A stretch of DNA of 64,000 bases from Phallusia mammillata. Its lineage: Eukaryota. Below the pieces are notes generated by a model, which had not been told where the DNA came from, did not search any database, and saw only the letters and a list, made by a program, of their open reading frames with translations. The DNA lies in assembly GCA_965637545.1 (NCBI GenBank), contig OZ281500.1, positions 10,044,001 to 10,108,000 of the forward strand, given 5' to 3'. The translations under genes and the position numbers were made by a program. Within the stretch, counting starts at the first letter, position 1; each line of letters begins with the position of its first letter. Shown piece after piece: positions 1 to 64,000 of the stretch.

Positions 1-533
1 TTTCTTATTTCGTTTTTGTCTGTAATTTTGATTGATTATGATACAATACATGTTCTTTTCAAATAAACGTGATGCAACATCCAGTGGTGCATGAAACCTC
101 AAGACGTTTGTTCGTGTTTATGTGCGTTCAAGGCGCTGTGGGAATTGGCGCTAGTTGCAACAGGGTCGTTTGACAAATGTTTCAAATGACAAATATCTTT
201 TCTCTATTCTGCTTCGCTACACATTACGAGTGTAGTTTGGTTATTTTACGCTAAAGTGGGCTGCGGCTTTGTTTATCGAGTTGTTTGAGAAGATTTCGTT
301 CCCGCGGATAAAACAGCCAGGCATATTTAAAAAGGTCGAATAGCATTGTTAAAAAAGTGAGCAGTTTTATTAGCTGGTAGTTATTTTGTTTAATCGAGCG
401 AAATTTGTGTTAAGCCTATTTCCTTTTTTTCTAAAATGGCAATTTTTTTTTCTTAATTCAAACACATTTCTTCAGGAATATGGTAAATGTTCAGAGAAAC
501 TGTTTGTTGTGTTAAAATTTTAAAGTCAACAAC

Positions 534-615
534 CTTCCCGTTCTTCTTCCTCATGAAATACAACAGCCGCCGCTTTGGCGCGTCCTGTCTTTGCACATCC
601 GCAATTCTTCCCCAT
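534..615 (-). CDS. Possible first coding exon of a divergently transcribed gene running out of the window (MGKNCGCAKTGRAKAAAVVFHEEEERE...)
   Basis: ATG at 615(-), an MG-x-x-C-x-C N-terminus resembling a dual acylation signal, and a GT donor at 533. No downstream exon or homology was recognised. Confidence 0.25.
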
Positions 616-3600
616 TCTGTGCAGTTTGTCCCCACGGATACAACGCCTTATCGCGATTTGTGTGTGTTTTTTAACCCTCCATAGTGACCTCCGAGCGGCA
701 AACTCTAACACGAGGCGAACTACGAGGAGGAACAAACAAACATTTACGTGGGCTTTACAGCGACAATCAATCACGCTTTTGGGTCCGCCGAGCGACCGCT
801 GCGTGACAGTAAAACCTACGCGTCACTGTTTCTCCTTACGCAAGCAGTTTGTTAAAGCTCCACGCGGCGATACTCTTATCTTTGAGTATGGCATCGGTCG
901 TTAGTGGCGATCCTAAATCAACCCAGTGAACACGTGCCTCTCTTTTTATCCTGCTTTCCCGTGAAACATCGCGTGTCATCAACTAAACTCTCCCTGAGCG
1001 CCAAGTAGGCTACGTCACAGCAAAACTTGCGTTGCGCTTGAGATTAAGCCATATCAGGGTATTTTTCAGAAATTTGGAAAATAAGGCGAGGGCAACGTGT
1101 TGCTACATCAACGAGAGTAGCGAGAACGTCCAAAAACAGTGACTTATCATAATGATGTTGTGAGGTAGAATGGTTTTTCATGGGAAATATATTCCGTTAC
1201 GTTTGTTAATTTGTCAAATTTTACACGAAATTAGAAAGTTGTTGCGTTCCATTAAATTCTTCGTCGAGATTAATCACTTGCTTTGCCTAAAAATAGACAG
1301 TTTACCAGCCCACAGATCTTGATCTCATTTCCAAACAGGGCGGGGAAAGCGCCGCTTCCTTCAAAGCGCAATCAAAGTTCGATGAAAGGTCACGCGTTTG
1401 TTTGTCGAAATCACTTGACTCTTGGCATTATAGGCACCTAAACAGTATGTTCCTTTTGTTGTTGTGCTATTACTCATTCAGTAGTTTTCAAATTCATGCG
1501 CAGCTTCCTTGAATCAAGAAAAAAAAGCATGCTTACCACAAGTTGCTAATTGTAGGCTAAACTGGACCGGGTTGACGCTTGGTCTCACTCACAACATTGT
1601 ACTTCCTGTTTTTTTCTTGTTCCGCACTGCATGATTTAATTACTGACATCAAGCGTTTAAAAATTTCTCCAGCGGTTTCCCAAAATAGCAAATATGGCTA
1701 TTTTTTGGTATTTAAATGAAACACTTGCGGTCTCTTAAAACTACTTAGCGGTCACCCAAACCAAACCTTAAAAAAAACCTGTGTGTCAGTAACAGTCACA
1801 TGGTAAAAAATAATGCAGCTCTTCTTTAACAAACCATATGAACCCGTCATTGCACTTTTTCAGTAAATATTTGCTCTGGTTTAGAAATACTGGCTTAGGA
1901 TTGGCAAGACACCACCGCTTATTGGCCAACAGCAATCTTGTGTAGCAGAATAGCAACGAACATGCAAGCGTTGGTTTCAACAGTTGCGGATTGATGAGTT
2001 CAAAAGGTCTCTCTTTTCGAGTGCTTTGCGACTCTGAGACGAAAATGTTATTTGCTTAAGGCAGCCAACCCATTTGCGGGTTAGTCAGAAGCCCCAGTGA
2101 GAAACATTTTGCAAACTATAACAGTAAACGTAGACATGTTGGGCCAAGTCTGTGTGGTATGATCGTCTGTACATTTCTCTTGACGAATTCAAAGCGTAAA
2201 GTTGAAACCAAGTTTGATTCCATTTTTAGATGTGTATTTAAGTCCAATAAAAATACCTTTTAAAATAGTTTATAATCATAGTAAATGTCACTTTATGCCC
2301 CCATAAGGTGGCTGTTAACGTTCTCCGTTGTTGATCTAAAGGAAAACGAAAATTTAATGGCCTTTATAATCTACCCTTAAAATCACGTACGACAAAAAAA
2401 TGTGAGGCGGTTTTGAGAGGTGTTATCCTGGAACCAGCGATTAAATACACTTCATGGTTGATCGAAACGATCTCGTGTTTGCTGAGTGGTTTGCGTAAAT
2501 CTGCGTGTCACTACAAAGCACATGGACCGACAAACACAGCAAACACTTTTATGCGAGGAAATACATTTTGATGAGCAATTTACAGTTTAAAAAATGTCCC
2601 ACTTATAAAAAAAGAGTTGCACCAATAACTCAATAAGTTAAAAAGCAAAAACTACAATTTTACATTTACTGTCTAATCAAGTTTAATGTGCCGTGTGTAA
2701 CAAAAATCTATTATGCATATGGGTGTAAATAAGTCCAAAAAAGATAAATATAAATCCAGATATTGTGCAGTTCTTAATTGTGGTTTGAATGTATGTTCCT
2801 ACAGCAGGATATTGCCACATTTTCCAATTCGGTGGCGTGAGAACTGAAAAGCGAGAAAGTGGCGCACCCAACGCAACAAAGGCTCCAAGTTTGTGGACAA
2901 ACTTTCCCTATTCAAATGCGTGAAGTGGCGTAAGGGTGCAGCAGCAAATCAAATTTTCTTGCATTTACGATTGTAAGCTTTGGTTTGATGTATGCTTTCC
3001 ACCCTACTCCTGATTTGGTGTTCTATCTCAAGTGCCGTTCGGCTGTCAGAAATCAATGCGACAAAACCCATTTTCGTGCATTTATGTAATTAGGGATAAT
3101 GCACCTTGGGCTGTTCTCTTTCTTCTTCGTTTCGTCGAGGGAAACAATCCATAAATGTCTTAGACCAGCAAGCTGCGAGCTAAGGGCGAGGACAGCAACG
3201 GGGTTTTGGACAATTTGCACTGTACAGGGTCAGGCAAATAAGGTTACAAAAAGAAAGAAGTATTACAAAGACCAGAAGGATTTGCCCAGCTATATGAATA
3301 TCCAGTGTAAGCAGAGCAAATGTTATTAGGCTTTCCCGCCGTTTGACGTCCGTAGGGGTGTATTCGATTTCGACGGTTACAGCTTCCGTGACTTTTTAGC
3401 CACGTTGGTAAAGTTTTTAAAGCAGTCAACATATCGTGTAGAGTTAACTTTGTTTGCCGAAGGTAACCCTTGGAATTTAGCTGACCTTTTGTGGTTCCTT
3501 TGTCGACATGACGCCGATTGTTCAAAGACGTGACGTTTTGGAAAAATACTTCACATTGCGAGGGTATTTGAGCTTTTGTACAAAAGTTTCACCACCCCCC

Positions 3601-4947
3601 ATGTTTGTTGATTCACTTTATATTTGTGTTCGGTATAGGGCTTAGTTTGGGGAGTCTGACATACCATATAACGCAGTGCTTTGAACAATCCAGCGCAACG
3701 CGATAAGCTCAATTGCGAAAACTCGATCAAGTAACGAAACGTTTGACAAATGAGGTGGAGATTTTTCGAGGTTATTTTGGCCTAATCTTTTTCCAATCGG
3801 CGGTGTGAGCTTTTAGATTTAAACGGCTATTAACCGAGCATGAAGCGACCGCAAAGATTTTTTTGCTGTTGCTCGGTTGACCCAGGCGTAGAAAGGCATT
3901 CAGTAAAATGCGGGATACTACGATTTGCTCGCATTTGTTGAAACAACACGGGGGAGTGACCTCGGCGTGTGTTCTCGCTTTCGTTGAGGAGTGCGTTGTA
4001 GAATGTTGCGCTGTGCAGTTGATGGTTGCCTGTCTATCAATGTCAATCACTTTTGCGCCTTAGGTATTGATGTGGCGGCACCGTATGCCACACACAATCG
4101 GCTTACAAATCTTTGCTGCGGCAGTCGTCAATATGCGGAAACAAATGAGCAGCGAAATGCATGTGAGACTACGTTGTATAAACTTTGAACAATTTTCAAA
4201 GTAAGACTATTTGGATTAGCAACTATGGCATATCATGAAACTTCAAAACTAGACGCATTGATTTAGCTTTGTTACGAGCAGGGTTGGATTCAAAACTTAT
4301 TTTAGACAAAGACATAGCTTCAGTTTTGGTCGAGGTCTGTGATACATGGGTAGTGTTTTAGCATGGCAGGTTTTCTTATCGCATTGTTTGTACAGTAAGT
4401 TAAGAACGGCTCAATGCGCGAGGAAAGCCCAAATGCCCAAATGCCCAAATATAATAGCCCAAATGCGATCCATTGACACGCAAATGAGTTGCGTTAAGAT
4501 CGGAGCCACTCACTCTTTCTCTCCTTCTCATGTGTAATAGTATTTAGTTGCCACGGCCAGATACAAAGCCTGTTCCATTTCTGTGTGGATTTACAAGAAT
4601 CAAACCCGCATTTCATGTAAACAATCAATTGCTTGAGACTCGGATAACACACTATTACTTCCTTGGTGCCCGAGGGTCACACTGGTGCTCAAGCTATTAG
4701 CTGTAGGATTTAGGAAATGCCATTTGCTGTATATGCCATTTTGTCTCGTTTAAGCCGTTATTTAAATTTCTAATATAACGCTTTTTCCCCTTCTGATGCA
4801 AATCAGGTAAAACTGTATGTTCGAATAGGGCCAATGTATGTTCGAATAAAAACACGTTCTACAACCTGCGGCTACGACAAACTGAACGTTGTCTTTTATT
4901 GACTGTTGACCGCCAAAACAAGTTTTGCATAGTTGGAATTGCCTAAC

Positions 4948-7900
4948 ATGTGGAGTAACTCCCACGAGGCCGACCTGATCACTGGAAAATTACGACTCAA
5001 CAATAACCACGAACACTCAGCCTCTTGTGGGACATCTAGCGGCAAGTTTTCCTACGCCGTGCCGCCGAATCACGTCGACTCACAATCTTCCATGCGATTA
5101 GGAGTCGACGACACGGCCGGCCTTGATGAGGTTCTAGACAACGTAAATCGTTTATTGGCAAGCCTTAACGACGAGCTTGACGACGCTTGTAGCGACGACG
5201 AAAACAAGAGCGATGTGTCGTCATCGGGTGATGTGGACCCGAGCCACAGCGCCAGCCTTATCTCACAAGTAAGAGCAAAGACAACACCGTTAGTTGCCGC
5301 GCTTAATGAGGATGATGCAAAGGCAGGTGCAGACAAACAGGACTTTGAAAAACCTGGTGATAAGGGCCGCGTCCGGGAGAAAAAAGAGAATGAACCAATT
5401 GAGTTGCAGTCACGAAGCGATGAGTGCCCAAGTAACTTTTTATTGGAAAGAAAACTCAATTTCCATTCATCGCTACAGGAGAACGGCTTAAAAGACAGTA
5501 TTACCTCGAAACAATGGACCACAAAATTGCCCTATGTAAACTCGGTAGCTCATAAAAACGACAGCGGACGAGATATCGACATTTCAACAACAATCAGCGT
5601 TGAGGAAAAGCCAAGACTTTTACCAAAGGCAAAAAGTCAGGGGGCACTGTGTATCGGATCGTTAAACTTGGCAAAATCAGTCGCTTGCAACGATTTAAAA
5701 CGATTTGATCACTCGGTATCGGTAGACCGTAGCAGCCCAGTGATATCGAGACACCAGTCGTTTCAGGCGTACAAAAGCTCTCGCGGGAACTTGAATTGTC
5801 AGGAAAACGATTTTGCTGAGCAGAAGTCGGAAAGTGCATCACATCAAAATCACGAAGAGGACTTAAGTCCCTCGCCAAGAAGAAAAAGCAAGCAAAAAGC
5901 TTTAGACCGAATCGAATCTTGGTTCACGGCGCAACAGGACGCCACAAGTACCGAGGACGCTGAACCAGTGAAGCAGACGAAACGATTTTCCAGTCTCACT
6001 CATTCGGCGCCTTTTAAGTTTGCTCAACAACTCATACCAGGGTCAAGAGAGAAAAGAAAACTCACTGGCACTAAAAGTTTGCCAGTGACAAGAAAAAGTC
6101 TAAAACTGACAAGAAAACAACGACCTCCTATAACTGATCCGACCGAAGTTATTTTATCACATTCCCTCGATATTACAACACCTGAAAAGGAGACCAGCTC
6201 TACAAAAGAAGTTGGTTGTTTGTTAATCGACGACGAAGAAGGACAAGTGGGTCAAAAACCGCCCACCGGTATACCAGGAGACAGTGCTGCATCGGGCAAC
6301 TGGGTAAAGCAGAAGTTTTCGACGATCAACAAATCGTTCCTCCAGAATTTTCGCCGCAGCATTAGTTTAGAAGAAGCAAACCGAAAATCGATGCGTACCT
6401 CGGCCGATAAGCGATCACCGAACCAGAAGGGCAGTCATTGGGGCACGGAGATCCCGCCGCAAACACTAACGCGACACGGAACACCCGACACCGAACGGCA
6501 GCCGTTGGCAATGGATAATATGGGACCAAATCACGTGCGACGTTGCAACGACGAATCGATAATGTCAACGACGGGGCGGAACGGGATGGCTAACTACAAT
6601 GGAGGTAAGGTGTTGTTTTTGGTGGAAATTATAGGAGCTTGTGAGTACACGTGTTTTGGTAGCGGAGTTTTAGCTTAAAGGATTGTATAAAAGAGTCACA
6701 TAGCTCAAATAACGTTTAAAGTGATCGGGGTAAATATTCTACCTGCCTTTTTATCAGAGTTGTATTATTCGGGCGGGGCTTTTTAGGCCGGGTTCGGTTT
6801 AGACAGAGTTCGGGCTTAAATTTGCATACAACATACCTGATTCGGGCCTGACTTCACACTTCATCTATGGCCACATCTGTGTTGTAATTTTGCCTTGGTA
6901 AACCAAACTTTTGGAAAATATCGGGCCGAGTTCGTGCCGCAATTTCGGGCAAGCTTTTAACTCCGCTTTACACTACAGGCTGTAGAAATGAATCGTTAAC
7001 TAGAACGAGGAACAATTAAAATTTTGACAGATATTTTCAGGTGAATTGTAACGTTATACAGGAACAGGTTACGTCATAAATAAATATTTACTTCAAATGA
7101 AACTAATCTGTAGTCTACGATGTTGAATTCTGGAAACGGTTGATTAAAAAAGTTGTTTTGTTTGCAGATCAGCGTTATTCGCCTTTGTTTTTCCTTTTTG
7201 ATTTGGAAAGCACACAACTTCCGTCACGTCGCGCTACTATGGACTCAACCAAAATACCGAAACAGTTGACTAAACGTAAGAACACAAGCTTCTGCCACAA
7301 TGTGAACGTCAATCTACCATTCAAGGAACCATTTTCCAACACGGACTCTTCACCACTTTCCCGGGATGGTTCGTACGGGACCACGCTGAAACATTCCCAC
7401 CTCAGTTTTCCCAACACTATGTGGGATTCTGGTGCAAGTTCAGAGGAAAGTATAGGAAGCGAGACGAAAGTAAAACGTCACCACAGCGATAGATACCTGA
7501 AGAAACAAGCAGCATTTGACAACTTTGACGACACTGCCAGGAATCCTGCACTCAAAAAAGGCCCAATCGACAAGTAAGCGCTTTACCTACATATAAAAGA
7601 AATTAATGTGTGGTTATTTGCACGTATTTTATCGTGTTTACGTCATAGTTGATAAATCAAATTACGTAAACTGGTATGCACATTGCGTCGTCATTCACCG
7701 GTGCATGGAAATCAATACCGGGCCATAATATGGTGGAAGGTACGCGTTCAATAGTTGATTAAAAACAGAGCGTGAAATATTAATGATGTAGATCCCCTAA
7801 TCCTTGGAAAATCAATTTTGGGCAAGGTGGACTATTGGTCTTGTTATTGACTGATAACAACGCTACGTAAACAAATTTGTTGTTATGGGCGGTAAAAATA

Positions 7901-10900
7901 AAAATTTTGCGAAGACTGGCCAACCATTGCCCCGTACACATTTCGAAGCGACCATTTCAATAGCAAATCAAAACGTAGGGCGAACTCACATAAAAAGTGC
8001 AGTCAGTCGTAAAACTGATTACTTAGTGTGTGGAAAAGCCGTGACGTTGCTCTGTAGGAAGAGAGAACTCCTGGAAATTTAGCAGCAAATACAGTTCAGA
8101 TACAAGCCTCGTCTTACCGCAAATGAGAAACACCATAACACAAAAGCAAAACAACAAATTGATGTTAAGCTCGTAGATGGAAAACGCACTCAAGCGCGAA
8201 CCAGGCAAAGCAAATATACCTACCACGAAGAGTTACCGATCGCACATATCTATAGTATTTGAGTAGTTAAGGGTTTTGATAAACCATTCCCGCAAGAAAC
8301 CCCACAACATGCAACTGCCGCTCAAAGAATTGTTGTAAACTAAGTACTGTCTTTTAATATGCTACGTATAAGACGCTTTATGGATTTTTAAGAAATCGCT
8401 GATACCTTAACATCTCGGTAAACTTGTGAAGTCACGGGTTTATTGTGCATCTGAGTTTAATTAATACATATTCCTTTTTTGCTTAGCAATTCGCGTAAAC
8501 CGACATAAAATCTATCATTGTTGTAGTGCGAAACAGCAATTACGTTGACCCAACTGTTTTGAGTCAGGTATACCTGAGCAGAGTTGAACGGCAGTTTTTC
8601 ACCATTTCCAAGTTTGTATGGCAGTGTTGATGCAACGCAACTCGCGCAACCTGCAGTCATTGTTTGTTCGTCCGATGAGCGGAAAAGCTTTGTGCCACAA
8701 TGCATCGGCAACTGTGGCTTCACAAAAGCAAACTGCTCGTGTTCGAAGTCTCATCCCACGCGAAAAAGAATGTAGCCGTTTAGCGTGCAACTGACACCTA
8801 ATGAAGTGGTTCAGCTTCATTCTCGAATACTTTACTATAGGGCGTGCATATGGATCGACCAGGCGTTGTTTGATGATTAAGTTGCCTCGAACGAACGTTT
8901 TATCTCCGTTCTCAAGTGTTTGTCATTGAAGGCGCAGCATATCGCGCGTAGATGTAGTGCAGACAAAAAAAGATTCTTGGAAAGTCATGATTGTACAGTG
9001 CCTTGGAGCATACAAGACTGCAACTGTAGCCAAATGTGAAATGTGCGTTTTTCGTGGCATTAGTGGCGATTAACATTTGCATCAGGTGTAATGATATGCT
9101 GTGCGCTGAACGACGAGGTCTGCACAATTAGCCAGATTGCAGTATAAGTGTGGCCTACGACAAAAGACAGGCTAATTTGTCTCAAATTTACTAAGTTCTT
9201 GTTATGGTTCATAAACCATACAAGTTGTACTGCATAGATGAGAATACTGTTGGCAACGATATGGTATATTCTACGCAGTACTTCTACAGCAATAAAAGTC
9301 CAACTTGAAAAAAAAACAGGCTTAGATAAGGATGTTATGTTAAACTGTGTAAGGCTGATTGAGCATTACGAAAAGTCCTTATGTCGTGAAAGGAATTTAT
9401 CGCCGCGTTGCCAAGTGCCATAAACCCTTCACCCGTCATCAACAGGATGGGGGTCAGCAAGTTATCTTCTGACGATCCGACCGTTTCTGAATGTTGGTCT
9501 GTACAAATTCGCTTCAGCATCAGGTATGCGAACAAGTTACGAAATTTCAATATTTTTCCAAGATTCACACCAACAGTTTTTCAGAGACTGCTATGTCAGA
9601 CACGTTACATATATTTTAGTTGAAAAAGTGATTTAACGTAATAGAGATATGCATTTATCAATAAACTGCGACCTTAAATACCAATTCAGCACTAATCGTT
9701 TGCACCATACTGAAAATGCAATTGTCACTAAACGTACCATTTGCACTAAATAAATTTATCTTAACATGCTTATAAAACTGCGATCTGATTAACTTTGCGA
9801 CTTTCATGAAGCAATATAGGCCACCGAATCACTAGTTTCCCAGCAACTCAACAAACAAGTACACCAACGTCTTAAAACTAAGTTCAGTACCAAGCAATCA
9901 GTTCAACAGTCGATAAACGAGATCAATGGTTAACCATATTTCAAAATATTAGAAGTCATCTGCACCTCCGCTAGTAAAACTAATAAAACACTTGCGTGAC
10001 CTGGGTAGTTCCTTTGGCAGAAGGTTAGCTGTCACGCAACCCCGAACGTTTTCGTGCAGTTCGTGGTCACAGAGTCCGCTATTAAGCTCATACAATAATA
10101 ACCGGTTATACGTTGCCAGCAACACGACCGATTGCTCATCAATGTTGCCAAGCAGCCATTCGTGTGACAGACTTTCCGTGTTGTCTCATACTTGATTGTT
10201 AGGCGTTCAGCAAATGTGGAGCAAGGTTTGCGAAATCAGGGGCGCCACACCTGCAGTAAGTGTGAGTGATTAACTTAATTTGGAAAATAAACAACAGCTC
10301 GCCGAACTCTGGCGGACTGGAAAGTTCAAACGGGGTCGTAGAATGTTTGAAGCCCAGCTCTTGTGTGACTAGTGATAGCAAATCTGATTTTTGGATTGGA
10401 AGTGTTGCCACTTTCATAGAAATACAACAGCGCAAAATGCAAGCATATCCGCGTGTACTCGACAACTTTGTTTTGTAAAGCATGAGTTGCCTAATGTAGT
10501 GTTAAATGAGCCCTAAGATTCTGAATTAGGTTACGTATAGGCTACTGTACTGCATGTAGGCGACCTAAAAGGCGAAACTATTATAAGGAGAAAAAGTGAA
10601 AAAAAGTTTAGTTTTATAAAAATGAAAACATCTCTTTCACAGAATACGCAAGTCACTTAAGCACGTGGGAAAGACTTCATCATCGCCAATCCCAGGATCA
10701 GATGAAATGGCTGAACGAACTTGGGGACCCAATGTAAGTATTTTACATTTTTTTGCTTTAATCTGTAATCAAAAACACGGTTTCCAGTCGTCATGTCCTT
10801 GTGTCACGATCGACCGGGTTTGTCAGGTTTCGCGCCTAATTAGCGCTGCTTACGCAAACTGTTGACGTGGCTGTGCTTTTTTTAAACTGACAACCATTCA

Positions 10901-13900
10901 AAAAACATTTGATTTACATTATTTAAGACCAGCATTATATAACCCATTAGTTTAACTGAAAATCTAACTTTTTTCTATACTTAGATATTATTGTGTCGAA
11001 AAAAGTGTTTGTCCAGTTTGAAACAGCAGAGGGACGATTTAACTATTTGGATGAAAGTTTTCTTATTTGTCTTGCTTGACAAGCGTTTGGTAAACTTGTG
11101 CATTATTTAAGTAACGCAATCCACAAGGGGACGCGCTAGAGTAGTTTTTCTTTGCTTACGTGAACCTAACACAACCTCACGGTTATGTTGTATTCTGATA
11201 GCCTATGCTGCTATTAATAAACTAAATGGAAAAATTGAGGGGTCAGTGATGGTGAAGACCAACAATTCTCATAATAACACACAACAGATCACAACAGCGT
11301 GAGACAGACAGGTCATTTGCAACGCATCATTAGCCCTGCAGCGCTTTGCTCGTTATAGCGGACCTACCTGTTGGTACTTATACCTGGCCGTTGAGTTGTT
11401 TATGTCCCAAACTTTTGAAAAACAATTCCCGGAACGCATCGAACATATGAAAGTGAAGTTGTCTTCGCTTATCATATCACCTTAGAGATTTGGAACAGTG
11501 TTCACAAATATCCCGAGTGGTGTGACATTTACACATTTTGGGAGCTGACGCAGTTAATTCAACGAGCCTCTTTACTTGTCGGATCAACGTCTTTTAAAGC
11601 GCAAACTTAAACACGATTAGTAAATTCCGCCCGCTGTGTAAACCTAGAACTGCACAAACAAATTGGAAGTTGGCAAAACAATTTGTGTGTGCTGTGCAGT
11701 AATCCAAGATTTGGTTCTTGTTTTGGTGATCTCCAGTCTTAATACGGCAATAATGATATTGCGTTGACCTTTTGCACACAATACACAGTTTAGGCCCCAG
11801 ACAATGGTTTATTAGATTTTAACAACCTCTAATTGTAACCAGAAAAAGCCGTCCATCCTGTTGAAAGTAGTCCGTTGCCATGACTTGGTGGTGATTGTTT
11901 ATCAGGGAACATGAAGTGAACGTGCGGGTGACACGAGTTGTGTGGTTGATACAGTGAGAATTTATGAATGATTGCAATGCAACGAGAACGTGCGACTTTG
12001 TCCAATGCAACCTGAACGCATTTGTCCAACATCAAGCATGAACTTTTTGGGCTGCGGAGAGCCAGAAGTATAATTGTGTCGCAAAAGCTGCTGCTCAAAG
12101 AATTGCTTCCGTTTTGGGGCTCGTTGTACTTTCCGCGTAGGTTTTGCGGTCCGTTGCAAACTTCCTCAGAATGGCGGTTTCCTTTCTCGTGTTCAAGCGC
12201 AATGCAGTTATCGCAGTGAGATCCCCTCTGCGCGTAAGCTGGTCTCAACGGCGGCATAGCAAAGCTTCTGGCAAGTGATTTATGCTGATTGACTCGTTGC
12301 TTTATCCCTCGCTGCTTTATGCAAACGATGTGCTTCGGGCTAGGACCGCAGGTGAAGGTTATGTTGCCTTTAAAACCGGGTTGTAAAATTTTGTTTCTTT
12401 CTTACGTGTAGAAGTGTTACCTATAGAAAAGTTGCTGACTTGCTTTCGATACCGAACTTAGATATCAACTAAACCTTTTGAATATGATGTAAGACAGAAA
12501 ATTAACACTATGGTTCAGTTTGTTACATCAGGTTGAGTAAATAGGAAAGCTCAGGAGCAAAACAGTTTGATGCTTTGTTTCTTACTTTGAATATAGCGTA
12601 TTAAGTGCAGGATGGGTTTGGCGAGACAAAAACCTGTGCTTTGACTGTAAACCTGATAGTTACTTGGAGATGTCTGAAAACAAACCAGATGTGGTACTAC
12701 CCAAGCAACACAGCGGGTTTCGATATTGGCTGAGGAATCGTATTCACCACCATCACCAACATCAGCAACTTGATCCGGTTCATCTTCCATCAGTTACCAA
12801 CCGAAGCGAATCATTCTGCCTTGGTTTGCCCTCAGCTATGAAAAGCGACCCCTTTCCAGTCGCAGCAACTTTGTCTCTTCCCCGAAACCTTAGTGACCCT
12901 GGAATACCAGATAAAAACAAAAAGATGCATTCGCCGTTTAGGAAGATGTTCTCGCTGTTCGTGAGTAAGCATAATCGGAGGCAGAACGAAAATCGTTTCT
13001 ACGCAAGCTCAAATTCGGTGGTAAGCGATAACCACACACCTTCTTTGTGTAGTCTGGAAAATATCTCCACCGCACCGGATAACCAGACCCTGGCAGTGGG
13101 TTGCGAGCAATTACTCGGTATTAAGTTAGAGCCGCCTGTCGAATTCCGCGATAAAGAGGCTGATGAAGACCTGGAATCCAAAAGCCTAAACGAAAGTTGC
13201 CAAAGCACCAAAACAGCTGCTGTTGAAAAACCAAGCAATATTCGCAACGATGAAGACACATTTGGCGACGACGAAACAATTGTACGAAAGCGGACTTCAA
13301 GTAACAATTTTCAAGTTCGCTACCCTTCAAACAGTATCCGGCGAAGATCTAGACGGCGCTCAGCGCGACAACGAACTTACAGTACCTCTTCGTATCAAAA
13401 TAGACGAAGAAACAGGTCCACGACAATGTTAAATGCTCAGCAATCTCCCGCACACAGCGTGGGAGATCGACTTGAAGGGAATATCTACTCAAATTCAGGT
13501 TCATCTACGCCTTCCTCAACGCGTGTAAGACAGAGTCATAACAGACACACCTCGACCTATCGCAGAGCAAAAAATGCCAATATGAAAACTACTGCAAGCG
13601 GGCTTTCTTTACAAGAAACAAACAAAACTGGGAGCGAGCCAACAAAGAGACGAATCAAATTAACTCGTTCTACTCCTGTAAACTCGGTCATGCCTGTTAC
13701 CCGATTTCGCGATTCGTCTGTTGACTTGGGAAACACGGCAAAGTCAGTCACTGATTCTTCAGCGCTACGGTTTAGCAGTCTGCGCCAGTCTGGCATTCGG
13801 CGTCACCGCGTGAGGGCGCTGCGGTCAGCACCGAAAAATGAATCCGGATTTCGATCGCCTGTCCAGAGTCGCAAGAACGCGAACTTACCTAAAAACAAAT

Positions 13901-16900
13901 CGCCGCAGAATCCATGGATTCGTGCGGTTAAGTCAAGACTTGAACATCGCAAGGCTTGCAAGGAACACACGGAGAAAAAGCGCTCGTGTGGTTTTGGGGT
14001 AAGTGTCTTCTATGCAAATTACACGTAGTCGACTGTGAGATGCACATGAAAACACTTTTATAAAATATGTAGTTTTCGACAGAAGAAAGGGCACCCTTTT
14101 AAAAGTAAATCATATAAATTATTAATGCCGCGCATTGTCTACAACCATGACCGTGGTTACGTGGGCTTCTGTCATTCTTAGAACGCGTTTCCGCCCAGTT
14201 TTAGTCGTTTTGGGGCGTGTCCGTCTTGTTTGTGGTCAAGACAAATGTGCATTGATTTCTTAATTGACTTTGCAGTTTTTCGCTGCGACAAAGAGCTTGA
14301 TGAAAAGAAAACAATTAAAGGCTTCATTGGATGTTAGAACTAGGAAAGTTCTTCAAACCGTGTTCGCGCTAAAATTGACAGGTTTGCCACAAAAGTATAA
14401 ATGCATCAATTTCGGTTTGGTTCTCATGGGACTTGCTGCATTGGTTTCAAAATAGGTCGGATAAATGATCGAAGTCTGTGTTGTTCGCGAGTAGGTTGAC
14501 GACTATTTGGTAATGGACTGTACAGTTTAATTGCTTCCGTATCGGTTAATGCCAGGTCACTGAGTACAAACTTTCACACATGTACATCGCAAAAGTATGA
14601 TCCTTACATTTCAGAAGTTACGAGGCAAGAGCAGGTGTAGTTTCAATGCGCCAAACTTTGACCACAGGGAATAGTTTTGTGCCTTAGCATTACGCTAGAA
14701 CGTGCTGTTTGGCATAAATTTATCGTCGAACAGACGTAAAATCCTGAGAACCTAATCCCTTTTGGCAAAAAGTTTTTGATTATAAGGCAACTGCAAACAG
14801 CTCGTACGTTTAATGTTCTGTAATAAAAACCGCCTTTGAGAGCTTTGTTATTGATTCTGCTTTGGATTGTTTATTGGATTAATTTTGATTTTGTGTAAGG
14901 TGTCTTTCCAGTTACTTGAAACCAGCTCGTAACGTTAGTGAGATAGCAAATATTCTTTTTATTCCAAAAAAAACTGAGAAGTACTGATGAGTGCCGATGT
15001 CAGTTCAGCGCAAACTGTTTGTGGATTATCTGATTCCTGCCCTTCCAACGTCAACAACCAAACCAAGAAACGATGGCAAAAATATTTCAGAAACGTACGT
15101 CTTATGACGTCAACAGTGGGAAGGTGGAGCCGACAGGTCGAGCAACATGCAAGAAACCGGGGGAATTCGGCGCCAGCAATAGCAGCAGAACATGATTATG
15201 ACAGCTTGGCGTCTATACAATGCGACCAGGAAAACGTATGTACGGCATTGCGTTTATGAGAACGTTAGTAGATCCCAATTCATGGTCTTGATGTTAAAAT
15301 ATCGGTAATAGATGGAGTTTACCAAATTTCTGTGTATTTGGTCGCTTTAGTGTACTGCATAGTATCGTCGTATAAGGTCTAAAGTTTGTGATGATACGCT
15401 TTAATATCATTCTGCGTTTTTTTATTTGCTTGCTGAAAGCGTTGATTAGGTTTACGAGTCTTTAAAAGCTTTGCCGAAATATGCTCATAACAAAGCAAAT
15501 ATTTTCGGCTATTTTACTCTGAAAAGAGTTCTTTCGTCACGTTTCTCTGTTTGCTTCTTCCATGGACGGGAGAATAAATCAACATCGTCGACAGGGGGGC
15601 CCGCAATTTTTTTAAAGTTCTTAAATTTTGCTCTGTTTGAGGATGATCCCACCTTTGCTAAACAAACTACCAGGCCGAAATCTCGCGTCTGTTATCTGAC
15701 GTCACAATGACGATTCTTATTGCGAAGCATTGTATTCCCGTTCGAGTTTTTTGTCGGACTGAGTACTTTTTCAGCCGTTGATTGTGGCAGGGATTTAGAC
15801 AGAAACTTGTGATTTTTGTGGATGTCTGTTCTCACAAGAAAATGTTTTGACCATTTTTCTGAGTTTTCTAAAGCTTCAAATTTTTGAGGTAAGTAATACG
15901 CACAATGAACCGACTAATTGGTTTTTACGTACAAATCAGCACCAGGTAACAGCAATTAGTTTTTGTATTTAACGCATGCTACGTCTAAAACCGCAAAAAC
16001 GGCTACATTCAGACGAAAAATGCGGTTTTTGTTAAGTTGTTGGAAGCGTGCGAGAGGATGGCATGAAGTGGGTCTCAACAGCTCATTAGCCGCACATATC
16101 CATTGTAAGTCACTATGCGAAGAGCTGTTAACTGTGACATTAGAGTGGCTCTTTTGGACTGCTGCGATTGTCTGCCACAGCTACGAGCGTGATTTGTGGG
16201 CGAATTGTAACCGATCGCACCATGTAGTGACTTTAAACCGTGGATGTTTTTTGTGTCAGCAAAGTGTCTGTTTTGAGTGATCTTTGTCACAGCGCCTTTT
16301 ATTTGGAAAAGAATCTATCTTGTGATGTTTGCTTAAGCACTTGACTACTATTCTGTTATATTTCTGAAACGTTCGATTTTAATGAAAAGTGGTAGTCACG
16401 AGAATGTCCAGCCATTGGCTAAAATGACTAACAGAATGAGCAGCATCGATACTAGAAAGTATATGGAGCTGCCATGGATTTCGTGCGACCAAATTGCGTT
16501 TTACGGCGAAAAGAAGGCCAACAGTTCACGAGAGCATGCTGAGATGGTTAAATCATCAAGTTGCACAACACATTGGTATCGTCATTGCCAGACAACGCAC
16601 GAATTGGCAAAAGACAGTTACAGCAACGTCGTAATCGTAAAAGACTCCATACGACAGAAACCAGTCCGTTACAACCGGTCGCTATCGGAATCTACATATC
16701 CGTCAAAGAGTCGGCAAAAGACTGATAAGTGTCAAAATGTGTCCAAACGCGGATATCGAGATCGCTACTTGAGTGATGGAATGGTCAATGTGCCTTGGAC
16801 TAAATCTATGCCTTGGACCAAAACAGCTAGACGTCATATCGACCCGCGCCACCTCCTTAAAAAGAACCTACACAAAAAGCCCTCCACTAATGACGTGCTG

Positions 16901-19900
16901 TTCAGTATTTGTACGGGTGGCCCTATCGCCGAGAAAAATAAAAAATCGAAGTGTGTTGGCGCACAAGAACCATTACGAACGCCAAGAAGGGTAAATAGGT
17001 TTGAAAGGTCCAGAAGTAAATTAGTTTTAAAAGAATTGCTAACCGCGAGTCTGACTGCAAACGTAGAGTCGAGGCAACTTAAACCACTAAATACAGTATT
17101 TGCATGCCCTATGCAACGGCCTTTAGTCGCGCCGCAATACCGCATTGATTAATTGAAGGTTTTCACTGATGGTCTCATCGACCAGAGCATAAAAACGCGA
17201 GGCCATCGCACCTGTCCTCGCCAGTGTCCCAGTGATGGCTGAATTGGCAGTGTATTGGTTTACTGGCATCGAGTTTAACGAAGCTTCGGCTGGCCAGGAT
17301 AACGTTCCGTGACCTAAAATTATCTGTCATTAGACCGAGACGTGCTTCTGCGCCAGCCCGCAGTGCCAGTTAGGGTTACATGCAGGAAGCTGCTTGTGCG
17401 AGAGCTGCGTGTTTTGCTTACTTATCGCAACGGTGAAAGCGTAATTTGACAACCAGGATGATTAAGTCTCAGTTGCTGTTTGGGTTAGATGTATTGCTTA
17501 ACTCGCCCGCTGTGTTGGCGGGAGATATTCAGGAAGAATCGGTAAGACCGTCTTCGTACATAAGCATATTCCCGTTATTAGAATATTTGTGGTATGTGTA
17601 CCTATAAATCTTTTAGCATGTGGTTCTATATGGATGAGCAATAGAACGCAGTGGGTTAGGGCTAGGTAACATGGCCAGTTTGGCCGTTTAAGATTAATAG
17701 TTAACTTGCATGTCGTTAAAAAATGTCAATGTATGTTGCCCACATTGTGAAGCCGTTATGGTTTATGCCATTATTTCGGTATAGTTTGTTGCTGCAAAAC
17801 TGCTTGTTCTGTGTTGTGTATAGTTTTTAAACTAGTGCAATGAAAACGTTGCAGTAACGGAAGGTAAACAGCAATGCAAAGTTCCTTGATTCGCATGACC
17901 AATCGCGCGTCCGTTGCAAACTCTACTTGAAGCAATCAGCAGTAGCGCAGTCGCTGGGCGGTTGAAATCGATAAAAATCGATTCGAAACTTGACTCACTG
18001 TTTATGATGGTCTGTTTTCAGGGCAACTGCACTTGGAGCAATATGAGTGGAAGGAAAATGCAACTTGGCAGCACAAGACTTCAAAGCTTATCCGAACTTG
18101 AATGTGACGCATTGCAAAAAGTCGCCATCCAACGGCTAACGGAAAGCGATCTTGGCGTTGCAGTCGTTGTGCCAAAAGGTGCGGAACGAGTTTCTTGTTG
18201 TTTTATCTTCCGCATATATTATCTGTTTATAGGCTTTGAATGATTTGTCTTATGTATACCAACAACATATATTTCCATACATGCCTGTTTTTGACATGAT
18301 TGGTTACGCTTGGATATCTATTTTAACATAAACACACTGACATGTGTATAGTCAAAACAAAAAAATTTTTTTTGCCTAAACTTTAATACAAATTGTGTGT
18401 TTATGCAGATGACTCAAAAGTAATAAATCGGAAGATTTCGATGCGAAAGAAGTACGCAGTACATTTGTCAGCACGGGATAAAAATAAAGAAAAGGGTAAG
18501 TTAACTCAAAGTTTCAAAAATAGCACAATTCTCATTAGCTGAAACACTTGGGTATGTAAAGAATTCTCATTAGAAAGTAATTTTGCACACCAGGCAAGGG
18601 GTAGCTTAACTGTGCTGACCTTTGATTAAGTCCGACACAGAAAGCAACTCCTCTGCTCCCATGAGGCCCATTACTGCCCCTTGGCAATATAACGCGATGT
18701 ATTACCGACTCGAAATTACAACCGGGCGTGATTAAACAGGTTGCGATCGAGTCTTCGGAATACCACTGCTGGAGGTAGTGGAAAACGACCAACTCCTGCG
18801 CCTGCAAAAGTCAGCCGCTTTTGCTACAACCCTTGATTTCTCGGTCGCAAACGACGGTGGCGCCGTGAACGAAGAAATACCGCCCCAGCAGTCCGGCGGC
18901 AGCTGTAGCAGTAGCTGTTCAGGAAGCGTTGCCAGCATTAACCAGCAGCAACAAAACCTTCAGGTTGCGTCTGAACGACCGTGCATTCATAAATGCATTC
19001 AAAAGTGAGTTTGTTTACAACGTGTTTGAATACGCAACATATCCGCGAAGTCGTGTTGGATTTGAACGGCCAATTCTTGAAATTTCGTTCTTCCGATTAA
19101 ACTTCTACCTCCACAAAGATTTGAACGTTGGAAATCATTTGTGTGTGGCAAAATTTATTACTTTTATTGTACAACGTTTTTAACATCGTGCTATTCTACG
19201 TCATAACAAGACTATGTGGTTTAAATTGAAAACATTGTGCTAGCAATTTAAACTATTCACAATCTAACACTTAATATTTGCAGAGCTTCGTCATGCGAGA
19301 GTTTAAATGTACAGGAGTACACGACTGCGGACCGGGACAGTGTGTTCAGCAACCCAACCACACCCAGCAATGATGGATCACAGGCCTCGGCAAACTCGAA
19401 CACTTCCTCAGCCGCTCGTCCGCTCAAACGAAGGGTAAACAATTAACATTGGAAGTGCATGCGCAAAGTTGACCAGTGGTTTAAAGTAGGGATGTACCGA
19501 ATATTCGGTTTGCCGAATTTATTCGGCCGAATCGGCCACTTTTGCAAAGATTCGGTTTCGGCCGAATAATTTGTTGCGATTCGGCCGAAACCGAATCTTT
19601 TATGAACACACATTTAAAGCGTTGTGCGTGTCTTTCCTGCTTAGTACCAACGAAAATCCTGTCAGTTATTATATTTTTTTACCACATTATCGTTTTCCCC
19701 ACTGCAGACAACTAAATAGTAATTCATTGCCGGGTTGGAAATTATGCTTAAGGCAATGTTAAACCCCACAGAACTGAAATAAGGATAAAACACACCCATT
19801 CTGCACTAATTGCCTGGTAGATAAACTTATGTTTTCATGTCAAACGCGTACCGTACGACTTCGCGTGACGTCATAAATGATTCGGTTGATTCGGCCGAAT

Positions 19901-22900
19901 TTATTCGGCAAAACCGCCGAATATTCGGTTTCGGCCGAATCGAAATTTCGCCGATTCGGTACATCACTAGTTTAAAGTTGTTGTTTCGTGAATTTGAAAA
20001 AGTCTCAACATCTTTACATCCTATGTACCGCGTAACTTACTAGTTCCCTCGATTTGCTAGTAGGGCAAAACAAAGAACAGATAATAAATAAATGTAGAAA
20101 TGAGTAATATATTTACCGTTAGAATAAGTAGCAACGTCCCAAGTGGTTTGTCGACTGCATGGTGCTAAGTTGGCTGTTAGCAATTATGAAAACAATAAAG
20201 AATATGTTCTCTGTATACTATATGCATGTCAACAAACTAATTTTGACACGACATTTGCAGGGGGCAATCGCAGCAGACTCGCTGAACGAAATCGACCCCT
20301 ACCAGTCGCAGCTTCTCGAGGCCCTTTCGCTCTCGGTGTCGGGAAAAACCCACAATCACCGTCGGGAAAAGAAGCGCTCTCTGCTGCCACCTACAATGGC
20401 GCAAGTTCCCTACGTGGTGCAAAAGTGCTGCGACCACATTACCAAATACGGTCAGTAGAGCGGCGGTTCGCACTTGTACAGCTCTTCCATTGTTTCTTAA
20501 CGACGGGCAATCCTTCTTTGCAGGTCTTGATGTCACAGGTATTTTTCGCGTTGCAGGCTCGAAAAAGCGTGTGAAACAGGTACGAAATATATTAATATCT
20601 TGCTTCTTTACTAGTCCACAGCTACATTGACCGCACGTATTGGTAGGCAACGCTTGTTGTGGGTATATGTTTACTCTTTGAAAATACCACAGAGTGTCAG
20701 CAAAATAAAACAAATCCCTTTTTTATGGTGTGTTCCATAACACAACTTGGTAGAATTTAAATTTTTTGCGCGGCTATTAAAAATTTCCACAAACAAAGTG
20801 TCCAATTTTCTTACAACCCGGCAACTCTGATCTGTTTGCGTTTTAACGGCCGTAAAAGCTTGGAGGAATACATAAACGTAAATATAAATCATGAGACCGG
20901 CATTCGATGATCGCAGTTTTGTCAACAAAATCTTTATCCCTCTCAAGACAAAAATGTTTTTATTGCGGTCCCAGTAGAATGCGTTTTTGGTACTTATCGC
21001 CGCGGCTAAAACAGCACCGGAAAAATCGAAGTTTGTTTTCATAAAGCTTCGAGAAGAGTTCGATCGTGGGTTTGACGTCACGATCGACGAGGACTACAAC
21101 CCGCATGACGTAGCTGCGCTGCTGAAAGAATTTATCAGAGACCTTCCAGAGGCGCTTCTGACGCGCGAACTCTACCACGCTTTCATCCAAACAGCAAGTA
21201 AAGATGACGATAATTACAGTACTTAAGAGATTTGTTTTGGGCATATTGATATTTTAATTGTTGAATTGAAATTTTTTTGTTGTGAGTCAACTTCCGCTTA
21301 AGAATCGTGTTTGGGACTTCTGTAATGCTATACTGTGATAACATCTTCACGTTTTTGTTGTCAACAGAACTGCCCAAAAGTGAACGACTGCCGACGCTCA
21401 GGTCACTAGTGTGGCTTCTTCCACTGACAAACAGAGACACGCTTTACACTTTGCTCAGTTTTCTTGCAGTTGTTGCTGCACACTCCGAAGATAGTGTGGA
21501 TTCCACCGGCAAAAAGGTAAGGTCGTGTTCAGTCATATAACACTTTAAATCGTTGCCCTGCATGAGCAAAAAAATGAAAACCTGTTGCGTTCCTATACAC
21601 TTGTTATGCAACACAAATTTAAAAAGTATAGAGAGAAACGCACATACCCACAAAATAGGGTGTATGTTTCATAAGTCAACCACGTCACTTGCGTTTATCG
21701 TCCTGATTTAAAATTTACGGATACTGGTCCGGTGCTCAGACCACAAGTAACCTTTTTGCCTATCTATCGATTTGTGATCACTATTAATCGATTTAATTCC
21801 CATCGTGTGTGACAGGTGCCTGGGAACAAAATGAGTGTCTCCAACCTTGCTACTATATTTGGACCAAACATTCTTCATCGGTATAAAAAAAGCCCGCAAA
21901 CAGGCAACGACAATCAATATCAGGTCAGTTTTTGTGCATTTTCTGTGTTTACCACTTGGTGCATATCGAACAAAAAAAATCAATGCTGGTTTTTTACCCC
22001 AACCAGCTGGCAATGGAAGGGCTGCGTTAACTTTCGATTTTGCAATAGTTTGATTGGTTTGACTACAATGTCTTGCTATTGTTTCCAATTCAACGAAATA
22101 GATTGGTTATGTTTTCCATGAGCAGGTGCAGAGTTTGGAGAAAGCGGAGGACAGTTCGGCGGTGATCACAGTTGTAGAGGAAATCATATCGAATCACACG
22201 CAGTTGTTTCAGGTACAATACACCACAATACACATTCAAACAGTTTATTTTTGTTTGTCAAGTGAATTCTCACCAGGTTCTTTCACAATTTAATGAGTGT
22301 TCTTTTACCACTAAAACTGCAATGTGTGCTTCTGTATCGAATGTATGCTTTCACTTTCATGTTTTTCTTTCAATCAAATAACAAAATGTTTTAACCATTG
22401 TTTTAGATTGTCAAGTACGATCATGATCAGATGTTGCGAACGCTAAACGACACTGATCCAGAAGCCGTAGACTTTCTGTTGCGAAGAAAGGCAGCCAATT
22501 ACATGAGGTAAAAAAAAGTAACAGCCCTTGACACCACTTAGTCCACTTTGAGTTGTGACATCTTCTTGGTATTGCGCAACAGACTTACAATAGGTTTCAT
22601 TGCAAGCTTACTGTCATTTGGTATTAACAATTTTTCTGCTTTGAAGGGAAAAATCCAAGCTGTTGACAAACCAAAGCAAACCCAAAGGGCATCACAACAC
22701 CAGCAGCATGCCGCCCAGCAGTGGCAACAACCACTTTAACAACAGCAACAATAACAACAATCGGGTTGAATTGGCAACAAACGGCAACTGTGGCCCGAAA
22801 TTGACTGATGTGACAGAATACTGTTCCTGCGAAGAAAACGGAAACAATTCAGCGGACGACAACGCTGCTGAACAAAAACAACATTCCACCATGAGACTCA

Positions 22901-25900
22901 GTTATCAGCAAGCAACCGGTCACGTGCCTGTGACGCCAAAACGCGATTCGACGGAAAAAGGTGGAAAACTCAAGTTTAAAAGGTAAAAGTCAAAATGAAA
23001 TTAAAAAGGTTGTATTTGGCAACTTGGAGAATAAATTTTTACGGGTTCCCTTCCCTGAAGGGGACACATATTGTTTTTATTCGTGTTTTTTTTTTCTTGT
23101 TTCTTTTTTCTGTCCAACGCTGGTTCGTAACGCTCGTTTGGTCAAGAAAAAGTGCTTAAAAAAGCCCAAAGGAGTAATTCACTGGTTTACAACTGCAGCG
23201 ATTTAATGCATCGCGGGAGATCGCTGCTTGACGCGTGCACAGGCGTTTTACGAGGCAGTCTTTTTGATGATTAGACATCAGTGCAGTAATTCTATGTGGT
23301 TTAATTATAAGTTAACACGCGTATTTTCAGTTTTAGCAAAGGTTTTGTATCTTATAAGTGATTAAAACGATATTTCGGTATTTTACCTTTCAGGCAAACG
23401 TTGTTGATTAACATGAAGGTAAAAAAATACATGTTTTCCAAAGATGCAATAAAAAAGTATTATACGGTCATTGACAAGTTGGCCGCCTTAGGACAACTGA
23501 AGGTCAACTTGTAGGAAACGCAGAACACAGTTGAGAATGATTTAGCTTCTTTATTTTTTACACATATACTCCAGAAACAATACGTAAGAAAATATAAACA
23601 AACATGGGTTGGGAGAAACGTTCTCGTTAATCACTAAGGACTGCGTGCAATTGAAAACCGTGTCAAAAGATCTTGAAACGGTCGTTCGGCGACTACACCG
23701 CGATAGGCTACTGAAGAATAATTAATTTATATGAAAATAATGATGCAAAAAGAATACGGACACAACTTTTAGTTGTGGTAATGCTTTCTAATAATTTGTC
23801 CTCAAGAATCTAAAAATAACCGAAACATTCGTTTACTGTAAATCCGCACAAACACGAGTGTGGGGACCCATTCGTTTTTGTTTGCAAAAACAATCATATA
23901 TTTAGATCAAATGATGTGTATAGCAAATTGTTAAATATCGTATAAAATCCATAAAATGGAAGTATATCAGAAAGCCACCTTCTAGTTTTTAAATCATAAT
24001 GATCAGAACTACAAGTGCAAAGCATAGAAATACAAAGAGCAAGGCAGGATGTAATTTGTTTCTCCTGTTATCCCAGCCAAACCCCAATTCAATTGTCACT
24101 GATCCAAAAGCAGCAGAATTGACATTGGACCTAATGTGACACCATTCGTTTCCGCAGACCGTTTTTTAAGCGATCCAACCGGCCACCTGCCAGCGGATCG
24201 GACTTGGACGAACAAAATGAAGGGAGCAACAACAGCAGTGGATGCGACGATGTTGGGAAATCTGAAGCAGACGACAAACTGACGATGTTAGAAAGGGGAC
24301 AAAGTTTTGAAAAGGTAAGATTCCTATGAAGCTTTACGGGCGGTACACATGACACGGAGTGGTTGAAAATTTGCAACCGACCAAGGACTGAACTTTTAAA
24401 TGCTATTCCATACTTATATGTCAATCCGACTATGATGTCCATTTGTACGTATTAAGCTGTAATGATTATCCACAACATCGAGCTAAAATTGAAAAAAGTC
24501 AGCTTGATTTTTTGTTGCATAATTACACATCACCGTGAAGTTTTACATGGAACAGCCCAGGTTTTAGACTTATTTTTTCCACGCAGGAGAGGATCACAGG
24601 TGACGTTTCGTCCTCTTCCATGTGGTCCCTTGGAAACAGCGAAGCTGCAGCTGGAATGCGATCTATGTCTTTCACTGAAGACGATCTTCACGATATACTT
24701 CAGCCAAGCGACCGCGCATCACCGCAGTCAAGTCGAAGCAATGCATCAATTACTCCTCAGCTTGAATCGGAAAAGTCTCAATCCGCACACAGCTCCATTC
24801 CCGATCTGTTTGACGATCACGTGTTTAACGAAGGAAAGGTGAATCATGACGAGGTATCGGTGACGCAATCATCAGACTCCGGTGTTTGCGTGGACAACTT
24901 CTGCTTCTCGCCTCGGCCGTCTAAAGACGTCGTGAAAAGACGCGGTGGTTTTAGTTTGAAACAAACAGTTGAAAGCACGCCAAATCAAACGGAGGTTGAA
25001 GGCGTAAGACGGAATAGTGACTTAGCATCAGTTAACGATAGCAAATCTGCAAGCACTGACTCGTTGCTGAGTACGGACGAGGACAGCACAGTTTTGACAA
25101 CGGGTCCCAGTAACACAGCTGTTTGCCCACCCTACAAGGAAGCGCCAGTGTTCACCTCAAAAATGAGCGTAAAGTTTACTGCAAACTTGAGCAACAACAA
25201 CAACAATAATAACAATAACAACAGTACAAATGTTGGAACTGCAATCCATGCAACCCAGTTTGTCCGACGTTCCAGCCAAGTCATACGTCTTTGCGACAAC
25301 AACACTAATACAACTGTCGCTGAGCAACAAGAAGCTTCAACAACATATGAAACAAAGCGTAGCGAGGCCTCGAACTATTCCGAGTCCAAGATCCAACCGA
25401 CAGCACAAGGAAGCAACCTACGAACACGAAACAGACTACCAAGTAGCCTTAGCCCGCGCCTTCAGCGACAGTACGGTGCTTCAGCCACTGGAAGCACACC
25501 GGTGCGGACCAGAACACGTGTAAGAGCAAACAATGTAAATAATGGTGAAGGTTTCAATGAAAAGGAAGTTGACGACATCGTGGGGAAAAGAATAAGAAAC
25601 ACAAACGGATTAAATCGGGAACAAAAGCAACAGAGCCAGTATATGGGCGAAACAATTCTAGCTGAAACTGTACCAACGATCGAAAACGCTTCGATTTCGC
25701 TAAAAGCAACCACTCACCGGCCTACGCAACAATATACACCCAATACTGCCAATCCATCAGCCTATAGAACGAGATATGGGAGACGTTACAGCAAAGATGA
25801 TTTATCTATTTCAAGCAAACCAAACAGCAGCGTCTCCAAGTGGACAGCCTCGGGGCTGATACCGAGAAACATTAACCTGAACTCATCGTACAACGGTGGT

Positions 25901-25981
25901 CAGTTTATCGCTGACCGATCTGCAAATCATTTGCAAAGCGTTCGCGACGATCAAAGTAGACTTCCCGAGACCTGGGTGTGA
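4948..25981 (+). CDS. ARHGAP6: Rho GTPase-activating protein, ARHGAP6/ARHGAP36 family (longest isoform span)
   Basis: Isoform A exons 4948-6604, 7168-7573, 10643-10733. Common exons 18022-18178, 18409-18495, 18740-19004, 19284-19434, 20261-20450, 20524-20579, 21047-21197, 21368-21516, 21816-21923, 22126-22212, 22407-22507, 22647-22982, 24158-24314, 24587-25981. All introns are GT-AG and phase-consistent. Motifs: [15 protein letters not shown] (ARHGAP6/36 N-region), VFGIPL, arginine finger [74 protein letters not shown]-terminal ETWV. Confidence 0.92.
12670..13998 (+). CDS. Alternative first coding exon B of the ARHGAP6/36-like gene (443 codons, Ser/Arg-rich)
   Basis: Long ORF from ATG 12670 to a strong phase-0 donor (GGG|gtaagt), compatible with the phase-0 acceptor at 18022. 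Confidence 0.7.
14987..15235 (+). CDS. Alternative first coding exon C of the ARHGAP6/36-like gene (83 codons)
   Basis: ATG 14987 to phase-0 donor AAC|gtatgt. Confidence 0.6.
16382..16990 (+). CDS. Alternative first coding exon D of the ARHGAP6/36-like gene (203 codons)
   Basis: ATG 16382 in a 256-codon ORF that contains a phase-0 donor AGG|gtaaat after 16990. Confidence 0.6.
17458..17541 (+). CDS. Alternative short first coding exon E of the ARHGAP6/36-like gene ([28 protein letters not shown])
   Basis: ATG 17458 to phase-0 donor TCG|gtaaga, 480 nt before the common acceptor. Confidence 0.45.
19487..19969. mobile_element. hAT-type MITE (Ac-like TIR TAGGGATGTACCGAAT...ATTCGGTACATCACTA) in a RhoGAP intron
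   Basis: Terminal inverted repeats, subterminal CCGAAT/ATTCGG arrays and a perfect 8-bp TSD GTTTAAAG. A second copy lies at 49319-49809. Confidence 0.9.
25192..25222 (+). repeat. (AAC/AAT)n coding microsatellite giving poly-Asn in the RhoGAP tail
   Basis: Run of about 10 Asn codons. A shorter run lies at ~22738-22761. Confidence 0.8.
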
Positions 25982-28719
25982 GACTCTTGCAAAGCGTTTT
26001 CTTTTTTTTTCTCTTATTCATAGACTCTTTATTCATATTGTTCTAATTTCTATGTGCAACGTGAAAAGTACCTTGCGTAAAATGCCGATGAGCTGAACCT
26101 ATCTGTACACAAAAGACAAGGTGCTATGGTGTGGAAACACTGTCCGTTGCGCGGGTCTGCAGCATGGGCAGCATCATTGGTTATGCTTTGTGTTTTTTTG
26201 CGTCTGTGTTTTTTCTCCTACGCTTGGACGCTTTCGGTTTGGTCGCCCACTTGATTTTTTTATGCTCATTCACTATCTGTTTCTTCATTCTCCCACTGTT
26301 CCATTTACCAACTCATATAAATGTTGCAAAGTAAAAAAATGTCAAATTTTGTCAATACAATTCGTGTGTCAGGCAACTTGTTAAGTCAAAAAAATAGTTT
26401 CTGGCCACTTTGTGGGTTTAAGTGCTAATCAATAATTTACCCCGCACTGACAACCACACATAATTAAGAGTGTAATACCAACTAAGGAACAAATGGAATT
26501 ACCAGTTGGTGTAGAAAAAATCTCCATGTTGAAGACAGGATGTAAATGCATGGCCCCTTCTAAAAGAGAAAAATTTTACTTCAAAAATTTGATTTCGAGA
26601 GATTCTAAATATGGAAGTTCTTCAAAGTAATTGGCTTGACCGCAAAATTGCTGCACAGTGGATGTAACCCGACGTACTTTGTTGTGACGTTTTTATCTCC
26701 GACAAATCACACGCCACTATTATATGTCGCACTGCGCTCCTAAAGGCTGTAATTAACCTAACCAAAAATCCTTGCGCAACGGAAACCACGACTAAACTTT
26801 GTCAAATCCACTATGTGGTATTTTGATATGTACCCTTCGAGCTGCGCATTAAATTCAAATCACACGCTCGCACACCTTTTTGACAATCCACAAAAATGTC
26901 AAGGCGAGTACGTTAGCAAGAAACGCTAGCAGACTGGATGGACTTCGTGGCATGGAGTTAATTTGGGTGACAAACATGAACGATCATACAAGTAATAAAG
27001 AATATAGAATCGGATTACGAACACGCCTTGACATGCGGTAAGGGCACGCCGGCCCAGCGGCGGGTTTTATCTGATTGAGATGATTGCCTATCGCGAGTAT
27101 TATTGAGCCAAAAAACGGTAGGTTTTACCGGGTCAATTGTACCCTAAAGGTAAAGAGTCTAAATTAGAACCGTATGATAACTTAACTCCTGTACATGGAC
27201 GGAAAAAGTTATGATCATTGCGTTTTTGCAATCTTTTCTGTTGAAATCAGATTCTAAGTCTCGTATTCGAATAAACTCGAGAAAAATGTAGCGCAGTTAA
27301 GTTGGTAATTTTGTTTCCAATTAGCATTGCCTAGTTTCGTGTAGAGCGGTGGTTACAATGAACACAAGTCATAGTTGGAAACAAGAAGGGCCATTTTATT
27401 TTTTTAGTTTGTATCTCACAAGATGACATCGTCAAGCATCGACAGAAAGCAACAGAATCAAATTGCTATGAAGTATCATCTGGATCACATTTCACGTGGT
27501 CTTTTATGTTAATCTTTAAATTGCGATCTGTCCAACGAAGCAAGGAATCCCTTATTAAAGGGTGGTTGCTTAGTCTGACTGGTTTTGTTCGGTGATAACT
27601 AGCTGCCAATTGTGCGTCGCTTATACCAAACACGAGAAATGTAACGGTTATACCACGAGCGACGGCCGAAAGGGGGGTTATTTGTTGGAATGCTTCTGGT
27701 CCATTGAGCAGAAAACAAAAGCGTCGCTACGTAAGCAGATACGGGTCAGTACTCGATGTTCAGCAAAGTTTAAGAATCCACGAAATGTCGCCGGTCGGTT
27801 TACAGTTTCAACGGTGCGTAAAGCTACGTTGAATAGAGACAGGTAACAAGCGATGTACCAGTCAAATATTTTTACGACCCAGTTCGACATTTGGTCAGCA
27901 TCGCACGAGGTGAACTTTTCATTGCTTGAACACTGCGCAGGTGTTGTGTTTCTCATGCTAGTATAGAGTGATCTCCAGCCAGCCATAAACATTGCAGTAT
28001 TCGGAAAGTACATTTCAGCGTTTGTATCTCACGTTGCTTTTAGCAGTATTGAACCGTCTGCAGCTAATATCAGATCGAGTTAAACGATGGACAAACGCGA
28101 ATGATATTTCCAATCAAACAATGCATAACTTGGCATATGTTGATTGGGTTTTTGCGCTCAAATAAAACTAATGTTAACAGGGTCGATTGGCAACAGTAAA
28201 CGTGTCTCCACACAAGTACATGCGAGGCATATAGTTTAAGATTATTTTATGACATAAATTAAGGTTGGTGAGTCATTGCTACAATGTATAATTACGTATT
28301 GCAGTCAACGTCAATTTATACCTATACCGTCAATGTAGCACTTGCTTGAGGCGAAACGTCAGTGTGTGATACCCGTTGTGGTTATATTGGTTTAACCTTT
28401 TTTATGCACCCGTGGACAGGCGGGCATAGTTGAGCGCCGCCCTCGGCCAAGCAACAGGTTTATTTGTTGAGGCTAGCGAAGATGCTAGGTCAATATTTGA
28501 CTGATTTTGATACCTCCTTTGTATTTCTAGCTAATCTGTTTTAGACCATACATGTTACATTCCATTAGCATGGATTTTTAAGACAGGATAACAAAATGTT
28601 ACACAGTCAGGATTGGGAAATTTACACCTGAACAACAACTGTAGACAAGCAAAGTTTTCTACAATGCCAACTACGAAGCGAAAATAGACACCTGTTAAGC
28701 AAATCACTGGCAGTCAAGG

Positions 28720-31700
28720 ATGAACTGGAAAACATACCGCCGTGTCCGCAAAGGACTTTTGTTTCTTGTGCTTTCGTTCGTATTTTTATCTGTATGCGTT
28801 CGAATTGTTGAACACACGGACCTAGCAAGGCATGTAATACGCAATAGTAAGCAATTAAGTCCGAACTTGAAATCTCAACAAACCAAGCACTATGTCGAAG
28901 CAGATAACAATATCAACTATGACAAAGGTGTAAACTTGACTACAAACAATGATCTTCATTTACGCAACGTTTCTCCAAAAAATAAACATACCATAGTAGT
29001 ATCGACAGTCCGGCAACATGCAACTGTGGAAAGAAACAGAACGGCTACGAATACAAGAAACACTACGGCTACGAATACAAATGATGTAACAACCAAGAAG
29101 GATGACAATTCGAAGATTAAGGAAAACGTTGACAAGCACAACATAGAGACAAATGAACAGTTTATGAATCGAATGAAGATAAGAATGGACGAGAGAAGAA
29201 AATACACCAAGGAAATGTGTGACAAACTGGGTATGTTTATGAGATGTGAACCGCAGCCTACGTTTACGTAACATAAAACGAAAGCTTCAGGCCCATAGAA
29301 AGACTCATCGATACTGGTCCATGTATTTTGAAGGCATTATTGGTTTGATTTAGTGGGTTTCAGTTTTTATCTCACTTCATTATTTTTATCTCAGTTTTTT
29401 TTGTCAAAGTTAGCATTTGTTTACATTTTAGGAATAAAGAAAAATAACGTCACGTACGAAGCGTGGCACTTATCGCTACCCACGCCGCGTCCGTGGTTTT
29501 TGAAATCAGACAAGTATCCCCTGATCTACTGCGAAATTCCCAAATCCGGAAGCACTAATTGGAAGAGGGTCATGATGGTGATGAACGGGTTGGCTAACAG
29601 CACTTCAAGCATCAAGCAGGTGACGATTATTAGCAAATGTTTGCATTATTGACCGATAAAGTGGCTGTTGTAATGAAACAATATCAAGTGTTTAACGAGA
29701 GCGTTAAGCTAAAATATACATAACGGTTTTATCAGTTCATATATGAAACATTTACAATAACTTTCGGCATAAATTTAAGTTTTTATAAAATGCTGTATAC
29801 TTGCGCTAAAATACTTCAGGAGTCTGTTTGCTTTGTCACGGGTCACTTACTCGTTTCATCGGGTAATTTTCTGGGTGTTGAATGTAGCCACAAAACGTTG
29901 AGAGCGATTTTAACCTTTTTCCCGTACTGCTTTTAAACGTGTATGGAATTTTGCTTCGTCTTTTGGCTACTTAAGTCATAAGTTTTGGTTATGAACGGTA
30001 CACTTTTCGGGTTTTGCTCGGGCTGAGTTCAGGCTTCGGTTTAAATAAAACGAGCATTAATCTTCAGAGGTTTTATATATGTTGGTGTTTTGGTTTAGGA
30101 ATTAATTATCATGCATCGTTCAGCGTTTGGAGGTTACAAACATCTAACTGATTTTTTACACACCTTGCCCTTCGATACCTAATTGCAGTCTCTCGACAAC
30201 TCTCATGTTTAGTATAATGCAATAAGTAAATGTGAGGTAAAACCGCTCGAAAAGGAAAATGCCTAATATTATGAAACCTTTTGTTTTGCAACAGGGAAAA
30301 GCACATGCCGTTAACATCGGTTGGGTAAATACAAATCCAAACACTACGCAACGTCAAAAGTACTTAAAATCGCTTAAGATGATGATTGTACGAGACCCAT
30401 TCGAGCGACTAACGTCAGCTTATCTGGACAAAGTTGCCTACAAGAAAAGTATTAACGCTTCAGTATTTGGACGATTTTCGTATGAAGTTGCCACAACATA
30501 TGGAAAATCAAACGAGAGTTTTACACCAGGTACGTGCTTTCCATAATAAGTTAGATAAGATTCAATGTCCGTTTTCTTGCACACTTCAGTAGGAAAATCG
30601 TCATTATAAGCTGGATCGTTTCTACTTACATAATGCATCCATAATTTTGTTGTTTACAGAAAACGGTATTCATCGAGTTACAGCTTGTTCATTTGAAGTT
30701 AGAGTGCTCAAATGCAAAAAGCCGAATCATGTAATAAAAGTACATGACGCAATGTTTGGGAGACAGGACGATTCAACGTGAGTGAAATAGGAATATAAAC
30801 GTACAGACTGAAAAAAAAATTCTATCGCCAACTTCATTGCTCCAGTGCTAAGTTTGTCGAACATGGCAACCTTTTCTACACAAGCAAAATATTTAAACGT
30901 CAGTTGGTTCAAACCTCGTCGGGGTCTGTATTCGAATGTTAAAAAATAAGGGGCGTTTTTTTCATAGTTTTTGCATAAATAATAATATTTCTCACTAACT
31001 TATAAGTCAAAATTACGCCAAAATAATGACACACAAAAGATACGTCCACCGTTTCCATCTTATCTTTCCTGGTGGCAAGGACACAAAGTTGTCTAAACCA
31101 ACCATGCATGCTCTTCCACAAACTTCTTGAACATGGTATTACCCATTTGCATCGATGTTACAGGTGTATGCAAAACTACGAAGGCAAAGAAGCAGTAAAC
31201 ATGCGTCCTTGTTCGTCAAAAAACGCATTGTTAATAGCTTCCCAGTTATGCGATGGAAAGCAGAAGTGCGAAGTTGTTGGGTCGCCTGTGGTGTTCGGTC
31301 ACTTGCAAGGGTGTGGAAATGTCCCAAAATATCTACAGATTGACTATCACTGTGTTGGTATGTAGGTTCAGTAAATAGTGGTAGAAGGGTTGCATTTTGT
31401 TTCAGTATATTATACACAGGGTTGGTTGTGATGTTCAAATACAGAATTGGTGCTGTTGTTTTTATCTCTTCAGTTTGTTTACAAACCAAAACAAATGCAG
31501 TAACATTTGGTGTTGAAATTTCAGATAGATCTGTCGAAAAAAACGTCACAGTTTGTGATAGAAAAAGGAAGACAGTCAAGTGTCCGGTAGGCTCAGAAAT
31601 TCGGGTGATGTCGGCATTTTTTGGTCGGCTAGAAACTACCACGTAAGTTCACCAATCCGCCATATAAAAACGTAATTTGTAGGATAATATAAAACCTTAT

Positions 31701-33327
31701 TTTGCAGATGTCGAAAGCGAGCACGAATAGCCAACGTCCATTGCGATGCCGAAACAGCAACTGCGGCGGCAATGGTTGCGTGTCACAAGAAAAACTTTTG
31801 TGTGTTGGAAGCATCAAAAACATGGATCCAGAGCGATCCTTGTCCCTCTACAGACAAATATCTTACGATGTGGTATCACTGTGAGCGTAAGTTTGCTAAA
31901 CATAAGTTAACACTGTAAATACATTTCCTTAAACCCCCACTAAAGCAGGGGTAGGCAACCTTTTTGCACTGCGGACCGTTTTCACAAAACAAGCATTTCA
32001 GCTAAAAAAATCATACTGCCCGGTAACGAACTACTCGCGGCCCGGTGCCGGACCGGCGGTTGCCGACCACTGCACAAAAGCATAACTTGGCCCAACAAAT
32101 TTTCCGTGTGGTTACCGTTTCAAATTTTTGCCAAATATTGGGCTCTTTGCCATTGAGTTTTAATATTCTGTGGCGTGGCGAAAAGTACAAGACAACGTTT
32201 TCATTACAGCTTCCACCACACAGGAAACTTCAGAAGAAGTCTCAAATTCGATTTCTTCTCCACCTACAATACTTAAAATGCCTAAAAACATTTTTAAGTA
32301 AGTGCCATGAGATGCCTTTCTGACACCAACGTTAAGTTGATATTTTAAACAAATAAAAAAGGTTTGCGCCACAAATCAGATTTACTATATGGTAATACAG
32401 CGGATAAAGGCGTTAAAGATTTTTTATCATGGCATATACTAAACTACAAACTTATTCTGCATCAGAAAGTATCCAAAGCATGCCACGTTCAACGAGTTTG
32501 TGTCATATCTGACCGATCCTGGAAACGCAGTGGTGACAAAGGACAAAATAGATCATGGATCGGGTTCGTTACGGTCTACCAACGTTCGTCACTGGCAAAA
32601 CTTCCACACATTGTGTTATCCATGTCATATCCAATACGACGTTATTGCCCATATCGAAACAATAGAGGAAGACGCAAGGTAAGAAGTACTGATGCACCAA
32701 ACCGCCTAAAAAAGTTCGGGCCCAAACCGAATGTTCGGCCAGCAGTCCGGTATATTTCTACCGAATCTGACCGAACCTAAGATTTACTTTCGTATGAATG
32801 GTTTGAACTGATTCTTACATTGTTACTGCAAGTAAGTGCTCAAGCCACAACAAAATTTACAATATAAAGGCTAAACAAAATACTTTGCAGACAGCATGAC
32901 TTGTAAAAATTGCAATACAGTTATCGTTAGTGCCATCTAGTGGACCACTTTTTAATACATTTAATTTGCAATTCTGTGGTCACATCCATACGTATTTTTT
33001 TCCTGGATGTACAGTAAAACTATGAACCTTATATTGCATGTTATCTTCGTACTTATACACGATAATAATAAGAACATATTTTGTCGTTTTAGGTATGTTT
33101 TGAATATGATTGGGGCACCGAAAAACCTCAAGTATCCGGAAGGATACAATACCGCAGGACACAGCTCAACAAATTCTTCAATAGTACATGACGCTTTTGC
33201 CAAGCTCGAACCTCGTCAGATCGAAAAACTGATCGAACTGTACAAAATAGACTACCAACTATTTCAATATAACTTTCCGCGTTTAAACAAACAAAACCTT
33301 GACAGTGTTATAAATATGCGTACATGA
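28720..33327 (+). CDS. Type II membrane carbohydrate sulfotransferase (Sulfotransfer_2, CHST8-14/HNK-1ST family) with two SUEL lectin domains inserted in the catalytic domain
   Basis: Exons 28720-29230, 29432-29619, 30295-30529, 30660-30777, 31164-31357, 31525-31642, 31708-31886, 32210-32297, 32466-32678, 33093-33327 join in one frame (intron phases 1,0,1,2,1,2,1,2,2). N-terminal TM (GLLFLVLSFVFLSVCV), 5'-PSB YCEIPKSGSTNWK, 3'-PB VRDPFERLTSAY, TFNEFVSYL, HWQNFHTLCYPCHIQYDVIAHIETIEEDA, LYKIDYQLFQY. Confidence 0.9.
30660..31357 (+). CDS. SUEL/rhamnose-binding-type lectin domain 1 (two exons) inside sulfotransferase 1
   Basis: ACSFEVRVLKCKKPNHVIKVHDAMFGRQDDSTC...CSSKNALLIASQLCDGKQKCEV...QGCGNVPKYLQIDYHC. 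It has 8 Cys plus the A-x-F/Y-GR and KYL motifs. Confidence 0.88.
31525..31886 (+). CDS. SUEL/rhamnose-binding-type lectin domain 2 (two exons) inside sulfotransferase 1
   Basis: VCDRKRKTVKCPVGSEIRVMSAFFGRLETTTC...CDAETATAAAMVACHKKNFCVLEAS...DPCPSTDKYLTMWYHC. It has 8 Cys plus the AFFGR and DPC..KYL motifs. Confidence 0.88.
31946..32072. mobile_element. Small hAT-type MITE in a sulfotransferase intron
   Basis: TIRs CAGGGGTAGGCAACC / GGTTGCCGACCACTG. Flanks CACTAAAG and CACAAAAG match at 7 of 8 positions as a TSD. Confidence 0.75.
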
Positions 33328-33806
33328 TATATTAGACGACAACACGCATGCAACACCTGCACATTTATGCACAATATTGACTTGTAAGACCGTGCGATAA
33401 TTCTTTTTTGCAATTTTCGTGTTTGATGTATGCAAACAACTCACAAGTCTCTTCAAATGTATAGATCTTAATTGTCGGCTCTAAACGCCTCCAGAAAAAC
33501 TGCTGACATGCCTCATCAACAACCAATTGTTCTTCAACGTATTCCATTCTTCTTTCTTTGTCGGGTCACGAACGTTTAGCGCGCAAAAAAATGGTTGTGA
33601 TTGTGGACTTCTTTTATTGCAATTATGGACTAAATTTAGAAGCGGTATCTTATTAATCCAGGTCACAAACAGGAATTACTGCAAATGGCAGACGGTGGTC
33701 GCAAACAAGCGCTTATAAAGGTCCTGGTATGTCCGTTTTTTTAAACGCTTTGTTTTATCATCCACGGATTGTATAAATTTAAGAAGCAGATACAATAAAA
33801 AAGAGC

Positions 33807-35630
33807 ATGCAAGGAGCGCGAGTTAGAAAACGATGGGTAGCATATTTTGTAATTATCGTTGCGCAAAGTATCTGGTTGGTATTTGTGCCAAGAAAAATAA
33901 AAAATTGGAAAGAATCAGGTAGATGCGTCTGCTTCAACTGTGAATCGAGGTAGTGTGATTTGTGTCTATTTATTGTGTAGCTGAAGTGGACAATTTGCGA
34001 CAAGGACCGTACTTACAAAGAATGGTGAACATGAAGCAGAGATGTAAACAACGACATTTCGATTATGCTAGCATTCTTTCAAAACATTTCAAATTCGACG
34101 ACAGCTTGAAACTTGTAATGTGTGAAAATCCAAAGGTTTGTAAAAATATTTCCAAGCTCATGGCACTTGTTATTTGTAAAGTTTTGCTTATATCAATTCA
34201 GCCTTTGACAAAGTTACGGACCGTCTCATCAGTTTTGTAGTACAGTACAACAATTATGTACGCATAACTTTTGATATATTTAACCTTACTGACGTTCGCA
34301 GGTAGCAAGTACAACTTGGCAAATATTATTTTTGAAGCTTGGAGGATTTAAAAAAGAGATCACACAAAAAATGAGAAAAGAGTGGGAATATCATGAAATA
34401 CCAAACAAATATTTTGAACAGTAAGGGGGCCTCTTAAGCAAACTATAGGCTTCATTAAGCTTGTAAGTTATGTAATACAAATCATTCTGTCAATAGATTA
34501 GATAGTGAGGGAGAGGCTTTGAGGCGGTTAAGTGAATACACAACATTCTTTGCAATGAGACATCCATTTGAAAGGCTGGTCTCTGCATATGTCGACAAGT
34601 TTTCCTCAAAGAGCCGATGGAACGCGTACAAACAAAGGGAGGGGAGAAAAATTGCCGAAAGTCAATTAGGCTCAGAAATTTATGGAATAAACACGTAAGA
34701 TTTTGTAGTTTATTTACAATAAATGAACAATATTTTTCGGAATAGGTACTAACACAGGAACTCACATTACATCGGTTTAATAATTTCCGCTAGGTGGCGC
34801 AAAAAGTTTTTGAACGCAAATTGTGTAAAAATGCTGACGGTTGGGGCTATTACGGCTGGACTAGACTTTCTTAATAATATTCAAAATATAATCAACTAGA
34901 ATTCCAGTACCTAACTTACGACTTACTTCTTAACTCTATTCCAGTTACACAATTATTTTGAAAATTGCGCCCTTTGTGAAATTATTAAACCTACGTACCG
35001 TGAGTTCCTGTATTAGTAGCTCTACCTAGTACCTCTACCATATCTTTCCGTCCCGTTGATAAACAACTATTTTTTTAGACACTGGCTTTCAAAAACTCCA
35101 ACCCCGTTGATTTTGCGTTCACCGGCTTTTCTGAAACTTTCAGCACCAAATAAAAAACAAATGCTAGAGAAAATCTTTGTTCTCAAGTCCGGAGAAATAT
35201 CTTTTCAACAATTTGTCAAGTAAGTCATAACAATATCAGTAAACCTTCAGCGAAAACTTGTTCAACGTGTTTCTTGCTTAGCTATATCGTTGACAACTAT
35301 CAAAGTAAGGAACAAATTAAAACAATGGATCATCACTGGATACCACAAGTCTACAACTGCATGCCATGCTATGTGAACTACAGCTTCGTGATTCGTTTCG
35401 AAAGCCTTAGTACCGATTCGCAGTATTTACTCAACTACTTACAAAGAAAAACGACAACCAATCTAACGTTTCCCCTAACTGGACCTCCACAAACCAGTCA
35501 GAATATCACGCAAAAGATGTTCCAACTTTTACCCGAGCAACAAGTGGACAAGCTTCGCAAAATTTATGCTGACGACTTTTATGTTTTTGATTATGATCTG
35601 TACTTGTATCAAGGATACAAAGGTACTTGA
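33807..35630 (+). CDS. Second tandem carbohydrate sulfotransferase (Sulfotransfer_2 family), no lectin insert
   Basis: Exons 33807-33918, 33981-34135, 34302-34420, 34497-34694, 35079-35219, 35282-35630. TM WVAYFVIIVAQSIWLVFV, 5'-PSB MCENPKVASTTW, 3'-PB MRHPFERLVSAYVDKF, SFQQFV, DHHWIPQVYNCMPCYVNYSFVIRFESL, IYADDFYVFDY. Confidence 0.88.
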
Positions 35631-35988
35631 AGAGCGAGAATCAATCAGCAATTGCTAAAACTGTTTAACAGAGAACGATGAACAGCAACAAAGCGTTGTT
35701 ATATTTTGTTTTTACCCGCTTTTGTATTTGTTTACATTTATCATTACGCAAAATAAACAACTATCAACTCAACTGATGCACTTGACGCATTTGCTTAAGG
35801 AAGTTTTACAAAATGTAGAATCTTCGATTTCAAAAGACACGCGACTGAGGTGTGAGGTAAAATTAGGTACAAAAGCAAGGAACAAAGATAACCCTCCTGT
35901 GTATTTGAAAGTCTTCTTATATCAAAGATTGTTTACAGAATACGGAAGTGGACGCCAATCAAAAGAATCAAGTTAGAAGAGGGAACGT

Positions 35989-37081
35989 TGTACACACGCC
36001 AGCGGTTTTATTTGCACACTACTGATAATAACTCTGCGCTGTTCGGAAATCAATTAAAGAAGATACATTTAAAGAAGGGTCAGAATGAAGAAACACATTG
36101 TTATCAGTACTTTAACACCAGAACCTAACATAGCGATGACAATGTTTTGCTTAAAGTGCATAATAAACAAAACACAACCCAATCAGGCAATACAACTTCA
36201 CAATAAAATATAGAGCACAAATCAAACTTCGAAAAATCAACGTAAATCGTTGTGAATAAAGTTACGGCAATAGGTAATATAGCGATGTGGAAACAGCACT
36301 AATAGTGTCTGCATTTTTAGCCGCAAATGATTAAATGCATGTCAAGCATTTGTAATTAACCTAAATTTTTCTAAAGGAACCAAGGCAAAACGCTAAATAA
36401 TGTTTACAAACTTAAACCAGTCAATATAATCTGCTATGTTTCGAAAATCATAATAAATATTTATTCATTTACGTTGTAAGTCATTGCCTAAACACCCGAC
36501 ATACTCCATATTCGTATGACAACACCACTTTGTGTCGGTAAATAGATAATATTGTACTACGAAAGAGTCATAGTCAGGCGATTTTAAACAATAGCATAAT
36601 TGTTAAAAAATTTATTCAAACAGTTTTTATTTTATAAACAGTTTTTCGCAATTGACAAAGGGGGGAAAGTACAAAAGGTCAAAACCGCATTTTCTCTTAA
36701 CATTCTATTAAATCAAACAACTACTATAACATTAGTGCTGGTGTCTAAACTTCTTGTTTATCAAAGCTTGTTTGCACATTGCGGAAGTAACTATCACTAA
36801 AGCAACCAAGTTCAAGCAGAGGAAAATGCTGTGCACGCGCCAGCGGTTTTATTTGCACACTACCGATAATAAACCCAGTGCTGTTTCGGAAATCAATTAA
36901 CAGAACGTAGGGTCAGGCGAACGAAACACATAGTTATCAGTACCCATAAGACATCAAAAACTAGTAGCAATGAAAAAGTTCGGATGAAAGTGTAATATAG
37001 AAAAAATAAATAACCTCTACCTAATTAGAAAAACAAAACTTCACAAGAAAATATAAATGAAATAAATAAATTTCGATAAAT
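35989..37081 (+). repeat. Diverged direct duplication of a ~250-bp non-coding segment (copies ~35989-36238 and ~36830-37081)
   Basis: Both copies share CGCCAGCGGTTTTATTTGCACACTAC, GATAATAA, TTCGGAAATCAATTAA, GAAACACA..GTTATCAGTAC and AACTTCACAA in the same order. Confidence 0.8.
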
Positions 37082-39000
37082 TTTCCGTTTTGTTTGCAAA
37101 ATTTCGTTTCGAAATATTTCAACATACTGTCAGACAATCACAGGTGTACATCTGCTCTTGCTAATAGATTTCACTGATAACGCGCAGAAAGTGGTCTAAT
37201 CGATTGTTTCTCACCTTTACGACAAAGCAATCAATAAATCTGACAAGTTGGACATCGGATGGGCATTGTTGCGAACAAAAGAGCACAATAGACGAAACAA
37301 TGCGCATTGAAAAGTTTATTGAAACTCGAATTAATACGTCGCCCGCATCAACAAGTATATGCCGCGCGAGAACAATTGACTCCTCTAAAACAGTGCGAAC
37401 TACAAATAGTCTATTAATCGAGCGCTGTCTTTTATTATCGTAAACAAGCTCCCCCGTGTCATACTAATTCCGCTTGTAGCGGTTCGCGGCCACGCAAGAA
37501 ACAATAACTTTTTAATCCCTCCCTTTGGTGCGCACAGTTTGCAAGGCAAACCTTCCACCTATAAGAAATAGTTGGCCATCGAAATGCACGCCACATGGTA
37601 TGTGCCAGCAACAGCACAAACTTGTCAAGCGTTTCTCTGTTATTGTTTCAGTTGTCATTTTGCTCGTACGTAAAAAAAAGTCCGTCCATACTTTGAATAA
37701 AACACTTTGCATTGAGTTTGACATCCTTATGGTTCACACTGCGTTTTAACACAAGACATTTTGCTTACTCGGCAAAAAAACAAGGGAAGAAAACATAAAC
37801 AGTTAAAACGTTTTGGCAAACAAAGCAACTGCAATCAACGATGCTACAAATGTGGGAGATTTAATGCTTTTTGAAAATATCAATCCCGGTTTGTTTTTCC
37901 AATTTGTTTTGGTAATGTTATTCAATTTGGATCAAAAATGATTCCTAACGTTATCCTTAGCATGATAATGTTGTCCTTAGCGCCTTTCCGACTTTTTTGT
38001 AATGTTAGCTCTATTCTAATCTATAACTTGTTTGCGCAGCGGCACGCGCAGTCGTTTCAATCACAAAGTTTAGTTCGATGACTGACCGATACCATTATTT
38101 GCATAAGTGATAAAATTCGTTAAAGGGAAGTACGCACACTTCAAATTCAAAAACACTCCGCAATAAAATACCATTGGAAGACATCTGGGAGTTCAAAAAA
38201 CTTAGAAAACGTTCATATCGAAAAGTACGAAAAATCCACTAGCAGAGGAAGTATTTCGGACGTTCGGCTGCCAAATCGCGACAATTCGACCCATTGGTGA
38301 AATCTTATCTGCATACATCGCAATTGTGTTCAGCCTACAAGCTTATCAAAATCGCATTGTTTTGCAATCGTTTATCATTTTCTTGCTGTTGGCAACACGA
38401 TAGCCGTTGCATTAGACTAGGAAATGCAAACAAAGGTAATGATGATAGGCACTGACACACTGCAGCAACGCCCCCCATGCGACCGCGCATGCCTAAAGAT
38501 AACAACAATCAAGTTTTGGTTTTGTCATATGTGCAACATTACTACATTTTAAAATAATAAACTTTATTTTTCCTAACATTTTCATCTGATGTAACCATTT
38601 CCGTGTGTCGATGCAATATTTACGTTTAAACATTTTGTTTTCACTATAAAAATAACTTTCAGCAAACAAACGAAGAAAATGCTTTATACACAGGCATTTC
38701 TTCTATTCTTCAAGTGAATGTAGGCAACTTTCCCCGACTATTTTCCTGTTTTTGTACAAGTGCTGCAAAACTTATTTATCAATGCGTTAGGAGCAAACTA
38801 TCGTCACATAATGATATATTATTCGTATTTCTGCATCAAAATTTTACGTTAAAAAAATAAATATTTTGTTTTATGGCAAAAACAAAATAACAATATGGTT
38901 CAAGTAATGATTCTTGTGGAAACAAAACTTTGAAGAACGTTAGTAGCTTCTAGCCATGAATTTCGTGTTGAACCTACAAACTTTATCTTTGCCACACGCC

Positions 39001-39220
39001 TTCTTATCTGGCTAACAATGGAAACAGCATTACGCGAGGAAATGCAAACACGTGTTATCGGATGCGCAAACAATGCTAATACCGATAGAGACTTGAATAC
39101 CGCAAAGCATTATCTGAAACCATGCAACCTGATTATCGAATGGTCGGAAATCCTAAGATATCGCGTTTACCCTGTTTCAAACCAGGATACCGCATCGTTA
39201 CCAAAGAGTGTTCGGAAACA
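39001..39220. promoter_or_regulatory. Candidate nodal enhancer: dense GATA plus ETS (GGAA/GGAT) site cluster
   Basis: About seven GATA cores and five to six GGA(A/T) cores within 220 bp, ~1.9 kb upstream of the nodal TATA box. Motif inference only. Confidence 0.45.
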
Positions 39221-41009
39221 ATACGCCAACTTTTATAAATACACATACTCTATTGAACAAGTGCTTTTCAAACGAAAAAGCTGATTTTTACGTACACTGC
39301 TTGTTGGTTTCAATTGCTTCACAACCTTATTTAAATGATAACAAAAATATGCCAATTCCCAACATTTTTGTTGCTTCTATAAACTGCTGAAGTTACAAAG
39401 ATCAAACGTAAAACGTAAACTTGCATTTTGCTCTGGCAACTTTTGGTAAAGTAATCAGCTCCGATGCACTAATTTATTTGCATAGCAAGCAGCACGCGTA
39501 GACACCGATAAGTTCAAACACCATCATCTGTCAGATGCAGTATTTGCACAAGCGACAAGAAAGTCACACTTCGAAAGGAAACCTGGATAAGTATTACCAC
39601 AACCAAAATGTTTGATCGTTAAATTTTGTCTTATGTTCCGGTTCGATTGAACTCAACGTGTTAAAGAAACCTTTGCGCCTGTGTTCAGTTGGGTCGTTTT
39701 AAACAAATTTTTTTCGCGATAATAAAGGTGAAGTGGAATTCGACTTTGCAGTATACAGGGCGATTAGAAGAGTGTAGAAACCATTTGCGTTCATAAAACG
39801 TTCAATTCAGTTTTGCACATCTGGACAGCATTTTTCTATTCGTCGGAAACAGCGAAAGTGCGTATTAAAATCCCGCTAACAAATTAGAATCTGTATCCGT
39901 AACAATGACGAAGACCGCTGGTCGGCCCGGTGTGAGCGCACAATGCACTGACAAATGTCCTATTATGCAAAATGCAACTTTGTTATTAATCGTAGCAGAC
40001 GTGGTGTGAATTATAGAGGTATTACTATTGTTTCCACACATTGTGCGCACGCGTTCTCAACAATGCCTTTTGTCGGCGTTCTACCTGCGTGGCAGCGCGA
40101 CAGAGATCGTGAATCGACGATAAGAGAATTCCGAACAATTGCCGATATACAACTTTGCAATTGTGTTTCTATATTAGATACAACAGCTATCGCCGGTTTT
40201 CCTGTAGTCCTTCCGCAAGTTTGCCAAGTTGGCGTTGCAGACGCGAACAGATTATCGCACATGGAAGTTAACATATTTTACGAAATACTACAATTTTGTC
40301 TGGAATTATCAAAACAAACAATAATTTTTAATTCTATGTTAATATTATCAAGTTTTAACCAGTTTTTTTCCACAACAAATTTAAATTTTGTTACATATTT
40401 TTAATCAACCTTTTATGCAAACATGTGAATTTTTGTATTTATCTGTTTAAGTCTGAACAGAGAAGCTGTGGTTTAATACTTTGCTGGTATTTAAAATATT
40501 ACTTTTTGAAGTTACAAAATTAAAACAGGGAGGTTGGCAATAATTTTTTGATAGTTTATGCACTTAAGCTGAAGCGGACAAATATACCACCAGGTTTCAC
40601 ATCTGTTTTATTTAAAACAATTATGGGTCTGCCATGACATACGGTAACCTCATGTTACGGCTGTAGGTTCGTTGCAAGTCGCTGGCTTTTCTGACGAACC
40701 AAGCTCTTTAATTCGGCCGCAAATGAGAGAAATGTAAACAGTGACCCATAGACGCAACAAAAACTGAGGGCAAAATCAATGAGCGCTGGACCAATGGCAC
40801 AGAGGCCTTACTGTGTTTACATTGTCACCTGCACGAACATCATCAAGGCTTGGCATACGGGCAAATCGTTCTCTCTCTCCCTCTCTCTGGCCGAATCGCC
40901 AGGCGGCAAGATGCTAGAGGAGAAAAAATGAACGCGGGTCCTGTTCCCATCCAGACTGCACGAGAGCTTCATCCCATTGTGCGGAGAAAAAATGCCCGCC
41001 GGGACATCG

Positions 41010-41016
41010 TATAAAT
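41010..41016 (+). promoter_or_regulatory. Putative nodal TATA box (TATAAAT)
   Basis: Followed by a short candidate non-coding exon ending CAG|gttt (~41057) and an AT-rich intron ending tttcag at 41346, just before ATG 41394. Confidence 0.5.
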
Positions 41017-41393
41017 GGATCGAGAAAAGGTGACAAGTATCACATTCGCCCAACAGGTTTAAATTGAAACAGTCGGCGCAGTAGCATGATTTGTTATATG
41101 GTGTTAATTTATTCAGAACAAATTAACAGGCGCAAAAGCCATAAACATGGAAAATGAAAACTATTTTAGAAAGTTTAGGAAATTTGGAATAATTTTGTTT
41201 TAGCAATACTGTATAATTTAATTTTACGAAGAAAGGTGCCTTATTTATGATAATGAGCTTTTACAGAACATAGTCGAATTGCAATTTTGTTGCCATAAAT
41301 TGGTGACTTTTGAACAGCAACTTAATATCTTTGTGATTTTTTTCAGAGATTGACGACTTAAAAATATTTACACTGACATTTGAAAACATTACT

Positions 41394-43901
41394 ATGGATA
41401 TGACACAAGTATCGTTCTGCATCGCCATCGTGGCTTTTTTACTATCATGCGTTCATCCTTCCGCTAACGGAGCCAACCTCCGTCAACAAATCGACTTGGA
41501 ATCGAGTCAGGGCAATCTCTTTACCGATCTGCGGGATTCGGAAGTCTTATCGCCGCCGACTCATATCTCCGATGAACATCCGACTTCAGCTGCACGCCCG
41601 TCAGCACCATCACCGCCCAAAATGGCGTCGCGCACCGACCATGCAGTATCGTACGATCTCGACTCGTCCATGGACGCAGTTCCACAACATATGAGAGATT
41701 TTCATTCGCGAGTGCTGAAACATATTCATGCTGCCTCCGAATCGCATACCGATGATCTAGCCACCAAGGCTTCATCCGAATTTATGCTCTCACTATACCA
41801 CCACCAAGAAACTGAGTCAACAAGCAGCCCAAAAGATATCAACAGCAAGCAAGGAAAGGCTCTGAAAAAATCTGACATCGTTCGAAGCTTTAGCGCAATC
41901 GGTAAGTTTTTTTTTATATATAACCGCAACTAAATTAAAGCTAAATGACAAAGCTAAATGTTTTTGTTAGGCCCCCAAATATTTGTTTTAACAAAATCAA
42001 CCGCGTTGTCTGCGTATCTGAGATGAGACAATTTTGTGTATTGGCGCGCCTATTCACACGGTGTTGCATTGCACTTCTTATCGAGCAAAATAATTCCTCC
42101 CTTCCGACCCACTAAGTCGCGACTTACGAAGATTTCAACCAAGTAGCCCATAATAAATCGACCCTTCAAAAAGTGTGCTTACCACCCTCGAATAAAGCGT
42201 TAGTAGGGCGAAATCATAATTTACCTCCTTTGAAGGCGCTGGGCCTGGTATCGCGGCTAAAGTATGACAAATTATCATTCAATTTATAATTCTTCCGACA
42301 TAAATATTTACCACATAGATTTAACGACCACGCCATAATTGCAAATACCCTTCTCCAGACATGTTTGTGTACGCGACCCAAGCTTTTCGTGGCCACGTCA
42401 TTTGTCAACGAAAAGTGTTTCGGACAAAATTCGATTGTTATGTAACAATGTGCGCTCGTGTACCGCTGCTTTGTTTGCTATTGTTTAGTCTGTGTGCAAT
42501 ATATCGCTCATAAAAACGAACAAATGAGCGGACAAAGAACGGCAAAGATCAAACAGGCGCTCCACGCGTAAACGACCCGTCACTTGTGTATTGCTCCACT
42601 GCATCTCAATTCGCCAGACCATCCCATTTCTAACCAAATCGTTTTCTTATTGCAGAATCATACAAGCAAGCAGACACTTGGGTCATCGTGTTCGACCTGT
42701 CGGCCATTTTGCAGCGGGAAAGAATTCGTCTTTCCGAGTTGAATCTCAAAGTTCCCCGTGACTACAATGACGTCACTAAAATCGAACTAATAGACGAAAG
42801 AGCCACTTCCGAAGATGGTGTCACGACATTGTCGAGGAGAAAAATCGCCTCCACGCATTTTAATGCACGACAAATGCCTACAAGTCAAAAGTAAGTACAC
42901 ATTCCATAATACAAACATATGTTCATTTTTTTATAAGCAATAAAAATAAACCTAGATTGTATATTGGATTTTAAACATCTATCTCTATTTGCAGAGTTTC
43001 AATTGACATCACACGCATGATTCGTCGCTGGTATAATGAAAACGAGAAGCGAACAGATAAGAGTTCCGAACAAGAAACCATTGATGATCTCGTCAATGAA
43101 AGAAGTGGGTTGTCAGACGAAAATCCAACCCTATTCGTATTCTCAAGCAACAAACAACTAGATTTGATTGAAACTGTGGCCGCTCATCAAACCAGAAGCA
43201 GACGTTCCTCCGCGACCCGCGGTCAGCGCAAAGTTTACAAAGGACGCTCTGGAAAAAGGAAAAGCCGAAAGCTCTCCAGAAAGCGTAACAAAACCGACAA
43301 ATCGCGACGATTGCACAGTAACTCCGACTCCAACAGGATCGAGGAAAATGTGTACCAGTACGACATGGTATCCACAAATAGTCTTGAATTCGGAACCCAA
43401 ATCGGCCAAAAGAAGAAAACAGACTCCCGCGTAACAGACGAAGTAATGATGTGGAAAAAGGAACAGAGTGAAGTGCGGGTCGTCGCTACGAAGAAAACCA
43501 CCCATGAATCTGAAAGCAAAAAGTCACCGGTTAAGCCAAACCCCTTTGGCTTCAGCTTTCGATTCCGTACTTTGGAGCCCATTGAGCCAACTCATTGCCG
43601 TCTTGTGCCTTTTGAGGTAGATTTCGAAAAGATCGGATGGGGTTCTTGGATTGTCCATCCCAAAAAATACAACGCCAACCGATGTGTCGGACATTGTAGA
43701 AACCCCACTGTTCACGGAGCAAAACCAACCAATCACGCTTATTTACAAAGCATTCTTTCCAACCAACATGACTCAAACGTGCCTGAGCCATGCTGCGTCC
43801 CAACTAAACTGAAACCAATCAGCCTTCTTTACCTGCAAGACGGAGAAGTTCATCAGCAACAACATCAGGATATGGTTGTAACAGAATGTGGATGTCGATA
43901 A
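41394..43901 (+). CDS. nodal: Nodal (TGF-beta superfamily ligand precursor)
   Basis: Exons 41394-41901, 42656-42890, 42995-43901 (intron phases 1, 2). Signal peptide; prodomain SDIVRSF and WVIVFDLSAILQRERIRLSEL; furin site RSRR; cystine knot CRLVPFEVDFEKIGWGSWIVHPKKYNANRCVGHC..PTNHAYLQS..CCVPTKLKPISLLY..HQDMVVTECGCR, which carries Nodal-diagnostic IGWGSWI and PTNHAY. AATAAA at 44008. Confidence 0.93.
42035..42592 (+). promoter_or_regulatory. Two FoxH1-consensus sites (TGTGTATT at 42035 and 42585) in the first coding intron of nodal
   Basis: The identical 10-mer TTGTGTATTG occurs twice, each near AGAC/GTCT Smad-box cores, and matches the FoxH1 consensus TGT(G/T)(T/G)ATT. Confidence 0.5.
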
Positions 43902-46078
43902 CTTGCTATGTGGTAGTGTTTATGTTAACGCTAGTTAAAGTTCCAGCGCATACTAATGAATTTGCATGTTGAGTTCTAACCATATTTGTTTCATCGCGTT
44001 TTGCTTTAATAAATTGTTTACCTTATCATTGTGTTTGGCGTCAAACTGGCAAATTAGATAGATCAGTTTGATCTTGGGGTGACAAAAATATCGTGTTACT
44101 TTCATTGCAACTGTTTTATACTGTTTCCAGACAAGTTTTTACATACCCATGTAATCTCAAAGCAAGAAGCTCACACTCACACACAAATTAATGACAGCAA
44201 TATGGAACATAAACATTATAAAGTAATGCTGAACTAAGTTTGAAGTAATAAAGTGATGTTAAGCTAAGACACATCTGGGCATTCATAAAAGCAAAAAAAT
44301 GCACTAGCCTGATCCCAAATTTAGCTGTTCGTTCCAAAGAAGGATCTCGCATTAGGTCAAGCAATAAACAAGTCGCCCGAAGCTAGTTAAAGCTTTTAAT
44401 CACAACTAGGCATTTCGCAAGTAACCAAAACACTTGCTGAACTTGAATTTCACAGTGCTGACTGTGCTGCAGTGAAACCTTCGACAATAAACAAAGGCCG
44501 TCGTGACGTCATAAACGAAAAAGTGAAACCTTTTTAATGATTAACAATGGCACACATAGAGATATCTATACTGTAGGAAATACCAAACCGAACGTTTCCA
44601 GTCAGAATATTTTTGAAAAGGTCAAGACGCCGGTGGGGTGGTGCTTTTTTTCCACTACACAACCGAATACAAGAGATTGAACCTAAATGATGGAATTCCA
44701 ATGTAGCTTAACTGGCCAACAGTTTTGCAGTGTGACTGGACGGTACACCCAATCATATTTCTTTTCACGCAATTAAAACATTCCTGCTATTGCAAAAAAA
44801 ACATATTGGGAATAACAACCTATAAATACCTCTTGCGAAGCGAAAAAGTCGTTCACTACGTTTTTACAAGCTGCCAGACAAACACTGTTTACAATGGATA
44901 ATCGTGTTGCGTTATAGATTTAGTTCTGTGTGTTTATACATTTAAAAAAATATCGCTTTAAAAACTTTAAAGGTTCTGTGACAATGGGCCGAAAAAGTCA
45001 AGTATTACGCTTTTAAAGTTGTGTTCGAAACAATGGCTGATTAAATTTGGCAAATCGCAGCGAATATTAAGTACACCATCATTAACAACCACATGGGCTT
45101 TTGCAAAGCGTTAACCGCTTTAATGTTTACTATTACAGAACATAGTATTTGACCTCACGGTTTCAATCGCCTCAAAAGGGCAATATCACCCAAAAATCCG
45201 TAATGGCAAAAAAACGCCGGACGTATGTTAACCTTAGTTTAGAATACCGGCAACAAAAATATTTCGTACACATTGATTTGCAATTGGGGACTAGACAGAT
45301 TTGTATTTTTTTGCTCGGTAAAACAGCACTGCAACAATAAAAGACTACTACATGCACGACAAACCAACAAGATAAAAACGCCCTATTCTTTTCTAACGCA
45401 TATAAATAACAAGCAATTGCACAGTCATCAATAAGTCGACTCATTGTGTTTGCCAACAAGCGCACAACTAAATAAGTTCATAATTTAATGCAGATGTGCC
45501 CACTTTAACACTGCCTAATAATTCAAACACATACGCCAGTACAAATGTTACCAAGATGTATGGGGGCACAAAAGCATTTCATATTGGAGTGTAAAAAGAT
45601 TCATGTTATTATGCAAACAATGTTACACTCAAGTGCATCGTGAGCAAAACGTTGTTTTTTAATACAACTTCAACTGGTTTTAAGCCAAATTTAAAAGAAA
45701 GATAGGTGCGATTATGTATCACGTGTTTGACTTTAGCGCTGATAAGCTGTTGATTTTGAAAATCCCAAAAAGTAAAAAACGAACTATAAACTTGCCCTCA
45801 ACCAATATTTTACGAAACCTGAATTGAGAAAAAATGGATTGTTTCAAAATCGAATTTACACTGTTTTAACTTCGTTTTTAATTCTCTACCTCAAACACGT
45901 TGTTTGAAGTCAACTTCTGCAGATTACAAATATAACACAACAACCATATAAAAAGACCACGGAAACAGAGATGCACTTGTTCTTCACAAAAGAACTGTAT
46001 ATTTTCACTGACTCGACGTAAGTGCTTGACACGAAACATAAGCCTTGAAAATCGTATGCCGACATACAACACAGCATG

Positions 46079-49000
46079 TCAGCCTGGTCTGTTAAACAAT
46101 TTTTCCAGTTTTTCGCAAGATGGAGTGGTCATTTTTTCAGCTCTATTAACAATGTCTTGACTTCCAAAATACAGTCCTTTCCGACGCATGTTCTCTTCTG
46201 CATTGTTGACAAACATTTTATATACTGCTTTTATTTGTTTTGTCAGTAATAAATTTGAAACTTACTGTTAATTCGTTCTTGGTAACAACCAGAACGCAGA
46301 TTTTCCACATAATCTGCTTCAATTGTTTCCTCCAATCTTTGTAATGATATTCCTCCTTGTTTGTATTGTTTTTCAAAATCCTTTCTCACAAAGTAACGGA
46401 CGTTTAAATTGACTGTGTGTTTCTGGTATGCATATTCACTGCAAAACAAACGTGTATCAAATCAATTCTGGAATGGCGGCTTGGAAGTAAAATCTAATTG
46501 AAAACAAATATTTTTACCCTTTGCGATGCAGTGAATATACTGGGTCGGAGACAAACAAATTGCCGAAAAGAGACATTATAAAGATGAGCAGAATCGGAAG
46601 AAGTTGAATCCACACAACTGGATTGCCCTAAAAGTAAAAACAAAGTTTATTATATACTCCTGTCACAATACAAGAATGACCCTGCATAAATCGTTATCTT
46701 TGCTTAGTTTATATCTTCATCATAACATGGCCTATTTTGCTGGACTTTTGTAATTAATTGTTCCAGTGTGGTCTTTTCCACCTGATGTGTTTCATGATTT
46801 TGATGTCTATGTTGTGCTCTTCTGTCATAGTAGTAGGTGTTTCCTTGTCGAAACACTCTTACATTTTCTGAAAAAAACATCCAATCATTGACATCTTGCA
46901 AAAACACAAGCAACAACCACTTACCATTAGGGTAACCACCACCAAAAAACATGTTAAAGAACTCATTTGGATCAAATTCCATGTCCTCATTGTCACTACT
47001 ATTTCTCCTTCTTCTTCTGTTAACTTGAACTTCTTCTGGTCCATACAGGTCATATCTCCTTCTTTGTTCTGTATCACTCAACACTGCATAAGCTTTTCCC
47101 ACAGCTGAAATGATAATTTATAATACAGCATGACTCACAAAATAATAGAACCACAGTAAATAGTTAAATACAAGATTCCTAAACTTTTCCTGAATGTGGT
47201 CTTGGGATTATTAAAGTGTTTGCTCATACAAATGTTTCTTAACCGCAGGGTTTGTGAAATGTTTTTAGAAAGCTCCCTATTATCACCTCAATTTTTTTGC
47301 ACTGTACTACATGTTCATGCAGTCTGTGAATGGTTATGTCAAAAATAGTTTAAGACCTAACAGAAGTTTGGCTATTTTCATCACTGATATTAAACAATAC
47401 TCAGCCCTAGATTATGGCAGTAGAGCAATGTTTTGTTACAAACCTTTGAAGGCATCTGTAGCACCTGGTGCTGAATTTTTGTCTGGATGGAGCTGCAAAG
47501 CCATTTTTCTGTAAGCTTTTTTAAGTTCATTGTCATTGGCTTCTTTTGTAACTCCGAGAATGTCATAAAAATCTTTAACTTTATTCACCCTTCAGACAAC
47601 ACAAAGCAAATGTTACAATTCTGTCATGAAATAATATATTTTAGTTGTGGCTGTTGACCAAACAAAAATCCAGAGTGCAGTGAAATAAAAACAAACTATA
47701 TATACTTGTTTTATACAAACTGCATGATTTACCTCAAGTACCACTATTAAACCTGCATTTGGTATCTTTTTGTATGGTGAATCCTGACAATGTTACTTTT
47801 GAAATCAGAAACGAATGGGTCTCTATATGCCTGTACTTGTGACATATCAACGATATGGATAGGGTGTAATTACTTCTTCACCGTATAAACTTAAAAAAAG
47901 TGACGAAAAAGGCATTGAATGCATGTGTTAATTCAACACTAACTGTTTTGCCTTTGTTTACAATATTTTAACATCATTAGCACGGCGTAAAGAAGATCAT
48001 AAGAGAACACTTAAAAAAAATGTCACAACCAATTCAATTTAAAAGTGTTGTATGTGAAGCCGTTAGGCACTATTATTTAATAACAATAACGTTGCGTTAG
48101 CTGGGATGTGTCCAATTAAAGCTTTGAAACATTTACAAATTCTATCAGAAAAGGAACAGTATTTTAACACTGACAATCAACATAAATTGTCAAGTTTCCA
48201 ACCATTTACGTTATTCTGTAACTATTTATGTTATATCCTCTTGATATGCGATAGCCAAGTGGGCAATACCCCTCAATGAAATTTACCATATTTTACGGAC
48301 TATAAGGCGCAATTTAAATCCTTATTTTCCTCATAAATTGATCATGCGCCTTATAAGCTGGTGTGCCTAATGTATGGATCAAGTAGTGCTTTATTGCCTA
48401 CATTATATTACTAAACCACCGTCTTACACAATAAACTACGGTAAAAGCAACTAGCAACTGTGATATTCACTAGACTAATTTTTTCTTTTGCTCATTGGAC
48501 TATTTTGACTTGCTTACATTTATTACAGAACAAGTAAACATTTATAACCCATACTCCTTAAAATACGTTGCGTTTTATAGCCCGGTGCGCCTTATGTATG
48601 AACAAAAAACTAATCAAAGCAATTTATTGACAGTGCGCCTTATAATCGGGTGCGCTTTATGGTCCGTAAAATACGGTAAGTGCTCTCAGTAAAATGCAGA
48701 TTTTGCATTTGTTTAATTGCTTCCCAACTTTCTTGTTTGTGTCAAGGGGGAAACCATACACCAAAAACAACTTATTACCACTATAAGCCAACAAATCAAA
48801 CTCATGAAACCCAAAAACCCAATACTTTTAAATTGAAAAAAAAACTAACTGAGGAAATGCCATTAATTTTAAAGCAGCTAGCGCGATTAATTTCCTTTAC
48901 ATTAGCCCATACGGCCAATGTCTTGTCACCAGCTGCAGTGATAAACCTTTTTTGGTCAAAAAATTGTGAACTGTTTGTAGCTTAACTTTCTTTGAGTATT

Positions 49001-50359
49001 TATAGCTTAATTTTCAATTTTTTTAATGTCATTTTCTTTGTTGACATGGAAGTGACCTGCTTACGGTGTGGGGCATGTGGTTGGGTCGACTAGGGTCAAA
49101 ATTTGTATGGACCAACTATGGATGCCTTTCTGTGACATATTAAATTCAAAAAGACTTTTTCTTATTAACTACATAGATAATGGAGACTGAGTCAAAACTG
49201 CGTTGTGTTTGTCCGCACCAACCATCTTAATGGTAATATATTACAGTTTTTTGTTTCCTGATTGCTATTAACCAACAAATAATGCTTTCGGCTTTAAATT
49301 ATTCAAAGTGCTAATAATTAGTGATGTACCGAATCGGCTAAATTTCGATTCGGCCGAATCAACCGAATCATTTATGATGCCATGCGAAGTCGTATGCTAC
49401 GCGTTTGACATGAAAATTTTTTTTATCTACCAGGCAGCCAGTGCAAAATAGTTGTGTTTCGTCCTTATTTCAGTTCTGTGGGGTTTAAAATTGCCTTAAG
49501 CATGATTGGCAACCTGCCAATGAATTACTAATTTTTTTGACTACCGTGGGAAAAACGATAATGTGTTGAAAAAGATAAACATTGACGAGATAAACAGAAA
49601 AAGATAAACATTGAATTTTCGTTATGTTTGGGCTTTTGAAAGATTGCGTGGACCATAATAAGCAGAAAAGACACGTTTAACGCTTTAAATTTGTGTTCGT
49701 AAAAGATTCGGCCGAATCGCAACAAATTATTCGCCCGAAACCGAATCTTTGCAAAAATGATCGATTCGGCCGAATAAATTCGGCGAACCGAATATTCGGT
49801 ACATCTCTACTAATAATGTGATCAACTCCAATAGTTCACATTGATCCTAGCTAGCACTTTTGGCCTAATACATGTAATATAAAACACCAGGTACAAACTT
49901 ACTTGTCAACTAAGCCTTTTTGTTCAGCGGTATATTTTGGGGTGGATTCTGCACTGCTTCCATGCAGATTAGAGAAATCAGGCATGGACTGGCTTCCCCC
50001 AGAGGGCTTTTTCTGTCTTGTTGAAGAATGGTTAGAAGACTTTGAGGATGAGTTTAAAATGCGCTCCAGAAGTTCTGCATGTATTAACATGTATATACTA
50101 TTGTACAATGAAACAGAAGACAAAGTATGTGCTAAATACCTCATAATCAATTACATAAACTTCATGATGATTTGCTAACTGTACATATCGATCAATACAC
50201 TAAATACACACATAAATGAAACGTACCTTCAGCTTGTTTCAATGGATAAAGTTTGTTCGACTTTTTTAAAAACCTTTGTGCTTTGTCGGTGTCTCCCTTA
50301 CTATAAGCAGTTTGTGCAATACGTAAACATTTCTGCGCTTCTTCCCGGTTACTTTCCAT
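46079..50359 (-). CDS. DNAJB12: ER-membrane J-domain co-chaperone DNAJB12/DNAJB14
   Basis: Exons (-) 50359-50227, 50074-49903, 47589-47444, 47104-46925, 46867-46782, 46627-46518, 46438-46266, 46197-46079. [12 protein letters not shown]-terminus, J domain [71 protein letters not shown] and a DUF1977-type C-terminus. Confidence 0.93.
48286..48676. mobile_element. Tc2/pogo-type MITE in a DNAJB12 intron
   Basis: TIRs CCATATTTTACGGACTATAAGGCGCA / TGCGCTTTATGGTCCGTAAAATACGG, TA on both sides, and internal TGCGCCTTAT repeats. Confidence 0.85.
49319..49809. mobile_element. hAT-type MITE, inverted second copy of the 19487-19969 element
   Basis: Same TIRs and internal sequence in reverse orientation, with a perfect 8-bp TSD CTAATAAT. 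Confidence 0.9.
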
Positions 50360-50954
50360 TCCAAAAAGCCTTAGACGACTTGTATTATTTCACTTGGTTT
50401 TGTATAAAGCGTTTAGAACTTAGCCTTCGCTTGACGCTTCCCTACTTTGTGATTCAGCACAAACAATGGAGAACGGACTTATAAGATTGGAGAATAAAAA
50501 ACCAAGATTCTTTACGCAGTTTGGAACTATTAGAAAACTTGCATGTGATTAATATAAAACAAAATTGTGTTCTGATATGTTTGACTTCAAAAAATATATT
50601 ATGTATGTCCGAAAACTTACTGAGAAAGAAAAATTTACTAAATTCTTTTTTTACTGATAATTGAATCGATGTGAAAGTTGTGGGATTTTTACCTGCAGCA
50701 TAGAAATCAGACTTTTATTGTTTAAAGATCATTGATTCCCATCAATTTCCTCACATGACAATATTAAACCATTTATTCCACTCTAAAATTACTAAATTAA
50801 ACATTATTCAGGTTGCTCCCCAAGTCGACTTCATTGACCCTGTTGCCAAAAGTTACAAATAATAGCTTTTAGTTAAGATTCGGAGGGTTTATCAGATTCT
50901 GTGGCACATAGGTCTTCTTGGTGGTATGCATAGTTAGGCCCTACTTTATGTTTT

Positions 50955-51058
50955 AACGGGGTTCGAACCCAGGACACTCCCGGGGACGAATCCCGATCAG
51001 GTTTTTTGCATGTCTGTATGTGGGTCAAGCGCGCAAGACCATTCGGCCAAGTTCTTGC
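50955..51058 (-). mobile_element. Degenerate tRNA-derived (Leu/Ser-like) SINE head or tRNA pseudogene
   Basis: A box TGGCCGAATGG and B box GGTTCGAACCC on the minus strand. The acceptor and T stems do not pair properly. Confidence 0.4.
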
Positions 51059-51199
51059 CCATGTAATTTACAGTAAATATAGTAGTCAAAATAATAAAGA
51101 CCATTCATTGTGTATTATAACCGCGTCAAAATTATTTTTAAATACATTTTACACGTAATAACAAACAAATAATATCTGAATTGTAGCTGTTGCAGAGTA

Positions 51200-52553
51200 G
51201 GGGAGAGTGGGGTAAGTTGTTACAGGGGCGGGTTGTTACAACGCGAATAACTTCGGCTATATTTTAATAAAACCGCTGGAATTACGCATGTCGGTTGGAA
51301 CATCCGGGACGGCCAGCGTGACAAAATTTGGTTAAATTTGTGCGGGTATTCGCTGACTTCTTGAATTTTGCTATTTTGAGGTGTCTAAAGTAAATTTTTG
51401 GACTTAAGCTAAATCGACTCTCCTAAAGCACACAATTTAATGAATTCTATGATTCAAGTTTTTTTGTCAAGTGATAGTGGTATGTTAGTACCTTGTAAAA
51501 GATTAAAGTTGCAAACTTTAGCTAATTTTAAGTACAGATTGGTTTAAGTGGCACCATGCTGGTGGGGTGAGTTGTTACAAGGTGTCCCACATCTGGAACA
51601 ATGATTATCATATGGGCCTGAGAAAGGTAATACTTAACTTTTGTAAATAAATAATGTGTTTAAAATGTTGTTTGGTGACAATATGTTGTTATTGCAAGCT
51701 CTTTAATTTCTAAAAATATAATTATATGTGTAAAATCCAGGTTTTGGACCAAGTTTGAGAACTTACTACTATATCGAGGACAAGAAACTGTAGGGACTAT
51801 AGGATGTCATTCATTTCATGGTTAAAGTTATGTCAAAAGTTAAAGTTTGTGAATTCATTGACATAAAGTACTTTTAAAATGAATTTGATTGTAAACTGTG
51901 TTGTGTTCGTTCTATAAACCTTTTGATCTGTTTTGTTATTTTAATAAACAACATGATTTGTGACATACAATGATACTTGATATTACAATACTCACATTGT
52001 ACATGCAAGCTTGTGATGTGACTTCTATTTATGAAAGAAACTTAAATGTTGGTGCAAAACAAGATACTTGATATTGCTACCATTCCAAATGTTTACTTTT
52101 GGACTCTAAATAACTGTTTTGTTCACTTCAAAAGCAAAGATGTCACCAATTTAGCAAATTTGGATTGGAATTTTTGAATCGTGATGAACAAAATTGTATA
52201 AATTGATTATAACTCAAAATAAATAGTTAAGATGAGTAAAAGTGGTTTTATTATATTTATGTTACAAAACACACAATAAAAGAAATAGAAATTGTCACAT
52301 TTGTGGATGTGGAAACCTCCCTAAAGTACTGTAACAACTTACCCCCACCATGGGGTGAGTTGTTACAACAGAGCATCAACCAGAAAACATGAAATATTTT
52401 TTTTTACAAGTATCAATTAATTTTGTTGGTAACATGTTTACTAGACTTAGGGGCATATCAAACTTCACACAAAAAATCAGGATGATCTGAATAATAATTT
52501 AACCCCAAAATTGCAGCGAAACAAATTTTGTAACAACCCACCCCACTCTCCCC
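51200..52553. mobile_element. Non-autonomous TA-flanked DNA transposon (~1.35 kb, Tc1/mariner-pogo-like)
   Basis: TIRs GGGGAGAGTGGGGT..GTTGTTACA / TGTAACAAC..ACCCCACTCTCCCC, TA on both sides, internal GGGGTGAGTTGTTACAA copies at ~51564 and ~52352, and no ORF. Confidence 0.85.
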
Positions 52554-52759
52554 TAGGCTCGGTCTAGCTTATTTTAATTTATTTTTTTATTCGTTTGGTA
52601 CGGGAACAGATTTTCTGTTACAGTTTGTGCCTATAGCTGGAAAGCGAACACTGTACGAAACTTCCAAATCGTAGCCTATCTGAGTAAAACAAGTTTGAGA
52701 ATTACTGAATGGTTTAGCTTTAGCGTGTCTCTGCCTTTTTATTTTTATTTTTTAAACCA

Positions 52760-53255
52760 TAATGGTAAGCCGGGCTTTCAGGAAGGGATCGGGTCGCGTT
52801 GGGTTTAAGTTCGAGTCGGGTTTGGGCTTAAGTTCAAATGAAACGGCCTATCTTCAATTTAAGTTGGCTAATCTAACTTTTAGGCGGAATGCGCCGGTTG
52901 GTCTGGTACTTTCGACCAGAGTTGTAAACGGGCATGAAATTGGAGCCCGAACCCTGCCCGCACTCGAAAGTACAAGCCTGAAACCCGGACCGAACCAGAG
53001 TCGCTGTTGAGAAGCCCGTTTAGGCATAAAAGTTTGATTGACGGACGTATACAATAAAGCCTCGACCAAGACAACAAACACGTTTTACAATTGGTCTTAA
53101 ACAAGGCATTTAGGGCTGTTTAAAATTAGGTCAGGTCCAGCAACTGGCTACTTAGCTAGTTAAATTTATTCAAAAAATACTGACACAGAAAGTCAGGCCC
53201 GAATCTAGCCCGTTTTTTAAGAAACGTAAGCCCGAACCCGGCACGACTTACAACT
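52760..53255. repeat. Dispersed CGGG(T/C)T / GCCCGA-rich repeat (related fragments at ~6755-6960, ~30005-30045, ~32700-32780)
   Basis: Arrays of TCGGG/CCCGA motifs in opposite orientation at the two ends. Probably a decayed MITE family. Confidence 0.55.
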
Positions 53256-54871
53256 TTGCAACTAATTCAAACAAATCGCGTAAATAGGAAAATACTGTTT
53301 CACGCATTTCGTGCTTCTTTCGTCTGCGCGCTTTGGGTCTGGGCTGCTGCCGGAACAATCAAAATAGCCATTTGCGCGAAATGTAGGTCAAAAACGCAAA
53401 ATGAATGTGTCTTGGTCATTTTTTTGCGTATCCAGGCCGTACTGCTGCAACAAGGCTCTTGTACACTGCGACTATCTTGCAAAATGTAGTTTATTGCCAC
53501 GAGTAACAAATTTGCATCTAATATTATGGTCGAATGTTCACAATCGCGCTATCACTAACATCCACTAGTAATAGATGGGTGAAATGGTTACAGAAAAAAC
53601 ACTCGAATGTACTGGGACCCTGTTTCCTCCACTACAAACATACCAGGCACTTAAAACTAGAAATAACATCGTTATTTTAGCTACATAGGTTGAGTTTCTG
53701 TGGTTGGAAAATGCAAACATTTACGAAAAATATTGCACGACAACAATTAAGTCCCTAAATGAAATTTTGAAACCAAGCTGATGTATACTGCGACCCAGGA
53801 AAATTGGGAAAAACGGTTAGTCGAGGCTTGTGCAAATGCAGACTAATTTTGCAATGCAGCATTTTACATGCACCTGAACTTAAAGCATGTATTCGAGAGC
53901 AAATACCGTTACAAATTAACAAGCCTTTGATAGTTACAAATTAGCAAGCCAGATTTTCTGGAAGGACGGTTGCTTTGCCAATATCACGTTCTACATCAAA
54001 GGCAGTTTTACAATAAACACAGTTTAAAGCACACAAGATTCGAATTTGATTTTGTAAAATTAAGTAGTTTAAATAGGCCATTCAAAAACGTAAAATATTA
54101 AGAAAAACGTTTTGAAGACTCAATATATAGCCATATCCAAAACCTTTCATTAGACTTCAGCAAGTGTCTTACACATCCTAAGATGAGGATGAAGCCAACA
54201 ATGCACTGAAAGAAGACGAGAAGGATCTTTTTTGTTTGAAAAAGTCATGTTAGAGGGAGGAAGATTATTTTTTTGTCGGCGGGAATAACTCAAAGTTCCC
54301 TGCAAACACACAACAACCTGGAAATGTATATCTCAATATCTAACGTACAAAAGTTTTCTTACGGCATTTAAAATCTCCGTCACTGTTAGATCCTTGAGGT
54401 TTTCGATGTGAGAATGCAAAGAAGATGATTCAGACATTCTAATATTCAACAGATTTGTGATTATGAATCCCACTGTGCAATCGTCGTTATTCAAGGCTTT
54501 GTGGCAGGCATGGACAAATTGACCATTGCTGGGTATAAAAATAGATTCGGTTTGAGCAAACATAATTCATCATAGCGTTTAGATTAGATGTTGACAATGT
54601 AACGAAAGAATATAACATAGCGGTCGTGTTAGCAGCAAAAACGGAAACTTATATGTATTGACTAGTTTTAACACTGCCGTCATACTTACCCGGATATAGG
54701 AGCCATTTTGTTAGCCAGGGGCCGTGTGATGCAATATCCAGCGCCACCTGTTCCAAAAATATATTTCCCCTCTGTTGGATGCTTTAAAATAGGAAAAGTA
54801 ACAAAACGTCATTTAATAACAAACAACGTCAAATAAACAGTACAGGTAAACCGTTGCGCAACTTTATAGAA

Positions 54872-55844
54872 CAGCGGTTCCCAACCTTTCTGGTGCCGTG
54901 ACCCCTAAAAACAGTTCCCAAGTTGTTGTGACCCCAAGGATAAAATTAGGAGGCTATATACCATATTTACTCGACTGCAAGACGCGGCTCATATTGTTTT
55001 TTTTTAGCTGCCATTTGTGCGGCTAATAATCGAGGGAGGCTTAAATTTTAATTTTAAACCGAAATTATTTCTACACTCCAACATTTTAAATTATTTGGGG
55101 TTCAAAACATGTATCCGTGTACAGATTATATGTCGAAAAAAGTTCTGTTGGGTACAGTTATCAACGTAAATAACAGATATGGGCAATTAGTTATACTGAG
55201 CAACAACAGAAAGATGTAGCCTATTATGAAACAATGGTATCTAAAATTCTAGCGTGCGGCTTACAATCGAGGGCGGCTTACATTATTCTTTTAACACCTC
55301 AACATGCGGCTTACAATCGAGGGCGACATACGAACGAGGGCGGCTTACAATCGAGTAAATACGGTATTGAAATTGACTTGTACATATCAGAAAAATTATT
55401 TCTCACTATTTTCCTAATACTTGTCTTTCGATGCATCATTGACAGCCTGAAATTTTACAAACTACATTTTAGTTTAGTTGACTATTAAGTTATAATTAGA
55501 GGATAGTGATATTATCGCGAGAACGCAACACAATTGGCAACTGACTTGGTGATTATGATTATGTAAATGCAGTATTATTACGTAATAAAAGGCAATAATC
55601 AGCATTTTGTGAAAACAATTAAGTCTTCAAAAATTAAAGATCCACCCTGTCCCTGCTGTAGTTACTCGTTTTCATACGAATTAACAAACAATGGCGGAAA
55701 GGCATGTTGACGGTTCTTTCCGTTTTTATTTGCTAAGTTAGTCAACGGCCTAAAAAAGAGTTGGAAGCCATGGCCTTAGGCGACCCCAGGCAAATCGTCA
55801 GGCGACCCCAGTTGGGGTCGCGACCCACAGGTTGGGAACCGCTG
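54872..55844. mobile_element. hAT (Charlie-like) MITE in a Fringe A intron
   Basis: TIRs CAGCGGTTCCCAACCT / AGGTTGGGAACCGCTG with a perfect 8-bp TSD TTATAGAA. Confidence 0.9.
54961..55364. mobile_element. Tc2/pogo-type MITE nested inside the hAT MITE
   Basis: TIRs CCATATTTACTCGA / TCGAGTAAATACGG, TA flanks, and internal GCGGCTTACAATCGAG repeats. Confidence 0.85.
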
Positions 55845-57582
55845 TTATAGAACAAAGGCACTTTAATTGCCTGTGCACAAAAGCATCGACTTATTTCTAT
55901 CCGGCTGTTTTTATAAAATATACTGCACACGCAAAAAGTGTTAAATCTAAGACATAGCGATAACCAGCAGTCACCAAGAAAAACGGGCGGCTTCGTCGAC
56001 CGACGTAAACTGTGTCGCTCCACAAATGATGATTTAAAATCTCTACAAGTCTGTTAACGTTTACGTAGTTGTCGTCATCCACGTGACACCACCACCTACA
56101 ACAAGCGAGAATTATATTTCATGGGATTTTTGCATATTTCAGCTACTGAGTAATTTCAAGCAATGCTGATTCTAGTTTTGCCCCTAATTAAAGTTTCGGT
56201 ACTTTTTGCTTGAAAATAGAAAGAGGTCGAACTCCACTCCCGTCTTGCAGCATAAATCATTCCTGGTTAAAAAACAAAAGGTGAATTCCAAAAAAAGGTT
56301 TATAGCTACGGATGCTTACTTTGCGTGCGTTGAACCACATGTTGTGTTCACAAGTCTGTTTCCTGAAATCAAAGATAAAATGTTGCAAAATCAGAGGTAA
56401 ACAATCTACATTTTATTGTACAATAAATTTACCTGTTTTTTCTGATAAGTTGGGTCATTTTCATCGGTTACGATAAACACCTGCAAAAGTTTTGTTTTAT
56501 TTCTACGTCAATTGTTTGCAACATTACAAAAAGAAAAAACATGTTGCAAAAAATGTGCGCAAAAATGACCAATATGTATGCTCATGAAAGCAGCGTCCAT
56601 CAGGGTGTTTTGTTGCATAAGTTTAAAGCAGTGGTTCTCAAACTTTTTTATTACTTTTTCAAAACGGTCCCTTTGCCATTATTTCGAGGGCTCGCGGTCC
56701 TTTAGCTGGAATGTGTATTTCAGAAAAACGAAAGTTGATTGCAGGATTCTAGCAAAATTGCGCATATCAATGATCCAAGGCTTGTGATATCACAGACAAG
56801 ACAAAAAGCATTACGATTGTGCGAAAACAATTGCATGTTTGATAGTTGCCATTCAATAAAGGATATTGTTTAGCAATGGAGACAGTCGATTCTCAATTCT
56901 AATTTGATTTAAACTATTTCAGGCACAAACTGACGCTAAAAAGATTATAGAATTACTCATAGGCGCCGACTTTAATTTTTTTACGGGTATGCCATATTAT
57001 ATGACGTCACAAAACGACGAAAAATGATCTTTGTATGGTTTATGTTAGGATAAAATGTAGCATATTGTAGGCAGAAATAAATTTGTTTAAATTGCAAAAT
57101 GAGACATTTGTTGGGAACCACTAGTTTAGAGTTTCAATCATTTTCATGTAACTCATTTAAACACTTTATCCATTAACTTACCTGATCACGAGATATGTCT
57201 TCATACCACGTTTTAAGAATTATATCCAGTCTTCGTTGATGATTTGTTTTGCCAGTTTTCACAGTGAATAAAATATCATTTAAAAAAGTCCGAGAATGGT
57301 TAAAAGGATGAGAGTGAAAGATCTTATCAATATGAGATCATAACTTTGACGGAAGACATTGAAGAACACCACTTCCAAACACCAGCATAACAACAGTACA
57401 TAGAACCAATGGAGCAAGACGTGGTTTTACAGCCATCATTTAGTATCTACATTTTGATTTGCTAGTTCGATTAAAATGTTCTCCCTAAGCAAAACTAAAC
57501 GATTAAGATGAACATAAATTCATAACTGGGATCAGCCCTGAAGCACCAATGCAGACCAGCGATCACAGCACACTCATATATA

Positions 57583-57780
57583 AATCACAGTACGCCAGGC
57601 CCATCGAATGCGCCATACCGTATCATTCCCCACATGGTGGTGAATGCTTGGTGACCGGCTGATTCGGTATTGCGACTTTAATGGGCCTGGCGTACTGTGA
57701 TTGACAAAACTAAACAAAGTTTTTTTTCGATATTGCGCCTTCAATGGGCCTGGCGTACTGTTAAAACTAAACAAAGGTTT
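57583..57780. repeat. Inverted repeat (hairpin 57583-57702) plus a tandem extra copy of the right arm
   Basis: AATCACAGTACGCCAGGCCCAT pairs with ATGGGCCTGGCGTACTGTGATT. AATGGGCCTGGCGTACTGT recurs at ~57743. Confidence 0.8.
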
Positions 57781-58564
57781 ATTTCTTTTAATGTGATTTC
57801 GAAACTCTTTGTTTGCCAAAATGATAATCGCGCAATAAGAGCTACAAATAAGATGCTACGCCTGAAACAGATGTAGACTAACGATTTCAAACGTAACACG
57901 TTTTATAGTTTGCTGACTGCCACTTTGGATACACATCCTAACTTTTCCTGCGATTTGCTGATTGAACTGCCTTATCGTTGCTGGTATACTATAGGGCAGG
58001 GATGTCCAACTCAAACACACCGCCGTGCCATATTTGGTTTTAAAGTATACTCTCGCGTGCAAACGTTTGGTACTTTTCCAAACCGTGTTTGAAGCGTCTT
58101 AACGGTACAGGGCTCAATCCGTTGGAAAAACAGTATGTCGTCAAATGCGAGTAAACTTGTTCATGATACTCAAGAACTTTATTCTGTTTATGCGACACAA
58201 GATACAAATAGTTTGCAACGGGGCTTAAGTTTTGTCCAAAAAATGAACAATTTAATTAATGGGTTGTGCAACTTTAACTACCGATAATCTTTACTGAAGT
58301 TAGAATAAAGGCCAAGAAGAATCAATAGAAACAAATTTAATTGCGTGGCAAAGCCTAATGTTTACCATCACATCTAAATGTGAAAATTGTGTGCCATTTT
58401 CAAATGCTCTGCGTGTCACTTTTTTTAATAGGAATGGGCACCCGGACCCGACAAAAGAATAGTTGCGCATTATCAGCTTGTTCACAACATAATACGAACA
58501 AGGAAAACTAACTTAAAGCCGTCACCTGAGTATAATCCTTTGCAACAAACTAACCTGTAGCATT

Positions 58565-58665
58565 CCATTTGCGGTCTGGTGTACAGAATTAAACAAAAGC
58601 AAATCATTTGCGGTCTGGTTTACAGCTTTAAACTAAACTAAACCATTTGCGATCTGGTGTACAGC
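58565..58665 (+). repeat. Minisatellite, ~39-40 bp unit x ~2.5 (CATTTGCGGTCTGGTGTACAG core)
   Basis: Three near-identical cores separated by similar AAAC-rich linkers. Confidence 0.8.
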
Positions 58666-59335
58666 TGTACCTCGAACGCCAATAATACCACAGCAACGCA
58701 CATAATTGTTCGCATCACATATAAGCATTCATCATTGCAGTTTCTCTTCCAATCTTCTATAGCTTTTTACTTTTAAGATCCACAATTATGCCCTAGGGTT
58801 ATTATTTTAAAGGTGATGCAATTTAATCTTTATGACAGCAGTAGGTCAAACTTCGTTTAAAAGTTCACAAAATTGAAAATTGCACGCAGTAATGCGGTCA
58901 CACTTCTAGCCGTTTGATAGACGAACTTGCATTGTTTCATGAAATATATATTTAGCAAATTTCTTTCCGCTGACCTTTTGTGTAATCTGAATTCTACAAA
59001 ATATGTGGCTTTTGCGTGTCATTTTTAATGTTATGAGGCCAGCTGTGAAAAAAGTTTGTTGACCTTTGGTATGACATACGAACAGATGGTCTGTTACGTC
59101 ATAAGGGGCATAATAAACTAGACCAGCTATCTCTTTGTTGTTTCATAAAGCGTATCGCATTATTACAAACTACCTGTATACTTGTTCGTGTTGTCGAGAA
59201 TGGTAAGTCAAAGCAGCAAACTTTAGCTAATGCGGTTTGAATAAAAAAAGTTAAAATGATGGTTGTCAGCCATGTTTTTCGGTTAGAAAGCTAGTTGTCT
59301 TGGTTTGCTCATTATTTATTTGTAAGCTTGTATAT

Positions 59336-59794
59336 CAGAACTCTTCAACCGGGATTCCACGGAACCCTAGGGTTCCGTACAACCCTTTCAGGGGTTCCGT
59401 GAACTTTATAATAAGGGTTGCACGGGGAGTAGCAATTCGAACACGAATGATTCATTTAGTACCATTGTTTCGTACAGCAATGCTCGCCTGTGCAATATTG
59501 TTAACCTTTGTTACACCATTGATCAATTGTGACGTAATAAATACAATCTTGTTACACTCTGGCTAAGTTGCGAGATGAATGTAGATACGACCTATCCAAA
59601 TAACACGACAATGCGTTTCAGTTAACCGTTTAATTTAAGTCAACCTTTGTGATGTGGTTTGGATGCGTATGCATCTTTTTTCTTTGATGTAGCCTACTTG
59701 TATTACATTCATTAAAATTATTTTATGGGGGTTCCGCAAAGTTTGACAAAATACCTTAAGAATTCCGCGTTACTGAAAAGGTTGAAGAGCACTG
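59336..59794. mobile_element. Older hAT-type MITE
   Basis: Imperfect TIRs CAGAACTCTTCAACC / GGTTGAAGAGCACTG, GGGTTCCG subterminal motifs, and flanks TTGTATAT/TTGCAGAT (6 of 8 match). Confidence 0.65.
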
Positions 59795-60863
59795 TTGCAG
59801 ATAAAACAAGAAACATAAAACAATGAGTCACAATGCGCCAAGTAGACAAAAGCAATCGCTGTCGGGAGTTACGAAATGGTGAAAAGAGTTCAATACACTG
59901 TTCTGGTGGTAAATGATGGCAAACTTTTCTTAAACAATCCGTTATATCCGATGATTTACCTGTGTTTATAACATAAAAACACAAATCTTAAAACAGACAA
60001 ATTTTTTTAGATATTTTGTTGCGAAGCCGATTCCTCTGCTAAATACAGAACTTTTTGTGCTTAATTGCTTTAAAAATGCTTAATCTAGCAATGAAAACGC
60101 TAAATTGACAACACTGCATAGTGGGTGGAATAGTTGCATTAAAAATGCTCCGAAGTACTAATAGACAACTTGTGCCTATAGCTGCATAGCTTCTTTGGTT
60201 GACAACCCTACTTGATCACCGTATGTAAGTATCACGGTAAGGGTCTGCCTTCAGCAAGTGTATTGCACATTTCCTGGCTGGGATGAAGCCAGCAATGGAG
60301 TGAAAGAAACCGCGTCGGGTCCATGCGATACGGAAATGTCATCTTGGAGGGAGGAAGCTCCAACGTGTTCTTGTAAGCGAAACTTAACGTTCCCTAAAAA
60401 AGCAAAATGTTCACAAAATTTTCTCACTTCTTTTGATATATTATAGTAGGTTTGCGCTGCGTACAGCGTTTCAAGTGCAAACGCATACCAAGTAACATGT
60501 AAGGCGAATTGAAGTGCATCTCTGTTTGGCGAGGCAATCGCAAGGGCAAGTTCATTCGAGCCGTAGTATTGATTTGGAGTAAAACATGCCAAAAGTTTAT
60601 ATTACATGCACATTTAAAGCATAAATACCTTATTCCTTTGGAAAAATAGATTTGGCTAACTGGAACGTGATATGTGATCGCTTGTATCAACAATAAAAGT
60701 TTTGCTTGATTATGTCAAACATTTCTTGCCAAATGTAAACAGAGAAGCTCCAGAAAAATTAGTACAAAATATTATTTATTGAGAAATTATTGCCATTTAA
60801 AGATTGATGTAGGTTTTGTGCAAAACATGGATGTAAAGACGAATTCAAACATCTTTCACTTAC

Positions 60864-63074
60864 GGCCTCAAGAATGTCAGATACGTTCAACAATTTCAGC
60901 TTTTCGATGTGGGAATGTAAAGACATGGATTCTGATATTGTAAGTTTCAACAAATTTGTGATGATAAATCCTATAGTGCAATCGTCGGAATTCATAATCA
61001 AATGACAAGCTTCAACAAACGTTCCGTTACTGAAATTTAAAGAAATAAAAAATATAACCAAAGATATATAGGTCATTTTACTCCTTTCGCTATAATTGCA
61101 AACAATGGAATATTAGGCATAAGGCTTCAGTGGTTCTCAACCTTTCAGTTGTTCGGGCCAAAAGGTAGTTACTTAAGTGTTCAAGAAGCCAAAAAACGAA
61201 TTAAAAAACGAATAGAGGATAACTGCAAGCAACAAGAATATGAACAGCTGCAGAAAGCTTTCTGAACCTGACTTATGAGACACAATACAATAAACAATTA
61301 CCTTTGTACGTAATAACTCTGTAATAGATTGATTGGGTTAAATCATGGGTCCCAAACTCAAACTGCTTTAAGGGCCAAAACAAACTTTTAAGTAAGTCCA
61401 GGGCCGACCTATCGAAACACTTACAGTGCAACTTACAGTGTTTTTGTCACAGTGTAACATGACAACAAACATATTGAGTGATTAAAAAGTAAAATGTTGA
61501 TTTATGCCAGTTACTTTATTAAAAAATAATATTGTAATAAATATCAAACAAATATATAGTGTAGCAAATTGAAAGAGCCAACTGTGCTTGCTGTGTGTGG
61601 AAACAATGGCATACAATGACACGACAATGAAATCAATATGACGCAACAATCGCAATGGCTGCTTCTAAAGATGGGCTATTTCGATCATGCCATTATCGTT
61701 GCATATACCACTACTAAAGAACGATTGTATCATGTAAACACATTGGTTGGACAGTCTATTCCGCAGTACAACACATAACTTCTAAAAGTTACTTCGCGGG
61801 CCGCACAAAAACCCTTGGAGGGCCGCGTGTCTGAGACCCCTGGGTTAAATGGGATAGTGTTTAAAATGCTGCATTCGTGCATTGTAAAATGTTAAATTTC
61901 AAAACAGGGATGTTTTTGCTATTGTAGTTTTCATGATAATAATATTCATTAGTGATTTTCCGAGGTTTGGTGAGAGCCGCAAAATAGGTATAGTTGGGAG
62001 CCGCATGCGGCCCTGAGAGCCGCGGTTTAGAATCACTGGTTTAGTTTGTTTTTCACAGGCCTACGTTGTAACTGTTTTATAACTTACAACCTATTGATGT
62101 TTAACGTACCCACAGAATGGAGCCATTTTTATTGCCAGTGGACGTGTAATACAATATCCAGCACCACCAGTTCCAAACCAGTATTTTCCCTTTTTCCAAT
62201 GCTTTGTAAAAAAATGCAAATGTAGTGTGACTTTCAGAAAATTATTTTACAAACTTGTTGTTTTTTGTTTAATTTTATAGTTCTTAAATTAAATTAAAGA
62301 TGTACGCTTTCTTTAAATTAACGAGAAGAAAATATTTTTAATGATAAGTTATGATGTTGGTTCTAAATATGGTAACTATTGCAATGTTCTAAAATAATCC
62401 TTTTCATTTAGCCTTCATTTGCTGCTCTCTACACAAGCAAAGCTTTCAAATGTAACAATTTTACAACCTATTTATAAACTTTACGACATAAACCAGAAAC
62501 CTTGTGAAACGGAACACTCCGTCTTGCAACGTAAACTGTGTCGTTCCACAAATTGTGATTTAAAATTTCCACTAGTCGGTCGACATTTACGTAGTTGTCG
62601 TCATCCAGGTGACACCACCATCTGTGAAAAACAGCTTTAAGTAAACATGGCAAAGCCGACCATGGGCAGGTCAAAGACATCCGAATTACTCTTAAACCTT
62701 AGGGCCTAACGATTTAATGAATAATTTGTATTTGACTTACTTTTTATTTGATGCCAAAAACAGATCGAATTCCACGCCAGTTTTGCAACATAGATCGTCT
62801 CTATTAAATGAAAGACATTGAAGTAAAAATATGAAAATATGTCGATCGGCTCTACCACAAAGCCGACGCTTACAAAATGGAATGACTACCTTACCTTTCA
62901 TGGGTTTTACCGCATGATGAGTACACGAGTCGGTTCCCTGTAATTACAGAACAGTATTAATAGATCGATCAATGACAAAATGTCTAATTTACACAGAAAC
63001 TCGCAGTCTCATTCATAATACCAACCAGTTTTGTTTTGATACTCTGAATCCTTTTCGTCGGTTACAAAAAATAT
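60864..63074 (-). CDS. Fringe-like glycosyltransferase, distal copy (B): exons 2-7 intact; exon 1 presumably beyond the window; no terminal exon of its own found
   Basis: Exons (-) 63074-63026, 62937-62895, 62800-62741, 62621-62501, 62201-62110, 61029-60864. Peptides IFFVTDEKD, CGKTHERDDLCCKTGVEFDLF, WWCHLDDDNYVN, WFGTGGAGYCITRPLAIKM, DDCTIGFII, HSHIEKL. Exons 3-7 have the same lengths as in copy A (43, 60, 121, 92, 166 nt). Confidence 0.85.
61128..62038. mobile_element. hAT-type MITE in a Fringe B intron (host of a nested element)
   Basis: CAGTGGTTCTCAACC start and GGTTTAGAATCACTG end with GAGCCGC subterminal motifs. TSD not preserved. Confidence 0.65.
61344..61842. mobile_element. Nested hAT-type MITE
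   Basis: Imperfect TIRs CATGGGTCCCAAAC / GTCTGAGACCCCTG with a perfect 8-bp TSD GGTTAAAT. Confidence 0.8.
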
Positions 63075-63400
63075 CTGCACAAAAACATAAGTGTCAGAAA
63101 GAAAAAAATGCAAAAACTCCTGAGTTATCATGCTGGTAAATTTGCCATGATGTACTTGTAATTTGTTTTCTAAAGGGTTGTAGATTGATTTTTTTCAACA
63201 TGGAATTCACATTAAAACGAAAAAACTTAGTTGAGTTGATTTTATTTCGCTTGGACATAGCGACACAATAGCACTAAAAACAATCACCAAGCCGGACACA
63301 ATTGGTGGATGATACCAAAAAGCGCTGCAGCTACACCGTAAAAAAGTTGGTCATAAAGCAGGTTATTATTTTCTGTCAACACTGGCATGTCTCTCTAAGA

Positions 63401-64000
63401 CAGTGGTTCTCAAAGTATGGGTCGCGACCCAAACATGGGTCGCGCAGGGTCAAAAAATCGGTCGCGCTGTGGTGATTCAATTCAGAACGAACTATTACTG
63501 CATTAAGTAAACACAAACAAATTTGCCTAACGTAGAAGTAAAGTCACCTCACCACGTTGTACAGTAAAATGACCTCATCATTACCACATACAGACGACAA
63601 TAGGCTTTCAACTTTACTGTTAGGCAAATGGCGATTGTAACATCGTAGCATGGGAAATAATAGGACAAGTTAATCATGCGAAACCGAATCACTTCTATCA
63701 ACGATCATGGTGCTGCAAAGCCACGATGTGTGTTATGCAGTGTTGTAGAACGAATCGACCTCGTTAAGCCTGCAGCCATTTTGACATGGACAGACTTTTA
63801 TGCGGCGACGACGTGGCCTCAAAATTTTTGTTATCGAACAGCACAGTTAAAAGTCGAATCACAGACCTTTTACTGAATATAAAATATCAAGTGGAACTCT
63901 CTTAAATGAAAAATTCCGTGCATTGAAAAGAGCCGTGTATTGAACATTTATGAAGGAAAAATTTCAATTTAATCAAACACGCTAAAATCAATCAATCATT
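63401..64000 (+). mobile_element. 5' end of a decayed hAT/Charlie transposon with a transposase zinc-finger remnant, truncated by the window edge
   Basis: CAGTGGTTCTCAAAGT..GGGTCGCGACCC terminus. The peptide TSINDHGAAKPRCVLCSVV..VKPA at ~63690-63775 resembles the P-x-C-V-x-C N-terminus of Charlie/ZBED transposases. Confidence 0.6.

What the first reader, a model, noticed from the sequence alone, without database searches (positions are those of the whole stretch)
28720..33327. Glycan sulfotransferase with two SUEL lectin domains inserted inside its catalytic domain
Seen: splicing the GT-AG exons gives one frame: TM/stem, 5'-PSB (PKSGSTNWK), 3'-PB (RDPFERLTSAY), SUEL1, SUEL2, a Ser/Thr/Pro linker, then TFNEFVSYL and HW..LCYPC..YD. 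The lectins therefore split the Sulfotransfer_2 domain rather than flanking it, and the ORF track misses this because the exons are short. Established: CHST8-14/HNK-1ST enzymes are normally TM-stem-catalytic only; lectin-assisted glycan enzymes such as ppGalNAc-Ts and WSCD1/2 carry the accessory domain outside the catalytic fold; ascidian tunics contain unusual sulfated galactans and dermatan sulfates. Inference: this is a 'reader-writer' enzyme whose inserted lectins select or processively hold galactose-type acceptors near the active site. I do not know of a described protein with this architecture, but I could not search.
Basis: partly seen in the sequence, partly recalled or inferred. Interest (0 to 1): 0.92.

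Follow-up and report, generated by a model that had tools for sequence, protein, structure and literature searches.

The report
Sulfotransferase with two lectins inserted
A sea-squirt gene really does encode a Golgi-type sugar sulfotransferase whose catalytic domain is interrupted by two sugar-binding (SUEL) lectin domains; it is transcribed and conserved in other species, but what the lectins do is untested.

Summary
Ten GT..AG exons (28720-33327, + strand) give one 692-codon frame. It reads membrane anchor, stem, 5'-PSB, 3'-PB, SUEL lectin 1, SUEL lectin 2, Ser/Thr/Pro linker, then the C-terminal half of the Sulfotransfer_2 domain. Pfam places the break between profile positions about 109-127 and 132 of 252.

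Spliced contigs from two studies join catalytic exon 3 to lectin exon 4. They also join lectin exon 7 through the linker to catalytic exon 9. No lectin-skipping joint was seen.

The same order, with identical intron phases, occurs on unannotated contigs of at least four other assemblies. It also occurs in a 196-residue Ciona savignyi UniProt fragment (H2Z449). One related contig set lacks the lectin exons.

Each lectin is a two-exon, phase 1-2-1 module. Its intron position and phase match the SUEL-repeat genes of the same genome, which points to exon shuffling into a phase-1 intron. Lectin exons are as constrained as catalytic exons.

The "reader-writer" mechanism remains an inference. SUEL2 keeps the YGR-like, DPC and KYL motifs; SUEL1 does not keep DPC.

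I found no paper describing this architecture. I class it as a new variant of a known kind.

The parts
28720..29230 (+). Exon 1: start codon, short basic cytoplasmic tail, hydrophobic signal anchor (about residues 12-30, 28753-28809) and an Asn/Thr-rich stem
   Evidence: Searches give the translation. Spliced contigs join 29230 to 29432 in runs X5 and X9. The type II topology is inferred from the sequence.
29432..29619 (+). Exon 2: start of the catalytic domain with the 5'-PSB motif PKSGSTNWK (29539-29565)
   Evidence: Pfam Sulfotransfer_2 profile 3-33, 38.7 bits. The 29619|30295 joint is seen in X5 and X9.
30295..30529 (+). Exon 3: 3'-PB motif RDPFERLTSAY (30391-30423) and the following helix; ends in phase 1 at the insertion point
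   Evidence: Pfam Sulfotransfer_2 profile 64-109, 38.1 bits. Aligns to residues about 100-178 of the insert-free homologue P0012. The 30529|30660 joint is seen in an X9 contig with 114 nt on the shorter side.
30660..30777 (+). Exon 4: first half of SUEL lectin 1 (two Cys, FGR motif); phase 1 in, phase 2 out
   Evidence: Pfam SUEL_Lectin profile 1-21, weak. Orthologous exons are found in L005, L009/L013 and L010.
31164..31357 (+). Exon 5: second half of SUEL lectin 1 (six Cys; QGC in place of DPC; KYL kept); phase 2 in, phase 1 out
   Evidence: Pfam SUEL_Lectin profile 29-80, 38.6 bits, above the cut-off. The 31357|31525 joint is seen in X5.
31525..31642 (+). Exon 6: first half of SUEL lectin 2 (two Cys, FFGR)
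   Evidence: Translation. The 31642|31708 joint is seen in X5 and X9. Orthologous exons are found in L013 and L014.
31708..31886 (+). Exon 7: second half of SUEL lectin 2 (six Cys, DPC and KYL motifs kept)
   Evidence: Pfam SUEL_Lectin profile 26-80, 40.4 bits. It is 51-52% identical to the orthologous exons. The 31886|32210 joint is seen in X9.
32210..32297 (+). Exon 8: Ser/Thr/Pro-rich linker; phase 1 in, phase 2 out
   Evidence: Translation. One X9 contig runs E6-E7-E8-E9. No Pfam hit.
32466..32678 (+). Exon 9: catalytic domain resumes (ATFNEFVSYL helix, HW...CYPC...YD block)
   Evidence: Pfam Sulfotransfer_2 profile 132-186. It is 61-70% identical in orthologues. It aligns to P0012 from residue 184 on and carries the invariant E, F, H, W, C, C and Y columns.
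33093..33327 (+). Exon 10: end of the catalytic domain and the stop codon
   Evidence: Pfam Sulfotransfer_2 profile 188-252. No spliced contig was seen for the 32678|33093 joint. The phase is conserved in L001, L013 and L014.

Best explanation
Shown:
- This is a single-copy, transcribed, ten-exon gene for a type II membrane carbohydrate sulfotransferase of the Sulfotransfer_2 (CHST8-14/HNK-1ST-like) family.
- Its PAPS-binding motifs are intact.
- 233 extra residues are inserted into the short link between the helix that follows the 3'-PB motif and the conserved 'TF.EFV' helix. They comprise two SUEL/rhamnose-binding-type lectin domains (203 residues, four exons) plus a Ser/Thr/Pro linker (one exon).
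- Each lectin is a two-exon, phase 1-2-1 module identical in layout to the modules of the SUEL-repeat genes of the same genome.
- The lectin exons are conserved in several other species and evolve under constraint.

Inferred:
- The cassette arose by exon shuffling into a pre-existing phase-1 intron.
- In the Golgi lumen the catalytic halves close into a normal sulfotransferase fold, and the disulfide-rich lectin pair projects from a surface loop.
- At least SUEL2, which keeps the FGR/DPC/KYL motifs, binds a galactose- or rhamnose-like sugar on the acceptor glycan or its carrier. This would raise local substrate concentration or restrict which chains are sulfated.
For: - Gene model and frame.
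- Pfam split of Sulfotransfer_2 by SUEL_Lectin.
- Spliced contigs from two studies join E3-E4 and E6-E7-E8-E9.
- The gene is single copy in its genome. Other Sulfotransfer_2 and SUEL loci are not co-located.
- The Ciona savignyi UniProt fragment H2Z449 runs from the 3'-PB region straight into the start of a SUEL domain.
- Contigs from four other assemblies carry the E3-like exon followed by SUEL exons. Two of them show the full order through E9 and E10 with identical intron phases. Pfam confirms SUEL on those exons.
- Two haplotype-like contigs differ at 6 of 411 nt in lectin exons and 6 of 321 nt in catalytic exons, against 8.3% in the intron.
- The four catalytic exons tile an insert-free 299-residue homologue end to end. 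In its AlphaFold model (pLDDT 88.4) the insertion point lies between helices 152-169 and 186-195.
- SUEL array genes in the same genome show the same intra-domain intron (after YGR, split Thr codon AC|N) and the same phase-1 boundaries.
- Both window lectins keep all eight cysteines. SUEL2 keeps the FGR, DPC and KYL motifs, which PMC10817417 lists as the family hallmarks.
Against: - No binding or activity data exist.
- SUEL1 lacks the DPC motif here and in every orthologue seen. In L014 SUEL1 has lost two cysteines and falls below the Pfam cut-off. In L013 SUEL2 has NSC/NYL instead of DPC/KYL. Glycan binding is therefore not uniformly conserved.
- One close relative (L001-L004, 68% identical in exon 9) has no lectin exons. 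The enzyme can evidently do without them.
- No CHST8-14 structure is solved, and the tools return no coordinates. Whether the loop faces the acceptor cleft is unknown.
- The E4-E5 and E9-E10 joints were not seen as spliced contigs.
- Contigs cannot exclude minor lectin-skipping isoforms.
- The full-length protein was not folded, because the joined step was left out.
Confidence: 0.6

Rival explanations
1. The lectin-fold insert is real but does not read glycans. It would serve as a protein-protein, oligomerisation, Golgi-retention or folding/quality-control module, or as a steric gate on the active site. Its SUEL sugar site would be partly decayed.
For: SUEL1 lacks DPC in all species seen. L014 SUEL1 has lost two of its eight Cys and scores 28.2 bits, below the cut-off. 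L013 SUEL2 has NSC/NYL. What is conserved is mainly the cysteine framework and the (F/Y)GR motif. A lectin-less relative exists.
Against: The window's SUEL2 and L014's SUEL2 keep all three hallmark motifs. Lectin exons are as constrained as catalytic exons between haplotype-like contigs. SUEL domains are Ca-independent sugar binders in most characterised cases (PMC10817417).
Confidence: 0.22
2. The lectin pair is a regulated cassette. Exons 4-7 total 609 nt and each pair is phase 1-1, so splicing could yield enzymes with zero, one, two or a hybrid lectin. The lectin-bearing form would be only one of several isoforms with different targeting.
For: Phase arithmetic: exons 4+5 are 312 nt, exons 6+7 are 297 nt, and skipping exons 4-7 keeps the frame. 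A natural lectin-less gene version exists in another organism.
Against: No skipping joint appeared in four runs from three studies. The joints seen all include the lectin exons. These are assembled contigs, which drop rare variants, so this evidence is weak.
Confidence: 0.13
3. Artefact: a lectin gene nested in an intron of an ordinary sulfotransferase gene, or a mis-assembly, so that no single protein has this architecture.
For: The lectin exons lie in what is a plain intron in the lectin-less relative (L001) and in the neighbouring paralogue.
Against: Spliced contigs physically join E3 to E4 and E7 to E8 to E9. The frame is kept across all nine introns. The same order and phases recur in independent assemblies and in a Ciona savignyi protein record.
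Confidence: 0.02

Closest known systems
CHST8-14 / HNK-1ST family Golgi carbohydrate sulfotransferases (Pfam Sulfotransfer_2, PF03567)
   Same: Type II anchor and stem. 5'-PSB (PKSGSTNWK), 3'-PB (RDPFERLTSAY) and the C-terminal HW...C.PC...Y block. The four catalytic exons tile an ordinary 299-residue insect CHST11-like enzyme end to end.
   Different: Ordinary members are contiguous. All 120 best relatives of the insert-free comparator carry PF03567 without any SUEL domain. Here 233 residues (two SUEL domains and a linker) interrupt the fold between two helices. The vertebrate subfamily (C4ST, D4ST, GalNAc4ST or HNK-1ST) was not resolved.
SUEL / rhamnose-binding lectin (RBL) domain proteins, including the SUEL-repeat genes of the same genome
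   Same: A domain of about 100 residues with eight Cys and (Y/F)GR, DPC and KYL motifs. The two-exon module has the same intron position and phases as in the arrays on C3 and C4.
   Different: Those are free or repeat lectins. Here two domains sit inside an enzyme, SUEL1 has lost DPC, and identity to any array copy is low (at most about 47% over 37 residues). The transfer is therefore old.
Lectin-assisted glycan enzymes: ppGalNAc-transferases (C-terminal ricin-type lectin) and WSCD1/2 sialate O-sulfotransferases (two WSC domains)
   Same: Golgi type II enzymes that combine a glycan-modifying catalytic domain with carbohydrate-binding-type modules. WSCD1/2 are PAPS-dependent sulfotransferases with 5'-PSB and 3'-PB motifs (PMC9304399).
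   Different: The accessory folds differ. In ppGalNAc-Ts the lectin is appended, not inserted; this rests on established knowledge and was not tested here. The position of the WSC domains relative to the WSCD catalytic fold could not be read from the available text.
UniProt H2Z449_CIOSA, 'Carbohydrate sulfotransferase' (Ciona savignyi, 196-residue fragment)
   Same: Orthologue-like: 41% identity over exon 3 and the CEIPKSG.TNWK motif. It continues from the 3'-PB region into the first strand pair of a SUEL domain.
   Different: It is an automatic, truncated prediction, annotated with PF03567 only. The lectin part is cut off after about 30 residues and is not annotated.

Membership tests
Sulfotransfer_2 (PF03567) carbohydrate sulfotransferases | Significant match to the family profile over its whole length | tested here: met
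   Four exon pieces score 34-39 bits each (cut-off 22). Together they cover profile 3-33, 64-109, 132-186 and 188-252.
Sulfotransfer_2 (PF03567) carbohydrate sulfotransferases | 5'-PSB motif (P-K-x-G/A-S/T-T/S-x-W-K) and 3'-PB motif (R-D/x-P-x-x-R-x-x-S) | tested here: met
   PKSGSTNWK lies at 29539-29565 and RDPFERLTSAY at 30391-30423. Both fall in invariant columns of alignment A1.
Sulfotransfer_2 (PF03567) carbohydrate sulfotransferases | Conserved C-terminal block (E-F helix, H-W, C-x-x-C, Y) | tested here: met
   Exon 9 aligns with P0012 E188/F189, H206/W207, C214, C217 and Y221.
Sulfotransfer_2 (PF03567) carbohydrate sulfotransferases | Contiguous catalytic domain after TM and stem (usual architecture) | tested here: not met
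   233 residues are inserted between the profile region ending at about 109-127 and position 132. This is the point of interest. It is a departure from the usual architecture, not a failure of homology.
Sulfotransfer_2 (PF03567) carbohydrate sulfotransferases | PAPS-dependent sulfate transfer to a glycan | not testable with these tools
   Needs an enzyme assay.
SUEL / rhamnose-binding lectin domain (PF02140) | Match to the family profile above the curated cut-off | tested here: met
   Exon 5 scores 38.6 bits and exon 7 scores 40.4 bits (cut-off 31.4). The first halves are weak (exon 4, 14.8 bits) or give no hit (exon 6), because each domain is split and was searched exon by exon.
SUEL / rhamnose-binding lectin domain (PF02140) | Eight conserved cysteines (four disulfides) | tested here: met
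   Both window domains have 2 + 6 Cys. The feature is as listed in PMC10817417.
SUEL / rhamnose-binding lectin domain (PF02140) | YGR, DPC and KYL motifs | tested here: inconclusive
   SUEL2 has FGR, DPC and KYL. SUEL1 has FGR, QGC (no DPC) and KYL. The motifs vary among orthologues.
SUEL / rhamnose-binding lectin domain (PF02140) | Ca-independent binding of L-rhamnose or D-galactose-type sugars | not testable with these tools
   Needs a glycan array or haemagglutination-inhibition assay.

The most novel reading that the evidence does not exclude
The inserted SUEL pair would be a functional carbohydrate-binding module built into the sulfotransferase fold. It would tether the enzyme to galactose-type or L-sugar-rich tunicate polymers, such as the sulfated galactans of the tunic or particular dermatan/chondroitin carriers, and make sulfation chain-selective or processive. 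This would be the first sulfotransferase with an internal lectin 'reader', conserved across ascidians and created by exon shuffling.
Probability: 0.25. Interest if true: 0.75.

Novelty: new variant of a known kind. Interest (0 to 1): 0.55.

Why it matters
Golgi sulfotransferases are thought to find their acceptors through the catalytic cleft alone. How they achieve chain or carrier selectivity is poorly understood. A natural enzyme with two lectin domains inside the catalytic domain offers a ready-made test of whether an attached glycan reader changes sulfation specificity or processivity. A natural lectin-less relative is available for comparison.

It is also a clean, datable case of domain insertion by exon shuffling. 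The phase 1-2-1 modules match those of SUEL-repeat genes in the same genome.

It may point to the enzymes behind the unusual sulfated polysaccharides of ascidians. If the lectins prove inert, it remains an evolutionary curiosity.

Tried and rejected
1. Joined protein. The spliced exons were not joined for any search, fold or file. The frame was checked by arithmetic and one split codon at a time. No full-length Pfam architecture, AlphaFold model or length-matched homologue search of the whole protein was possible.

2. Exhaustive phmmer of exon 3 against 1.84 billion representatives. It gave only 7 hits, with no full-length annotated orthologue. A search with the Ciona fragment gave only two insect enzymes.

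3. PDB sequence searches with exons 3 and 9. Only chance hits appeared. Foldseek of the insert-free model found only distant sulfotransferases at E of 0.02 or more. The insertion loop could therefore not be placed relative to a solved acceptor cleft.

4. Linker exon (exon 8 equivalent) in L001, L013 and L014. tblastn and tblastx did not locate it. In L001 either a small unseen exon or an alternative AG|GTGGAA donor must bridge phase 1 to phase 2.

5. WSCD1/2 domain order. The paper text and supplement give no positions. WSC exons fetched from the same genome showed no nearby PAPS motifs with my patterns. This was abandoned.

6. Literature searches. Pairing carbohydrate sulfotransferase or Sulfotransfer_2 with SUEL or Gal_Lectin returned nothing relevant.

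7. Inverted-repeat scan of intron 7. It was negative, although the stretch is a dispersed repeat.

8. Source organisms of the ENA and JGI contigs were not identified. The vertebrate subfamily of the catalytic domain was not assigned.
Full report
**1. What is there**

Reading 28400-33700 and translating candidate exons gives ten + strand exons with canonical GT..AG borders:

| Exon | Coordinates |
|---|---|
| E1 | 28720-29230 |
| E2 | 29432-29619 |
| E3 | 30295-30529 |
| E4 | 30660-30777 |
| E5 | 31164-31357 |
| E6 | 31525-31642 |
| E7 | 31708-31886 |
| E8 | 32210-32297 |
| E9 | 32466-32678 |
| E10 | 33093-33327 |

They total 2079 nt, which is 692 codons plus a stop. Every codon split by an intron is a sense codon.

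The frame was checked by arithmetic and split codon by split codon, and every search was done exon by exon by reference.

The product starts with a basic tail and a hydrophobic anchor (about residues 12-30), followed by an Asn/Thr-rich stem. This is the usual type II Golgi layout, inferred from the sequence.

**2. Domain content**

Pfam on the ten pieces gave the following.

| Exon | Family | Profile positions | Score |
|---|---|---|---|
| E2 | Sulfotransfer_2 | 3-33 of 252 | 34-39 bits each; cut-off 22 |
| E3 | Sulfotransfer_2 | 64-109 | as above |
| E9 | Sulfotransfer_2 | 132-186 | as above |
| E10 | Sulfotransfer_2 | 188-252 | as above |
| E4 | SUEL_Lectin | 1-21 of 80 | weak (14.8 bits) |
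| E5 | SUEL_Lectin | 29-80 | 38.6 bits; cut-off 31.4 |
| E7 | SUEL_Lectin | 26-80 | 40.4 bits; cut-off 31.4 |

- E6 has the matching first-half pattern (two Cys, FFGR) but gave no Pfam hit on its own.
- E8 is a Ser/Thr/Pro linker.
- The 5'-PSB motif (PKSGSTNWK, 29539-29565) and the 3'-PB motif (RDPFERLTSAY, 30391-30423) are intact.

So the lectins lie inside the catalytic domain, between the 3'-PB half and the C-terminal half. The insert is 233 residues, of which 203 are the two lectins.

**3. Is it one transcript?**

Four public runs were laid on 28300-33900.

- Two runs (X1, X2) hold unspliced sequence and say nothing about splicing.
- Runs X5 and X9 come from two other studies and hold spliced contigs.
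- These contigs support E1-2, E2-3, E3-4 (X9, 114 nt on the shorter side), E5-6 (X5), E6-7 (both), E7-8 and E8-9 (X9).
- One X9 contig runs E6-E7-E8-E9.

Both borders of the insert are therefore crossed by cDNA-derived contigs. No joint that skips lectin exons was reported, but assembled contigs drop rare isoforms. The E4-5 and E9-10 joints were not seen as spliced contigs.

**4. Conservation**

*In its own genome.* In the 240 Mb genome the gene is single copy. About twenty other Sulfotransfer_2 loci and many SUEL arrays exist, but none coincide.

*Protein databases.* An exhaustive phmmer search with E3 against 1.84 billion representatives found only seven proteins. One is UniProt H2Z449, 'Carbohydrate sulfotransferase' of Ciona savignyi. 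It is a 196-residue fragment that runs through the 5'-PSB and 3'-PB regions and then into the opening strands of a SUEL domain. Pfam places its sulfotransferase match up to profile position 127.

*Unannotated contigs.* The other hits are single-exon ORF calls. I fetched their flanks and ran tblastn with the window's exons.

- Two ENA assemblies (L009/L013 and L007/L014) show the complete order E2, E3, SUEL1 (two exons), SUEL2 (two exons), E9, E10.
- Two more assemblies show partial orders. L010/L011 show E2, E3 and E4 before the contig ends. L005/L006 show E2, E3 and E4, followed by an inverted copy of lectin exons.
- The splice phases at every located boundary equal those of the window gene.
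- Pfam confirms SUEL on the orthologous exons.
- Identities to the window are 61-70% for E9, 47-63% for E2/E3 and 51-52% for E7. SUEL1 is lower, at 34-47%.

*A lectin-less relative.* One contig set from JGI samples (L001-L004) is as close in its catalytic exons (E9 68%). It has no lectin exons in the 2.3 kb intron. It keeps the phase-1 donor after E3 and the phase-2 acceptor before E9.

- No lectin-less close paralogue exists in the window's genome.
- Pairwise identities among all versions are star-like, at 44-65%.
- For these two reasons I read L001 as a lineage that lost the cassette. An early-branching state is not excluded.

*Source organisms.* I did not identify the source organisms of these contigs. 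Earlier notes of this scan name the window's genome as Phallusia mammillata; I did not check that.

**5. Constraint**

Two haplotype-like contigs of one sample (L007, L008) differ at 8.3% of sites in the intron. They differ at only 6 of 411 nt in lectin exons and 6 of 321 nt in catalytic exons. The lectin exons are therefore held about as tightly as the catalytic ones.

At the motif level:

- Both window lectins keep all eight cysteines and an FGR version of the YGR motif.
- SUEL2 keeps DPC and KYL.
- SUEL1 has QGC instead of DPC, and no orthologue has DPC there.
- L014 SUEL1 has lost two cysteines and falls below the Pfam cut-off.
- L013 SUEL2 has NSC/NYL.

PMC10817417 lists the eight cysteines and the YGR, DPC and KYL motifs as hallmarks of these Ca-independent rhamnose/galactose binders. 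The fold is clearly conserved. A working sugar site is plausible for SUEL2 and doubtful for SUEL1.

**6. Where the insert sits in the fold**

- The four catalytic exons tile an ordinary 299-residue CHST11-like enzyme (P0012, a beetle relative found) from end to end.
- All 120 best relatives of P0012 carry PF03567 without any SUEL domain.
- An AlphaFold model of P0012, built with a 34-sequence alignment, has pLDDT 88.4 and pTM 0.83.
- In that model the window's E3 ends near residue 178 and E9 resumes at residue 184.
- The insert therefore replaces the short link between helix 152-169 and helix 186-195, the latter carrying the invariant E188/F189.
- No CHST8-14 structure is solved, and no coordinates are returned by the tools. 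Whether this loop faces the acceptor cleft is unknown.

**7. Origin**

- E4+E5 are 312 nt and E6+E7 are 297 nt. Each pair enters and leaves in phase 1 and has an internal phase-2 intron in a Thr codon (AC|N) a few residues after the FGR motif.
- SUEL-repeat genes on contigs C3 and C4 of the same genome have the same layout. The first exon ends a few residues after YGR with AC|GT, the second begins with the third cysteine, and the outer borders are phase 1.
- The neighbouring lectin-less paralogue in the window (about 33807-35630) and the lectin-less relative L001 both have an intron at the equivalent place.
- This is the signature of exon shuffling of two-exon lectin modules into a pre-existing phase-1 intron.
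- The event is old. The best identity to any array copy is about 47% over 37 residues, and Ciona savignyi shares the junction.

**8. Mechanism**

Shown: an expressed, conserved gene with intact PAPS motifs and an internal tandem SUEL insert.

Inferred: a Golgi-lumenal enzyme whose catalytic halves close normally while the disulfide-bonded lectin pair projects from a surface link. At least SUEL2 would bind a galactose- or rhamnose-type sugar on the acceptor or its carrier, concentrating or selecting substrate.

Rivals:
- The insert is a non-glycan-binding structural or regulatory module.
- The insert is a frame-neutral cassette used in alternative splicing.
- It is an artefact, which the evidence above contradicts.

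**9. Novelty**

I found no paper pairing this enzyme family with SUEL domains, and no annotated full-length protein. The junction does exist, unremarked, in a UniProt fragment.

Lectin-assisted glycan enzymes are known, for example ppGalNAc-Ts and WSCD1/2 (PMC9304399). Domain insertion as such is not new. I therefore class this as a new variant of a known kind. It is of moderate interest, mainly because it offers a natural test of reader-assisted sulfation.

Noticed in passing
window 33807-35630 (+): The immediately downstream gene is an ordinary, lectin-less Sulfotransfer_2 paralogue. It has a TM anchor, a PK|VASTTW 5'-PSB split by an intron, RHPFERLVSAY, and a DHHW...CMPC block. It has an intron at about the same place where the lectin cassette sits in the focal gene.
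   Followed up: partly
window 31941-32075 (intron 7): A dispersed repeat, with 939 first-look candidates genome-wide at 82-93% identity, usually as two arms about 150 bp apart. It explains the loose ends and back-joint of an X9 contig at 31961-32072. No inverted repeat was detected within the copy.
   Followed up: partly
window 33317-33900: Contig depth in runs X1 and X2 jumps to 166-800, against 4-7 over the rest of the gene. This could be a repeat or a very highly expressed transcript overlapping the 3' UTR and the neighbour's first exon.
   Followed up: no
L005 13832-17516 and L006 4153-7291: In this orthologous locus the E4-like lectin exon is followed by E5-like and E4-like exons on the opposite strand. 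This is an inverted duplication or rearrangement of the lectin cassette, and it is present in both contigs of the sample.
   Followed up: no
L014 3733-5036: SUEL1 of this orthologue has lost the first and seventh cysteines and the GR of the YGR motif (FGA). It scores below the Pfam cut-off, while its SUEL2 is the best-conserved of all (47.6 bits).
   Followed up: partly
P0007 (653 aa, source organism unknown): A protein made of two tandem complete CHST-like sulfotransferase domains. It was the only long hit of the exon-3 search.
   Followed up: no
window 30526, 32564: Contig variants change residues: C>T at 30526 (Pro to Ser at the last codon before the insert, run X2) and G>A at 32564 (Gly to Asp in exon 9, runs X1, X2 and X5). 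They look like ordinary polymorphisms.
   Followed up: no
G000:C4:5.77-5.80 Mb and C3:28.09-28.10 Mb (L018, L019): Large tandem arrays of canonical SUEL domains (YGR, DPC, KY[IL]), including a recently duplicated block of about 6.3 kb in L018.
   Followed up: partly

What the first reader, a model, noticed from the sequence alone, without database searches (positions are those of the whole stretch)
30530..32209. Lectin insert is a phase-symmetric cassette allowing 0, 1, 2 or a hybrid lectin
Seen: each SUEL domain is bounded by phase-1 introns and split by a phase-2 intron at the same place (after FGR-x4, inside the Thr codon before the third Cys). Both N-half exons are 118 nt. Skipping both modules (30529 to 32210), either module, or joining 30777 to 31708 (N-half of SUEL1 with C-half of SUEL2) all keep the frame. 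Established: 1-1 symmetric modules are the signature of exon shuffling. Inference: the module arrived by exon shuffling and then duplicated in tandem, and alternative splicing could tune acceptor specificity.
Basis: partly seen in the sequence, partly recalled or inferred. Interest (0 to 1): 0.75.

Follow-up and report, generated by a model that had tools for sequence, protein, structure and literature searches.

The report
Lectin exon cassette inside a sulfotransferase gene
A sea-squirt sugar-sulfating enzyme gene carries two sugar-binding (SUEL) domains on four extra exons that keep the reading frame; they look like an old exon-shuffling insertion that is always spliced in, not a splicing switch.

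Summary
Four exons (30660-30777, 31164-31357, 31525-31642, 31708-31886) encode two SUEL lectin domains between two Sulfotransfer_2 exons.

One 3341-nt spliced RNA contig joins all ten exons in that order. Partial contigs from two other studies repeat six of the nine junctions. No skipping or hybrid junction appeared in four runs, but contigs drop rare forms.

The layout is not special to this gene. Other SUEL modules in the same genome have the same phase-2 intron: YGR, four residues, two bases, intron, one base, Cys. This held in 27 of 30 by script and 28 of 29 by reading. All 21 internal modules end in phase 1.

Three paralogous sulfotransferases have one phase-1 intron at the recipient site. 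An orthologue on metagenome contigs, and the closest named relative (Clavelina), have no SUEL exons.

- **Exon shuffling into an old phase-1 intron:** well supported.
- **Recent tandem duplication:** not supported. The two modules are 26-33% identical and very diverged, though one clade is not rejected.
- **Splicing switch:** no evidence.

The scan had already noted this gene (s1-554118) and a similar SUEL swap elsewhere in this genome (s1-410968).

The parts
28720..29230 (+). Exon 1: start codon, short cytoplasmic tail, hydrophobic signal anchor and stem region; ends in phase 1
   Evidence: ORF and sequence. Joint 29229/30 to 29431/2 in X4, X5 and X9. The type II anchor is my reading of the peptide; no tool tested it.
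29432..29619 (+). Exon 2: 5'-PSB (PAPS-binding) motif region of Sulfotransfer_2; phase 1 to 0
   Evidence: Own-genome Pfam hit at C7:10073497-10073595, which is window 29497-29595, profile 3-35, E 1.8e-6. Joints.
30295..30529 (+). Exon Ea: 3'-PB motif (RDPFERLTSAY); phase 0 to 1; donor of the recipient phase-1 intron
   Evidence: Pfam Sulfotransfer_2 2.5e-9, profile 64-109. Joint to 30660 in X4 and X9.
30660..30777 (+). SUEL module 1, N-half exon (118 nt, phase 1 to 2); Cys1, Cys2, FGR
   Evidence: Pfam 0.038. Custom N-half HMM 3.1e-4. Joints in X4 and X9.
31164..31357 (+). SUEL module 1, C-half exon (194 nt, phase 2 to 1); Cys3 to Cys8; DPC replaced by LQGC; KYL kept
   Evidence: Pfam SUEL_Lectin 1.4e-9, 38.6 bits against a cut-off of 31.4. 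Joints in X4 and X5.
31525..31642 (+). SUEL module 2, N-half exon (118 nt, phase 1 to 2)
   Evidence: No Pfam hit. Custom N-half HMM 1.3e-7. Joints in X4, X5 and X9.
31708..31886 (+). SUEL module 2, C-half exon (179 nt, phase 2 to 1); DPC and KYL kept
   Evidence: Pfam SUEL_Lectin 3.8e-10, 40.4 bits. Joints in X4, X5 and X9.
32210..32297 (+). Linker exon (88 nt, phase 1 to 2); Ser/Thr/Pro-rich; no family match
   Evidence: No Pfam hit. Joints 31886 to 32210 and 32297 to 32466 in X4 and X9.
32466..32678 (+). Exon Eb: Sulfotransfer_2 core (HW..LC.PC..YD); 213 nt, phase 2 to 2
   Evidence: Pfam 4.4e-8, profile 132-186. Joints. 68% identical to the orthologue's exon.
33093..33327 (+). Last coding exon, including the stop codon; the total coding sequence is 2079 nt, or 692 codons
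   Evidence: Own-genome Pfam hit with profile 185-252 at window 33085-33273. Joint 32676/8 to 33091/3 in X4.

Best explanation
This is a Golgi-type (type II membrane) CHST11-like carbohydrate sulfotransferase gene of a sea squirt. Two SUEL (rhamnose/galactose-binding lectin type) domains, each on two exons, sit in an old phase-1 intron of the sulfotransferase family. That intron lies between the 3'-PB exon and the next catalytic exon.

The phase pattern 1-2-1 is how nearly every SUEL module in this genome is built. The frame-preserving skips are therefore a historical by-product of exon shuffling, not a device.

The four exons are constitutively spliced into the mRNA (shown). The insertion is old, or the modules evolved fast afterwards, and it is absent from the nearest relatives sampled (shown).

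Inferred, not shown: the disulfide-rich pair folds in the Golgi lumen as a loop insertion of the catalytic domain. There it either holds the enzyme on a glycan substrate, as lectin domains do in other glycan-modifying enzymes, or it has been turned to another binding role, because residues invariant elsewhere are changed.
For: **Gene model and inclusion.**
- One 3341-nt contig of X4 joins all ten exons.
- X5 and X9 repeat six of the nine junctions.
- Each cassette exon is seen in at least two runs from at least two studies.

**Domains.** Pfam on single exons and custom HMMs.

**Generic layout in the genome.**
- There are 77 SUEL hits in the genome. None starts before profile position 10, and by my count 62 of 77 start at positions 20-26.
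- 27 of 30 C-half exons start 'AG, one base, Cys codon'.
- In 28 of 29 distinct loci the upstream exon ends 'YGR, 4 residues, 2 bases, GT' (my reading).
- 21 of 29 end in a phase-1 donor, 7 in a stop and 1 is unresolved.
- 22 of 24 have a phase-1 acceptor candidate that gives a 115-127-nt N-half exon.

**Recipient intron.** Paralogues L042, L046 and L047 have a phase-1 donor and a phase-1 acceptor at this site. L043 has a phase-1 acceptor.

**Absence in relatives.**
- L048, L049 and L050 carry ex1, ex2 (56%), Ea (54%), Eb (68%) and the last exon (38%) in the same order. They have no SUEL match better than E 1.7 in six frames.
- The Clavelina lepadiformis protein P0004 (312 aa) has Sulfotransfer_2 only.
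- 0 of the 51 relatives I scanned carry SUEL.
- No other Sulfotransfer_2 hit of the genome lies near a SUEL hit.

**Intact fold.** Both modules keep 8 Cys. No variant was listed in the four cassette exons in the runs that cover them (table 3).
Against: - All RNA evidence is assembled contigs. These drop rare isoforms and cannot show levels, tissues or stages.
- X1 gave only unspliced pieces.
- The orthologue's species is unknown and its transcripts were not seen. Its Ea donor could be phase 1 (same place as here) or phase 2, so the state of the intron at the time of insertion is not fixed.
- Its Eb acceptor, like ours, is phase 2. This fits loss of the cassette as well as gain.
- Sugar binding is doubtful. 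Both modules have FGR where 24 of 24 other modules have YGR. Both lack the Glu that follows Cys1 in 24 of 24 others. Module 1 lacks DPC.
Confidence: 0.75

Rival explanations
1. One reading: regulated alternative splicing yields isoforms with no lectin, one lectin, two lectins or a hybrid (N half of module 1 with C half of module 2), and these change acceptor preference.
For: All four alternative joins keep the frame and create no stop. A hybrid would keep all 8 Cys in register. Contigs cannot exclude minor forms.
Against: - No such junction appeared in 4 runs from 3 studies.
- The X4 contig runs unbroken through all exons at depth 58.7.
- Symmetry is generic to SUEL modules here. The core exon Eb is also symmetric (213 nt).
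- The two halves of a hybrid would come from modules only 26-33% identical.
Confidence: 0.08
2. The two modules arrived together as a ready-made two-domain block from a multi-SUEL gene, rather than as one module that later duplicated in place.
For: - The genome holds dense arrays of SUEL modules about 1 kb apart (C4:5.77-5.81 Mb, C3:28.09-28.13 Mb).
- S1C and S2C rank 26th and 23rd of 27 for each other.
- S2C pairs weakly with L012 (support 67/28), not with S1C.
Against: - S1 and S2 share states seen in none of the other modules compared. FGR and the missing Glu after Cys1 were checked against 24 N halves. YHC before the end was checked against 26 C halves.
- Both N-half exons are 118 nt.
- One clade is not rejected (p-AU 0.437).
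- The shared states could also be convergent in a shared new role.
Confidence: 0.35
3. The cassette is ancestral to this orthologue group and was lost in the metagenome species (L048-L050).
For: L049 has a good phase-1 donor at exactly our position (YGK, 7 residues, 1 base) and a phase-2 Eb acceptor at our position. This layout needs a linker-type exon, as ours does. One candidate exon lies at L049 8322-8397. The modules are very diverged, which suggests age.
Against: It needs two events instead of one. Clavelina's relatives and all 48 scanned family members lack SUEL. No SUEL remnant at all is found in L049's 2.4-kb intron.
Confidence: 0.15

Closest known systems
Class 1-1 exon-shuffling modules (Patthy's rule; recalled, no paper read here)
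   Same: The module is flanked by phase-1 introns. It is found with the same intron layout in unrelated genes of one genome. It is inserted into a phase-1 intron of the recipient.
   Different: The module lands inside a catalytic domain rather than between domains or at an end. It also carries an internal phase-2 intron that travels with it.
Fish rhamnose-binding lectin genes, e.g. snakehead SHL (PMC3269628, section 7; passages read)
   Same: Tandem RBL/SUEL domains of about 35% identity, each on its own set of exons. That review proposes duplication and/or exon shuffling.
   Different: SHL uses three exons per domain, and another gene there (Rsp) uses one exon. Here there are two exons per domain genome-wide. 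Those fish genes are secreted lectins, not enzymes.
Polypeptide GalNAc-transferases with a ricin-type lectin domain (recalled)
   Same: A Golgi type II glycan-modifying enzyme that carries its own lectin domain to steer substrate choice. This is the closest model for how the protein may work.
   Different: A different enzyme class and a different lectin fold. There the lectin is appended at the C terminus, not inserted within the catalytic domain. Binding is not shown here.
CHST11-like carbohydrate sulfotransferases (Sulfotransfer_2, PF03567), e.g. Clavelina lepadiformis P0004
   Same: Same family and motifs. P0004 is 52% identical to our protein over exon Eb.
   Different: P0004 is 312 aa with no lectin domain. 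Ours is 692 codons with about 203 residues of SUEL and about 30 of linker in the variable stretch.
SUEL head swapped onto an adhesion GPCR in this same genome
   Same: The same module type joined at a phase-1 junction in the same genome.
   Different: There it replaces an N-terminal head domain. Here it is an internal insertion in an enzyme.

Membership tests
SUEL / rhamnose-binding lectin domain (PF02140) | Profile match above the curated cut-off | tested here: met
   The C-half exons alone score 38.6 and 40.4 bits against a cut-off of 31.4. The N halves are recognised by a custom HMM at 3.1e-4 and 1.3e-7.
SUEL / rhamnose-binding lectin domain (PF02140) | Eight conserved cysteines | tested here: met
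   There are 2 Cys in each N half and 6 in each C half, in register with other modules.
SUEL / rhamnose-binding lectin domain (PF02140) | YGR and DPC..KYL motifs (motif names recalled; conservation measured here) | tested here: not met
   Both modules have FGR where 24 of 24 others have YGR. The Glu after Cys1 is absent in both but present in 24 of 24 others. DPC is kept in module 2 only. KYL is kept in both.
SUEL / rhamnose-binding lectin domain (PF02140) | Binds L-rhamnose or D-galactosides | not testable with these tools
   This needs the protein and a glycan array.
Sulfotransfer_2 (PF03567) Golgi carbohydrate sulfotransferase | Profile match over the whole domain, including the 5'-PSB and 3'-PB regions | tested here: met
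   Exon-by-exon matches: profile 3-35, 64-109, 132-186 (117-190 in the read-through hit) and 185-252. The joined protein was not searched.
Sulfotransfer_2 (PF03567) Golgi carbohydrate sulfotransferase | Type II membrane topology | not tested
   A hydrophobic stretch follows a basic N terminus in exon 1, by my reading. No predictor was run.
Exon-shuffled class 1-1 module | Both flanking introns in phase 1, and the same layout in unrelated genes | tested here: met
   for this gene. All 21 internal modules elsewhere end in phase 1. 22 of 24 have a fitting phase-1 acceptor candidate.
Exon-shuffled class 1-1 module | Homologues without the module have a phase-1 intron at the site | tested here: met
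   Three paralogues have both sides in phase 1. The orthologue lacks SUEL exons, but its donor phase is ambiguous.
Alternatively spliced cassette | Transcripts with and without the exons | tested here: not met
   Only inclusion junctions were seen in X4, X5 and X9. X1 was unspliced. These are contigs only, so rare forms are not excluded.

The most novel reading that the evidence does not exclude
The divergent SUEL pair is a working glycan-binding insert that steers a CHST11-like sulfotransferase. Tissue- or stage-specific splicing that removes one module, both modules, or S1C plus S2N (the hybrid) retunes which glycans are sulfated. That would be a splice-programmable, lectin-guided sulfotransferase.
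Probability: 0.07. Interest if true: 0.7.

Novelty: new variant of a known kind. Interest (0 to 1): 0.4.

Why it matters
It is a clean, datable case of exon shuffling that placed a whole two-domain lectin block inside a catalytic domain rather than beside it. The mRNA is expressed and a close orthologue lacks the block.

If the lectins bind glycans, this would be a sulfotransferase with its own substrate-targeting lectin. I found no such protein among the 51 relatives scanned or in the paper searches.

As a splicing switch it has no support so far. The value lies in the evolutionary mechanism and in a testable enzyme design.

Tried and rejected
- **Nested or separate lectin gene in an intron:** rejected. 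One contig splices the SUEL exons to the sulfotransferase exons on both sides.
- **Recent tandem duplication:** rejected on identity.
- **Finding a donor:** no module is closer than 47% over 37 residues or 32-41% over 50-58 residues. The tree is unresolved, with only a weak S2C-L012 pairing.
- **Close paralogue of the host gene:** none. The best match is 55% over 38 residues.
- **The neighbouring sulfotransferase** (about 34477-35630) has different intron phases (my reading) and is not informative for the site.
- **PDB by sequence:** Ea gave only chance hits and the family profile A1 gave none, so I could not map the insertion onto a solved fold.
- **Synteny between the window and L048/L049:** nothing beyond the gene itself.
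- **Linker exon in L049:** four frame-fitting candidates, one with a GTAAGT donor, none provable.
- **Papers.**
  - 'sulfotransferase' plus 'SUEL' gave 32 papers, with the 15 listed irrelevant by title.
  - 'rhamnose-binding lectin' plus 'sulfotransferase' plus 'domain' gave 2 papers, both irrelevant.
  - 'carbohydrate sulfotransferase', 'lectin domain', 'ascidian' gave 114 papers, with none of the 12 listed on such a fusion.
  - These were listings only. Supplements were closed and not consulted.
- **Proteins scanned:** of the 123 hits I scanned 51 with Pfam. The other 72, mostly fragments under 280 aa, were not scanned.
- **Species:** I did not verify the species name.
Full report
**What is there.** Region 30530-32209 lies inside a ten-exon gene on the + strand. 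Reading the DNA and translating each exon on its own gives these exons:

| Exon | Coordinates | Length (nt) | Phase |
|---|---|---|---|
| ex1 | 28720-29230 | 511 | ends in 1 |
| ex2 | 29432-29619 | 188 | 1 to 0 |
| Ea | 30295-30529 | 235 | 0 to 1 |
| S1N | 30660-30777 | 118 | 1 to 2 |
| S1C | 31164-31357 | 194 | 2 to 1 |
| S2N | 31525-31642 | 118 | 1 to 2 |
| S2C | 31708-31886 | 179 | 2 to 1 |
| linker | 32210-32297 | 88 | 1 to 2 |
| Eb | 32466-32678 | 213 | 2 to 2 |
| last | 33093-33327 | 235 | - |

The coding sequence totals 2079 nt, or 692 codons. Pfam on single exons puts Ea on Sulfotransfer_2 positions 64-109 and Eb on 132-186. It puts S1C (1.4e-9) and S2C (3.8e-10) on SUEL_Lectin. S1N is marginal (0.038) and S2N gives nothing. 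HMMs built from other SUEL half-exons of this genome recognise all four. Both modules keep eight cysteines.

**Is the model real?** Yes. Four runs were laid on 28700-33400.
- Run X4 has one 3341-nt contig that joins all ten exons at exactly these GT..AG borders. Its internal gaps of 119 and 88 letters match S2N and the linker.
- X5 and X9, from two other studies, repeat six of the nine junctions.
- Each of the four cassette exons is seen in at least two runs.
- X1 gave only unspliced pieces that cover introns.
- No junction skipping a module and no 30777>31708 hybrid junction was listed.

These are assembled contigs, which drop rare variants, so this shows presence of the full form and not absence of others.

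Module 1 is 312 nt, module 2 is 297 nt, both are 609 nt, and S1C plus S2N is 312 nt. The new junction codons would not be stops. Symmetry is a weak sign of regulation, though: the core catalytic exon Eb is also symmetric (213 nt, 2-2).

**The layout is generic.**
- A Pfam search of the whole genome found 77 SUEL matches. None starts before profile position 10, and by my count 62 start at positions 20-26. The domain is therefore split at the same place almost everywhere.
- In the 30 loci fetched, 27 C-half exons begin 'AG, one base, Cys codon' by script. L014 also fits on its second Cys by eye.
- In 28 of 29 distinct loci the upstream exon ends 'YGR, four residues, two bases (mostly AC), GT' (my reading). 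L017 was not resolved.
- After the last Cys, 21 loci have a phase-1 donor, 7 have a stop codon (terminal domains) and 1 has neither.
- I passed 24 of the 28 resolved N-half exons. Of these, 22 have a phase-1 acceptor candidate that gives an exon of 115-127 nt. L005 and L012 only allow other lengths. These acceptors are candidates, not RNA-proven.

**The recipient site.** No other Sulfotransfer_2 hit in the genome lies near a SUEL hit, and Eb has no close paralogue. In paralogues L042, L046 and L047 the Ea-like exon ends, and the Eb-like exon starts, in phase 1 a few codons from our positions. L043 has a phase-1 acceptor. The family therefore has an old phase-1 intron here, as the shuffling rule requires.

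In our gene the Eb acceptor is phase 2 and the 88-nt linker exon bridges 1 to 2. I cannot say how that arose.

**Relatives.**
- An all-library search with Eb gave only two close hits, both single-exon fragments at 70% identity.
- One led to metagenome contigs L048-L050. These carry ex1, ex2 (56%), Ea (54%), Eb (68%) and the last exon (38%) in order. That is closer than any paralogue in our genome, so I take it as the orthologue of an unknown species.
- Its 2.4-kb Ea-Eb interval, and the whole 15 kb in six frames, has no SUEL match better than E 1.7. The same HMMs find all four half-exons in the window.
- Its Eb acceptor is phase 2 at our position. Its Ea has a good phase-1 donor at exactly our position and a weaker phase-2 donor seven codons earlier. 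So either a linker-type exon exists there (one candidate) or Ea joins Eb directly.
- The nearest full-length named relative is a 312-aa carbohydrate sulfotransferase of the ascidian Clavelina lepadiformis. Its further kin are named CHST11-like, and it has Sulfotransfer_2 only.
- Of the 51 proteins I scanned out of the 123 hits, 48 have Sulfotransfer_2 only, 3 are unrelated, and none has SUEL.

Gain in our lineage is the simplest reading. Loss in the other species is not excluded.

**One insertion plus duplication, or a block?**
- S1 and S2 are 11 of 33 (N halves) and 15 of 57 (C halves) identical. Each ranks 2nd and 8th of 25 (N halves) and 26th and 23rd of 27 (C halves) in the other's list.
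- Neither finds the other at E <= 0.01.
- In a tree of 28 C halves both have end branches of about 6.1 against a median of 0.1. S2C pairs weakly with L012, and a joint S1-S2 clade is not rejected (p-AU 0.437).
- They do share states that none of the other modules compared show: FGR for YGR and no Glu after Cys1 (24 other N halves), and YHC before the end (26 other C halves).

A recent duplication is excluded. An ancient one, or entry as a pair, both remain open.

**How it probably works.** The mRNA encodes a type II membrane sulfotransferase with intact PAPS-binding motifs. It has about 203 residues of lectin folds plus a Ser/Thr/Pro-rich linker in a stretch that is variable in the family. I infer a lumenal loop insertion that binds glycan, in the manner of lectin-bearing GalNAc-transferases (recalled). 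The changed residues mean the ligand may differ from rhamnose or galactose, or binding may be lost.

**Literature.** A review (PMC3269628, section 7, passages read) reports three exons per RBL domain in a fish lectin gene and suggests duplication and/or exon shuffling. Three searches found no paper on a sulfotransferase with such a domain (listings only).

**Earlier notes of this scan.** They name the same gene (s1-554118). They report a SUEL head swapped at a phase-1 junction elsewhere in this genome (s1-410968). They call the genome a sea squirt, Phallusia mammillata (s1-405476). I confirmed only that the nearest named relative is ascidian.

**Verdict.** The shuffling origin is well supported. 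Tandem duplication is unresolved. The splicing switch is unsupported.

Noticed in passing
window 31945-32073 (intron between S2C and the linker exon): A 16-nt inverted repeat (88% complementary) with 97 nt between the arms. Contigs of X4 and X9 break here with loose ends and a back-joint (tables 5c and 7). It looks like a small MITE-type repeat present elsewhere in the genome.
   Followed up: partly
window about 33960-35630: A second Sulfotransfer_2 gene lies directly downstream on the same strand, without lectin exons. Its 3'-PB exon ends in phase 2 and a middle exon is 2-2, so its intron pattern differs from the neighbour's.
   Followed up: partly
window 30660-31886: Both SUEL modules replace residues that are invariant in the 24 other modules compared: Tyr of YGR becomes Phe, and the Glu after Cys1 becomes Ser or Asp. 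Module 1 also lacks DPC. This suggests an altered or lost sugar site.
   Followed up: partly
window 32564 and 29461: Two variants in RNA contigs change the protein. G>A at 32564 gives Gly to Asp in the variable loop of Eb (X1, X4, X5). G>C at 29461 gives Ala to Pro in exon 2 (X4, X9). None was listed in the four SUEL exons.
   Followed up: no
run X1 on window 29778-33298: All six contigs of this presumed RNA run are unspliced and cover introns, so it holds pre-mRNA or genomic DNA.
   Followed up: no
G000 C4:5.77-5.81 Mb and C3:28.09-28.13 Mb: Dense arrays of SUEL modules about 1 kb apart, some in near-identical duplicated blocks (for example L007 = L008 and L010 = L011). This indicates recent segmental duplication of multi-lectin genes.
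   Followed up: no
window 24620-25981: A long open frame of 453 aa rich in Ser, Asn and Thr, with an Asn run, lies upstream on the + strand. It was not examined.
   Followed up: no
L049 8300-8900: Overlapping long open frames on both strands inside the orthologue's Ea-Eb intron. This is probably a repeat element.
   Followed up: no
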